Shown: positions 1 through 64,000 of the stretch, piece after piece
Numbering within the stretch: position 1 is the first letter of the stretch
Layout: each line of letters opens with the position of its first letter
Source of the DNA: Podarcis bocagei
Lineage: Eukaryota
Assembly (NCBI GenBank): GCA_964188305.1
Contig: OZ076895.1
Length of the DNA: 64,000 nucleotides
Reading direction: 5' to 3' (one strand)
The notes under the pieces: model-generated
Told to the model about the DNA's origin: nothing
What the model saw: the letters and a program-made list of their open reading frames with translations, nothing else
Database searches by the model: none
Position numbers and translations under genes: made by a program

Positions 1-1828
1 ATTAGAATTTTGAAATGTTTTAAAATGCAAGCTGAGCAATATATTTTAGAATTAAGCTAAATCGTTTCAGCTGATTAACTTGTAAAGGTAGCTAATTAGT
101 TGTCCGTCCCCCCAACCAACCTTTATGTAAAATGATTTTGTAGTGTACCTGAGAGAGAGCAAATAACTTTTTTTTAAGGAATAAACTGAACACTGAGCTA
201 GAGATGCAATATTGCCATCTGTGGACCATTCTTAGAATGTACTTTGTACCTTAAACTTGTATTCTTAAACAATGCTAAATGTTAAATAAATATGAGATTC
301 TCAATGCACAATGGATATATGAATTTTTGGAGTTACTTATTAACATATGCCAATTTACATGCATAAATTGATAGGGGATGTGGCTTGAAAATAGTAGTAA
401 CAATAACAATAATCATTGTATTGCATTTATTATTTGCTTTTTTAAAATAAAAAGTGACCTGAAGCAACTTACAAAATAATATAAACATTAAAACTATGTA
501 TAAAACCAAAACCAACGTACATGACAAAGCTAGATAATAAAGAGGCCAGAAATACACACAATACTTTCCAAATTAAGGACTGAAAGCCTGGTTTTAAATA
601 AATGTTTCTTTCCTGACACCTAAAAATAGATAATGATATTGCCAGGTGTGCCCCCCTGCAGAACGTGGGGGGGGGGCACCAATGAAAAGGGGGCAAATGG
701 AAAAAGGCCCTGGGTGTCAAATTCAAACCCCAGTTTAGTTCATGTGAGAAAAGACAGTCCTTGAGGTATTGTGTGCCTTTGCTGCCTTTCTCTACCCACT
801 TTTTCTTTGTATTCCTTTGTGTCTTATGTCTTTTGCCTGTTTAAACTGGCATGGCCATGCATTTTTCACTACATGGAAGGGTTGAACATTAGATAATTTT
901 AAATATGAATGAATCTATAATACATTTCGTCCTTCCACTTAACCTGAGCTGGACACGGGAGGTTTTCCTGTAGGTGAAGGAACTAATTCCCATTCCAGGG
1001 TTGGGGGAGACCCCCTAAAGTAGGCCACCAGAACTGTTATAGTTTCTGATTTAGTTTCACAGGCAGTGCATTCAGAGTTGCTGCCTAGCCATAGAAACTA
1101 GAGAACACTGAAGACGATAGCTGTATCTTCTGGAAATGAAGAGTATGGAAATAAGGAATTCCCGGGTATTAATCCACACAAGTTTTTTTACCTGTTTCTC
1201 CCGCCAGTATCATACTCATCTAGACTACCTTTTATGGCCTTTGTCTCTCTGACCTGCAGTTTTGCTTTGCTTTTATGCTGGATGTCTTGGCTCAACCAGT
1301 TTGCTGGACACTATCCAACCAATCTATGTCTTCTTTTTCTCATGAGATGCCCTGACTCTTCTGGGGGAATGCCACCTCCAGCAGTGTATGGCACAGACTG
1401 GCATTGCTCCTACTTTCCTCTCTTCCACACCACATACATCCCAGGAATGCTGTGAAATCATTGGGTGGCTCAACTTGAGTACCTGTTGTAGGCCCGTGCT
1501 AGCTTTCTGCTATATTAAAATGTATTCTGATGCATGGCTACTGGTCCTGTTTCCACACTGAACTTTGAGCCCATGACTCTGCCAAGGCATTATCTATTCT
1601 ATGTTTTATGAAAAGTAATACAGTATTGAAATGGTTCAGTGGGTGAAGGAGTATTATTGCCCTTCCTCATTTCTCTTTCCCTCCTAAGTGGAGCAGAGGC
1701 GGCTGATTATTGCAGTCAGCTTCCATAATGCTGGGCGAGGCTCCTGTGATATCTTGTGTCGGTGTTTATGTCATTTGAATGAGAATTTATGTACATATTT
1801 AGAAATGAAAATATTTCTTTCCATTCAG

Positions 1829-1988
1829 GGGTTGATATAGAGGCAGCTCGCAAAGAAGAAGAACGAATAATGCTTAGAGATGCAAGACAGTGGCTTAACA
1901 GTGGTCATATAAATGATGTTCGGCATGCAAAATCTGGTGGCACAGCACTCCATGTAGCTGCTGCTAAAGGGTATACAGAAGTATTAAA
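1829..1988 (+). CDS. PPP1R12A: MYPT1 exon 4 (160 nt), ankyrin-repeat region: GVDIEAARKEEERIMLRDARQWLNSGHINDVRHAKSGGTALHVAAAKGYTEVLK. Exons 1-3 lie upstream of the window.
   Basis: ttcag|GG acceptor, AA|gtaagt donor; peptide is the recognisable MYPT1 ankyrin segment (ORF 1789..1992). Confidence 0.97.
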
Positions 1989-2147
1989 GTAAGTTAATTT
2001 CTAATACAGATTCACACTTTGTAGTTACAAATTTCTGTAGTTTAGACTATTCCGCAGATCCTTGGTTTACATGTTAAAATTGTGACTTTTTAAAGTCTTT
2101 CTGTGTACAACCTTTTTAATCAATATGGTGGTCCATGTGAGAAAATA

Positions 2148-2398
2148 CAGTGGTACCTTAGTTCTCGAACTTAATCCGTTCTGGGAGTCCGTTCAACTCC
2201 CAAAACTGTTCAAAAACCAAGGTACATCGTCCAATTGGCTGCAGGAGATTCTTGCACTCAAGCAGAAGCCATAGAAGCCGCATTGGACGTTTGGCTTCCA
2301 AAAAATGTTTGCAAACCAGAACACTTACCTCTGGGGTTGTGGCATTCGAGAGCTGATTTGTTCAACAACAAAGCTGTTTGGGAACCAAGGTACCAGTG
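2148..2398. mobile_element. Non-autonomous Tc1/mariner-pogo type MITE (CAGTGGTACC terminal-repeat family)
   Basis: ta|cagtggtacctt ... aaggtaccagtg (1 mismatch). Confidence 0.75.
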
Positions 2399-2541
2399 CA
2401 ATGCAAATTCTATGCTCATTAAACCCTTCACATGGTTCAGTGCTCTGAAAATGCCAGCAAATCCTTCAGTTTTTAAAATGTTTATAGCACTTTATTTCCG
2501 TTGTCTTTCTGTTTTTAATTTAATTTATCAAATTTATTCAG

Positions 2542-2686
2542 GCTTTTAATACAGGCTGGCTATGATGTAAATATTAAAGATTATGATGGCTGGACACCAC
2601 TTCATGCGGCTGCTCATTGGAGTAAAGAAGAAGCATGTCGAATATTAGTGGAAAACTGGTGCGATATGGAGACTGTCAACAAAGTG
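2542..2686 (+). CDS. PPP1R12A: MYPT1 exon 5 (145 nt): LLIQAGYDVNIKDYDGWTPLHAAAHWSKEEACRILVENWCDMETVNKV
   Basis: ttcag|G acceptor, GTG|gtagga donor; ankyrin TPLH motif; phase matches exon 4. Confidence 0.96.
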
Positions 2687-5309
2687 GTAGGACTTTTGCA
2701 TAATCTTTGTCAAAATGTGTTGTTATTGATCTATTGATTAAAAGTAGGTTATGAATTCTGTATTTGCTATTGCTACTTAGCTGTACATCTTAGAAACAAG
2801 TGAAACTAATTTATAATGATCCTAGCTGTCTGAAAAGAAAATGCTGGTTTGAAATTTGAACTATTTTTAGTTGTTATATAAAATATATTTGAATTTCACC
2901 AAGGGGTTACCTTAATGTGTGACCATTGGCAGTTCAGATGTGCATCTGAGCTGCAGTGAGATCATTTAAAAATACTTTATAAAGAATAATGAAATAAAAA
3001 GTCACTTTATTAGTTCGCTATTGTTTGAAGTACTTGTTTAAATCATGGTTTAGCTATAATTATAAAGCAGTTTGTACACAATTTGAGTTATTGGGTATTA
3101 GAATCATTGCATTTACTGTTAAAGCCATAATGTACACAAACAGTTCTCAATCACCCCTCCACAGATCTTAAAGCTGAGGATGGGAGACATTGGGAGACAC
3201 ACTTGTGACCCAAGATGTATAGGGCTTTGTGTGATGCAGCTCTTAATGTCCTTACATAATTGCTGACTGTATTGTGTATCAGTGTGAGAATACAGTATGG
3301 CTGACGTCATTCTTTATCATGGCCAGATGTTTTCCGTATCTTAGTTAGCTTATAAATAAAAATCCTAGCATGTCTCCAAATTTAGTAGTAGCTTGCCTCT
3401 TCAGGTGATCTGATATATTCCGCTTGGAAGGACAGGCCTGGGTGAATGCAACCAATTTTTAATCCTTAATAAATTGCAAGAAATCAGTTCATTTAAGTAC
3501 AGTTATTAAACACACACATTTTTACTTCACTAAGGGGAACATACTGTTCAGGAAACAACTGCATAATTCCAGAAAGTCCTTTTTGTATCTTGAGTAGTTC
3601 TAATTTTAAATTACAAAGTACACATCTTTCCCCAATGATTTTTATGTTAAAATGTGTTAAAACAAATGTAGGAGATCGCACAGGGAAGAATATAAGGACT
3701 GAATGGCTAAAGTAAAAGATCTGTTGGCTGAAGCTTTCAAGTGGAGCTAGATTTTTGAATGAATTCTGGTGGCATGTCTTGTCTTGTTTTCATTCTTATA
3801 AGCACCATCTGGTTTCTTCTCCCTTTTGTTGAAGCTTCCCCAGCCCCTTGCCAAATCTCATATCTTGTTTTCCCACCCTATGGGCCTATTTGGAAACAAG
3901 TATTTCTGAACTGCTACTCCAGCCAAATTTACAGAGAAGAGCTGTATCTTAAACTTTTTATGAAGATTTATTTTGAAAAGCATTACACTTGATTACAAAG
4001 TTTGCAATAAGCTTAGACACTCATATCACAGTGCTGTCATACTCAGGGGAGAGGGAGGGTGGCATTTAAGTTTTGAGGAGATTTATCTGTCTATGAGCAG
4101 TCTTGACATTATTCAACTAGTAGATTTTGTTAATGGAACTGTTTTACATCTCTAATGGCTGGGACTCAAATAAGCTTCTAAGGTTTGCTAAAGAGTTGCA
4201 GCTCTAATTATTTTCCTTTGAACTCATGATTTGTGAGCTATATCATAAAACTGCCCTCACCCCTTGGGACACCAAGGTTTTACCAATTCCCCTTGCTATT
4301 GCAATGCTTGGCATGTCCCTTCTATTATAAAATAGTTGCAAATCTTCAAGAACAGCTTTTTTGGAGGGAATCAGCTGAGGAATTGGCAAAAATCGTTTGT
4401 CTTGTCCTTGTGTGAGTGGAAGTCTTTCTGCAGAGGCAATGCCACCACTGAATAAAACCAATCAACCATTAGCAGTATGTATGAAGTAAGGCATTGAGTT
4501 GAAAGATGAGTGACAAGCTACAACAGAACATTGCTAGAGGTGTGGCATAAGAAAATTGTGTGCAAATCTGGCAAGACTTCCTAGTAAGTTGTACTGTATT
4601 AGAGTATAATGTGATGTATAAAGGAGAAATGAGAAGAATAACTTTCTTCCCAAGAAGGTTAAATAAATATGGGATAGGCAAAGAAATTGTATTCCACTCT
4701 AGTTAACTCAGTGAGGACTATTTCCAACATACGACTTTCTATTTAAAATCTCTATCTTAAAGGTATATCTAAATTCAAAGTTTCTCACTGTAACCTTTTC
4801 TTTTAAGGCTCTCGCACATAAGAGAAACAAGCAGTAGCCAAGAAAACTCTTAATATGTTTGGCTTATTCCTTTACTCATTTGGAGAATTCTTTATAACTC
4901 AGTGTCTGGACATGAACAAAGTGTTTTAAGTAAATCATTTCCCCTTCTTTAACTTCCTGAATGTCTACAGGAATTTAAATTTTCCGAATCACCAGGAGTG
5001 ACAGTCTACTTTATACTGGACTAATGTGGAGCTGTTACTTCCTGTGACTTGGAAACTATTGTCCAATTCACAGTCATTTGCAGGACAAACACAAAAGGAA
5101 CAATTTTGACACATGCCAATAGAATGATCACCTTGAAACTGATTGTATTTGTGGCCCTTTGGTTGAAACAGTCCCCACTCTCTTCATGCCCCCAAAGCGC
5201 ACACTTCATGCCCATTCTTTGTGTTGGGCTTAGCTTGGTGGCATACTCCCTTCCTGTATGACATGTTAATGGTACCATAATTTAATTTTGTTGCTTATTT
5301 CTCCTGCAG

Positions 5310-5384
5310 GGTCAGACAGCATTTGATGTAGCAGATGAAGACATTTTAGGATATTTAGAAGAACTTCAAAAGAAACAAAATATG
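5310..5384 (+). CDS. PPP1R12A: MYPT1 exon 6 (75 nt): GQTAFDVADEDILGYLEELQKKQNM
   Basis: ctcctgcag| acceptor, ATG|gtgagc donor; hand translation. Confidence 0.96.
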
Positions 5385-6915
5385 GTGAGCTCTTTCAGTA
5401 CTGTGAGAACAAACTAATCAGATCATTGGTTTGTCTAGCCTGGTATTGTCTACTCTGACTACCAGAGTCTTAAGCTGAGGATATTTAATGGAAGATACCA
5501 AGATTGAATTTGGGATTGTCTGCATGCAAAGCATTGTGCTCTACCACTAAGCCTATTCTTTATTTTATGTTCAGTTCATAGGTGTCTTGTTTTATCCAAA
5601 GGCCATAATCTTTATTTTATGTGTATTTCACTTTATGGAATAGGTGCTTGGTATTTTTTAAAAACATGAATAGTGCACTGATGTTCTTTTCCATTACCCC
5701 TCTCCCACACTATGCAGAGAGTTAGGTAGTACCCAGAACTCTGAGTGTGAGGATTCTCATACTAAAATTCTACAATTACTTTACATCAGAAGGGAAGCAC
5801 CACTGGAGCTGTTAATGAGCAGCTATAAAATTCCCTCCAAATAAGAAGGTTGAGTGATGGTTCTGCATGCCTAGCAATAACTGTTGCCCTCTCGGGGACT
5901 TAAAAGTTTGAATGGGAAGCAGCAGTGACTGTGACATAATTTTGCTCCCGCAAGTGCTCCCATTCATGGAAGTGCAGATGAGTAGTTCTGAACATCCTGG
6001 TGGTGGCGTTTTTTAAAATAGTTGGCATATGTTCAGTGGTTGAGTCCATATTTTATCAGACGTGTGAATGAACTGAGGATGTTCCTTTGTAAACCTGGAC
6101 ACAGTCAATTTCTGTGTCCTTGTGCTAATTTAATTTTTATAATGAAGAAAACACAGTAAATGAGAAATCTTACTGAAAAGGAAATTTATGCAGTATACCT
6201 AGCCTTACACTGTATCAAGTGATGTGGTTACTTTGATATTGCGGATTTTACTTCTGATGCTTTAATTCAGAAATGTTCAAAGATTGAAACACATTGGCCA
6301 CATTTGTATATCACATGAGCCATAGCTTAAAGAGTTCTCTCTGCCCCCTCCCCCCTGCAAGTTACTGAGAGGAGAATTTAGGCAGCTTCTGCTTTGGGCT
6401 TTAATTATCCATTTTTGAATTATGTCATCCATAGCAAATTGTGGATTGTAGCAAATTGTGTTTTAACATTTACTTCAGTCATTTTCAAGAAAGCCATTTT
6501 CATTTCTGAGCCTAGCTTGTTTAAACTAACAATAATTAGAATTAATCTCTGTGCAGAATGCGGGGAACATGGCAAATGGCCAGGAAAGAAAACTGAAAGT
6601 AACAGCTTCCAAAGTCATCTTCCCCAGCCATGTGTAATGTGGAGGGGGAGACAAAGGTTAACTGCAGCTATAGTTTAGTGTGATGTGCAAATACAGCTAT
6701 TATTATTAATCGTCTTGAAAACGTGTTAGCAATGTTGAAATGTTAAAGGAGTTTATTACATAGCTATTTAATATTTGTCACTTAACATTTGCCCTGAGTT
6801 CTTAATCTTGTAAATCCTTTTTTTCATGTTATACTACTTCAGGTGACTTGAAATGTTTTAGTGTTTGCATCAGCACTTGTAGAAATCTAACTGAATCTTT
6901 TCATATCTCTTAAAG

Positions 6916-7004
6916 CTTCATAGTGAAAAAAAGGAGAAGAAATCACCCCTTATTGAATCTACAGCAAACATGGACAATAATCAATCTCAAAAACCGTTTA
7001 AAAA
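6916..7004 (+). CDS. PPP1R12A: MYPT1 exon 7 (89 nt): LHSEKKEKKSPLIESTANMDNNQSQKPFK
   Basis: ttaaag| acceptor, AA|gtaagt donor; hand translation matches MYPT1. Confidence 0.95.
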
Positions 7005-7079
7005 GTAAGTAGATTAGTTAAAATAAACTCTGTGTAGGGGGAATGTTGAAGACGGTTACATGTTTACTTGGAGAAGGTA

Positions 7080-7477
7080 TAGGTAACTGGTCTTACACTT
7101 ATTTTACTGATCACAGCTTTGCATGGGTGGGCGGGGAAATAAATAGAGCAGAGGAAACCCACCCTCCATTTATTTAATCCCCCCCACACCTGTGCAAAAC
7201 TGTGATCACAGACTTACCTTGCTTTGGGAAGGCAGTACAAGGGCTCTAGCAGGGTCCTAGAGCCCTCCCGCCTCCTTCCCAAAGCTGGACAAGTGCTTAC
7301 TGGGCTTTGAGAAGGCAGCAGGATGCAGAGCCCTCATACCGCCTTCCCAAAGCCAGATAAGACAGCTCTCCACCTTGCGGTGAGGGTGTGTGTCCTGGGG
7401 ATTCTTGTCTTTATTCATTTTTGCATATACACATGGAGCCCCAGAACTGAACCCTCATGTAAGAAGCAAGTTACCTG
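7080..7477. mobile_element. Older Tigger/pogo-like MITE (CAGGTAACT-type ends); related interior sequence at ~51930-52200
   Basis: ta|taggtaactggtcttaca ... tgtaagaagcaagttacctg|ta; shared gctttgcatgggtg..aaataaata..aaacccacc core. Confidence 0.6.
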
Positions 7478-7620
7478 TACTGAAGAAAGATAGAAGGAGT
7501 AGAGTTGTCATAATAACATTGAGTCCATATCTGTGCTCCTGTCACAGCCCACCCTGGTATCTTTTTTCTGAAGCCAATAATGCAATAAATATTTCATGCT
7601 TCAAAACAATGTTGTTCCAG

Positions 7621-7778
7621 TAAAGAGACTTTGATCATTGAGCAAGATAAGAATGCATCAAACATTGAGTCTCTAGAGCAAGAAAAAGCTGATGAAGAGG
7701 AAGAAGGAAAGAAAGATGAGTCCAGTTGCTCTAGTGAAGAAGATGAGGAAGAAGACTCCGAATCTGAAGCAGAAACAG
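7621..7778 (+). CDS. PPP1R12A: MYPT1 exon 8 (158 nt), acidic region: KETLIIEQDKNASNIESLEQEKADEEEEGKKDESSCSSEEDEEEDSESEAET
   Basis: ttccag| acceptor, G|gtatta donor; ORF 7631..7834. Confidence 0.95.
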
Positions 7779-9482
7779 GTATTATAGAACAACAATTTTG
7801 CTTTACAATTGCTTTTAAATTCAGTTTAGTTTAATTCACCATTGGATTACTTCCTCATTACTTCATGCTTTTTCAAGTTTGGAGGTCATTTAGGGACAAG
7901 TATAAAATTCATTAATGTGCAAACCACGAGATACGTCATTTTAAACAAAATTAACTATCTTTATGTCACTTGATTGTCCAGAAACCTTAACGTGGTAATA
8001 CAGTAACTAGAAACTGTACAGAGCAAACTCACACATAGTACATCTATTAGAATTCATATATAATAAATCTATATCTTATCTGGAAGATGTCAAGAATGTG
8101 CTAATTAGCTGTGAAAAACTCTCAGATTCTGTATCAGAAAGTTAACTAGCACTATGACAATGCAATTTCAGCCATGCAGATATCTAGAAACTCCCCTGTT
8201 CCTTGCCTTTTCCTCATACTCATGGTTTTTTAAAACACATTTTAAGGTTAATTTTAAAATAGTGAATCAAAAGGGATCTATTTATTTCACTTAAATAACA
8301 GCTATAAGCTGGAGGAGCACAATTTAATATATATGCATATCTTGCACTAACAGCTTAAAAGTTTCAGGCTCATCACTTCAGCATTTCTTGAGTTATATGA
8401 CTCTCATTACTCTGTTTTCTTTGTTGCTACTATGCAGTCTTGTGCCAGGAAAATATGACTGTGACACAAGAATTAATTTATGTAAACTTAGAGGTTTTTA
8501 AATATCAACAAGGCTTTCATCATACTTTATTTGGCATGCTAGAGAGCTTAGGCTTTTCCCTGGAGCTGAATCTCTGTGTTCCAAATTTGTACCTTCTCCT
8601 TTCCCTCTTACTCATTTAAAGGTGGATTCACAATAAAATGTTTTGGAACCTGGAATATTCTAGGTGGAGTAGAGCCTGCTCTGGTGTATATTTTGTGTAG
8701 TGTGAATTTAAATTTAATATTTAAATGAAAGGAGCTTTGAGTGATTTGAGAAATAAACATTGGACTGTTAAAAGGGCTTAAATTTCCCTTGTTCAAGTGG
8801 AGAAATACTAAAAAGCAAACACATCACTGCATTTTCTTGGGAAACTGTTATTAAAGTACAGTTATTTAAACACAGCTCTGTATTTTTAAACAGACACTGG
8901 GGAAATTCCAGCCCCTCTCCACATCCATTCCCTTCCATGTGCCAAGTGTGAATTGTTTTTTAATGGAAAGGTGGAGTGAAAATATTTTTAATAAAATTAT
9001 TAAAGGAGGAAGGCTCCTAAATGGTCAACACCCACCAACCCTGGTAGTCCTGCTTCTCCTGCATGCAGTGTTAGGCTTGTGGGGATGTGCTCAAGGGGTC
9101 AGACGGTATTGTCCCCATAATTTGTAAGCATTTTTATTGCAGGAGATTTTCTGTATTTTAAAATGATTTTATAAAACTATTTCCATGTGGTATATATTTA
9201 GTACTGCCTTAAGTGGTGCTAATGAAATTGTATCCAGGTTCAGAGATGATGGGGAATCATGGTTCTCAGTTCTTGTATATTTCATGTGATTTTTTTATTC
9301 TCATAGCCTTACAATTTTGTCTATAGCCATAATGACTAGAAACATTTTTAAAACTAAAATAGCTGGGAATTTTTTGTTTCAAGTCCATGCTTCTCAGTGA
9401 TCTTCTATGGAGCTACTGTTCTCATAACAGGAAAACACTGATTTATTTATTTATTTTTGGGTAGTGTTCTACAACAAATGTA

Positions 9483-9700
9483 CAGTGGTACCCCTGGTTA
9501 CAGACGCTTCAGGTTACAGACTCTGCTAACCCAGAAATATTACCTCTGGTTAAGAACTTTGCTTCAGGATGAGAACAGAAATCGTGTTGTGGCAGCAGCG
9601 GGAGGCCCCATTAGCTAAAGTGGTGCTTCAGGTTGAGAACAGTTTCAGGTTAAGAATGGACCTCCAGAACAAATTAAGTACTTAACCTGAGGTACCACTG
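9483..9700. mobile_element. MITE of the CAGTGGTACC family with TA target duplication
   Basis: ta|cagtggtacc ... ggtaccactg|ta. Confidence 0.85.
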
Positions 9701-10202
9701 TAGTTAGATGCATAGCCTGATCATCTTCTCCAACTACTAGTGCTCTTTAAGTATACTTTCAAATAGTTTGGAACAAAACCTGAAGTTACTTGGTGTATCT
9801 TCTGGGCAGTAAATAAATACAATACAATAAAACAATTCATACTCTTCTATAATGTAGCAGGAATATGGTACTGGGACACTTATTCCATAGTGGAGCCAAC
9901 CCCTTATTTACTTTGCGGGATACCAGGGCCAGTGGTGTGGGCTGTTCCTCGTCACGTGATTGAAGGCAGGAGCAAAGAATTGTGAGAGGCAGGCACGCTC
10001 CCCTCAGTTTTTCAGACTCACCAAGCAGCAAAATGGCCAGTGGGAACACCTGAAAGAAAGTGAACATACCTGTCTACCCCCGTCCCGCCCCCCCGGTGCC
10101 TATAAACTTTATTGTTCAGAATGGGCCTCTGTAATGTAAAAAGTATTAGTTATCTTTAAATGGATTTTGAATTACTTTATCCTCTAAATGATTTATTTAC
10201 AG

Positions 10203-10321
10203 ACAAGAACAAACCTACAACAAATAATTCAAATACCACCCATGTGCAAGCTGCTCCTATAGCTGTGACAACACCATCAGTTACTACTGGTCAAGTGACA
10301 CCTACATCCCCCATTAAGAAG
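10203..10321 (+). CDS. PPP1R12A: MYPT1 exon 9 (119 nt): DKNKPTTNNSNTTHVQAAPIAVTTPSVTTGQVTPTSPIKK
   Basis: tttacag| acceptor, AAG|gtaaaa donor; ORF 10160..10348. Confidence 0.94.
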
Positions 10322-13300
10322 GTAAAACAGTTTGTTTTGGTTGTCTAGTTAAGAGTAAAGTGTACACATTGTATCATGAACTCTTCTCACTATTAAAATG
10401 CCTTGATTGATCAACTGTTGCATAGGAAGCTGCCTGACATCGAGTCAGATCATTGACCCAACTAGCTCAGTATTGCCTACACTGACTGACGCTGGCTCTC
10501 AAGGTTTCAGATATTATGCCAAATAAGATTATAGGCTTGTATCCAGTGGTGTTGCTGAAGGCATTTTGACCAGCGGAAGCTTTCCCCAGCGGATGGGAGG
10601 GGAGGTCATTTTTGCCAATTCCCCCTCCATCTTTCCCCCAAATCGGCTTCAGACAGTTGGGTGGGAACAGCATAGAAGGTGACGGGAATTGGCAAAATTG
10701 CTTCATTCTCTTTTTGTGAAAGCCTCCAATCAAAGAGATACAATCCATGGCATGTTCATTTGAAATGGGAGCAAGTTGTAACTCCAGATACCAGGCTCAG
10801 ATTTGATGTTCAAGAGTTCCCTGAAGAAGAGGGTTTTTTAAAAATGCATTGGGCTTAATAAAAACATCTCTTTTTTTGTACACCTCTTTTTTCTTGTGAT
10901 TGGGGCCTTACCACCTTAGTTTACTGTAGTCTACATATAGCCGTTCATGAAGTTGGTGTGTGTGTGTTCAAACGAATCCTTTTGGCTTAGTCAGGAAGGT
11001 TGTTTAAAATGTAGAGGGCAAACTTCATGTAGAAGAAACAGAGTTGTTCACTTTTAATTACTTTGTTAGCTTTCTGTATTAGAACACATAGAGATGATGT
11101 CAATTCTGCAAAAATTCTTAGTTTGCTTCATTTGAGGAACAGTCAGTAAATACCTGTGCTTGTTGTGTTATCCCAAGAGAAAGATCTAGTTTTAATACTT
11201 GTTGTCTGAGTATTTTTTTTACACACCTGTGATTTTGAGCTCTCTCTTTTTAAGACCTGCAATGCTTTCCTCCTAAGATGCACCTTCAGGTCAAGTACTA
11301 GATATGAGTTAATGCCCCCCCAAGCCTCAAATTGATATTTTCAGGTAAATTGCAAATAAGAATTTGAGACATCATTTTAAAAATTCATTCTTATTAATTT
11401 ATTATTCACCTTCCATATATGTCTCAAGGTGCTGTAGAGAATGCAATATAAGCAGCTAAAACAGTTTTAAACAGTATTAAAAAGGAATTAAAAGGGGGGG
11501 GGAAACACCAAATAGACACCCGTGGCAGAGACCTGTTCATCCAGCTGAGAAGGCTTGTTGGAACAAAAACATCTGATCGTTTCCAGAAAGTACAGATAGT
11601 GAGCGCCTGTCGTATCTCGACAAGAATGCTGTTCCACAGAACAAGGACAGCCACACTTAAAACCCTGCTCTGAGTTACTGTTGAGTGGGTTTCTGAGATA
11701 TTTGGGTCTTGCAGGAGAAGTTCTCCCTGCAGTGACCTGCCAGGTATGTAAGGAATAAGGGAGTCTTTCAAGGAACAAATTCACACAATAGATATTTTTA
11801 TGGAACACCTTGTAGAGTATCTTTCTACAGAAAGGTGTGCATAGATGATAAAAAAAACAAAACATATAAAAAAGCCCTGAAGGTATATCTTCCAAAAGAG
11901 CCTTGTAATTTAGTACTCAACCGGTTGCTTTCATTAAAGAAAGACTGCAGCTTTGTACATGCAGCCACCTTTTTAACACAGGGGAGGCTGTATGTTTCTT
12001 TCCTTGCTGTTTTTTCTTGATTGGACAAATGTCTAGGAGAATCCCACATTGATTGTGTGAGAAGGTGGTGGCAGCAGCGTGGAGCTGGTGGGATGAGGTG
12101 TCGTGATATGGATAAGTGTTGGTGCTGTAACAACTGTTTACAATATTGTTGTGAAATACCAATTCTGAAACAGTGACAGCAGTGTAGAGCTGGCAGGGAA
12201 GAGGAGGCATGGCATGAGTGAGTTGTGAGGCTGTAACAGGCAGTTCCAAGTTGATATGAAATACCAACTCTCCTAAGGTGAAAGTGGGGAAGAATGAATC
12301 ACCACCATATATGTGATTAGAGGAATGCTAGCACAATTCAATATAATGAGTAATATTCTTACAGAAGCCAAGATGCTCATTGACCTAAATTGATAGATTT
12401 TCCTGTATTTTCATTTTAAATGTGAAAAAATTATGTTTTTATTTCAACTATGGAATTGTAGTCAGTCCTGTCTGAGGGAAAGTCCACTTATAAAATGTGT
12501 CTTTCATCCGTCTCCTCATAGTACAGTTTCTGGAATCCCTCAAAAATCTAGTTGTTTGGGGGACCCTCAGGAAAACACCTTGGTTGTGGTGAGAAGGACT
12601 GCAGTAGGAAAGAGGACTTGGCCAGAATCAGATGAAGGTCGCTTATACAAGTAACTTCCTACTTGGCAACCTGCCTCTACCTGATTTTGGGCAGCTTCCA
12701 CTTTCCACCACGACCCTTTCTGAAAATCCTGTGACCATCTGGAGAGGCTTTTCATGAGTAGCAAAGTCCCACTGTGAGAGCAGATTTCTACTCATAAAAA
12801 ACTGAGTATAGCCCATTGGTGTTATATATATTTATCTAATCTACTACCTACCTACCTACCTACCTAATGTACATGTGTACATTCTCATAAATGACCACAA
12901 ATACTTATCTAGCCTGCCACCGGAAAGTCCTTTTCCTCGGTACCCTAATCTGTGTCTGGCTGAGATTTTTGAGAAAGAAAGCCTGTAAGAAAATGTATAA
13001 ACAGTTGTAAGGTTACTCATGTACTGCACAGCTGATTCTGCTCTCACCCTGTCTTAAAGTAATCATGTAAAGGAGTAACAAGGAAAGTAGTCATGGAACA
13101 GAGGTGTGTCCGCCCGTTTAAGCACAAGTACTAATTTTCATGCTTTTTAAATTACAAGCATAGATAAGAGTTCTGGTGCCTAAAGTATGGGTGCAAAAGA
13201 AACATACTGCCTATCTTTCAATCTGTTTCCTTTCTTCATTTTCCTTCTGCTTCTCCATTCCAGTGCATATGCCTTTACCCCTCTCTTCCTTTCCAATCTC

Positions 13301-13595
13301 CATGCTGCTTTCTTTCACAAGAGAAAAAATACGAAGGGCTAGAGCTGTATCCCTCTTGAATTTCCTGCTTCCCTGTTCAAAGGTCAATGATAGGACCTCC
13401 TCTGACTTTTGCACATCTCTGCTCATATATAGCTATAATTCTGTGAATATGTGCTGAAAAAAGCTGACTGCTTTTACTGCAGTTCTGTAAAAAGTAAATA
13501 GGGATTAAAACATGTAGAATTTTAAATTAAAGGCCAACATATTTTTTTGTTCAATCTTTATATCTCTTTTATATGTCTTGTCCAATTGGCTTTAG

Positions 13596-13712
13596 TATGA
13601 CTTTCCTCCTGCTATCATGCCTGTGGTGGACTCTGTAGATCCTGCATCATGGAGGCAGGGCTTACGTAAAACTGGCATTATTCTTGTTCCCAGTAAAGGT
13701 GAAAAGTCTCTG
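13596..13712 (+). CDS. PPP1R12A: Putative in-frame alternative cassette exon '9b' of MYPT1 (117 nt, 39 aa): YDFPPAIMPVVDSVDPASWRQGLRKTGIILVPSKGEKSL
   Basis: ctttag| acceptor, CTG|gtgagg donor, phase 0/0 like its neighbours, no stop; PASWRxGLRKTG shared with exon 10; TGCATG at 13788-13793. Confidence 0.82.
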
Positions 13713-15227
13713 GTGAGGGCTCTGTGTGTGGTTTCCCCCTCCAGGTTGCAAAATAACAAGTGTTAATTCAAATATTGGCACTGTAGCTGCATGATTTTAA
13801 ATGGTGTGTCTCTTTTGCATCTCATTGTTAATTTGTAGTTTATAGTGTAATGTTTACAAAGCTAACCTTTGAAAAGTTGATTTACCAAGTGTTTGGAATT
13901 TATTAACTTGCCCAGGAAATTGTGTGAGGTCTTGCTTCCTTTTCCACATACATACAATATACATCTATAGGGAATTTCATTTTGAAATATACCATGAAGC
14001 ATGGAATTCTGGAATTAAAAATACTGAGGTTGAGAATGTGTCTTTCTTCTGTGACCTCTGTATAGTCCCACTTTCTGCTGTGAGCAAACATAGGCCACCA
14101 TGTAGAAATTCTTAGGCTTTGACAGAAGTCACTTGCTTGTACCTATTACCTTGGCAGCCATGTTTGCCCTCATCTACATGATCCGAGGTTGGGTGAATGT
14201 CTTTAACTGCCACAAAATATTGCAGCTAGCAAGCTTTGCATTGTGTTACCTTGGATGACATGGCAGGTTCTGTATCTTTCTCCCAGTCCCCCCCCCCTCC
14301 CCTGCTATCTTATTTAACAGTTTAAATTAAATGACTTTTGGTGATAGGGCAGGTTTTAAGAAGTGTATACCTTGTAGTAAAGATAATTCCTTCCCTTGCC
14401 TCTATTTTGAGGAAGGCCACAACTTGGGCATTAGCAGATTTAATGAAGGATTCATGAAGGAGGCTTACTGGAACTTAGGTTTTGGGTCAGAGCACATTTC
14501 TGCAAGGAATATTAGTCACTGCTGAACAGAACACAGTGGTAAGCAGCAGGGTTCAGGGTGGATTTCTGTAGCAGCTGTGCAAAATCAAAGTTCATGTTGC
14601 TCTAAACCATGTTTCACAATGGACAACCACTGTGTTAGAGTACAAAGCTAAGTAAAAAGAGAGCTGTTCAGATGAATGGCTAGCATTCTTCCCCAATACC
14701 TAAACACACCAAAAGTGACTTTGCATCTGGGGCAGTGTTGGAATTCAATAAGAAGGGAGTGAAGCAATGCCAAGGCCCATTACTGCTTTCCCTGAGTCTA
14801 GAGTCCATGGTGGATGAATCTGTACTAGACAATGTTGCTTACTTGCTTGTCAAATGTGGGACTTCACAAAGATCACGAAGGAGATAACAGGGTTGCTTGT
14901 CTGTAATCCCTGTTCTCCAAGTGTGCTCTGTGCAGTTTCACATCCTACCCTCCTTCTCTAGCATAGAAACTCAACTTGTCTTAAAAATTACTTGTGGTTT
15001 GCTACCAGTGGTGATCTCATGTGAACTGCGGAGAAATACATTAGCCCCATGGTTCATGCTCACAAGGGCAAATATGTCAGCGAGAAGGGCACAGACATAC
15101 TCCATTCCTGTCAAAGTTGTGGAATTACTCATTTTGTGGCCTGTGTATGTACACTTCCAAATGTTTGACTGCACAGAGGACACTTGGAAGAACAAGACTT
15201 ACAGAAAAGCAACCCTGTGTTTTACAG

Positions 15228-15440
15228 TTCCCAACTTCAACTAAGGTTTCTCCCAAAGAAGAAGAGAGAAAAGATGAGTCTCCTGCTTCATGGAGACTAG
15301 GTCTTCGAAAGACTGGCAGTTATGGGGCACTGGCAGAGATTACAGCTAGCAAAGAAACACAGAAAGAAAAGGATTCGACAGGAGTTATGCGATCAGCTTC
15401 AAGCCCTAGATTGTCCTCTTCATTAGACAACAAAGACAAG
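15228..15440 (+). CDS. PPP1R12A: MYPT1 exon 10 (213 nt): FPTSTKVSPKEEERKDESPASWRLGLRKTGSYGALAEITASKETQKEKDSTGVMRSASSPRLSSSLDNKDK; includes the human S445- and S472/S473-equivalent phosphosites
   Basis: tttacag| acceptor, AAG|gtaaca donor; ORF 15117..15470. Confidence 0.96.
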
Positions 15441-16320
15441 GTAACATTTTTTCCAGAACACACGACATAATTAAATTATGGATGGTGATGGTTTTTTTAT
15501 TTTTTAAAAAAAGAAAGACCAGTGTCTGAAGATGATGAATTCCTTACCAAATTCTGACTTCCACATATCATGGAATAAAGTTTCTACTCCTAAAAGCTGT
15601 GAAGACAAATCATGAACTTATATGCCTAGTTCCTGGTGAAGTCTTAAGAGGCACTAGTAGTTGGTATGTGGTGTACCATGAAAGATTTCCGTTCATCAAA
15701 GACAGGGGTTCAGTGATCTTTGTATGTCTTTCTGCATTTTTCATCTAGTTCCTTGGGCAAAGTTTCTGGGGGGAAAGGATGTGCTTTCAAGAATGGTGTG
15801 GCATTTTTTCCATCCTTCAAATAGGAGATGCTTCCTAATGTGTGGTTACTCTGTGTACAAGGTTTAACTACTCTCTTTCTTTTTTTGTAGTAGATCACTT
15901 TCAGTGTAGTTCAGTGATGGGAAGGCCAGACTTTCCACACAACTTGTGTAGGAAGCATAATTCTGTACAATTATCTGTCATGTGTGTTAGGCTCTGTGTA
16001 ATTTAGTTCAGGTTTGACAACTAATTATTTGTTTTCTCAAATGCCAAAGTTTCTATTTGACATTGTTTACAGTAAAATATGTAAAGCGTAAGTGGCAGCC
16101 TCCCTTTAGAAGATTTATTGCTAGATGCTTATTTTTACGCATGAACTAGAAACAGTGTGCCTGTTTTAACACTTTTTCGCTATATGGCCCATAAATTGAT
16201 GGGAGCGTGTGTTTGTGTAATTAAAATTGGGGTCATGTTGGCTACACATGCAGTTGACCTTTCAAAAATCGCAATCGTAAGTCAAACTTGTAAACTTTGT
16301 AAAAAAAATTTCTCTTGCAG

Positions 16321-16538
16321 GATAAAGATACAAAAGGAACTAGGCTTGCATATGTTGCTCCTACAATTCCAAGACGGCTGGCCAGTACATCTGACATTGA
16401 AGAGAAAGAAAACAGGGATACGTCAGCCAGTTTAATACGTGGTAGTGGTTCTTACACAAGAAGAAAATGGGAAGAAGATGCAAAGAAAAATATCTCAAAT
16501 GAAGGATCTTCACCACTAAACACAACCTATCAAAGAAG
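16321..16538 (+). CDS. PPP1R12A: MYPT1 exon 11+12 as one 218-nt exon: DKDTKGTRLAYVAPTIPRRLASTSDIEEKENR/DTSASLIRGSGSYTRRKWEEDAKKNISNEGSSPLNTTYQR
   Basis: ttgcag| acceptor, AG|gtaaat donor; continuous reading frame (ORF 16315..16542). Confidence 0.93.
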
Positions 16539-17358
16539 GTAAATAGTGTATGTTTTGTAGATGTTAAAAGTATAAAGAATTCCAGGTATTTTTATAGAAC
16601 TACATGGTGGTACATAATGAATTTTATACTGTCTGCATTTTCAAATAATAATATAAAGGACAGCAATATTTGTGTTCTTAAAAGGTTTTATACATTAGCT
16701 ATTTATTTACCTGAAAATGGCGAGAGCTGTTTTATTATTATACCTTAATTGGATAAACACTACAAAGCCATCAGCTGAAAGAGGAAATCAGTGTTTGAGG
16801 AAATATGGTTCTGGTGCTTTCCAATCCCAAATGGATGAGGACTGCTAGTCACAGCTTCCTCAGTTATTTGCTTCCAGAAAAGCTGCACTTTCAGTTCTTA
16901 GAACAGCTTCCTTGTTGCCTCTTAATACCAAACTGTTCATGAAGCAACTGTGGCAGCATCCTTGCCCTTCAGTGATGGTCATGCTCGGTGTGAGTAAGTG
17001 ATGTCTAAGACTCAGTTTGGCTCATATATTTTAGTTGATGATACTTTTAATCAGCAATTAGATTTTCTGTATGTAAGTGATGGGCTGTAATAGCAACAAC
17101 ACAGTGCTATTAAGTGTACCTATAAGACTGCAAGCAGATATATTGGTATGATGTTAAAATTGGGTATACAATCTTTGTAGTCTTTTTATGGAAATGAGAG
17201 GGAAATTAGAGTTCTTGTAATTATGCTTAACTTTTTTTACAAATATCTGGAGCTATTTAGTAGATGGAAATCGAGGGCCCATCAAAGAAGAATGGATGGT
17301 GATTTATAACTTAATAAATACACAGTGCTTATTTTTGTAAATTCAAATGACTTTTCAG

Positions 17359-17526
17359 TGGTTCCTTTGGTAGAAGACAAGATGACTTGATTAGTTCTAG
17401 TATTCCAAGTATTACGTCAGTATCAACAGTTACCTCCCCCGCTGGTCTTCAGAAAAGCCTGCTTTCCAGCACAAGCACTGCTACAAAGGTTACAACGGGT
17501 TCAGCAACAGCAGGCATACAAAGCAG
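17359..17526 (+). CDS. PPP1R12A: MYPT1 exon 13 (168 nt), Ser/Thr-rich central region: GSFGRRQDDLISSSIPSITSVSTVTSPAGLQKSLLSSTSTATKVTTGSATAGIQS
   Basis: ttttcag| acceptor, AG|gtggga donor; ORF 17387..17596. Confidence 0.94.
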
Positions 17527-17932
17527 GTGGGACCATCAATGTTGTTTGTGTTATGTCCACTGTGTGCTTTATGTATGTGCATGCATTTTTGTGTAGAAGG
17601 TACTGGGCTCTGGATTTTTTTCATTTTTGCTGTTACCTGTGGTCAGTATGTAATCTGGCTCAAAATGAAGCTTGCATTATAAAGCAATAGCTATGCATGT
17701 CTGTAAACAGGTAAAAAATAATATATAGGAATGGGGTGAAAATACAGTCAAAGCTTTACTTTTAGTAAAGCTCCCCAGGAGCTATGTAGATACTTCTGTA
17801 GCAAAACCAGTTTCAAATTTGTATTTTAAAAAAGAAAAAATCCATCCCTTTGTATCACACTGTTTTAGTAAAGTGCTTTCATTGTTTAGCTGTTTCCTTT
17901 TCTCTTTTTGTGTTGTTGCTATGATGCTATAG

Positions 17933-18106
17933 TACCTCAAATCGTTTATGGGCTGAGGATAGTACTGAGAGAGACAAAGACAATGTTCCTACGGCAGTGA
18001 CCGTTCCTGTTGCACCATCAGTTGTAAATACTGCGACTACCACAGCCTTGACTACAACTACTTCTGGCACTGTGTCCTCAACTTCAGAGGTCAGGGAGAG
18101 ACGCAG
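17933..18106 (+). CDS. PPP1R12A: MYPT1 exon 14 (174 nt): TSNRLWAEDSTERDKDNVPTAVTVPVAPSVVNTATTTALTTTTSGTVSSTSEVRERR
   Basis: gctatag| acceptor, AG|gtgtgt donor; hand translation. Confidence 0.94.
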
Positions 18107-19791
18107 GTGTGTAAAAGTTCTGAGAATGATACTTCACTTGTGCTGTGATTCATTAGTGTGAGGTGAACAAATGCCTACTCACAAAAGATGCATTAATACA
18201 ATTGTAGATACGTTGATATTTTGCCCACATGTAATATATGTGATGGGAAACATGTAGACAATCCTCAGCTTCCATCATCATCATCACCATCATCATCATC
18301 AAAAATTTATTATTTATACCCCACCCATCTGGCTGGGTTTCCCTAGCTACTCTGGGTGGCTTCCAACAAAAAATCAAAAATACAATAGAACAGGGAATAC
18401 AATTTTAAAAATGGGAAGTCATTTTTCATCTTCCCTGTTCACCTAGTTCCCATGGTTCTATGCCACTTTTAAAAAAAAACAACTAAGGTAGAGAGTGGTA
18501 TGCATGTTCAGTGTCTCCACATTTACAGCAGTTCTTTATCTGTAGAGAATTGAGAGAAGTTTTTCAGTTTCATGAATTGTGAGAAGAATTTATCAGCTGT
18601 TTAGATGGGAAGAACGGTTTCCAAACATATAAGATTCTGGTCAATATGGAAACACCATATGTATTTAAACCGTGATAAACATAAATGCAACAAGTTGTCC
18701 ATGTCAGTGTCTGAGAGTACCTTTTCTTCTACATTGCTGTTTTTATGTTTTCTGGTTTTTCCTGTGGAAATGTGTCGTTTGGGCCCCAAATCCCTTTTGT
18801 CATCTTTCTTCCCAAGTGACTTTGTGTGTTAAGGAAAATGCTATGGTTTGAACTTGCTGTGCATTTCCCCTCTCAGAAATAAGAAAAAGAAGGCAAAAAG
18901 GCTGCTGTAATGCCTGTAAATACATGTCAGTAGATGTATCAGGTACTCTAGATATAGAAAGTGGCGCACAATATCTCTTTAGGAAGTGGCCTTCGATACA
19001 GAAAGCCAAGTATTCTATTTTGAAGAATGGTCAAAGCAGCCCAAAGTGTCATATTAGGGACCATTTGATCTTGCCAAACAAACAAACAAACCTGCCTGTC
19101 CACTGACCTCACAAAATATTCTAGGGAGGCAGAGAAGAGGATGTATATTTTGGTGTGGAGAAGAAGAGACACCAGAATTTAGAATAAACCTAGGCCTTTT
19201 CAAAGTATATATACACAAACCAGCTTATCTTCCTGTCTCATTCATCTGAAGATGTAGGTTGTTATTCTGAAAGCCCATGCCCTTTAACCTATTATGTTTT
19301 TAAGGTGTGGCAATGTTCTTAGTTTGTTCTGGCATAAATGCACACAAACATGAATGCTCTGAGACTGCATTCTTAGTTCCTTTTAAAGATCAATTTAATG
19401 TGGAAGACAAATCAAGTATTGCCACAATGCACATTGTATGCTTTGAAGAAGGATCGTGTCTGGAAATAATAGGAATAAAGTTGGCGAACCAGGCAACTTT
19501 ATTCATTAAAAGTTGCATAATATATCTAGGATTAAATGCAAGGTGTATGTAATGACTAAATTTTATTGCAACAAGTGTGGGTTTTTTTAAAACATATACT
19601 ATAGTTAAAAAGCCTGAGAGGAGCTGAAAAAGCAAGGAAGTTCAAAATTCAGGCATTCAGTTTCTTTCTTCACTCTCACCAGTGTGTCAAGGTTTTGCAT
19701 GTGTGTTGCACAGGATGAAATAACACATTTAGATTTCTGTTGGTGGTCTAAATTACCTTGATTTTTAAAATGTGTTGTCCAGAAGGTGCCT

Positions 19792-20900
19792 ACCTCCTCT
19801 TTGAATTCTGTGGTTTTACATATGAAGATGTAATAACAATCATCTGTTCCTTATCAGGTCTTGAGATTAGGTAAATACAACCTCAAATGAACAACAACAC
19901 GTGATATTGTGCCATGTCATTATTTATTTAACAGAAATAAAGCCAAAATGGAAAAGCCATGTGTGGAAAAACTAACCATGGTGGTTCTACAAGCTATTGA
20001 ATCGTAAGGTGTACGTAGTTTTCCACACATGGCTAAACATGGCGCTGTGCATTATGGCCAAACATCTCCACTTTGGTCTCATCCGTCCAAAAGACATTGT
20101 TCCAGAAGTCTAGTGGTTTGTTCAGGTGCAACTTTGCAAACCAAAGCCATGTTGCTATGTTCTTTTTAGAGAGACAAGGCTTTCTCCTGGAAACCCTTCC
20201 AAACAAACCATGCTTGTTCAGTCTTTTTCTAATTGAATTGTCACGAACTTTTAACATGCTAACTGAGGCTTGTAGAGCCTGAGATGTAACTCTTGGGGTT
20301 TTTGCAATTTCTCTGAGCATTGCGCTATCTTACCTTTGGGTGAATTTGCTGGGACGTCCGCTCCTGAAATGATTGGGAACTGTATTGAATGTATTCCACT
20401 TTTGAAAATCTTTCTCACTGTAGAATGAGGGACTTAACATTGGTTGGAGATGGCCTTGGAACCCTTCAGAGTTTCATGGGCAGCAGCACTTGCTTCTCTA
20501 AGAGCATGGTGTCATATTTCCTCCTTGGCACTGTGTTAAAATACACCTGAATGCTCCAGACCAACAGACTGCCCAAACCCCAGCTTTTATAGAGGTGGGC
20601 ACACTTGCTGCTGTTCAAATAAGCAAGGGCATATGATTAGCAGCCCCTGTCTGCTACTTAGCCTCTTGATTGCTATGGCAGCAGTAAGGGTGTACTTCAT
20701 TTTTCCACACGATTCCTCCATCTTGACTTTATTTCTGTTAAATAAATCATGACACGTTGTAATGGGTCATGAATTATTGTTCATACGAGGTTGTATTTAC
20801 CTAATTTTAAGGCCTGGTAAAGAACAAATGGTTGCTATTACGTCCCGATATGTAAAACCACAGAATTCAAGGAGGGTGCACTTTCTTTTTCCCATGACTG
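19792..20900 (-). mobile_element. Internally deleted Tc1-like DNA transposon with long (~200 bp) inverted repeats and a transposase remnant
   Basis: ORF 20033..20320(-) gives Tc1 HTH plus the start of the DDE domain (FWNNVFWTDETKVEMFG); ~19792-19975 is the inverted repeat of ~20697-20880; right end ...catgactg|ta; left tip missing. Confidence 0.9.
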
Positions 20901-22082
20901 TACATAGTGGCAGTTATTACATGGTCCCAAAGTAGTTCAATTTATTCATTCAGAGTTCAGTGTTTGATTATGTGAGTTTGTTGGCTGCTTAGAATAACCT
21001 AGGATGACAAAATTGCCTACTGCTAAGAATATGTTGAGGAGTGTTTGTTTGCTCTTCCTATTTCCCCACTTTCTTTAAATGGTCATACTTTAAATGGTCA
21101 TAGCTGAGGCAAAGGTTATGAGGCATAAACATAATAGCCAACTGTAAAGCTTAATGCATTTATGTATGTATGTTAGTGCAGTATACTTAACACTTATGAC
21201 ACTTGGGTGTCTGGTATCTTTAAGATATCTCATCTAAAGCAGGGCAGAAAATAAATGAAAGGAAGTGGCACAGCAAAATGTTCAGAAATGTGCATACCAT
21301 AAGCTTTCTGGATGAGCTGAATACTTTGTTAATGTCTATCAAGATGTGTTCTCCTTATGTTAGACATTAATTTGAAGGTGGTATTTGGGGTAATTCGAGA
21401 AATGTTTACTTTATAAATAATGAGGTCTCTTTTTACTATTTAGCTTAGTGCCCTGACAGGCTTTCCCCCATTAAATTTAAAGTCAGGAAAGGGTAGTCTG
21501 TTCCAGCAGGTTGGATTCAACAAGTCCTGACCTACAATCACAATTGGGTTCTGGTTTGTTAAGTAAGTACATGTAGAATGAACCAGTTTCCTGAGTTTGA
21601 ACATAGTTATGGTTTATTCAAAAACCCGAAGGGATTATCCAGTTGTTTCTTACGGTTAAAGGAGAGATGAGGAGCAAGCTTGTTGCAACACATTCTTGTA
21701 ATTGGGAATCATGATATCCCATTGCATCTAAACTAGACCATTGCTGTAGAATCCTTGCTTGATTGAGTGTTGAGAGATCTAATAGTATGAAATGATGTTT
21801 TTAAAACCAGTTTTGTAAAGCAGCAACACTTCAAGTTGGTTGTAAATAAAAACATTTGCTAGTATAGTTCATCAGCAACTAGTTCACTTGGAGTACCATT
21901 TGGAGGGAATAATAAAGACTCCCACACCTACATCCCATAGCCAGTTACCATGAACTCATTAAAAGCACTGTTGCATCTGTATTAGAAAGTGGCAGGTAAT
22001 ACCTCTCAGAAGGCTCAGTTTGATCCTGGGTATTTCTGTTGCTGATCCTTAGGTTAAAGTGCTGACTTGATATTGTAATGTA

Positions 22083-22960
22083 CCGTATTTTTCGCCCCAT
22101 AAGACGCACTTTTTCCCCTCCAAAAATGAAGGGGAAATCGGGGTGCGTCTTATGGGGCGAATGCCTGCAAGCCTCGCGCGCCCGGCAGGAGGTCCGACCG
22201 GGTGCGCGAGGCTTGGGGCGGCAGCCTGTCGCCCGAAGCACGGGGAGCCCTCTGGAGGGCTCCCCCTGCTTCGGGCGAGTGTCTGCAAGCCTCGCGCACC
22301 CGGCAGGAGGTCCCACCGGGTGCGCGAGGCTTGGGGCGGCAGCGGACTGCTTGCGCGCACCGAGAAGCTTGGGGCGGGCTGAGCTCAGCTGGCCCCAAGC
22401 TTCTCGGTGCGCGCAAGCAGTCCGCTGCCGCCCCAAGCCTCCCGCACCCGGCAGGAGGTCCCGCTGGGTGCGCGAGGCTTGGGGCGGCAGCGGACTGCTT
22501 GCGCGCACCTAGAAGCTTGGGGCCGGCTGAGCTCAGCTGGCCCCAAGCTTCTAGGTGCGCGCAAGCAGTCCGCTGCCGCCCCAAGCCTCGCGCACCCGGC
22601 GGGACCTCCTGCCGGGTGCGGGAGGCTTGGGGCGGCAGCGGACTGCTTGCCGGCATGCAGAAGCTTGGGGCGTGCTGAGCTCAGCACGCCCCAAGCTTCT
22701 AGGTGCGCGCAAGCAGTCCGCTGCCGCCCCAAGCCTTGCGCACCCAGCGGGACCTCCTGCCGGGTGCGGGAGGCTTGGGGCGGCAGCGGACTGCTTGCCG
22801 GCACGCAGAAGCTTGGGGCGCGCTGACCTCAGCTTGCCCCAAGCTTCTGGATTAGCGCAGCGCACCTGGGGGGGAAATAAATTTTTTTCCCTTTATTTCC
22901 CCCCCCTAAAATCTAGGTGCGTCTTATGGGCCGGTGCGTCTTATGGGGCGAAAAATACGG
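22083..22960. mobile_element. Young 878-bp non-autonomous pogo/Tc2-like element with perfect 27-bp TIRs, TA duplication and an internal GC-rich palindromic array
   Basis: ta|ccgtatttttcgccccataagacgcac ... gtgcgtcttatggggcgaaaaatacgg|ta; extra subterminal gtgcgtcttatggg copies. Confidence 0.92.
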
Positions 22961-23197
22961 TAATTGTATTATCAGAATATGAAGAGCTTGTATGTGCTCA
23001 GTGCAGAATTACACCAAAACGCAAGCAGTGATCTTGTTGCCACAAAAGAACCTTGTTATTGTTTGAAACCTTCAGTTTCCTGATTTAGTTGTGACTTAAC
23101 CAAGAGGCTTCGGTTGCTCCTTTTTCTATCAAATTATTTTCAAAAAATGCAATTACTTTATACATTGATTACTAGCTAGCAAATCTTTTAACTCCAG

Positions 23198-23288
23198 GTC
23201 ATACCTCACTCCAGTTCGGGATGAAGAATCTGAATCCCAAAGAAAAGCTAGATCAAGGCAAGCAAGGCAGTCCAGAAGATCCACTCAG
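23198..23288 (+). CDS. PPP1R12A: MYPT1 exon 15 (91 nt): SYLTPVRDEESESQRKARSRQARQSRRSTQ; includes S668, S695 and the inhibitory ROCK site T696 (human numbering)
   Basis: actccag| acceptor, CAG|gtacag donor; canonical RQSRRSTQ motif. Confidence 0.97.
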
Positions 23289-24054
23289 GTACAGTGATCA
23301 TATATGTTATATTTAGGGGATACACTGACGGTACAATACCTATGAATTGGTTTCTGTTCATAGAGGAAGAGAGAGAATGAAAATATGAAAATGGAAGTAT
23401 GTAATAATATACAGGCAACTCGCAGCTTTATGCGAGGGTTTCATGTGTAAACCCAAAATCATGTGAAGCCAGAAACCCCCAGAACTCCCCATCCCTGCAT
23501 GCCCTTCTGGAACAGGCCTTTCCCTCTGCCCTACTGGGCTCTAGGCGTGTTCCAGGACCCTCACACAACTTTCCCAGAGGAAAGTATTATCATTTATTTA
23601 TTTTTTAGTGCAACAGAGAGATACATCTCCTCTTCAGAAAAGCAAGTTAAGTATTTGCATTCTGACTTTAATCTACATATCCACATGCACACAATTCGTT
23701 CTGGGCTAGGAAAATATATTTTCCCCAAAGCATGCAATCAGGGGAAAAGTTTTTTTAAAGCATCCATTTATTTTTATCACATAAAATACCATCCCTTCCA
23801 GTTATTTTGAAACAGCATTAAAAATACAAGGGGAAAGCTTTTAGATGCTATGAAAAATGAGGTCGAAACAAACAAGAAAGAATGAACTATGAGATTAGGA
23901 AATGGGGTGTAGCCTCAGGTTTTGTTTTGTTTTTTGTTTTTTTTACAAAATACCATTTACCTTTAATATGTTATTGTTGGAATGTCAGCAGAAGTCAAAT
24001 TAGATACTGGAGACTTGACATGTTATCCTTTTTGGGGGTGCAATTCTTCTAAAG

Positions 24055-24252
24055 GGGGTAACGCTGACTGATCTTCAAGAAGCCGAAAAAACTATTGGCA
24101 GAAGTCGTGGTACACGAACCAGAGAGCAAGAAAATGAAGAAAAAGAAAAGGAGGAAAAAGAAAAACAGGACAAAGAAAAACAAGAAGAAAAGAAAGAATC
24201 TGAATCTAAAGATGATGATTATAGACAAAGATACACACGGACCATAGAGGAG
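24055..24252 (+). CDS. PPP1R12A: MYPT1 exon 16 (198 nt): GVTLTDLQEAEKTIGRSRGTRTREQENEEKEKEEKEKQDKEKQEEKKESESKDDDYRQRYTRTIEE
   Basis: ctaaag| acceptor, GAG|gtattt donor; hand translation. Confidence 0.96.
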
Positions 24253-24680
24253 GTATTTCATGTTTCTCTTATTGCACAGGCATGAATCGGCCAACTGTGC
24301 TTCAAATGCTAGGCACAGCTGGATTTTATCCCCAGTGAATGCATTAGAGTGGGAACTTCTGCACTCAGGTCCACCGACCAGGCTCTGCCCCATTGGCTGC
24401 CCATAATTGGGCAATTTAAACTTTAGTCTTGGTGAGCTATCACACCCTGCAATGCAGCTGGTCAGGGAATTTACAATGGCTGGCTGTTGGGGATGTGACT
24501 CCTAATTGCCCTGGGAATGAAGGGCAGCTTGCAAGGGGCTGCAACTGCCACTCATGCGGAGCAGGGTAGGCGGCCATTCTGAAATTGTAGGAGGTAGCTT
24601 ACTTGATGAAAATGATTTAATCTGCATTTCTATGCTTCCTAATATTTCAAAACTGATATGGACTTCTCCCTGTTGATTAG

Positions 24681-24831
24681 CCATATCATCGCTATAGAAC
24701 TACACCTTCAACTACTTCATCAACTTCTTCAGTTGCCACATCTAGTTCTTCAAGCCAACTAAACAGACCAAACAGCCTTATAGGTATAACTTCTGCTTAC
24801 TCCAGAAGTGGAGCAAAGGAAAATGAGAGAG
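24681..24831 (+). CDS. PPP1R12A: MYPT1 exon 17 (151 nt): PYHRYRTTPSTTSSTSSVATSSSSSQLNRPNSLIGITSAYSRSGAKENER
   Basis: gattag| acceptor, G|gtaagg donor; conserved QLNRPNSL-GITSAYSR. Confidence 0.93.
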
Positions 24832-25890
24832 GTAAGGCTTCTCTTATTTTTTTTCTTTTTCTGTGTTGGTGTTATCAAATGAACCACTGCCCCCTTCAAG
24901 AAAGTTTGGTATACCTTAGATAAGTAATTGGTAAAACAGTTGGGAATCCTCCTGCAGAATCACCACCTAAAATCAGTATTTCAGCAATTCCTCAGTAATT
25001 ATACTTTTAAATTGCTTTCTGTAGATCAAATCTAAACTTGCTCATCCGTTCCCATAATTCCATGGGCTCTAAATTTTAATTTTGAATTGTTATAGGAATA
25101 ACTTTTTTAAAAAAAGAAAAAGTTTAGAGTGAGGCTGAGTATTGTGTTGCCTTAATATAGATTCATTTTTCAGCCCTGAAGACTGGAGCAGTGAATTAAC
25201 AAGTACCTGGATGTTTGTGATTTCTTATGTTAATTCAAGGGTAAACACATGGATAAAGTGCATGATAGCAAAGGAATGTTATATGCTTGTGCAGCCCTGC
25301 TTAATAATTCTTGTATAAGTTAATAAAAGCATTTTGGAGCTGAACTATCAGTTTGAAAGGTTAAACTTTGATCTTTCTGACATGTTACTTTAAATCTTAG
25401 TTTACAGAAGTGGCACCTTACCATGGTCTGAAAATTGCTGGATTTCATTAAATGCATTACCATACAAAGAAAAGCAAATCTAGCTAATTTGAACACAAAT
25501 CTCTCTGAAAGAGTCTGTTGCACGCTGAATTCTTGATGCTTCTGGCTAAACAAATACTTACCTGAATAAGTGTGCTCTGGTTGCTCTGATGAATATGTGT
25601 TTGTAGATGTCATAATGTATGCATATGTGTTAGGCTTTGATTCTTAAGGTTAAATCCATATAATACTACAATGAAATATTATAGTTAGAAATGATGGAAC
25701 AATGTATAAAGAGAATAATGGCATGTTAAAAGTGATCTACATTTACCATATTCTCAAAAGCATTTTAGGATTTTCATAAACTTGAATCCTGAATGTCTTG
25801 CTTCAGGAATGACAACAGAAATGTAATGTGTTGCAAATTAGTATATTTACTGGACTTCATTAAAATCTCAATGCATTGCTATTTAAATAG

Positions 25891-26009
25891 AAACAGGGAA
25901 GAAAGAAGAAGAAAAAGAAGAAGATAAATCACAGACAAAATCAATAAGGGAAAGGCGACGGCCAAGAGAAAAACGAAGATCTACAGGAGTTTCTTTTTGG
26001 ACTCAGGAT
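25891..26009 (+). CDS. PPP1R12A: MYPT1 exon 18 (119 nt): ETGKKEEEKEEDKSQTKSIRERRRPREKRRSTGVSFWTQD; ROCK site T853 (human numbering)
   Basis: aaatag| acceptor (second in-frame AG 6 nt downstream), GAT|gtaagt donor. Confidence 0.96.
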
Positions 26010-27247
26010 GTAAGTAAAAACCCATTTAAATTGCATATAGATCTGTATTTAGAAACAGTTCAGGGAGAATTCAATGAACTGAGGCAACACAGTTGATAAA
26101 ACAAGCTGTGGAAATTGGGTTTTTGTTTTCATATTGCAGATTTATGTTTCAGACATAGGTGAGATTCATGTATTTTAAAGCTATTGATCTGACGCTTAAC
26201 ACAGCTATCAATCTCATTTTAGAAGTGTGGTGGTTATACCCAGTTGTCAGATCTAGACATTCAAACTGTTTCATGAATCACCAACCCATCCACAATATAT
26301 ACATTATTTTTTTTATTAGTGAGACAACAGACTTCTTCATCACTGATATCACAGCTTTTTTGGACAATTAATGAATTCAGTTACTAGTCATTACCTTAAA
26401 GTAAAATCAGTACCCAACTAAGTTCTACTTAGGATAGACACATTGAAAGTAATGAACCCAAGGTAGTCATCGCTATAAATTTCAGTGGGTCTACTCAATG
26501 CAAGCATTGACTATACCCCCCTGTAATATGGAAAATGTGTGACATTAATTGTAACGCATACATAATTCATAATACATTGGATAAGCAGGATTTTTTGTTA
26601 ATTAGGGCTTGGATGATTATGTGTGTGACTTTAAATGAGAAACAGTGAGATGAATGAGATGCTGCAATGAGATGCTGTAAAGTAGTTAAGTAAAAGTTCT
26701 TGTATGTAAGTTAACTGCTTAAACATTAATATGGACTTGCCACCCATAAATTGCTGTTTGTATATTGTTGTTGTTGTTGTTGTTATTTATATACTGCCTA
26801 TACCCAGTGGTCTCAGTGCAGTTCACAAAATAAAATCAAGATATAGAACCACAAAATACCTAATAAAAATAAAAACACCAACCCAATAGCCCCAATAAAA
26901 TCTGAAAATACAGATTCTGTGTATCTGCTATTTATAGGGAAAGAGTGTCTATTGTTTTATTAAAAAAATTAAGTTGATTACAGTAAGTTGTCCCAGAATT
27001 GAAGAATTGAACAAAAATAGTTGAAATTTTGTTTTAGAAGAGTACAAACATAGATTATATTCCAGTATAAATGTGTGAATGGTGGTGAGCAACTAGGATA
27101 GAATTTTGTTACTGACAAACTATATCTGCTTGTTTGAAGCAGTTTGAAGGCTGAAAGTGTTGTTTGGAGGAAGCCCTCCTTCTAAGTTGTTCTGTCCCGT
27201 GGCAGAATGTAAATATATGCTAATTTTAAATGGGTTTCCTCCCTCAG

Positions 27248-27313
27248 AGTGATGAAAATGAACAAGAACACCCATCTGATTCAGAAGAGGGAACAAATAA
27301 AAAAGAAACACAG
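27248..27313 (+). CDS. PPP1R12A: MYPT1 exon 19 (66 nt): SDENEQEHPSDSEEGTNKKETQ
   Basis: ccctcag| acceptor, CAG|gtaatt donor; ORF 27230..27436. Confidence 0.95.
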
Positions 27314-28683
27314 GTAATTGTTCTGTTTTGTTTTCCTTGCATAAAAGACATAATCTTATGCTACGATTTTATTCAAGGTTCTGTGAAGAAAATTGTATCT
27401 TCTGGGGTTAAAACATTAAGTTCAGAGATCATGTGATAATTTTATTTGGCCTTCATAGAAGCGTAACCTGTTGATTATCTTTCATAGCGCACAAAGTTGT
27501 TTCCATATTGCAGTGCTGTTCCATCTATCTTTTCCCCTGTTCTCTTTCATTTTGATTCTCATTTGAGTGCCATATTTTACAAAAGCTGCACTCCCACAGG
27601 TATTGCATCCTGTTTAAATTCAGTAATAGTGCATTAATTGAGATTGCATACATTTTGCTGTGATAATGCCAACATTATCTGTTTCATGTGAACGTGTCAC
27701 TTGAATAAGCTCTAAGTGGACCCTACAAAATACATTCAAACAAAAGAATGGTGTAAAGTTTATTTAAAATCACCACATAGTGGACTGTCCACACTGAAAA
27801 ATGAGAGAGCAGTTGGAATACATAGAATACTAAAAGAACAGTAAGGCAGAATCATTAACTCTTTAGAACTTTGTCATAACATGGGGTCTATATTTCTAAT
27901 ATTGGTGTTCTTGTGAAGATTCTGCAAATTGTTGCTAGGATCCAAACATGCAGTTACTTTCATGTGGCCATGGAGACTTTCAGCTTGTATCACTCAAACA
28001 GCAGTTCCCTAAGCTGCATTGCAAATTACTTTTGAAATCATAGAAGTCTTTGAAATGCTCTTCGGCTTGGAAGGTCTGTTATTCAAAGAAAGAAGTCCAA
28101 AATGCCTTTGGGCACGCCCAATCCCTTGGTGTATTTAAGTTAGCTATTTGGATTCTAGCCTATGATGCAGCAGGGGTAGATATCTGCATACCACCAGTGG
28201 GCCAGATCCTTCCTTCCCCTCAATCCCAAGTGTCAGTTCTGACACATGGGTGGTACTACCCACCTGTCAATCACCTGATGTTGTTATGACATTGGGTGAC
28301 AACTTGAAAAGAACTTTCCTTTGAAGACTGTTTTGCAGATAAGTTTCAATACACACGGCTTGGAAATGGACTTCAAAGTAACAGCAGGCACGCCTTTACC
28401 TGCCATATACCTGATGTCACATATGACATCAGGGATGGGGCAGGTGAGTGTGGTTTGGGGGAAATGGCCTCCTGGGGCAAATTAGAACCCCTAGCTGACC
28501 TGAATGGACCTGTAGGCTGGTGGTTCCACACCTCTGCCATACAGTATATTTTATGGTCCATTTTATTTTAATTGCTGAGCTTACTTTAAATTCTCATTAA
28601 TTGTCTAGTAAGCTGTGAATAATTTGCTTGTTAAACATAGGTGTGCAGTCTTTTAAAATATTTGTTTCCTCTTCCTCCTTCAG

Positions 28684-28700
28684 GGTGAAAGCATTTCAAG
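28684..28700 (+). CDS. PPP1R12A: MYPT1 microexon 20 (17 nt): GESIS(R)
   Basis: Long pyrimidine tract plus cag| acceptor, AG|gtacgt donor; needed to join the phase-0 end of exon 19 to the phase-2 start of exon 21. Confidence 0.9.
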
Positions 28701-30050
28701 GTACGTGTAATCTTCACGTTTAGCTCTCCTTATGATGTGAAGTATAACATTCTTAATTGTTTAGTGTTGCTAATGAAATGAGAGGTTAAGCATGCTTTTA
28801 TGGAAAAAGGCACTTTGCAAATGATGCGATGCAAGAAGCTGCCCACAGCTCAGTTCTCCATAAATACCAAAACTGTAGAAGATTACATCCAGTTTCAACA
28901 TGTCCACAGAGTTGCTATTATGCTAGCATGTTGACCGTCAGCATGGCAGCACCATGACATCTTGAGGATTATAAAATGTTCCAGTAGAGCCAAGCAATAT
29001 GATTCATTGGTTACAAACATGATGAAGGTTGTATGCTTTGCCACACCTAAATTGAGGGGATTTTAACCATTTATCTGTAAGATTCAGCTTTTGGGAAGTC
29101 CCCAAGTGGAGGATGTTCCCTGATAATATCATACCCTAGTTCACGTTTGCTTTTGTATAAAATGGAGAGAAGTGGAAGATTGCATATACATTATTTGAAT
29201 TCACACTGTATCTTTAGTTGAGTTATAATATTAATATGTCAGTGACTTAATTCAGATGTCATGTCAAATCATCATTTTCAGAGCTTAACTATTGTTTGTC
29301 ACAATGTTCAAATTTGACAAATCATGGTTTGAGAATGTTGAAACCATGAGGTTAATGAAATGTCCCAATTGACAAGTCATAGTTGGCATTCCACCCTCTG
29401 AGGCCAAAAAAAAGAAGAATGTTCTCAGTTGTGCTGCCCTTTTTAGTGTTACTGATTGATGGCAACAAGGCCGCATATCTGTGGTTGTGTTGCTGGAGGT
29501 ACAACAAGGTGAAGTGGTTTATAAATTGAATCTTGGAACCCCTTGAGGAGACAACTAAGCAAAAATAGCATAAATTGTGTTTTGCATGTAGGGCCCAGTT
29601 TTGCATGTCACAGTAAACCATCATTATTAGTTTCCCATGAACATGGAAATTACTGCGGCTTTGCTCCTTCCATAGTGCCAGCAGGAACAGCAAACCATGA
29701 TCTTTGATGTAGCATTATATCTGAATGAGGTGATCAGGCTTGTTTCGTTGCCCCAATCCCCACCTTGGTAAGCCAAGAACAAATATTGGCTTCACATTCT
29801 GATTTGTTTGGAGTGAAACAAATCATAATCCCAAGCTCAGACATTACGGTACACCAGGGATTGTGATTTGTCTCTCGCGCTAGGGGAGGAGCCACCTGCG
29901 TGAGCATGCTAAACAATTAACTGCAGACAGTTCTGATGTGCAAATGAAGCCACTGTGACCTAGTTTCTAAATTAGAGCTAGCTTAGACCATAGTTTGTTG
30001 TAATTCTGAATAGAGCTGTGAGAGACTGAACTTCTATTCTATTTTGGAAG

Positions 30051-30177
30051 ATATGACACAGGATCATCAGGAGATCGTTACGATTCAGTACTAGGACGGA
30101 CTGGATACAGTTACTTGGAAGATCGCAAATCATATTCCAGCAAGCTAGAAAAAGAAGATACAACAGATTTTAAAAAG
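30051..30177 (+). CDS. PPP1R12A: MYPT1 exon 21 (127 nt): YDTGSSGDRYDSVLGRTGYSYLEDRKSYSSKLEKEDTTDFKK
   Basis: ttttggaag| acceptor, AAG|gtatct donor; hand translation. Confidence 0.93.
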
Positions 30178-31179
30178 GTATCTAACCCCATGAGTTGTGT
30201 GTTAACAAGATGACTTTATTACAAGTTTGTGAAGTCATTCTGTATGGTTCTCTTAATTCAGTTTGACATCATATGCATACATACACTCTGGGGACTATGA
30301 GATGCAATTTCAAGCTGTATGGTATTGGTTTTGAGGTAAATTTTGATTGAGGCCATTGTTAAGGTGCTATTTGTAAAGCATGGCCACTTTACCCCACCTC
30401 CTTTCTCATTTAGAACAGGGATGGGGAACCTCAGGCCCAGGGCTGAATGTGAGCCACAAGGCCACCCTATGTCACCCATTGGACCCTCTCTAGGCTACAC
30501 CCCTTTCCTAGGATGCTCCCCTCACCAGCCCTTCACCCTTCTCTAGTGCTTTTGCCTAACTGGAATTTGTCCTTGAACCAGTATAATGTCTCTTGCTTGC
30601 CGGAATGGAGAGAGGTGACTGTTGTGTATGGAGAAAGTTGATCATTTCAAGGTCCAGCTTGCTTCCAATGGGGAGAGGTGGTCTTTGAGATATTGTGGTC
30701 CTGAACCACTCAAGGCTTTATAAGTCAAAACCAGCACTTCTGAATTGGCTCTGAAAACTAATTGGCAATCAGTGCAGGATCAGTGTAATATACTCAAGCT
30801 GTCTTGCGCTGGTGAGCAACCTGGCTGCTGAAGTTCTTGAACTATCTTCAGAAGCAGCATTGCGTATAGAACATTGCAGTAATCGAACCTAGAGATTTCC
30901 AGAGCATAGAGAGGATAGAAGTTAGGCTAAATCCTTATTTCAGACATTGTGATATATTGGAATATCTCAATGTTTAGCTGGTGATACATCACAGTGTTGA
31001 AAACCATATATTGCCCAGCCATACACAGAACCCAGAAATCTAAACAGTTGCTCCTTGCCTACTGCCCTTCTAATCCTAGGAGTTAAATTTTATGTCTCTA
31101 CAATTATCAATTTATAAATGCAGTTATGATAGAAGTTTGAAGGAGTGCATGATTTATAAAAGTATCGCATATTTCTTAG

Positions 31180-31284
31180 CTTTATGAACAGATTGTAGCT
31201 GAAAATGAAAAATTGAAAGCACAATTGCATGATACCAACATGGAACTGACGGATCTCAAACTACAGTTGGAAAAGGCAACTCAG
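31180..31284 (+). CDS. PPP1R12A: MYPT1 exon 22 (105 nt), coiled coil: LYEQIVAENEKLKAQLHDTNMELTDLKLQLEKATQ
   Basis: ttcttag| acceptor, CAG|gtttgt donor. Confidence 0.96.
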
Positions 31285-32108
31285 GTTTGTATTTCTAAAC
31301 TCTCATTTTAATTTTATTTCTTCAAAGGATCTTCAGGTTGCCTTATATGATATCCTCTCTAGGCAGCTTACAAACATATACCAAATAAAATCACAAATTT
31401 CTCTAATACAGTTTAAAACAGATTACAAACAATAAAATGCCAAAATAACAGGCAGAGCAGTAAATTCAAATTAGAGAACCCTTCAAATTTTTGCTGGCCT
31501 GAAAAAATATTTTATCAGGAAATCTAGTAACAAGCAGTCTTAACTCTATACTCTGAAATCTAGCAGCCTCCTTAATAAAATCATCATTGTTAAAAGTGAA
31601 ACAAAACAGATGGGTCTCCAAAGCTATTTTGAAGGCTGGCCAATAGTCCAATGTCTAGGGAGGGAGTTCCATAAATGAGGCGCCACCACAGAAAAAGCAT
31701 GGGTAGGTTCAGTAAAATGTGTGTCACCAAGGATCAGCTTTGCATTTTCCAAAGAGATGGAAACACACTTTTTTCATAGTTCCTTTTAAACGTCATGCTT
31801 TAATTCTGTTTGTTATAAACCTGGCACAAAAGTTCTATTAGAAATATAAATCAATAATGAACGTTTCTCATATTAGAAGGTTTCTATTGGGCTTTACCAG
31901 CGCTCTTGGAAGTATATGGAATCTGAGTCTCTTAGGTGGAGTTCAGGCAATAAAATGCAGTGAGGTGGCAAACTAGAAAAATGAAATGTGAAGTGCAAAA
32001 TTTTTATACATTTTAAAGGTTTAAGTGTCCAGAATGGTATTTCATACACAACTTGCATAGGGCTAAGTTGTAAATTGTTACTTTATATTGATGGAGGAGG
32101 AGGTGAGC

Positions 32109-32404
32109 GGCCTAGTCTTTAACCCTTGAACATTTCTGCTTTAATTGTTGCATAAATGACTTCAAAATTTATGTGATCATGATGGGAAGACAGTGTCCTT
32201 GATATTGATGATAAACTGTGGTTAGTGAAAACTGGAAGTGAAAACTGGAGGTGGAGGCATAGCAGGCTCATTCAACACTATACAATAGTTAATCATTATG
32301 TCCAAACAAGGCCTAGTCTTTAACCCATGAACATTTCTGCTTTAATTGCTGCATAAACGACTTCAAAATTTATGTGATTATGATGGGAAGACAGTGTCCT
32401 TGAT
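32109..32404. repeat. 95-bp direct duplication (32109-32203 and 32310-32404, 4 mismatches) around a 106-bp spacer
   Basis: Direct comparison of both ggcctagtctttaaccc...gtgtccttgat copies. Confidence 0.9.
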
Positions 32405-32604
32405 GTTGTGGAGTTGAGTTGGAAGTCTTCCCCCTGCAAACCATCTGGCCCTTCTCAATGGACAGCTAATGTTAGGTGTCAAGTTTTATCCCTAGTATTA
32501 CTGCTCCATAGAAGTGAACAATAATCATTAACTTATATGGGTAAAAAGTAAGGTGGTGAGTTCATGGAGTGTAAGGAAGTTGCTGCTGATAGAGACTGAT
32601 TTTA

Positions 32605-32909
32605 AATAATCGGTTCCGCGAGTCTCTTCGTCTAGCGGTTTTTTCGTCTTGCGAAGCAACCCTATTAGCGGCTTAGCGCTATTAGCGGATTAGCGGCTAT
32701 TAAAGGCTTAGCGGCTTAGCGGCTAAAAGGCTATTAGCGGCTTAGAAAAGGGGGGGAGCAGAAAAAAATTGGAACACTCGCAAGACGTTTTCGTCTTGCG
32801 AAGCAAGCCCATAGGGAAATTCGTCTTGTGAAGCAGCTCAAAAACGGAAAACCCTTTCGTCTAGCGGGTTTTCCATCTTGCGAGGCATTCGTCTTGCGGG
32901 GCACCACTG
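32605..32909. mobile_element. One-ended CpG-rich MITE of the CAGTGG family with an internal TAGCGGCT-type short tandem array
   Basis: Right end cgtcttgcggggcaccactg|ta; repeated ttcgtcttgcg; tagcggct repeats ~32665-32745; no left TIR found. Confidence 0.75.
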
Positions 32910-33469
32910 TACCTTCAAAAGGAGCAGTGTGTTTGTCCTTGAGCAGCAACTTCTATTAACTGAAATTGATATATGATGGCAGAAACTTCCTGAGAACAAG
33001 TTTAGAAGCAGGATGGGAAATGTTAAGTGATTATTCCAGCCACCTGATTAATGACTACTAAAACAGGCAGAGAGAGGCTTGAATGTGCACATATCCTTAT
33101 AAAGACCCTTTAGTGTATTCGTTCATGTTCACTCTGACATTGGAGATCTGACCTGATCTGATTAGCTAGATGGGCCATATTCTGTGTTATAGTGTTATTT
33201 GAAATTATTAGTAAATGTAACTCTGGCCCTGTATCTGTCCTTCATTGATCTCCATTGCAAGAAATCTATATTAAATTTGTGTATAGATCATGAGTAGCCA
33301 TTTATTAAAGGATGGCTTGTGATGTTGAATACCATTAACTATGTTTCTGGCGCCTACCTCATAGTTTTCTGTATCTTCTATTTCCCCCCAAAAAAGTATT
33401 TATGGTTTCCTGTTGAGATTATATTCAGCAAACCTATGAATCTGAGAGTGCCCATGAATTTCAGGCACT

Positions 33470-33546
33470 CATAGAATCATAGAATCATAGAGTTGGAATA
33501 GACCACAAGGGCCATCGAGTCCAACCCCCTGCCAAGCAGGAAACAC
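33470..33546 (-). mobile_element. Extreme 3' end of a CR1 LINE (or CR1-tailed SINE)
   Basis: (catagaat)n tail followed by gagttggaa...tccaaccccctgc; cactc at both flanks. Confidence 0.75.
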
Positions 33547-33785
33547 TCTTTGAAGTTCACGTTACAGAAAAAAATGAATAAATATTGGGTTGGATTCAGA
33601 CACAGCGGACATTAATTCCCTTAGAAATGAGTTGGTTCTGTCGTTTTCACTGTCTAATTTAGTCTGGATTCTACCCACCACTGGTAATGCAACAGTGCTT
33701 TTCTAAATTGCATTTTCCCCACGTCCATTTATCTCCTTTATTTTTCTTGTGAGTGACATTGCGTGTGGTCACTTATCTATTTCAG

Positions 33786-33833
33786 AGGCAGGAAAGATTT
33801 GCTGATAGGTCTCTGCTAGAAATGGAAAAAAGG
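33786..33833 (+). CDS. PPP1R12A: MYPT1 exon 23 (48 nt): RQERFADRSLLEMEKR
   Basis: tttcag| acceptor, AGG|gtaagt donor. Confidence 0.96.
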
Positions 33834-34324
33834 GTAAGTTTTTTCCTGGGCTTTTGGTCCTCTAGATTTATATAATATTCTTATAAAATAATAATTTGAA
33901 TTGGGAAGCAGTATGCGAAAAAGAACAAACTGCAACAATTTAGTTAGGCAATTAGATTTCTGGACAGTCTGTGTGTGCACAAGGGATGCACTTTATGTAT
34001 TGATATAAGAGCAATAATAATCAAATAGTTAAATTTAAAATTCCGCGCTGGATTTGGTCTGGCAACTTTTAAAAAACATACAATTGGTGGAAATGGCTTA
34101 AATCGGTTAACTCACTGTTACTTAACTGAGCACTGCTAAGTAAACAAGGTTTTTTTAAAATTAAACTTGGTTCTTATCACAGAGAGTTAAATGAATGACA
34201 GACTGACAAAAATGAATTATGACTGTACTAAGCTCTTGAAATTAATTGCTAAAACTGGGTAAAATATGTTTAGGAACTCACTTAACTATGATTAAACTAA
34301 ATTCAAATGGTTTGTATCTGAAAG

Positions 34325-34355
34325 GTGACCGACAAGAGTCAGTATCCTCGCAGCG
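34325..34355 (+). CDS. PPP1R12A: MYPT1 alternative exon E24 (31 nt). Inclusion frameshifts to VTDKSQYPRSGKKSSRKADI* (TGA at 35048-35050), the leucine-zipper-negative isoform.
   Basis: tgtatctgaaag|GTGACCGACAAGAGTCAGTATCCTCGCAGCG|gtatga; length, position and VTxKSQY peptide match the known vertebrate smooth-muscle E24. Confidence 0.9.
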
Positions 34356-35018
34356 GTATGATCTAACCAAAGTTTTACACACCTCAGCTGATGCTGCTTG
34401 TTTTGCATAACACTGTTGAATGTATACTTTGTAGCAATTTGCTTTTGTCTTTCACACTTTGAAAATGTTTGAATGTCAGATACTGGATACAGCAGCTGCT
34501 TTTTAATGAGACTCACCGCATTGTCTTAACACAAAGCAATACTTTAGCTTTAAGACCTGTTGTCCAATGAATGATGACAGAATATGCACTAGGACACACA
34601 CACACGATTAGTATTACTTGGGTGTAGTACAGAATGCAAACTAACATTTGCCTGTCTGTGGAACGTAATGCTTTGTGCTTCTTTTTCCTTAAGGCAGTTG
34701 GTCTCTTTTCTGCATTTCTTGTATGCTAAACTACCACAAAATACAGTTAAAGGAGTAATACCCAACTGATGTTACAAAAACTATTGGCTGATCAATTTTA
34801 TATAAAGAATGTATTTAACTGGTAGAATTTGACCGAAATTAGTTCTGTTGTCTTGATTTTAAATTTGAAGTATTTTTTTACACATCACTGGCCTCGCAAG
34901 TTTCTTGTCCTCACTGTGCTTATGGTTGTTTAATCTTGAAAATCTGAGATTGCTCTACAGAGATGATGCTTAAAATATATATCCAAATTGTGTTATTAAT
35001 GCAAATGGTTTTCTGTAG

Positions 35019-35069
35019 GAAAGAAGAGCTCTAGAAAGGCGGATATCTGAAATGGAAGAGGAACTCAAA
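35019..35069 (+). CDS. PPP1R12A: MYPT1 exon 25 (51 nt): ERRALERRISEMEEELK
   Basis: tctgtag| acceptor, AAA|gtaagc donor. Confidence 0.96.
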
Positions 35070-35420
35070 GTAAGCGTGCTTCAACTATTTTCATTTAGGG
35101 CAGTAGCATTGTTTATAGGCTACAGTGTGCACATTCTTATTTTTATGTCTTGATTAGGAGTGCATCAAATTACAGAATAACATTCTTCTGATTTTCAATG
35201 GCTTTTTACTACATGGTCAGCCATGTAATCACAGCTCATGCCAAAGCTGTCTAATAGAATGCAGCTTTTGTAAAGGATAGAATATTGTGCCATACAGTTT
35301 TGTTTACAGTAGTAGAGGACTTTTACCTGAGATTGTCTGAGTTGGTTCAGATACTATTGAGACATATGGTTCCATTAAAAAACAAAAGCCTATATTGGTT
35401 GAATATGGCTATACTTTTCC

Positions 35421-35423
<3 letters not shown>

Positions 35424-35456
<33 letters not shown>
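35424..35456. repeat. (GT)n microsatellite
   Basis: Perfect dinucleotide run. Confidence 0.95.
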
Positions 35457-35457
<1 letters not shown>

Positions 35458-36037
35458 TTTGTGAAAATACAGGTTCCTCTGCTATCAGACAGTCTTCGCA
35501 TCAAGGGTAGTATTTACTTTAGGCTACAGTCAAAGTGAAGTTAAGGTCACAAAAATTTCTAAACCTATCACTTGATTCTTTTCTCTCTTATCCAACCTTT
35601 AATTCACAGGGACCTAATGAAGAAATAAGCTGTCTGTCTGTCTGTCTGTCTCTCTCACACACACCCCCACACACACCACATATGTACATGCAAATTAGAG
35701 ATGGGCATGATTGATTCCTGAGGCACAATATGACTTTCTTTCTACCCCCCATTGGAAAGATGCTGATTGGCTTAATAAAAAGGAAGCCTCAGTTTAACAA
35801 GGCAGATAGGCTCTCCTTCCCTCCCCACTCCAGGACAGGGAAGAACAAGACTGAGAAAACAGATAGTTCTCTTAGTTTCTGCGTCATTTCAGCAGCCTTG
35901 AAATGGCACCCATCAGCAATTATAGCATATAGATGTCCAGATACCAATATAGGTATAATTTCAAAAAGGATTCTATGAGCTCTCTCTTGTTTCCTGCCTT
36001 TTTTAAAAAAATTCTCAGTCGTCTGAGGATCTTAGTA

Positions 36038-36276
36038 CAGTGGAACCTCAGTTTTTGAATGTAATCCATTCCGGAAGACCGTTCAACTTCCAAAACGTTC
36101 GAAAACTGAGGCGCAATGAGTGGTTGGCAAAATCCATTGAGAAAATTTGAAAACATGCAGCAGAAGCCGTTTGACTTCCGGAGCACATTTGAAAACAGAA
36201 GCAATTACTTCCGGGTTTTGGCATTAGAAAACCGAAACGTTTGGCTTTTGAGACACTCAAAACAGAGGTTCCACTG
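36038..36276. mobile_element. MITE (CAGTGGAACCTC terminal repeats, TA duplication)
   Basis: ta|cagtggaacctc ... gaggttccactg|ta. Confidence 0.88.
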
Positions 36277-36706
36277 TAGTCATATAGGGACACAGATTTG
36301 GGCCCAGATTGTTTAATGTTTGAAAGGTTACCAGCAGCACCTCCAGGGGTGAAGTCAAATCACAGCACTTCCTGCGTTGTTTTTGCTGCACCAAAGTGAC
36401 TTCTCCAGGGCACAAGCCTGGGCAGTGTGTATGGAGGTCCTGGGCTGCCCAGACGACAACTCCCCACTCTCAGCCCAGGCTAAAAGAAAGCAGAGCAACA
36501 CATTTGGCACCAGCCTTTGCACAGTCACTGATTCCCTATATATAGTTAGGTAGTTTCTTAGTTTCACACAGAACAATCTGCTGCTAAAGAAAGGATTATC
36601 TTTACATCTCTTTCTTTTTTCTTTTAGTTGTCTTCACCTGTGATACCTTTTCAATATGCCACAATTGCATTTCTCTCATTGGCTCCTGTTTCTTTGATTC
36701 CTGCAG

Positions 36707-36841
36707 AATACATTTCAAGTAAAGCATGTTCAGGCTTTGAGGCATTTAAATGAGCGACTGCTGACTGAGAATAGGGCCTTGACCAGAGTGGTTCCCAAGC
36801 TGTCAGGTGCCTGCAGGCATCGACATTCTGTGGACTTGTAA
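36707..36841 (+). CDS. PPP1R12A: Putative alternative C-terminal exon '25b' of MYPT1 (44 aa + TAA): [44 protein letters not shown]; candidate donor after 36886
   Basis: Pyrimidine tract plus ctgcag| phase-0 acceptor; [13 protein letters not shown] parallels ENGALIRVISKLS of exon 26 and the MYPT2 alternative C-terminus; ttca|gtgagt at 36886/36887. Confidence 0.75.
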   Translation, partial: [44 protein letters not shown]

Positions 36842-37874
36842 TTTCCCCTTTTCTTTTTTCTGTAGCTGGGCAGGTGTTGACTTTCAGTGAGTGTTATGGC
36901 CTGCATCTCTCACTATTAATGCTTGTGTGTCTGAAGACTGGCTTATTGCTTGACTATAAATTCAGCTTAAATACACAGTTTCCTGTATTCCAATTTTACC
37001 CTATTACTAACAGATATATTGATGTTGTTGTTTAGTTGCAAAGGAGTTCAGAAACTTTCACTTCCTCTTTTGAATAGCCACAGCTTTCCATGTTGTCTGG
37101 ACCAAGAACTGATTAATCCTAACTATGGCAAGTGTTAGATAAACCAGCTTTAGAAACTATGATTTGAAGCTGGCTTGTTTGAAACTAGCTGTAGTTGCTA
37201 TTAACCACAGTTTATCAGGGCATATGACATGGCCAACTGTAGTGAAGCAAAAAGCTTCCAAACACTTCCTCCCAGTTACACGGGAGGAGGAGAGGATAGG
37301 GATGGAATGCTTGAGCGTGAGGCTTATTGCGATACATTCATTTATCACGCTGTGCTGTGGTTTAGCATGGCATATGTATATGGTGAATGCATCCGTGTTG
37401 GCAGATTACTTTGATGTTAATCTGCGGGCCTTACTACCTACCACAGTTCAGAGATGCTCCGTTCCTTGGATATGTATAAGAATATTGAGGAGCTGAAAAA
37501 CTAAACCCTAATCTGAATAGTTGAATTGACACTTCACTGGAAGCTAAGTACTACATCTGAATATAAACTTACTGAAAAACATAAGACTCATCTGTGCTAA
37601 TTGGAAACCTCTGATACCAGCATACTACTTAAAGTGGAAAATGTCACAGGGTTGTGTTATCTTTCCCAAATTGTCATATTAAACTTTTTTTAAAAAAAAT
37701 TATTAACATAGTTATATACTCGGGTTCCATCAGAGTAGACTCATTGAAGTTGATGAGCATGACTAATTTAGTTCCATTAATTTTAATGGGTTTTCTCTGA
37801 GTAAAACTTAATTGAATAAAACCATCAGTACCAAGTTCTAGTTAGTGGTTTCAAAGCAATGTGTCAGATGATGA

Positions 37875-37928
<54 letters not shown>
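37875..37928. repeat. (AAT)n microsatellite, ~18 units
   Basis: Perfect trinucleotide run. Confidence 0.95.
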
Positions 37929-37930
<2 letters not shown>

Positions 37931-40900
37931 AGAAGAAATGACCAGTTGCAAAATTTTGCATTAACTGTTTGAGGTAGCTCGTAAATACAGCAGAATTAAT
38001 TTTTTTATATGAGCCTAGACTTTCCCCTGATTAACATGTGCCATGCCAATGCCATAGAGGAGGCATGAGCTTTTATAGCTGAAAGTTGTCTCATTACTGT
38101 GAAACTGAAAATTTACCTTTGCAATTAACAGTAGCTAAAAAGAAATAAAACATGTATTTTCTACATGTCTGAATAGGCTTGCCTAAAGAAAAATACTTTA
38201 AGCAGGTGTCAAAATGACGGTTGTCAGTGTACCTTATTAGAGATACCTCATGCATTCTAGAATATGATCATATACATATCAAAACCCAATCCAAACAGAT
38301 CACACATGTATAATAATTTATTTTAAATGCAGTTTTGATTTTTCAAAGAATATGTTTATTAACTCTTGGCATTTGGTGCTTTGCAAAAAAAAATTAATAC
38401 AAAGCATTTTAATACAAAGTATTTTGATATTATGCATGGTGTAACCTTGCTTATTTGAGCAACTCGCAAGAACTCTTTTTCCTTTGTTTATTTATTTTGC
38501 CATTTATATCCTCCTTTCAATACAAAAAATCTCAAACTTACGGCATTTACAAATAAGAAATGAAGCACAACAAAATCCAGAACCACCCTAAGAATAACAA
38601 TGGGCTTTAAAAAGCATCATGAAAATCATTCAACAGCCAAACTGAAAAGTATTAAGTGTAAACAAGAACCCATTTAATAGCATGTTAAGGTGGAGCCAGT
38701 TCAATGTCTTTTGGGAAATTGTTCCATAGTCAGGGTACCGCAGCTGAAAACATCCCCTTCCTTTTTTATTTGCCAATAGACATGCAATAAGGACTCAGAA
38801 AGGGAGTGCAGAATTCATGTGAGGCGACAATTCCTGAGCTGCCTTGACTATTCAGGTTTTAGATGTCACAGTGATCACTGTCAATTTTGCCTGGAAGCCA
38901 ATGACATTGAGAAAACTGACCTGATGTGGTCTGTCCTGCCCAAACAAATGTCTGCCCTCAGCATCCTGAGCCAATTGAAGCTTCTAAGGGTAGCCTCACA
39001 TAAAGTACATTACAGTAAACCAACCTGGATGTAAGTCCTATTTAAGTCAGTGGGATTTTCTCCCAGATAAGTGAGGGTTAGAATTGCAGCCACTGGCATC
39101 AATGTCTTGGACCATGTTTGATTTCTTCAGGAAAACAATGCTGCTGGTGAACCTGAGTACCAGTATTGCCTGCCTATAGTACCTCCATCTTGTCTGGGTT
39201 TACATTCATCCTCTTCTACTTCCTAACTGTTATAGGCAAAAGGAAGAAGCCTCTAAGCCAACTTTTCTCAGGTGTTGTTGGGCTACAGTCCCCCATCGTC
39301 CCTGACCATTAGCCACACAGTGTCTTTGTAGTTCAACAACATCTCTTTTGTTCGAGATGGTGGGTCTGATTGTCAGGCTTCCAATTTTCTGAGGGCACAT
39401 GTCAAAAGTGCTTGGTTAAGCAAAGACAATTTTCCATCTTTGGGTGTGTGTTCTTTTCTGGCCAGATGATTGTTCGTGCCCTGGACCTAACAGTTAATCT
39501 TGTGGCATCACATCAGTGCCAGTCATTCTCATCCATCCGCTCCCCACGCTGTGCCTTTTCTAGTTCTGTAAAAAATATTGGGGGAACCATGGTGCAAAAA
39601 AGAAGAAAATAGTATTTAAGCTCTTGTATTCTTTCTCCATACTCAAAACCCGGGCTCTCTTTGTTCTTCACTCTTACAATTGTACCTACCTCATTAGGAA
39701 TTGGACTTGATATTGAAGCTTTCCCTTACCTTCAAGAGTTTAGTAAGAGCAGCAATAGTACCTAGTGCCTCTTGTCCCATTTTAAATCCAACATACCAGT
39801 ATTTTTCAAAGTAATATAGTGGGTTCCACAGGAAGATGTTGAGCCTATTTTTTCTGGTTTCTAAGGGGAAATTTAAAAGACAAGTTTTTCAGCTCCCGAG
39901 TGGAGTGGCAGTAAAATGTTCCATAAGGATGACTTTTTAAAAACTTGGATGATAATTTATCTGCTGACTAGATGCATATTGAAACTTCATAAACTTATAG
40001 CAGGTGTGGTAAGAGCATTATCATACCACTTGGAACAAAGCAGTGCCTATATAATGGGAATAGAAATAAAAGGCATGATGAGGCTCAGCAGATTGTCAGC
40101 TAAGTGAGCATTTAATACCTATTTATTTCAATAACATTGCCAGGTTCGCACAAATGCCACATATAGGCATATCTTATAACTTACTTACTTACTTACTTGC
40201 CTTATCTTACTTGCCTTATCTTCTTTTAAAAAAACAAAACACACAATTTTGTGTCTATGCTGGATTTTGAAATAGTGGACATGTCAGTTTCTAAGATATG
40301 CTCAGAGCTCAAGCCTGTCTGGAAATGAAGTCCTGTGGTATAACTGTCACTTCTGTCGACACTCTCCCACCCTTACTCCCAGATGTTTGGAGACAAGGGT
40401 GTAGTTGTGAAGAATGCTCTCTACACAATCTCTGAATCACTTTTCTTTGATACAACTCTGAAACCTGAGGCAGGACATCCAAAATGGGTTCCAGTGCCCA
40501 GGTCTGGTGAATCTTGCTTCAGTTAATGCACACCCAGGGCTGTGTGAACTGTACCCCACAAAAAGCTAATTACAAATTAAGTAAATATATGCATGCTTAT
40601 TTTACCTAGAGGAGCACCTATGAAAAACCCTTTTCTTCCATTAGCCCATGTGAGTGGCTTACTATGTGTTTTGAGTGGGCTTGACTTGACTAAATATGGT
40701 TTGTTTTGTTTTATATTTCACTTCTCAATGATTATAAAATAGTCAGTTGCTGCTGTGGATGGACCTTGAGTTCTAAACAGTTAGCCACATATTCAAGTCA
40801 CCAGCCTGCTTAGCAATATTTTAATATCAATTGGTTTATAAATGGTATTAAATAAACAAACCATTTGGCGTTTGCAGGAAAGGAGGACTATTTGTCTTTG

Positions 40901-40972
40901 AAGAGACTTTGTATTTAATATATTGTTATTTGTCAAGCATTGCACACTTTACTCTCTGTTTTTCTCTGACAG

Positions 40973-41059
40973 ATGCTACCAGACCTGAAGGCCGATAACC
41001 AGAGGCTAAAAGATGAAAATGGGGCCTTGATCAGAGTTATCAGCAAGCTTTCCAAATAA
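40973..41059 (+). CDS. PPP1R12A: MYPT1 terminal exon 26, coding part: MLPDLKADNQRLKDENGALIRVISKLSK* (leucine zipper, PKG1-alpha interaction)
   Basis: ctgacag| acceptor; canonical MYPT1 C-terminus; TAA at 41057-41059. Confidence 0.97.
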   Translation: MLPDLKADNQRLKDENGALIRVISKLSK

Positions 41060-43130
41060 AATTGTTTACTCCAGCTGCAAATCATGGGATTGCACATAAT
41101 TAGTATCTCCAGTGGACCATAGCATGGAAGTCACTGGAAGTCTGGGAAGATTTCTTGGAGACTGTCATTTTCAGATATTCTGCCAAATGCCCTCTTACCT
41201 GGGTGTGTGTTTTTTTTAACCAAGATCATTGTTTCATGTGTTAAAGCAGCTGCTGAGAAGACATAATGACTGAGAAATCTTGTTTACAGCTACTGCATAT
41301 AAGGAAAGTGTTCAAGGCCAGATAAGCCTCAGATATTTAACCAGTAAGCCTTAGTTGTACATAAACACATGCATCAAAAAAAGCTTTCTGCTACCACAGA
41401 CAGTTACTTTTATTTTGTTGTGTCACGGTTCCTGGTTTTTTTCTTCTTCTATCCTGCAGTTTTTCTCTCTTACATCTTAAGTTTGGATTTGTGTGTGTTT
41501 CCTTCTAATTATTCATATACCAGATTTTTTTGTTGTACAGTATTTTCACAGCTTTACATTTACACACCCCTTTAAAAATGCAACATGTAGCTAACTAAGC
41601 CTGTATTGTCCAGCCAGCCACCCCAAAACAGAGAGGTTTTGTGGAACCTTTGCTTTCACTGTTGTGCAATATGCATTATTTCCTATAAAAGATGCTTTAA
41701 AAGTCAGTTGCAAGTAGATTGGTTATTTTAAAACTCCTGTCTTCTGCCTTTATTGGTCACTTTTTAAAAGAAAAGAAAAAGGTTTGTAGTGCAAGTTGTT
41801 AGATCCTGTAACCATCACATTCATTTTAGCAGGTACTAAGTGATGCTGTATATATTAATGTATATTGTTTGGAGTTTTCAGACCACCACTTGACATGCTT
41901 GAATATATTTCCCTATTGCAATTGTGTGTTAAAACAAAAGAGGCTGCTCCACAGTAGTGTTTAACAAAGTCCATTTGGTTTAAATTTAGAAATTCTACTT
42001 TGTATGGAGTCAGTCTTTACAAAAAATTGAAACTAAAAACAATATTTTATCCCCTTCCATTTTTTATTTGAGTGATCACCCATAATAAAACTTAAGTATA
42101 ACTTCTTCACTACATTTCACATATCTGTGTTTGAGTGCTGTCTGAAACTGTTGTGCTAGCCAAAGTAATCTTTAAGTCATTTGAAAGCCCTAACCTATTC
42201 ATTTACGTGCACTGCTAATGCCATGTGAAGAGGCATCTAAGTTGATACCACCACGTTCAGACCATTTTATACATTTCAGTGGCCTTTTTAAAAGTACTCC
42301 AGTGAAGATAGCTTTTGTTAGAAAACAAACAGCTTTTATATTTTCACTAAAACCTACTAAATATAACCATCTTCTGGCCTACAGACTATTGCCTAAAAAC
42401 CACTGAACAGCTCAGCCATTAAAATAAATTGTATATTGTAAAGCTTGTAGTAGCTATTGTATTATTGATTATATTGTATACTATATTAAATGTGAATTTG
42501 TACCCCTTCATTTTAAAAGGTCATTGTGTTCTACTTCCTACTTCTTGGGGATGGGACTCACTTCATTTTGGGGTGGGCAAAAGAGAACAACTGTTTGGGG
42601 CAAGGAGGACGTGAGTCCTCTTCATAGGGTTGGGTGATTTGGGGAGGGGGGGAGGGAGGTTTTTTGAAGATGTAAGGTTTTGCTCTTACTACCAAGCTCA
42701 GGATTCTTGATTTTAAAGGTACAAGGATAGTTCTGGGATATCTTGTTACAGTAAGTCTGTATGAGTCATAAGTTTGAAGGTGGACATATTTCATGGTCTT
42801 AAGCTAATACAAACCAAGCAGAGAAAATATCCATCTGAATGGCTGCAACACGCTGCATAGTGTTGTTGAATTGTTAGGCATACTGTGGATTATATTTGGT
42901 CAAGTTTTGGATGCCTGTGAATGATTAAATGTGTATCTAATATTTTAGTGTTTTATATATAGGTTATTTATTCTTTAAAAACTGAATGGCTACTGTGTTA
43001 CGTTGATTTTATTGGTAGTATTGAGCAGACCTTGCATCTGCATGAAACTACTTGCAAAACCCACTATTTTGCAAAAAAAAAATGTATTTTGACATATACA
43101 AATAAAATGAATAAAACTATTTTAAATGTG
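41060..43130 (+). other. PPP1R12A: PPP1R12A 3' UTR (about 2.1 kb, AU-rich, no recognisable TEs); 3' end approximate
   Basis: Follows the stop codon; ends at tandem AATAAA; earlier AATAAA at 42084 and 42423. Confidence 0.7.
43101..43115 (+). terminator. Tandem polyadenylation signals of PPP1R12A (AATAAA 43101-43106 and 43110-43115)
   Basis: TGTA upstream (43083) and GU/U-rich sequence downstream. Confidence 0.7.
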
Positions 43131-45020
43131 TGGATTTTACTGAGAAGACATTTTAAACGTGAATTTGGTATTTAAATTCTTTGTGGGCATTTTTTTTATT
43201 GCTTCACTGGGATGCAAAGTACTTTTTCAGAGATTGTAATCAAATTGTGTTTGCACAGCTGTAAATGCAACAGTAAAAATGCCATATTTATGCAATCTGT
43301 AACAAAATTGAAAAATGTTTATATATTTTACATAAACCTGTCTGCATGGAGAAACTACATGGAAACCAGTTTTTTTATGTGTTGTGCCATGGTAAGAATG
43401 CATGATCTTAGAATGTTGCTTAACTCACTAGAATATTTTGTAGCTGAACATACCAGAGGCTTGATATAAATTCATTTAGCTACACTAGCAACTGCTCCTC
43501 TATCCCAGCACATGTTTTAATGTTAAGTTCAGATTTTCATTTAGTTTCCTGCTGGAAATAAGCTTGTGGTGTTTGGATACTGGACTATGAAAGAAGTGCT
43601 GAATCATCAGAGAAATGTCACTTGTTTGAGGACGCTGATTGCGGAACATGCAGTCAGTTTATCCCATGATGGAGTGCATTTACTGTTCTGGAGTTCAAGC
43701 AGTAATGAACATAGCTGAGATGTTAACTCTGTGGTTTTGGTTGCACATTAAAATAATGGCAAGGTGTAAACAGGACTTGAGGCAAAATGGGTTGAAGGAA
43801 GAATTGTGTTTCATAATCTGTCTTAACCTATGGGAAACCTAGAACTGGAATGTTGCTCCATCCTTGTTTTATGCACCTGCAACATTTCCTGAGGTAACAT
43901 CACTCTTCAATACCATATAAGATTCCTTTCTTCCTGTTTGTTTCCTCCTTATTTTTCTTGGCTTTTAAATGTTAGTTTTCCTATTTTCTTATATAATTTT
44001 AGAATAACTGAATATTTTATTTTTCCTGCTTGTACAACCTGGGGAAAAGAAGCCCCCCTTCACAGCCCCCTTTGTGGGTTTCTGCTGTGTGTGTGTGTGT
44101 GTGTTTGTGTGTGTGCATGCAAACGTGTGCTCAAGTCACAAAGGACATGGAAAAGCAAGGAGGACAGAAGATAGATAGGTAGGTCTCCTTTCTCTGAGGG
44201 GAAAGGACCAGGAGGAGTTGAAAGAAATAAGATAAAAGACTAATATTATTTGTTGTTATCAATAAACAGAGGAAAAAAGAAAGGTAAGCGAGGAAAGCAG
44301 TTATCGGAATAATTGAATATTAAAGGAACAGGAAGGAGAGATGCATAAAACTGGTAAGGTTTTTTTTTGCTGGGGATCAGAGTGGAGAAGTATAGTACAA
44401 GTTGAATGTGAAAGGAGAATGGAAGAAATTTCAGGAGATGGGTAAAAATACTTTGAGAGGCATTTAGAGTTTGGAATGGAAAACCCCTTTAAGCAAATTC
44501 TGCCGGTACTTCACTTGAAAGTTGAGGTGTGGAACTCCTTGTTGCAGGAAAAAGGCTATGACAAGTCAGCAATTTCGAAAAATGGATTTATCAGTAGAAA
44601 GCAATGTCAAGCAGCTGATGCTAGTTTGCGACTGGCTCTGCCCCTGCACCACCATTTTGTGACTGCTGTGGCTCCGTAGTTTTCAGCCCTCTCAAGTGGG
44701 CCTTGCAGGGTACAACCCTTGGTGTACACCAAATGCAGTAGGGGTTACTTCTGAGTAGACTTCCCACTATTGGGAGTTCTAATCTGACACACCTGTGGTG
44801 AATATTGAAACAGTGCAGTCTTGATTCTGGATTAGTTAATCCAGTATGCTTTTATTTATACTTATACCCACCATTAACATGCAACACCCCAACCACCAAC
44901 TCTGGAAGCAGTGTAAAGAATTGTAAACTGCTTCTTACATAAGTACTGTGTGCTCCCATGTGTAATATGTGTCTGATATTCTCAAAGAAAACTTTTTGGG
45001 GCGGGGGAATGATACCTTTT

Positions 45021-45166
45021 TAGGGTTGCCATATGTCCTCTCTTTTTCCAGGACACATCCTCTTTTTTATAGGTATGTAAAATTAGAGTCATCATAGTGA
45101 TCCATAGTTAAAAGTAGAAGTCTGCAAATGTGTCCTCTTTTTTGCTCTTCAAAATATGGCAACTCA
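45021..45166. mobile_element. Degenerate hAT-like MITE (TAGGGTTGCCA ends)
   Basis: tagggttgccatat ... atatggcaactca; no clear target duplication. Confidence 0.55.
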
Positions 45167-47536
45167 GCTTCATAGCCACAGAACGGCTTATAGATATAGA
45201 TTTGTGTTGGTTGTGCTGAAGGGATTTTATCAGAATGAATAAAGTGCCCTTTTCCTGTTTTGATGACTTCTAGGTTTGGAATTTGGGCATAAAAGTGTCT
45301 ACTCTCTCCTGGAGCATATTTTATACTACATCTGAATATTTATTTGCTCTTTAACATTTAAAAAGGAAGTAACATTCTAATCTCTTAGACTGAAAAAGTG
45401 TTTGATATTCCTCTTGTAGAATATGCATCTGTGGGAATGGGAGATAACAAGTGACCAGCCCAGTAACCAATTCCTATGCGGATTTACTTTGGAGTGAGTT
45501 GCATTCAATTTGCTCTTGTCTCAGGTCCCATTGTCCATATTCTCCTGCTGCTTCACCCTTGTGTCACCCACTTCAAAGAATTGTAGAATTATAGAGTTGG
45601 AAGGGACCCATTCGTTGACTTTCCCCAATCACACAAATTTCCAAAATTTATTCCAGTTGCAGAATGTGGGTGATGGAGCAAAAACTGACATTTTCAGGGG
45701 AAAAAACAGAGCACATAATCTAGTTTCACTGTGTACGTTAAGAAGACTGAAAATCTCATGGTGGGGAATCTTACCTGCATTTTCCAAAGAAATTAAACCA
45801 GATGGATTGCACCTGTGCATTATGCACAGCAATGCATTCCAGAGCAGAGTAACTGCTCATTTCTTAAGCAAATTGAACCATAATTCCCCACACAGGGAAG
45901 AGATGTTAGGTTTATTATTATTATTGTTATTATTATTATTATTATTATACCAACTAAAGGGATTACAGTATTCCAGTGGAGCGGAAGTGGACAAGAAGTC
46001 TCACACACACTGCTGTGTGATGTGGGAATGTTATGCTGGGCAGTATGCCTGCTGATAAATGAGATGCTCAGAACATAAGGTCATAATCTTTTCTGCGGAG
46101 GGAAGCTCTTGCCTTATGTAGAGAAAAACAGTTAATAGGCATGAATGTTCCACGATCTAAAACCAGTCTAGCAACCCTTGAGTGATATAAAATAAACAAA
46201 AAGTGCTTCTAAAAGCACCACACTAGAGCTACAGAAAGAAGGAAATACCATTCTTCTTATCACTCTTAAGTGAAACTTTACATTTTGCTGGTCTTTAAAT
46301 AACTAACTTTTCTCTTAAATAGCATTGCTTATTGTACAGTAGTGAGCAAAAGTCATTTTGTGACTTTTTCCCCTTTAACCTTATCTGCGAAGAGGGGTGC
46401 ATATGTGTAGGTTATCAGTCTTAAGAAGCTGAGGGGGAAATAGAGCATTAGGATAATACCATAAGCAACATTTATGAATGTATAATGTCAGGCACACAAT
46501 TTTAAAGGAATCCAAGTTTCGTCAATGAATGGAAGGGGGGAGGGCTACTGCTAAAATCACTGAACCAGCTGATCCCAATTATGACATCCCTGCATTTTAA
46601 GCTAGTGCTGATTAGATATAAAAAATGTATATGACTCTTACTACCTTTGTATGGTCACCTGTTGGATGGGTTGAAAGAACAATTTGGCTTTGCAGCCCTC
46701 GTAAATTGGTGCTCATCTCCCAAAAAGACTTGGGGGTTATAATAGTTAAGAACTACTATCCATTGTATATTATATTGCTGCATAAAATGCTCATCAGCAA
46801 GGCTAATGTGAAGTTCATTTTGCCTTGGGAGGACAAGCTCATTTGTACTTAAAATGTGATGCATGGAAATACGTTGAAACCAGAACACAAATTTTATTGC
46901 ATCATTTATTTATTTTTAATCCACAGTGCCTTTGCTTTTATGATTTTCAAAGGCAGCTATGCTGGTCCATAAGCAGGAGGGAATTCAACAGTCCATTTTG
47001 GTGTTAAGACCATCTAATACAAATAGTATATATCCAATCAAATGTGGTGTCTTGAAATCAGATATGTTGCATTTAGTAACCCGGATGCTGCAGCAAACTG
47101 TCCCACTTCTTTTAAATCTTCAGTTTTACTCTCAGTATATTAATAGTGAAGAGCTTGCTACAGGGACCAGTTAAGAGCACAAGGAATCTCCAAACCATTA
47201 ACCAGGAGGCCATTTAAACTCCCCCTGGCACTACAACTAGTGACACTCTGGGAAGTGAGTGGTGAAGAAATACTTCTCACTTATGCCATAGTCTGATGGT
47301 GATGACAAATGATGGTCTTTCTATTGGACTGCAGCCACTATGGACTGAGTAGCTACATGGCATAGAATTTTAATTCAATCTTCTACCACAAGGTGTGAAA
47401 CTTACACGGAAATTGAATTTTAATAAATGGTCCTAGTTGGGCAAGACCAGTATGTGATTGTTTTCTTGGATTGTTCTTGGTTTTAGGCTTAAACTGGAGC
47501 AGGAGCTTGTAGTTTTGCATACCTGACATAAAAATT

Positions 47537-47656
47537 CATAGAATTGTAGACCAAATGATCCAACCCCCTGCAATGTAGGAATATGCAGCTTTCCCATATG
47601 GGGATCAAACTTGCAACCTTGACATTATCAGCACTATGCTCTAACCAACTGAGCTA
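47537..47656 (-). mobile_element. tRNA(Ile)-like-headed SINE with CR1-derived tail
   Basis: Minus strand tagctcagttggttagagc...gcaagtttgatcccc (A/B boxes) followed by a CR1-type ggttgga..attctatg tail. Confidence 0.7.
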
Positions 47657-49620
47657 CAGAGAACACACAACTTTCTAAAATAGATTGTAGATGTGACGTC
47701 CTGCCTAGTCACATGGTATGGAGTACCTTCTCTGTTCCAGCTTGCTAGTTACATTAAAAAACAAACACACACACTTTTCTAAGTCAGCACTGCTGTGGTC
47801 ACTGCCGGAATGTTGTATGGTTTTGAAAACGAGCTGTTTCCTATTAAATCTCTCTGGATTAATATGTTATGTATGCTGTGAAGGAGTCTGAGAAACCTGA
47901 CATTATGTTTGTCTTCTGGTATACATCCTGCTCCTGCCTGTTTTTAAGAGTGGATGAAATCTTAACTGCTGCTGGTAGGGTTTGGTTTGTTTGTTTTTAA
48001 GTGAAAGTGCTTATTTGGCTTCAAATTGTAGCAGGGCTGAAATAGTCATGTTACAGCAAGGCATTCTCGCTAGGACACGCATTAGATTTGGGAAGTAATT
48101 TTAAATTCAGACAGCAGGTGGCACCCATGAGCCTTTCCAAGTCATAGTTTCACAGCAAGGGCCTTTTCTAAGCAAAACCTTACATTGTATTTGCATATCT
48201 AATAACAAAATAGTTTATCTCAATAACAGCTTTTAATTAATATAGCTCTCTAGGTTGAATGTATTGAAATTAATGGATCATTAACAGGTTACTGAGCTTT
48301 CAAAGTAGTTGCAATGAAATATAATATACCCTCTAGCAAACATAAGATGCAGAATTAATATAAGTGCCACTATCCCACTCCTTGATGATCCTCTTCTGAA
48401 AATATTTTTATAAAGTCTCACTGGAAAGTTATTTGATATATGCTGCAATATTTCAGCCTAAGTTTATATGCCTGCTGTCATACATATGATGAAGCAGGCT
48501 TAGAAATGTCATAACATTTTTTGCTGTTAAAAGAATAATACTGTTGTTTCATATCCTTATGTTCACATATCTCTGAGCCCCATTTCAACTACCAGGGTTT
48601 ATTTCAGCACAATCCTGCATCAACACTAAGCTGTTTTGGAGACTGCACTACACAGGGAGTACAGAGGCATGGACTTGTTTCATAAACGATAGATACATTA
48701 GCAGCAGTTACTCTCTTTGTCATTGCAGAGACCTGTAATATCAGAATACTGGTCTCTCAAGACGTTCCTTTACCAAAAAGACAGCTGGTTGTTTTTTGTT
48801 TTTTAATGTGCCATGTTGCTTTTGAGATTTCCCATAATGGACCATGGGTTGGGCTAGCTGATGAGAAAAGCAAGCAGAGACAGATGCACAAAGGTAGGAG
48901 AAAAATAGTAGCGCCTTGAGATATTTGGACAGTAAGCAGTCTATAAATGCAAATAGTAAAAAAAAGAATAAGCTTTGTAGCAGTTCAGTCTACCTTGGGT
49001 AACCTGACCTACATATTAAACTTTTCTCAAGCTCTAAATTGTTGTCAGGTTGTTGTGCAGCATATTGATTTTTATGCTTTTTACTGGTGTTTGAAACAGG
49101 TTGCCTGCTGGCTGAGCTGTTCATGTGTTGTGTTGTTTTCTCCATCTGATAAAGCTAGCCACCTCAGAGGAGCCCCTGAAGGAAAAAAGATGCACCTACT
49201 TTCCCCTATGCAATGCAGCTAGTACGATCCAGCTTTCTAGAGTATATGGTTATAATGGAACAGTTCTGGTTACAATGGCAGTGTTGTGGTTTCACTTCCA
49301 TGCTGAGTCATTGAAAGAATTTTGAGTGCTTGTGCCAGCCATTGGGTGCAACCAAGATACTTCCATTCTATCAGAGTGGTGGTCATATTCCTTCCATTGC
49401 TTTAATGTAAAGAAGTAGTATACCAGTCTCTGTAACTGAGTATCTTCACTTACTATCTTTTCTCTTTCCTTCTTTCTTTTGACAACATTGCTCACATTCC
49501 AGGTTCCCTGATGGAGCCACTACTTCATTGTACGCTCCATTACTAAAACCAATGTCCTTTTAATTTCAGAGGCTCCAAACTATATAAAAATGAAGGGGCT
49601 GTCTTTAGTTTTATTTCATC

Positions 49621-49772
49621 CAGTGCTTTTTTTCTTAAAAAAATGTTTAGGGGTATGGTACTCTCATTTTCCTACTCATATTGAAATACTGCCCCTCAAT
49701 GAGGCAAGACTTAGATTCACAAAATGTTTAGGGGTATGCGTAACCCTGCGTCTCCCCAGAAAAAAAGCACTG
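49621..49772. mobile_element. hAT MITE, 152 bp
   Basis: TIR cagtgctttttttct / agaaaaaaagcactg; 8-bp duplication atttcatc / gtttcatc. Confidence 0.85.
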
Positions 49773-51352
49773 GTTTCATCCAAAGGCATTTATAGGAGCG
49801 AAGAAGACTTTGCCACTGCTTAAAAGATGTAGATGCTTCTGCTAAAGTGGGAAAAGAGGAAGTTGCCTACAAAGTTGGTCCATCGAGGTCAGTATTGTTT
49901 ACACCAAGTAATAATGACTCTCCAAGGCTTCAGATGGGTCTTTCCCAACCCTGAAGATGCCAGGAATTGAACCTGGGACTTTTGCATGCAAAGCAGAGGT
50001 CAGTTGCATCCTTTGAAGAAACATTCCCAAACTTAATTGGAAAAAAATCCTTGGCAAAGCAATAATTAGCCAAGTCATAAAGCAGAATCCAAGACTGTAT
50101 TAAAGAATGGCACTGTAATTTTGGAGTGTCTATTCAGCTCTAAAAGAAGTGTGTGTGTTCTGCAGTATAGCGTGCTTCTGTAATGGAATTACCTGGCCAC
50201 ACAAAGGCACAGTTTTCAGGAGGGGAAACACAGGTAGAGATGTACTAGGTGGGACTGCAGCCATGCAATCACTTTACCATTTCCCATGCAGTATTTTTAA
50301 TCTATAAGCTCCAGCTACACAAGTATTGCACTTCCCATTTTGCTACGAATGATTAGTTCATTGTGTGGGCTAGAGTCAACAAAACCTAGTTCCCTCTCTG
50401 ATTAGAATTGCTATGAGGGCCTTTTCAAAAATAAAAAAACTAAAAGAAAAGACTATGCAGCAAGTACCGGTAATCACCTTCCAAGCCTGGAGAATCTTTC
50501 TATGAGACTGATGCATGGAATATAATAGGGTATTTCTGAAGCTTTTTGCACAGACCATCAAGTTGCTAAAATTATGCTTTTAGAAGTTTAACCAAAACTG
50601 GTTTCATTTTTTAGCCAGTTCTTGCTTAGGGGTGCTAGGTATTATTCTAGTGAGCATTACAATGTCTGAATGATAGTTGATTAAGCTTTAACAGATAGCC
50701 AAGATCAAATGAACTGTTAGGAGCATAATACAAAACAGGGTCTCAGCAATCTTCTTCCAAGATCAAGATGAATACAGAACAGTGAAGTATGAAAACATTC
50801 AGAGCGGTTAATTGGGAGGGATGGGGTGGGAAGAGAAGGAAGGCTGGGTTTCTAGTAACTAGTAAAAACATGATTCAGATTGAAACAGACAATAAGATAG
50901 TAACTGCTAGATTGGATATTAATATCTTGGGTATGTTCCCCTTTGAAGCTGTAAGGTGGCAACAGCTGGAATGCTGTGTTTAAGATTGAGCCAATTAAAC
51001 AAGTTAGAACACAGATAAATAATGTCTCGCATGCCTGGTAGAGATGAAAATGAATTCCTCTTCAAGGCACTGTCTCTTAACAAGAACATTAAATTATACA
51101 GCTGTTCAATTCCGATGGAATTGTTGGAATAGAATTGGGCATTCGGCAATACTGACAAGCAACCTGATAAAAGGAAATTAAAGTGCTTGTCTTCCATAAC
51201 TCAAAACAAAATTATTATTTGTGCCAGATTAGAGATATGTATCTCTGAGGAAGAGAGAAATGATCCCTTATATAAGGGACCCATGGATAAGTAGCAATTC
51301 CCTCATTCCAAGGATAACCCCCCCCTAAAGAAGTATGTGCATGTATCTAGAT

Positions 51353-51522
51353 CAGGAGTAGTCAACCTTTTTATACCTACCGCCCACTAATGCATCTTTC
51401 CTTACCGCCCACCAGTGCTCAATGGATGGAGGATTCAGCTTGTGCCATAGAATGCCCTACCACCCACCTAGAATCCTGAAACGCCCACTAGTGGGCGGTA
51501 GGAACCAGGTTGACAACCCCTG
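51353..51522. mobile_element. hAT (Charlie-like) MITE, 170 bp
   Basis: TIR caggagtagtcaacc / ggttgacaacccctg; perfect 8-bp duplication ATCTAGAT. Confidence 0.9.
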
Positions 51523-51774
51523 ATCTAGATTGTCTGGTAGATAATGCTGGGGAGGGGTCAGAACTGAATGTTGGCACCAATGACAAGCAAAAATGTAGTC
51601 GAGAGGTCCTGGAAGCAAAATTTAGATTGCTAGATAGAATGTTGAAAGGCCCCCAGAATCATCATCTTTTTTTAATGGTAAATAAGGCATTGGGAGTGCA
51701 CAGGCACAGGATAGCAACTCAGAGAGATCAAAGCATGGCTGGCTAAAGACACTCAAAGAGAGACACAGTGCATA

Positions 51775-51925
51775 AACGTCTGTATGCTAATGTTAGAAGC
51801 CTACGAGCTAAGGGGGAGAAACTGGAGTGCTTTGTCTTGGAGGACAGAATTGATACAGTGACCGTAACAGAAATCTAGTGGAATGGAGAGGACCAGTGGA
51901 TATAAACTCTATAGGAAAGAAAGGG
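51775..51925 (+). mobile_element. Decayed CR1 ORF2 endonuclease N-terminus
   Basis: Translates LYANVRSLRAKGEKLECFVLEDRIDTVTVTEI*WNGEDQW then YKLYRKER, typical APE-domain start with a stop and deletion. Confidence 0.7.
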
Positions 51926-52224
51926 AAACACAGTAAACCCACAACTTAGGCTGCTTTTACTTACATGGTTTCAGCTTTGCATGGGTGAGTGGGACAAATA
52001 AATAAACGGAGAGCGGGAAGAAACCCACCCAATGGCTTTTCCTCATTTACCAGGCATTGAACAGGTAACGCAAGGGCTCTGGAAGCAGCCCACAGTCCTT
52101 GTGCCACCTTCCCAAAGCATGGTGGCACTTTCCTTACCAGCCTCTAGGAAGTAAACAAGAGGGCTCTGGAAGCATCCCAAAGGCCTGTAAGGAAGGCACC
52201 ACCTCACTGACCAGGGTCACAGGT

Positions 52225-52560
52225 GAGCACCTCCCCATGATGTTTCCAGACCCTGATAAGCAGCTCTCCACTTTGGGGGTCTTTGCAGACATCTTTGTAA
52301 TGCGGAGTTGGTCTGCCAATGGGCCTGGTGCCTGACACCAGCTCCCAGCAGAGCATGTTCTCCTTGAGGATCCTGCCACCTTCCATTCTGTGGACATGAC
52401 CAAGCCAGCGTAGACGTCACTGAGACAGGAATGCAAGCATGCTGGGAATGTGGGCTTGTGAGAGCACATCTTTGTTTGAGAGACTGCCTGCCATATGTTG
52501 CCCACAATCTTCCTGATGCAGCACATGTGTAAGGTGTTGAGACATACAGCTCAGGGTATA
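52225..52560 (-). mobile_element. Decayed RTE-type LINE fragment (post-RT region)
   Basis: Frameshifted pieces CIRKIVGNIWQ and MEGGRILKENMLCWELVSGTRPIGRPTPHYKDVCK in the minus-strand ORFs. Confidence 0.7.
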
Positions 52561-54390
52561 TACTCAAGTCCCAACAAACCTCTGTCTCAAAACAAGATCT
52601 TTACTTGCTTAAATAGTACAGAGCAATTTTAAACAGTGGGCTTATCAGCACACTTGCTTTCTCCTAGGGATGTGTGAATATGTCAATTTCGGTTTCTCTG
52701 GTTTAGACATTTTCCCCACCCTTAAGTTCAGTTTTCCACATTTGCACATCAGTTTGTAAATTTATGTAAAAATGTCTTCACGAAGTATCTTCAGCATTTT
52801 AGTGCAAATGTCTCCTTGTATTTTTGCACAGCATTTCCCCCTAACATAATGCATTTTGTATGCTATTTTCACCAATATATTTACACATACTATCCTGGTA
52901 TGCATTCTTGAACACATTATTTGGCTGTAGAACCGCATTGCAAAATTCACAAGTAATGGTTTTTGTATGCTAAATTGCAAGTTATCCTATATTTCCTTTT
53001 CCAAAAGTGGCCTATATTGAGATTATGGTAATCTTAGCAGCACAATGCAAACTTTGCTGTCCTCCTGCCAGCAGGTGATGATTTTCCTGTTCCAACAGGC
53101 TTTTGGGAACTGTCTGTTTCTAAGCAAAGGGCTGGTGTCGTGATGTTTTTATTGTAATGATCTGTATGTTTATACACAGAGAGAGAAACATTGTTTTAAT
53201 TCTCTTACATTCAATTGGCTTTTGATTATGGGTCGTTCCCCACCCCCCATGTTTTTAATTGTTCCCATTTTATCTGTAAGCGGTCTTAAGTCCCTATCAA
53301 AGAAGAAGGTGAGATATAAAGAAATAGAAATACAACAACAACAGTTGCTTTGAATACTTTAATTTGCTTCTGCAGGCAAGGGGAGGGACATAGTGTTATG
53401 AATAGCAGTATCCTGATCACTCTACATCCTATTCTGCTACAGGCACTTGCACTATGTTTGTGATATTTCAGCAAGATTGCATGACCCTTTCAAGCTATTT
53501 GCCCACAATTGCTTATTTAGAACTAAGTCCACTTTGTTCAGTGTGGCTTCCTTGCAGGTAAGCATGCAAATAGTTGCAGCCACAGTCTCTTTCTAAACTG
53601 TGGAAAGACAAATCACTTTCCCAAGAGGAGTTATAAATTAGGGGCTTTCCATGCTGCTAGGTCAGCACTGAACCACACATATGGGAAGCAGAATCTGGAC
53701 TAATGAGGTAGAGCATTGCAGAGTTTGTGCAGTGTGCCCTGTATGAACAGTGCCACCTGCACTAATCCTACAAATCCTACAGTCTGATGTACTGAATAAT
53801 ATAAATTGGTGTATCTCAACTTAGATGCAGCAACCCTTCAAGCTTGGAAAGAGGCACTCTCCATATTCGATATATATTTATTATGCCCTAACTATATTGT
53901 GAAACATTACTTCCAAATATATGCCTTCAGGACTACGAAAGCAGATTTAAGACATTGTTTTTTTCTTCTTCCTGCACAAAGAATCCCTCTTTATAGTTAA
54001 CCTGTCATCTGTGAAGTGCCCATAAGTAACACAAGTGTTCCTAGCATTTTTAAAAACAAAACAAAACCCCAAAACCCCCTACTTCTGCTTAAATGTTTAG
54101 AGAGAAAAATAACTAAGAAGGGCTGATGGGAAAAATCCAGTGCTATTATGTTCCAAGATGTGGGTGAAGAAAATATGCAAAATGATACTTACATTTATTT
54201 AGGACTTTATCCCCGAAAGCTCTCAGTAAGTGCTACCGCTATTAAGATGCAAACATCTCATGTCAGCATTTTTGCACTGGGCACTTAAACCAAACTCACC
54301 ACAGCATAACTTGAGTTAATCAATTACAGACTATAGGGGTCACTGAGCATTTTTGGAATTTACAAAATAACTTTTCAAGGGTTGGGAAAT

Positions 54391-54748
54391 AAAAGGTACC
54401 ACTGTCCGTACGGGCCAGTCTTGACAGACTCTAGGGTTGTGCGCTCATCTCACTCTAGAGGCCGGGAGCCAGCGCTGTCCGCAGACACTTCCGGGGCATG
54501 TGGCCAGCGTGACGAAGCTGCTCTGGCGAACCGGCACCAGAGCAGCACACGGAAACGCCATTTACCTTCCCGCTATAAAGCGGTACCTATTTATCTACTT
54601 GCACTTAAGGGTGCTTTCGAACTGCTAGGTGGGCAGGAGCTGGGACCGAACGACGGGAGCTCACCCCGCCGCGGGGATTCGAACTGCTGACCACGCGATC
54701 GGCAAGTCCTAAGCGCTGAGGTTTTACCCACAGTGCCACCCGCGTCCC
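54391..54748 (-). mobile_element. Full-length young Sauria-type SINE
   Basis: Minus strand begins GGGACGCGGGTGGCACTGTGGGTAAAACC, has B box GTTCGAATCC, the gcaagtagataaataggtaccgc core and an ACCTTT tail; CpGs largely intact. Confidence 0.9.
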
Positions 54749-56979
54749 CTAACAACAACATATGGAGCTATTAGTTCAAAAGCAGTAGAAGATCACTGTT
54801 CCTGTTTACTGATAAGAAAGTGAGTGTGCGCAGGATTGCCCTCTTAAACACATCTTACTTTTTGAAATATTTTTCTGTGACTATTGCTTTCTTTTAGTTC
54901 AAGAAAGAGGAAAGAACCACTAGATTTTAGATTAAGATATGTGATTTTTAAAATGTCATAAAAAATCAGTTACACAGCCTTAAAAAAATGTTTTAGGCTG
55001 CAATCCTATAACAACTTACCTCAGCGTAAGTTCCACTGAAGACAATGAGACTTATTTTTGAGTAGACATGCATAGGATTGTACCTTTAAAGTGAAATCTG
55101 ACCTACATCAAAAAACCTATACATAACCATCTTAAAACTGAATAAATGAACCTCTTTCAAATGCTTGAGTTAAAGGCTGGCATGGCTCTATCTATGAGAA
55201 AATATTGACAGAGGTAAAGCATTTAAAATTACACATTGACATATCATAGGTGATATTGTAGTAAACTCTGAATATTTATTACTAATCAGCCAAACAGTCT
55301 AGTCATATGAGCACATCTTTTAGTCTTACTAAACTAACTTTGACTGGGTTATGCCCTAACATTTCAACCTGTTATCAAACTATTTTTTGCCCTGGTGTCT
55401 ATTCTGGACATTTAGTTATTACAAAGAGCCAAACAAAAATTGCCCTGTTTCACAATTGTCTGTTTGTCTTGCTTCCAAGCATGTAGTTCTATAGTGTAAA
55501 AAGTATGTGGATTATATGTCCAAAGTTTTTGGATTATACTTAGGTTGTATAAAAACTCTATTCAGTGGCAAGCAAATTACCTGCTACAGCAACCAATTAG
55601 CATACATGATTTGCTTAGGAAATGTAAGATTTATACAATAGATTTTCCCCCTTACTAAATTAAATCAGTCCACCCTAATCTCAGCAGTGGAACTAAGTAA
55701 CTAGCCAGTCCATAATTTTATTTATTTATTTATTTAGAAAATTTATCAGCCACTTGATCACAACAAAATTATTCAAGTGGTGTACAAATAAAATTACAAA
55801 TTAAGCATAACTAAAACTCACCAACCATTTCAAATCAAATATACATAAAACCATCATTAAAAAACCAAAGATAAAATTAATAAAACTTTAAAAACAGATA
55901 CAACTAACATAATATCTGGATAAGCTTGTTGAAACAAAACACTTTCAGCAAACTTCTAAAAAGTATAGTGAGGGTCTGTGTAGTGTCAATAGGCAGGGTG
56001 TCCTAGTGCACAGGTGGTGCCACATTAAAGGGTCACATTGAAAGCACATATGATTGTTCCAATACTATTACTATCTTAAACACAACTCACTAAAAGAAAC
56101 CTTCTGAAAAATAATGCTCCCTTTACAGCCAGGAAAACCCACTAATCATGAATCTGTGTTGAATAATGACACTAGTGTATGGTTACTTATATTTCCAATG
56201 GAGGGGGCCTATGTAAATAAAAGCTCTAGGGAGCCTGAGAAAACCCCATGAGGGGGAGTCACATTCTTTCTTTTCAGCTAGCCTGATGGTACATTTTCAC
56301 ATTAATAACTTTAGATTATCCTAACATGATACCCTATGGTTATGTTACAGTACATTTGTCCCTTCTATTAAAATGACGCAAAGCTCCTTCATCACCTGGA
56401 TTGCTACTTCATGTAGCGGCTACAATGAGGCAGCTGTCTGATCTAGAATTAATTTCAACAGGGAGCGCTGATGCACACACGCAAAGGAATGTGCACACAG
56501 GTAAATTCCTTCAGCTGAAATGTATAAGAAACCTGAATCTCTCTGTGGCATCGGAGCTCTTGCACCTGGAACAGGCCACTATCAATGACTACATTTTTTA
56601 ATGAATGCATCATGCTAATTATGTTACTTGCACATAAATGAGAATTGTCACTTAGCTCTGTCAGCTTATTTTACATTAACAATTGTATTGTTGATTAATC
56701 ATCTGCCTATTAACCAACAAACTGCTTTAATCTCTTCAAGTTTCCACACAATTCCTTAACATAAACATATGTTTGCAATAGTGGAGGAAGTGTAGGAGAG
56801 CACACAACTTTTTCAGCAAAAGCTACTGTTCACCAAGTATGCTCATAACTTACAAGCTCAAACCAAATAATATTTGCTCACTGATGAATCTACTACAGCT
56901 TTACTTTCTGATATTCAGATGCTGCTTCTCAGTGCTGAGGAAGTCAATTCTGCAGAGTCCATTACTTTTATATCCCATC

Positions 56980-57103
56980 CATGGGCATAGCCAAGGGGGG
57001 CACCTGCCCCCCCCCCCCGATCAAGTAAAACAATAGAAATACTTAACTAGCTGACCAATCACCTCGGTTCTGTCCCCCCCCCAAAGTCCTGGTTACACCC
57101 ATG
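56980..57103. mobile_element. hAT MITE (124 bp) nested in the tail of an older SINE
   Basis: TIR catgggcatagcca / tggttacacccatg; perfect 8-bp duplication ATCCCATC. Confidence 0.85.
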
Positions 57104-57296
57104 ATCCCATCTTTCCTCCAATGAGCTCAAGATGGGGCACATTGTTCTCCTTGCCCCTTTCATTCTCGCAACCCCTGTGCAGTAGGTTAGGCTGAGAGAT
57201 GCAACTGGTCCCAAATCACCCAACAAGCTCTGTGGCTGAGTAAGAATTTAAACCTGGATTTCCCAGTCCTAGTTCAGAACAGTAATTGCCACACCA
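57104..57296 (-). mobile_element. Old tRNA-derived squamate SINE (Squam3/MIR-like); tail continues at ~56965-56979
   Basis: Minus strand tggtgtggc...ctaggactgggaaatccaggtttaaattc...ctctcagcctaacctac...cagggg. Confidence 0.7.
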
Positions 57297-57711
57297 AAAA
57301 ATTCTGCCACCTGGCTCTACTCAACCTATCTCTATTATCAATTAAGATGTACAAGTGGGGCATGCTGTGTCGAGTCTGCCTGTTAAGTCATGCTCTCATC
57401 CAGGATATACAGTTCTCTTCCCTTCCTTCCAAAAGTCAGCCAGCGTTTTGTGGCTGTTCATTATTCAGTGGGTTCTTTCCCCATGCCACACCCAGAGTCG
57501 TCGTTCCTGAAACTTTTTTGTGCTTCTGCAAAAGTACAGAAATTCTCCTAAGCCTGCTGTTACCTCCCTTTTGTGCATGGCTGGCAGCATTTGGCTACAT
57601 AAGGCGCCACAGTGAAATCATTGCTATTAGTGCACATAAAGGATATGCAAAACTCTGACATCCCACCCCTAATATAAGTACTTGTGTCAAATACTGATTT
57701 CGAGTCAGGTA

Positions 57712-57819
57712 CCACAGAGTTGGAAGGGACCGTGAGGAAATACAGTAATAATTTACCCAATGTGGGGCTCAAACCCATGACCCTGAGATTAAGAGGCTCA
57801 TGCTCCACTGAGCTATCCC
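57712..57819 (-). mobile_element. tRNA(Lys-CTT)-like-headed SINE with CR1-derived tail remnant
   Basis: Minus strand ggatagctcagtggagcatgagcctcttaatctcagggtcatgggtttgagccccac; degenerate, not a functional tRNA. Confidence 0.7.
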
Positions 57820-58249
57820 AACTGTGACTGATTGGAAGTTAGGTAGCATTTAACTTGTGTGTTTAATACAGCCGTAGTCCCAGCAAACTTCTGCCAATTT
57901 TAATGCATTATTTATTTCACAGGTATTAAAAGGCCAGGCTTTTTGAGTGTGTCATCTGCCACACTGCTGCAGATTAGCTTAATAAAAGTTAGAATTGGAG
58001 CAGTAGGATGAGGCAGACCCTGTCAGTTCCTTAGAAGACACAGTGCACCTGCATAACATATTATTATTTCAACCTGGCAGCCACAGTGGTGCATCAACCG
58101 CTCTGCTGGCGAGAGCCATGTTTTTGCAAGCCTGATGTAGATTCCCACTGGCATGGCCTTTTTGTCTGTGCTTACTTCGGGAGAAAGGAATTACCGGTAG
58201 GTTCTCCTACAGGGAATCAGGTATTGGCGAGCTTCCTGTCACCTGGGCG

Positions 58250-60150
58250 AGGGAGGCAACGCCGGCGCGGCGAGCAGGAGCAGGAGTCGCGATCAGGTTA
58301 CAGCGGGGAACTCGGATGAGCTCCTTCACACAGGCACCAAGGGCGAGGGAGGATCCTCCACGCCCCTTCACCCATTGTCAGGGCCACCTCGGCAGTTTCC
58401 GCTTGCGCTTCGGCTCCTTTCGGCCGGCCACCCTCCGCCCTGTGGGAGAAAGACGGGGAGCTTCGGCAGCGCCGCCGCCGAGCCTTCCGGGACTCGCTCG
58501 AGAGTTCAGTGCACCAACCGCACCACTCACCTGGGAGAAGCGGCGATCTCCGGCTCCGCCGCCGGCTCCTTCCTGGAAAGAAGCATCAACCACCTGATTG
58601 AACTCCTCGCGGGTCAGTATAGAAACTCTGCTCGGAGTTGAAGCCAAAGCAGGCGGACGAGCCGTGCAGACTTGAGCGGTGGGGTCCGGGGAGAAAAGAG
58701 ATAAGGAGAACTTGCTGCTCATTAAAAGGCAAGAGACTTGCGCGCGCCGGGGAGGTGGGGGAAGGAAACTAGATATATATTTTGCCTGGGTTTTTTTGTA
58801 CTTTTGCAATCGGGATGGGAAAGCAGTAGATCTGCTAACTCCGGCAACTCTGCACCCAGTAAACAGGGGGTGAGAGAGTGATATCTGAAAATATCGGCAA
58901 ACTTATGGGGCAAGCGGGTGTGTGTGTGTGTTAACCATAGGAATCCCTGGATGCATCTGTCCAGGAAGCTGGATGGAACGTTAGAAGCTGATAAGATTCC
59001 CGAGTGGCGGATAAACGGGGGGGGGGGGAGGGAGGGAGAGAATAGCAGAAAGTACAGTAAACTCCAGGCGGGGTGGCGGTGGCGGCTGGGTGTTTAACGG
59101 GAGGGGCCCTCGCTAAAAAGGGTCTGCAGAGTGCAGCTGAGGATGCCGCCTCACTCGCTCCCGCTTTTGTCTCCCGCAGCTGCGAGTGTGTGTGTTTGGG
59201 CGCGCGCGGTGTGTCCTGCTCACCCCCCGCCGGCGCCTCCTCTCGTCAGCCGCCAGCCCACCGGCTTCTGGAAGCTTGTCCGCGCCCGGGAGCGAAGTTA
59301 AAAGGGGCGCGAAGTTTCCCGCAACTTTCTCTCACCCCCCCCCCACCCCGCGCTGGGAATATGGCCACCGGGGGCTACCGGGCCAGCGGCGTCACCACCA
59401 CCACAGACTTCCTGGAAGAGTGGAAAGCCAAGCGGGAGAAGATGCGGGCGAAGCAGGCGCCGACAACAACGGCCGCGGCCTCAGGGGACTGCAAAGCTCC
59501 CGGGGCCGCCGCCGCCGCCAACACTACTACTACTACTACAACTACTGCTACTGCTAACGCCGCCACCACCGCCGAAGTCAACAACAACGGCAGCGGCGCC
59601 GGCACGAACTGCGTCCCTGTGGGCAGGAGCGCGCCCAAGGAGCCCCCGCCGAGCACCCCGGCGGCCGGAGCCCGAGCAGGAGTGGCGGAGCCGCCGCCGC
59701 CGGGGCCCAAAGGCGTCGTGGCGCCGGGCTCCCCTGAGGAGGAGAAAGTGGCGGCCAAGGGCAAGGGCTCGTCCGGCCCCAGCGCCCGGAAAGGGAAAGG
59801 GCAGATCGAGAAGAGGAAGCTGAGGGAGAAGAGGCGCTCGACAGGTGTGGTGAACATCCCCACCGCTGAGGTGAGAGGGCGCCGGGGGGGGGGGGGGAGA
59901 CGGGACCGCGCGCGTGACTGGCTCTTTTGAAACGCAGCCCAACGGACAGCCCAACGGCTCCCGGTGCTGCTGCTGCACCTGATGAAGAGCCCGGCGGCTT
60001 CCTGGGCGACGGTGGCTCCTCCTCCCCGCTCCCTCCGAGGAGCTCGCCAGGGTTGGTTCGACAAGTCAGAAGGGAGGAGGCTGTTTACCTACAGGCTGCT
60101 GCTGCTGCTCCCGGGGGGGGGGGATGGGACTACTTCAGGTTGCAAAACCC
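58250..60150 (+). promoter_or_regulatory. PAWR: CpG island covering the PAWR promoter, presumed non-coding exon 1 and first coding exon
   Basis: Abrupt rise in GC and CpG density against the AT-rich background; exon 1 boundaries not determinable by eye. Confidence 0.8.
59361..59870 (+). CDS. PAWR: PAWR / Par-4 first coding exon (170 aa): MATGGYR...DFLEEWKAKREKMRAKQ...SARKGKGQIEKRKLREKRRSTGVVNIPTAE; likely splice acceptor at 59179/59180; remaining exons lie beyond the window
   Basis: aatATGG start; diagnostic Par-4 N-terminus and NLS/SAC-domain start; GAG|gtgaga donor; PAWR is the known downstream neighbour of PPP1R12A. Confidence 0.96.
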
Positions 60151-60427
60151 GTAAAGTGCCCTGTTCCGGAAGAGTCAGACAAGAGATGGCAGCCTAAGCT
60201 ATGCAAATTGGATCTGGGTGGATTTAAATGTGTAGGAGCAGCAGCAGCCCTTCAGGTGGTTTCTGTGTGGTTTTACCCTTGAGAGAGAGAAAATGGCTAA
60301 ACCATCATTTTGATGTGAACGGAGGTCATGACCACGGATGAATTCTTATGACATTTGTGTGTGTATGTCTATATATAAAAGGGTAAAAAAATATACATAT
60401 GTATATGTTTGTGTATATACATATATT

Positions 60428-60843
60428 CTTTTTTGGTGATCACTCATAGCCAAGTAAGATTGCCTTCCATAAACATGGTTTTAACAGTGAGTCCGTAAGT
60501 GACTGTGGAGGCCAATTCTGGATCCACACGTTCTTCCACAGTGGGGACATTGGTTTTCGAGCAGGAGTTGATCACGGTGTGGATTTGCCAAGCGTGCCTT
60601 CCTCTTAGCACGTTTCTCGCTTGTGTCCTTCGAGTGTCTTCAAAGCCCATAACACCTTTGGTAAAGGCTGATCTCCAATTGGAGCACTCACAGGCAAGTG
60701 TTTCCCAATTGTTGGTGTTTATACTACATTTTTAAAAATTTGCCTTGAGACAGTCTTTAAACCTCTTTTGTTGATGACCAGCATTACGCTTTCTATTTTT
60801 AAGTTTGGAATAAAGTAGTTGCCTCGGAAGACGATAATCAGAT
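60428..60843 (-). mobile_element. 3' fragment of an RTE-clade LINE in the PAWR intron
   Basis: DYRLPRQLLYSKLKNRKRNAGHQQKRFKDCLKAN, then C2H2 finger CPHCGRTCGSRIGLHSHLRTH read on the minus strand, then short 3' UTR and A-rich tail. Confidence 0.85.
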
Positions 60844-61184
60844 ATACATACTGTATATACGTGTGTATATACACGCGTATATATGGTTGGGGGTTGTCGC
60901 CCTTCAGATGCTGTGGGACTAAACCTCAGATCATTGGTCATGCTGACTGGGGCTGATGGGAGCTGGAGTCTTAACAGTATATTGAAAGCCACAAGTTCCC
61001 CACCACTAATCTACTGGAATAATATGCTTATAAGGGTTTTAAATAGTAAGATGTGGTACCCACTCTGCTGCGTATTTTGGTATTGGTAAGTAAAGCGACT
61101 GTAGCTCCTGACAGAAACTGATTTTTCTATCCTGACATGCAGGGGTAAGTTCCAGAGAAATGAAGGGCTTACTTTGGGTAAGCT

Positions 61185-61365
61185 TAGGAACATAGGAAGC
61201 TGCCTTGGTACCAAGTCTGAACAACAGTCCATCCTGGTTCAGTTTTAGCTACACTGACAGGTAGCCATTTATCCAGGGGTTCCATCAGGGAATCTTTCCC
61301 AGACCTACCCAGAGGTGCTGAGGATTGAACCTGGGACCTTCTGTATGCAAAGCAGATGCTGCAGG
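61185..61365 (-). mobile_element. tRNA-headed, CR1-tailed SINE; more decayed relatives at ~5420-5550, ~10420-10510 and ~49850-50000
   Basis: Shared ggattgaacctgggaccttctg(c/t)atgcaaagcag (B-box reverse complement) and ataggaagctgcct tail. Confidence 0.65.
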
Positions 61366-63123
61366 CCTTTCCTTCACAGTTACAAAGCATGAATGTAATT
61401 GTGGTCTGCAACACATATGGGTTTCCTTTTTTCTGTATGGTTTGCCTGCAACAAGAGAGGTCTAAGAGAGCATTGGTGAAAATAGTATAACTCTACAATT
61501 TATTTACACTCAAATAAAAACAGGCAGGGTTCTTGTGGGACCTTAAAGACTAACACTCTCGTTACGGAATATACTTCTCCCTGTCTGTGAAGTGCTTCTG
61601 AATTGCAGGAATATAATCCCATTTTCTTTTGGGGGGAAAGAGATAGCAAACATACTGTCAGAAGGAAAGGAAATGCACAGATGGTGATAGTTACATTAAC
61701 AGTAACAGTACATTAACACACACAAAAGAAGAGTTGATAACATAGACATTTTGCCATTGGAAAGCTAATTAAGACGTGTAGTATGGATTTTTTTAAAAAA
61801 TCCTTTGATATTGAAACAGTTATCAAGCAACACTTTCAAAGCAGGACATAAAGATTCATGCACACTGAATTTTTTCACCCTTTTACAGTTCCCCCTTGTG
61901 TGTTAGAGACACTTCCTATAACAATTTTTTAAAAAGTCTTATCAGAGCCAAAACAGCAAAGAAAGGAAATTGAGGTATCTGTTCAGGTGCAAACATAATG
62001 TAGTTCTGAATCCAAAGCAATTTCTTTGACTGGAAAAAATGCAGTGGTTTGAAGAAAGGAGAAAAATATATTTTTGTTAGCCAATGTAGCTGTCTTCTGT
62101 GGGTTTCTACTAGTATAAAAATCTGGCATTAATTTAAAAATGCTCTTAAAGGAATGCAAAAGCATGATAATAATATCTTCAGTGTTTTCAAGCTAAGAGG
62201 AAGAATCTTTAGGGGAAAATCTAGTACATGTCTTCACAAGTTTCTTCTCAAGATCCCCAAAGGAAACAATAAATGTAGCTACCTTAACCATTTTATTTTC
62301 TTGGGTTTGTAAACTGCAGACACACCTTTCATAACCAGAAATCACTTTTTTTCTTCCTTTTACTTCATCATTATTTTGCAGCTACCATGCTGTAATGTCA
62401 GGATCTTGCTCAAGTGAGGAACACAAGAAGCTGCTATTCTGGTATAGTCTTCTCTGACAGACAACACTTCTCCACATTAACTGACCTGATTCTTTAAACT
62501 GGAGTGAGTCATGGACTTTATGCAAAAGAAATGGGGAAAAGAACAAACAGTGATGACCACTGGAAAGCAAAATAGCTGTAGCGATTATTAATTACGTACC
62601 ATTGGTGCTAACACAAACATCCTGGCATTCGTAAACTGATCAACACACAATGTGTTAACTGTAATCTTGATTAAATCCACAGGTAACAGATTTGAATTGC
62701 CTGATGCAGCAGTATGCTTGCCACTTGAAGGGAAAGGAAAAACTCATGGGAACAAACTTAGCTTGCTGGGAAGGAAGCAGGTGTAGAAACTTGCTACTTA
62801 AAAGTAACTGTGCAAACAATGCTTGTGTAAACCCTCAGTGAATATGCACTGTTTCAATAGAGTTTTTCTTCTCTTGAAATGTGCTTCTAAAAACACTTTT
62901 AGGTGAAGTATAAAAACATAGTGCAAAAGAAAATAAATCCTCTGTAAGTGAAAATTGACATATTGATATATTTGGTGTAAGATGTTTTTCTTACAGTATA
63001 AGGCAGCTTGCAAGACATTTAAAATACAACAACATGGAAAAACATTATTGGGGTATGGTGGTGGGCAAAGTTGTGTGCATTACTGCCCCATTCCTAAGGA
63101 CCTCTTCAGATGCTACTGGAACA

Positions 63124-63399
63124 AAAATATTAGGCTTTAAAAAGTCAGAACATCTGAAGACTCAGAGGAACACGAACACATTTATTGCCTCATTTCTTCT
63201 TGCATCCGCCACCAGGATCCAGAAGCTGTGAGAGGCAACAGCCACCTAGATGCAGGTGTCCTGCCCTATGAAGGACTACCATCTGGCATCTTCAGTAGTC
63301 ATTTTTAGGTCAGGATAATTTCTTCTGATATCTGCTGCAGCCCAGAGATTCAAAATCAGAATATTCAGATGTTCTGACTTTTTAAGGCCTGATATTTTT
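63124..63399. repeat. ~35-bp inverted repeat pair around a ~205-bp spacer
   Basis: aaaatattaggctttaaaaagtcagaacatctgaa (63124-63158) versus ttcagatgttctgactttttaaggcctgatattttt (63364-63399). Confidence 0.75.
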
Positions 63400-64000
63400 G
63401 TGATTCTACTTTGAATCTTTAGGCATTTAGAAGACACAGGGAGGCTGAGGAAAATTATTTGTGCTTTCTCTTTAAAATATGCTAAGTAACTTACAAGCTC
63501 CCCTGATCTCAGTCTTTCTCTCTTTTATATGCACTCTATGGAACATCAGCTGGGGCTTTATATTTATGCTTCCTCTGTTACAAAGGCACCAGCATAGCAA
63601 CTAGAACACAGCTGTTCTGTATCTGTCTGCCCCCCACTCCTTACCTCCAAAACATCATTCAGTTGAACTCAGTGATACTGGCAAAACTTTGTCTTACCTT
63701 CACTGAACAGGTTTTTCCAGGCTTTCAGTAGAACTGTTCTTCCCTTTTCAGCATATCTTAGTGCTGTTTGTAAAGAAGAAATCAGTTGTGTTCACTATCT
63801 CACCATTAATGTAATTCTGTCTTCAATAATGATTTTCCCCCCTAGCAGTTTTAAAAGTTTCTCTGAAGCTTTTGTAGTTTAAAGTATTGTGGGCCATATA
63901 GAGATGTCTGGACTCTGAAGGGCCAAATTCAGCCCTAGGGCTGTTATGGTGAATTTGGTATATAAATAGGAATTATTATAACCAGGGAGAAATAAGAGTA

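What the first reader, a model, noticed from the sequence alone, without database searches (positions are those of the whole stretch)
16321..16538. Apparent precise intron loss fusing MYPT1 exon 11 to the 123-nt 'central insert' exon 12
The frame runs uninterrupted through EKENR|DTSAS (AAC AG|G GAT at 16415/16416). Splitting there gives 95 nt + exactly 123 nt. 123 nt (41 aa) is the size of the developmentally regulated central cassette exon of chicken MYPT1 (M130 vs M133), and the standard numbering (E13/E14 central, E24 31 nt) only works here if this block counts as two exons. No GT remains at the junction, so this lineage could not skip the segment as birds do. Clean intron loss is rare in amniotes, and here it would abolish a regulated splice switch.
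Basis: partly seen in the sequence, partly recalled or inferred. Interest (0 to 1): 0.72.

Follow-up and report, generated by a model that had tools for sequence, protein, structure and literature searches.

The report
Lizard MYPT1 lost one intron cleanly
In this lizard's myosin-phosphatase gene (PPP1R12A/MYPT1), the intron that separates exons 11 and 12 in fish, chicken and human has been removed exactly, so the 123-base piece that chickens can splice out is now welded into a larger exon; it is a real but ordinary kind of evolutionary event.

Summary
Window 16321-16538 (+) is one 218-nt exon with an AG acceptor, a GT donor and an open frame. It splits into 95 + 123 nt at AAC AG|G GAT (16415/16416).

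Its outer borders match human PPP1R12A E11 (5' end) and E12 (3' end). Human has intron 11 (about 1.1 kb) at this codon position, as shown in the supplement of PMC9367544. Two teleost loci fetched here have an intron of 442 and 165 nt at the same site and phase. The literature describes chicken E12 as the 123-bp skippable central insert.

The missing intron is therefore a derived, precise loss. It is not an assembly artefact. Four genomic contigs from other sequencing runs carry the same 218-nt exon, and their introns cannot be aligned to the window's. They belong to a second, distant lineage of unknown name.

The functional claim is only inferred. E12 skipping is documented in chicken alone, and E12 is constitutive in human. 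No reads could be laid. E13 (168 nt) and E14 (174 nt) are still separate exons. No conserved internal donor exists, and 218 is not a multiple of 3, so constitutive inclusion is predicted.

The scan has already noted other clean intron losses in this genome (TERF2, STAT5). I could not place this loss on the tree. Verdict: a new example of a known kind, of modest interest.

The parts
15441..16320 (+). Retained intron 10, between E10 (which ends at 15440, ...GACAAG|gtaaca) and the fused exon. It ends in a polypyrimidine tract plus cag.
   Evidence: The published human E10-E11 junction (PMC9367544 supplement) maps to the same borders.
16321..16415 (+). E11-equivalent part, 95 nt. It encodes DKDTKGTRLAYVAPTIPRRLASTSDIEEKEN and the first two bases of the Arg codon.
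   Evidence: Human E11 has the same 5' border and ends at AACAG. Teleost E11 ends at AACAG|gtga.
16415..16416 (+). Scar-free site of the lost intron 11 (phase 2, inside the AGG Arg codon). There is no GT/GC here.
   Evidence: compared with L002/L003 and the human figure.
16416..16538 (+). E12-equivalent part, 123 nt. This is the counterpart of the chicken 41-aa central insert and is now without its own acceptor.
   Evidence: PMC4819215 reports a 123-bp central exon and CI residues 512-552. PMC9367544 equates the chicken CI with E12.
16539..17358 (+). Retained intron 12 (donor AAG|gtaaat, rough PWM score 9.0; acceptor ttttcag).
17359..17526 (+). E13, 168 nt (GSFGRRQDDLISSS...). It is still a separate exon whose length is a multiple of 3.
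   Evidence: The size equals human E13 (56 aa), and the published junction sequence matches.
17933..18106 (+). E14, 174 nt. It is still a separate exon whose length is a multiple of 3.
   Evidence: Human E14 has 59 codons. The E13-out junction starts with the same bases.

Best explanation
The window carries the lizard PPP1R12A (MYPT1) gene on the + strand. Intron 11 sits in phase 2 inside the Arg codon after EKEN in teleosts, human and (by the literature) chicken. In an ancestor of this species it was deleted exactly. E11 (95 nt) and E12 (123 nt) thereby became one 218-nt exon, while introns 10 and 12 stayed.

Shown: the exon, its borders, the ancestral intron, and the same fusion in a second distant lineage.

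Inferred: the fused exon must be constitutive. Skipping all 218 nt would shift the frame, the E12 part has no acceptor of its own, and no conserved internal donor exists. On this reasoning every MYPT1 molecule in this animal carries the E12-encoded 41 residues (the 'M133-like' state), and any central-region isoform diversity must come from E13/E14, as in mammals.

The deletion mechanism is unknown. It could be recombination or double-strand-break repair templated by a spliced transcript or cDNA. It could equally be a genomic deletion between the short CAG|G repeats that splice sites create at both intron ends. I rate these two about equally likely.
For: Exon anatomy.

Gene identity: the best named hit is 'protein phosphatase 1 regulatory subunit 12A-like' from Salvelinus. 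The neighbouring exons E10, E13 and E14 match the published human junctions.

Ancestral intron: L002 and L003 both read AAC AG|gt...ag|G GAC, with introns of 442 and 165 nt. Human E11 ends AACAG|gtaggt and E12 begins after ...aacag about 1.1 kb downstream (supplementary figure of PMC9367544). The chicken CI is E12, a 123-bp exon.

Not an artefact: L001, L004, L005 and L006 come from four Logan runs and are 88.5-97.5% alike. All have a 218-nt exon with the same AG/GT borders, ordinary intron flanks, and introns unalignable to the window.

No usable internal donor: the best internal GT scores 1.6 or less, against 9.0 for the real donor. The only in-frame internal GT (after 16421) is absent from the L001 group.

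In human, E12 is not skipped: the junction tables list no E11-E13 joint.
Against: For the window's own species, independent support for the junction is only a k-mer share of the 3.4-kb stretch in 14 runs from several studies. That measure does not resolve one junction.

The chicken intron was not seen as DNA here. It rests on papers that call E12 a cassette exon.

The organisms behind L001 and L004-L006 are unknown, so one shared loss cannot be told from two independent losses.

P0007 is an E11-like ORF with the reptile-like DKDTK start that is followed by a GTATGT donor. It shows an unidentified animal or paralogue that keeps the intron.
Confidence: 0.85

Rival explanations
1. Assembly or contamination artefact. 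An intron was collapsed, or cDNA-derived sequence was patched into the assembly, and the real gene still has intron 11.
For: No reads could be laid on the junction. The best-holding runs may be the very samples from which the window was assembled.
Against: A collapse would not leave a scar-free, in-frame joint at the exact ancestral splice position. Introns 10 and 12 are intact on both sides. Four independent short-read contigs from another lineage show the identical structure with intron flanks.
Confidence: 0.02
2. The intron was never there in this lineage. The fused exon is ancestral, and other vertebrates gained an intron at this site.
For: None, beyond the formal possibility.
Against: The intron sits at the same nucleotide and phase in two teleosts and in human, and E12 is a separate exon in chicken. 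Parallel gains at one nucleotide in fish, mammals and birds are far less likely than one or two losses.
Confidence: 0.02
3. The intron is lost, but the 123-nt (or about 117-nt) segment is still removed in some tissues. This would use a weak internal donor, for example TAC|GTCAGC after 16421, which keeps the frame when joined to E13. The isoform switch would then survive in another form.
For: A GT at 16422-16423 lies in the same phase as the true donor (101 nt vs 218 nt, both 2 mod 3).
Against: Its score is about 1 on a rough PWM, against 9 for the true donor. The site is absent in all four contigs of the other lineage with the fused exon. The PWM was typed from general knowledge and is only indicative.
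Confidence: 0.06
4. There were two independent losses of the same intron, one in the window's lineage and one in the L001 lineage, rather than one shared ancestral loss.
For: The introns of the two groups are unalignable, so they are far apart. P0007 hints at a reptile-like sequence that keeps the intron. The scan notes other lineage-restricted intron losses in this genome.
Against: One event is the simpler reading. The two groups share E12 length (123 nt) and sequence signatures such as IRGSGSYTRRKWE.DAKKNISNEG, which fits a common squamate origin. The organisms are unknown, so this stays open.
Confidence: 0.2

Closest known systems
Chicken MYPT1 exon 12, the 123-bp 'central insert' cassette (M133 vs M130; residues 512-552)
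   Same: It has the same gene position, directly after the EKEN-R codon. It has the same length (123 nt, 41 codons) and ends at the same border before the GSFGRRQDD exon.
   Different: In chicken it is a free-standing exon that can be skipped. Here it has no upstream intron or acceptor and is part of a 218-nt exon that cannot be skipped in frame.
Human PPP1R12A exons 11 and 12 (PMC9367544)
   Same: The outer borders match, and the intron-11 position is the same (AAC AG | next base). The neighbours E13 (168 nt) and E14 are also the same.
   Different: Human keeps an intron of about 1.1 kb. Human E12 is shorter and constitutive, and human isoforms vary E13/E14, not E12.
Documented precise intron losses in animals (e.g. 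microhomology-mediated intron loss, PMC3698931; RNA-templated break repair, PMC12065846; vertebrate intron turnover, PMC12357937)
   Same: A single intron is removed exactly, with neighbouring introns untouched. Short repeats (CAG|G) lie at both ends of the ancestral intron in the outgroups.
   Different: The mechanism cannot be assigned here. The CAG|G repeat is simply the splice consensus, so it is not diagnostic.
Other fused exons noted in this same genome by the scan (TERF2, STAT5; notes s1-359591, s1-352314)
   Same: These are also clean intron removal in a lizard gene. For TERF2 an earlier agent placed the loss in the ancestor of wall lizards and worm lizards (not checked by me).
   Different: They concern different genes, and none was tested here.

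Membership tests
Precise spliceosomal intron loss | Orthologues in outgroups have an intron at the same nucleotide and phase | tested here: met
   Teleost loci L002 and L003 both read AAC AG|gt...ag|G GAC. Human is shown in the published genomic figure and junction sequences. Chicken rests on the literature only.
Precise spliceosomal intron loss | Coding sequence is continuous across the site, with no inserted or deleted codons | tested here: met
   EKENR|D(T/S)SAS is continuous in the window and in L001/L004-L006, and it matches EKENR|DSAAS across the teleost intron.
Precise spliceosomal intron loss | Neighbouring introns and genomic context are kept, so it is not a retrocopy | tested here: met
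   Introns 10 (15441-16320) and 12 (16539-17358) have canonical sites. Further MYPT1 exons lie along the window.
Precise spliceosomal intron loss | Seen in independent genomic data | tested here: met
   Four Logan contigs from four runs in another lineage carry it. For the window's own species there is only a k-mer share, which does not resolve the junction.
Precise spliceosomal intron loss | Transcripts use the fused exon as one unit | not testable with these tools
MYPT1 central-insert cassette exon (chicken E12 type) | A 123-nt segment directly after the EKEN-R codon, ending before GSFGRRQDD | tested here: met
   16416-16538 is 123 nt. E13 starts at 17359.
MYPT1 central-insert cassette exon (chicken E12 type) | Own acceptor and upstream intron, so that it can be skipped | tested here: not met
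   There is no intron, no AG/polypyrimidine tract and no GT at 16415/16416.
MYPT1 central-insert cassette exon (chicken E12 type) | Regulated inclusion/exclusion in smooth muscle | not testable with these tools
   No RNA reads could be laid.
Reverse-transcript (cDNA/RNA-templated) intron loss | Adjacent introns lost together and/or a bias towards the 3' end of the gene | tested here: not met
   Only intron 11 is missing, both neighbours are kept and the site is mid-gene. This does not exclude a short conversion tract.
Microhomology-mediated genomic deletion of an intron | Direct repeat at the two exon-intron junctions of the ancestral intron | tested here: inconclusive
   CAG|G stands at both ends in L002 and L003. 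That is the ordinary splice-site consensus, and the ancestral squamate intron is not available.

The most novel reading that the evidence does not exclude
The loss is one old event shared by a large part of Squamata. It hard-wired the E12-encoded 41 residues into every MYPT1 molecule and removed a sauropsid-wide developmental E12 switch that birds still use. It would then be both a clean phylogenetic marker and a natural 'CI-always-on' experiment for myosin-phosphatase regulation.
Probability: 0.2. Interest if true: 0.45.

Novelty: new member of a known kind. Interest (0 to 1): 0.3.

Why it matters
Intron loss is uncommon in vertebrates (PMC12357937), so each exact case can serve as a rare genomic change for dating lineages. 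This one also hits an exon that is alternatively spliced in chicken smooth muscle and reported to affect PKG-mediated phosphorylation rate in vitro (PMC9367544). If lizards cannot make the E12-minus form, there are two readings: either that form is dispensable outside birds, or its role is taken over by E13/E14 variants.

Together with the TERF2 and STAT5 notes from this genome, it adds to a small set of clean intron losses in lacertid lizards that could be examined for a common mechanism. It does not reveal a new kind of biology.

Tried and rejected
- **Read laying.** There is no read-level DNA or RNA evidence. Later local scripts used the whole window file only as a BLAST subject and printed nothing from those places.
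- **Word searches.** The search with the E12 part alone found only P0001. The search with E13 found nothing. No bird, turtle, crocodilian or named squamate fragment was obtained.
- **Papers.** The two Dippold & Fisher papers on MYPT exon phylogeny are not held, and Dirksen 2000 has no PMC id.
- **Big representative search: not run.** The operators flagged its cost. The protein's identity is not open. Its 50%-identity representatives, with my word searches already spent, were unlikely to yield named sauropsid loci.
- **Spliced protein model: not built.** I searched exon by exon, by reference only.
- **Human material.** I used only what is printed in a published paper. P0002 looks like a mammalian transcript fragment, and I did not look up its contig.
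- **The search for related loci on metagenomes: not run.** Host contamination there is mostly human.
- **Rejected readings.** Retrocopy (flanking introns are present); intron gain elsewhere (same site in fish and human).

Full report
**What is there.** Reading the window shows a polypyrimidine tract and AG at 16319-16320. A 218-nt open stretch follows at 16321-16538, then a strong donor (AAG|gtaaat) at 16539. The translation reads DKDTKGTRLAYVAPTIPRRLASTSDIEEKENR, then DTSASLIRGSGSYTRRKWEEDAKKNISNEGSSPLNTTYQR. No GT stands at the joint. The description is accurate.

**Which gene and which exons.** The only named hit of the word search is a Salvelinus protein named 'protein phosphatase 1 regulatory subunit 12A-like'. 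Other MYPT1-like exons lie along the + strand of the window. The supplement of PMC9367544 prints the human exon-exon junctions and the genomic sequence around E10-E13. By those sequences:
- The window exon starts where human E11 starts. The preceding exon ends ...AAG at 15440.
- The window exon ends where human E12 ends.
- The next window exon, 17359-17526, is 168 nt and begins with the same bases as human E13 (56 codons).
- The exon after that, 17933-18106 (174 nt), begins like human E14.

**Is the intron ancestral?** Three lines of evidence agree.
- In the human figure, E11 ends AACAG|gtaggt and E12 begins after ...aacag about 1.1 kb further on. That is inside the same Arg codon, in the same phase.
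- I fetched two teleost loci: L002 (Salvelinus, an NCBI assembly) and L003 (a Logan contig). Both read AAC AG|gtga...cag|G GAC, with introns of 442 and 165 nt.
- For chicken I have only the literature. The central insert is a 123-bp exon encoding 41 residues (512-552) (PMC4819215; PMC13755552). PMC9367544 equates it with E12 and speaks of a delta-E12 chicken variant.

An intron at one nucleotide in ray-finned fish, a mammal and a bird is ancestral. Its absence here is a loss, and the loss is exact, because the residues on both sides line up without a gap.

**Is it real?** The same word search returned P0001, an ORF on a 1.1-kb Logan contig (L001). That contig contains a 218-nt exon with the same acceptor and donor positions and ordinary intron sequence on both sides. 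Its 90% cluster led to three more contigs from three other runs (L004-L006). The four are 88.5-97.5% identical to each other including introns, and all have the 218-nt exon. Against the window, the exon is 89% identical but the introns do not align at all.

A second, distant lineage therefore has the same fusion. That rules out an assembly collapse or cDNA patch peculiar to this assembly. The tools give only run accessions, so I cannot name these animals. Shared sequence signatures and the 123-nt E12 length suggest another squamate, but that is an inference.

For the window's own species the only independent support is weak. Fourteen runs from several studies and six closely related organisms hold half or more of the sampled words of the 3.4-kb stretch. 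That measure does not resolve a single junction.

**What it does now.** This part is inferred.
- A 218-nt exon cannot be skipped without shifting the frame.
- The E12 part has no acceptor of its own.
- A rough donor matrix gives 9.0 for the true donor and at most 1.6 for any internal GT.
- The only internal GT in the right phase (after 16421) scores about 1 and is missing in the other lineage.

I therefore predict constitutive inclusion: all MYPT1 in this animal has the E12-encoded residues. E13 and E14 remain separate exons whose lengths are multiples of three, so mammal-type central variants remain possible.

That is known only for chicken. The human junction tables list E12-E13, E12-E13b, E12-E14 and E12-E15 joints, but none from E11 to E13.

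**How the intron went.** Two known routes fit.
- Repair or recombination templated by a spliced transcript (PMC12065846 and the classical cDNA model).
- Genomic deletion between short repeats at the two junctions (PMC3698931).

Only one mid-gene intron is gone and both neighbours remain. This is not the typical signature of long cDNA conversion, but it does not exclude a short tract. Both teleost introns are bounded by CAG|G on each side, but that is simply the splice consensus. I leave the two routes at about equal odds.

**Context and open ends.**
- The scan's notes record other clean intron losses in this genome (TERF2, STAT5). I did not check them.
- P0007 is an E11-like ORF from run SRR089296. 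It has the DKDTK start seen in the window but odd changes in the otherwise invariant motif, and it is followed by a GTATGT donor. It may be a paralogue, a pseudogene or a reptile that keeps the intron.
- I did not run the large representative search, for the cost reason the operators gave and because it was unlikely to yield named sauropsid loci.
- I did not build a joined spliced model.
- Human sequence was used only as printed in a paper.

**Verdict.** The intron-loss reading is supported. The functional reading is plausible but unproven. The lineage is wider than stated. This is a new example of a known kind of event, of modest interest.

Noticed in passing
window 13596-13766 (+): The ORF with ...ASWRQGLRKTG...PSKGEKS... 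noted by the scan as a 'hidden 117-nt cassette exon' (s1-359642) looks like the counterpart of the human 'E9+' exon described in PMC9367544. There the RT-PCR products differ by 117 bp (578 vs 461), and the printed E9+-E10 junction translates to PSKGEKS. If so, it is a known, conserved rare exon rather than a new one.
   Followed up: partly
window 17359-17526 and 17933-18106 (+): E13 (168 nt) and E14 (174 nt) are intact, separate exons whose lengths are multiples of three. These are the exons that mammals splice alternatively.
   Followed up: partly
P0007 (Logan run SRR089296; no DNA served): An E11-like ORF, DKDTK-TRLVYVAPTIPSRRLHSTSDIEEKENR, is followed by a GTATGT donor. It comes from an unidentified organism or paralogue that keeps the intron and has unusual changes in the otherwise invariant RLAYVAPTIPRRLAS motif.
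   Followed up: no
window 59073-59930 (+): A long GC-rich ORF contains MATGGYR...TTDFLEEWKAKREKMRAKQ. From memory this resembles the first coding exon of PAWR (Par-4), the neighbour of PPP1R12A in human. It was not tested with any tool.
   Followed up: no
window 21945-23031 (both strands): Long ORFs on both strands have near-repeating translations (SRTRQEVPPGARGLGRQRTACAH...). This is a GC-rich tandem/palindromic repeat inside an intron, already noted by the scan as a MITE-like array (s1-359709).
   Followed up: no
L002 2874-3037 (Salvelinus): In this salmonid copy the annotated E12 runs on well past the position where L003 and the tetrapods end E12 (...NRTTPSYPAPTTDKTARPDSEVDR). It is either a shifted donor in this paralogue or an annotation read-through on a short contig.
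   Followed up: no
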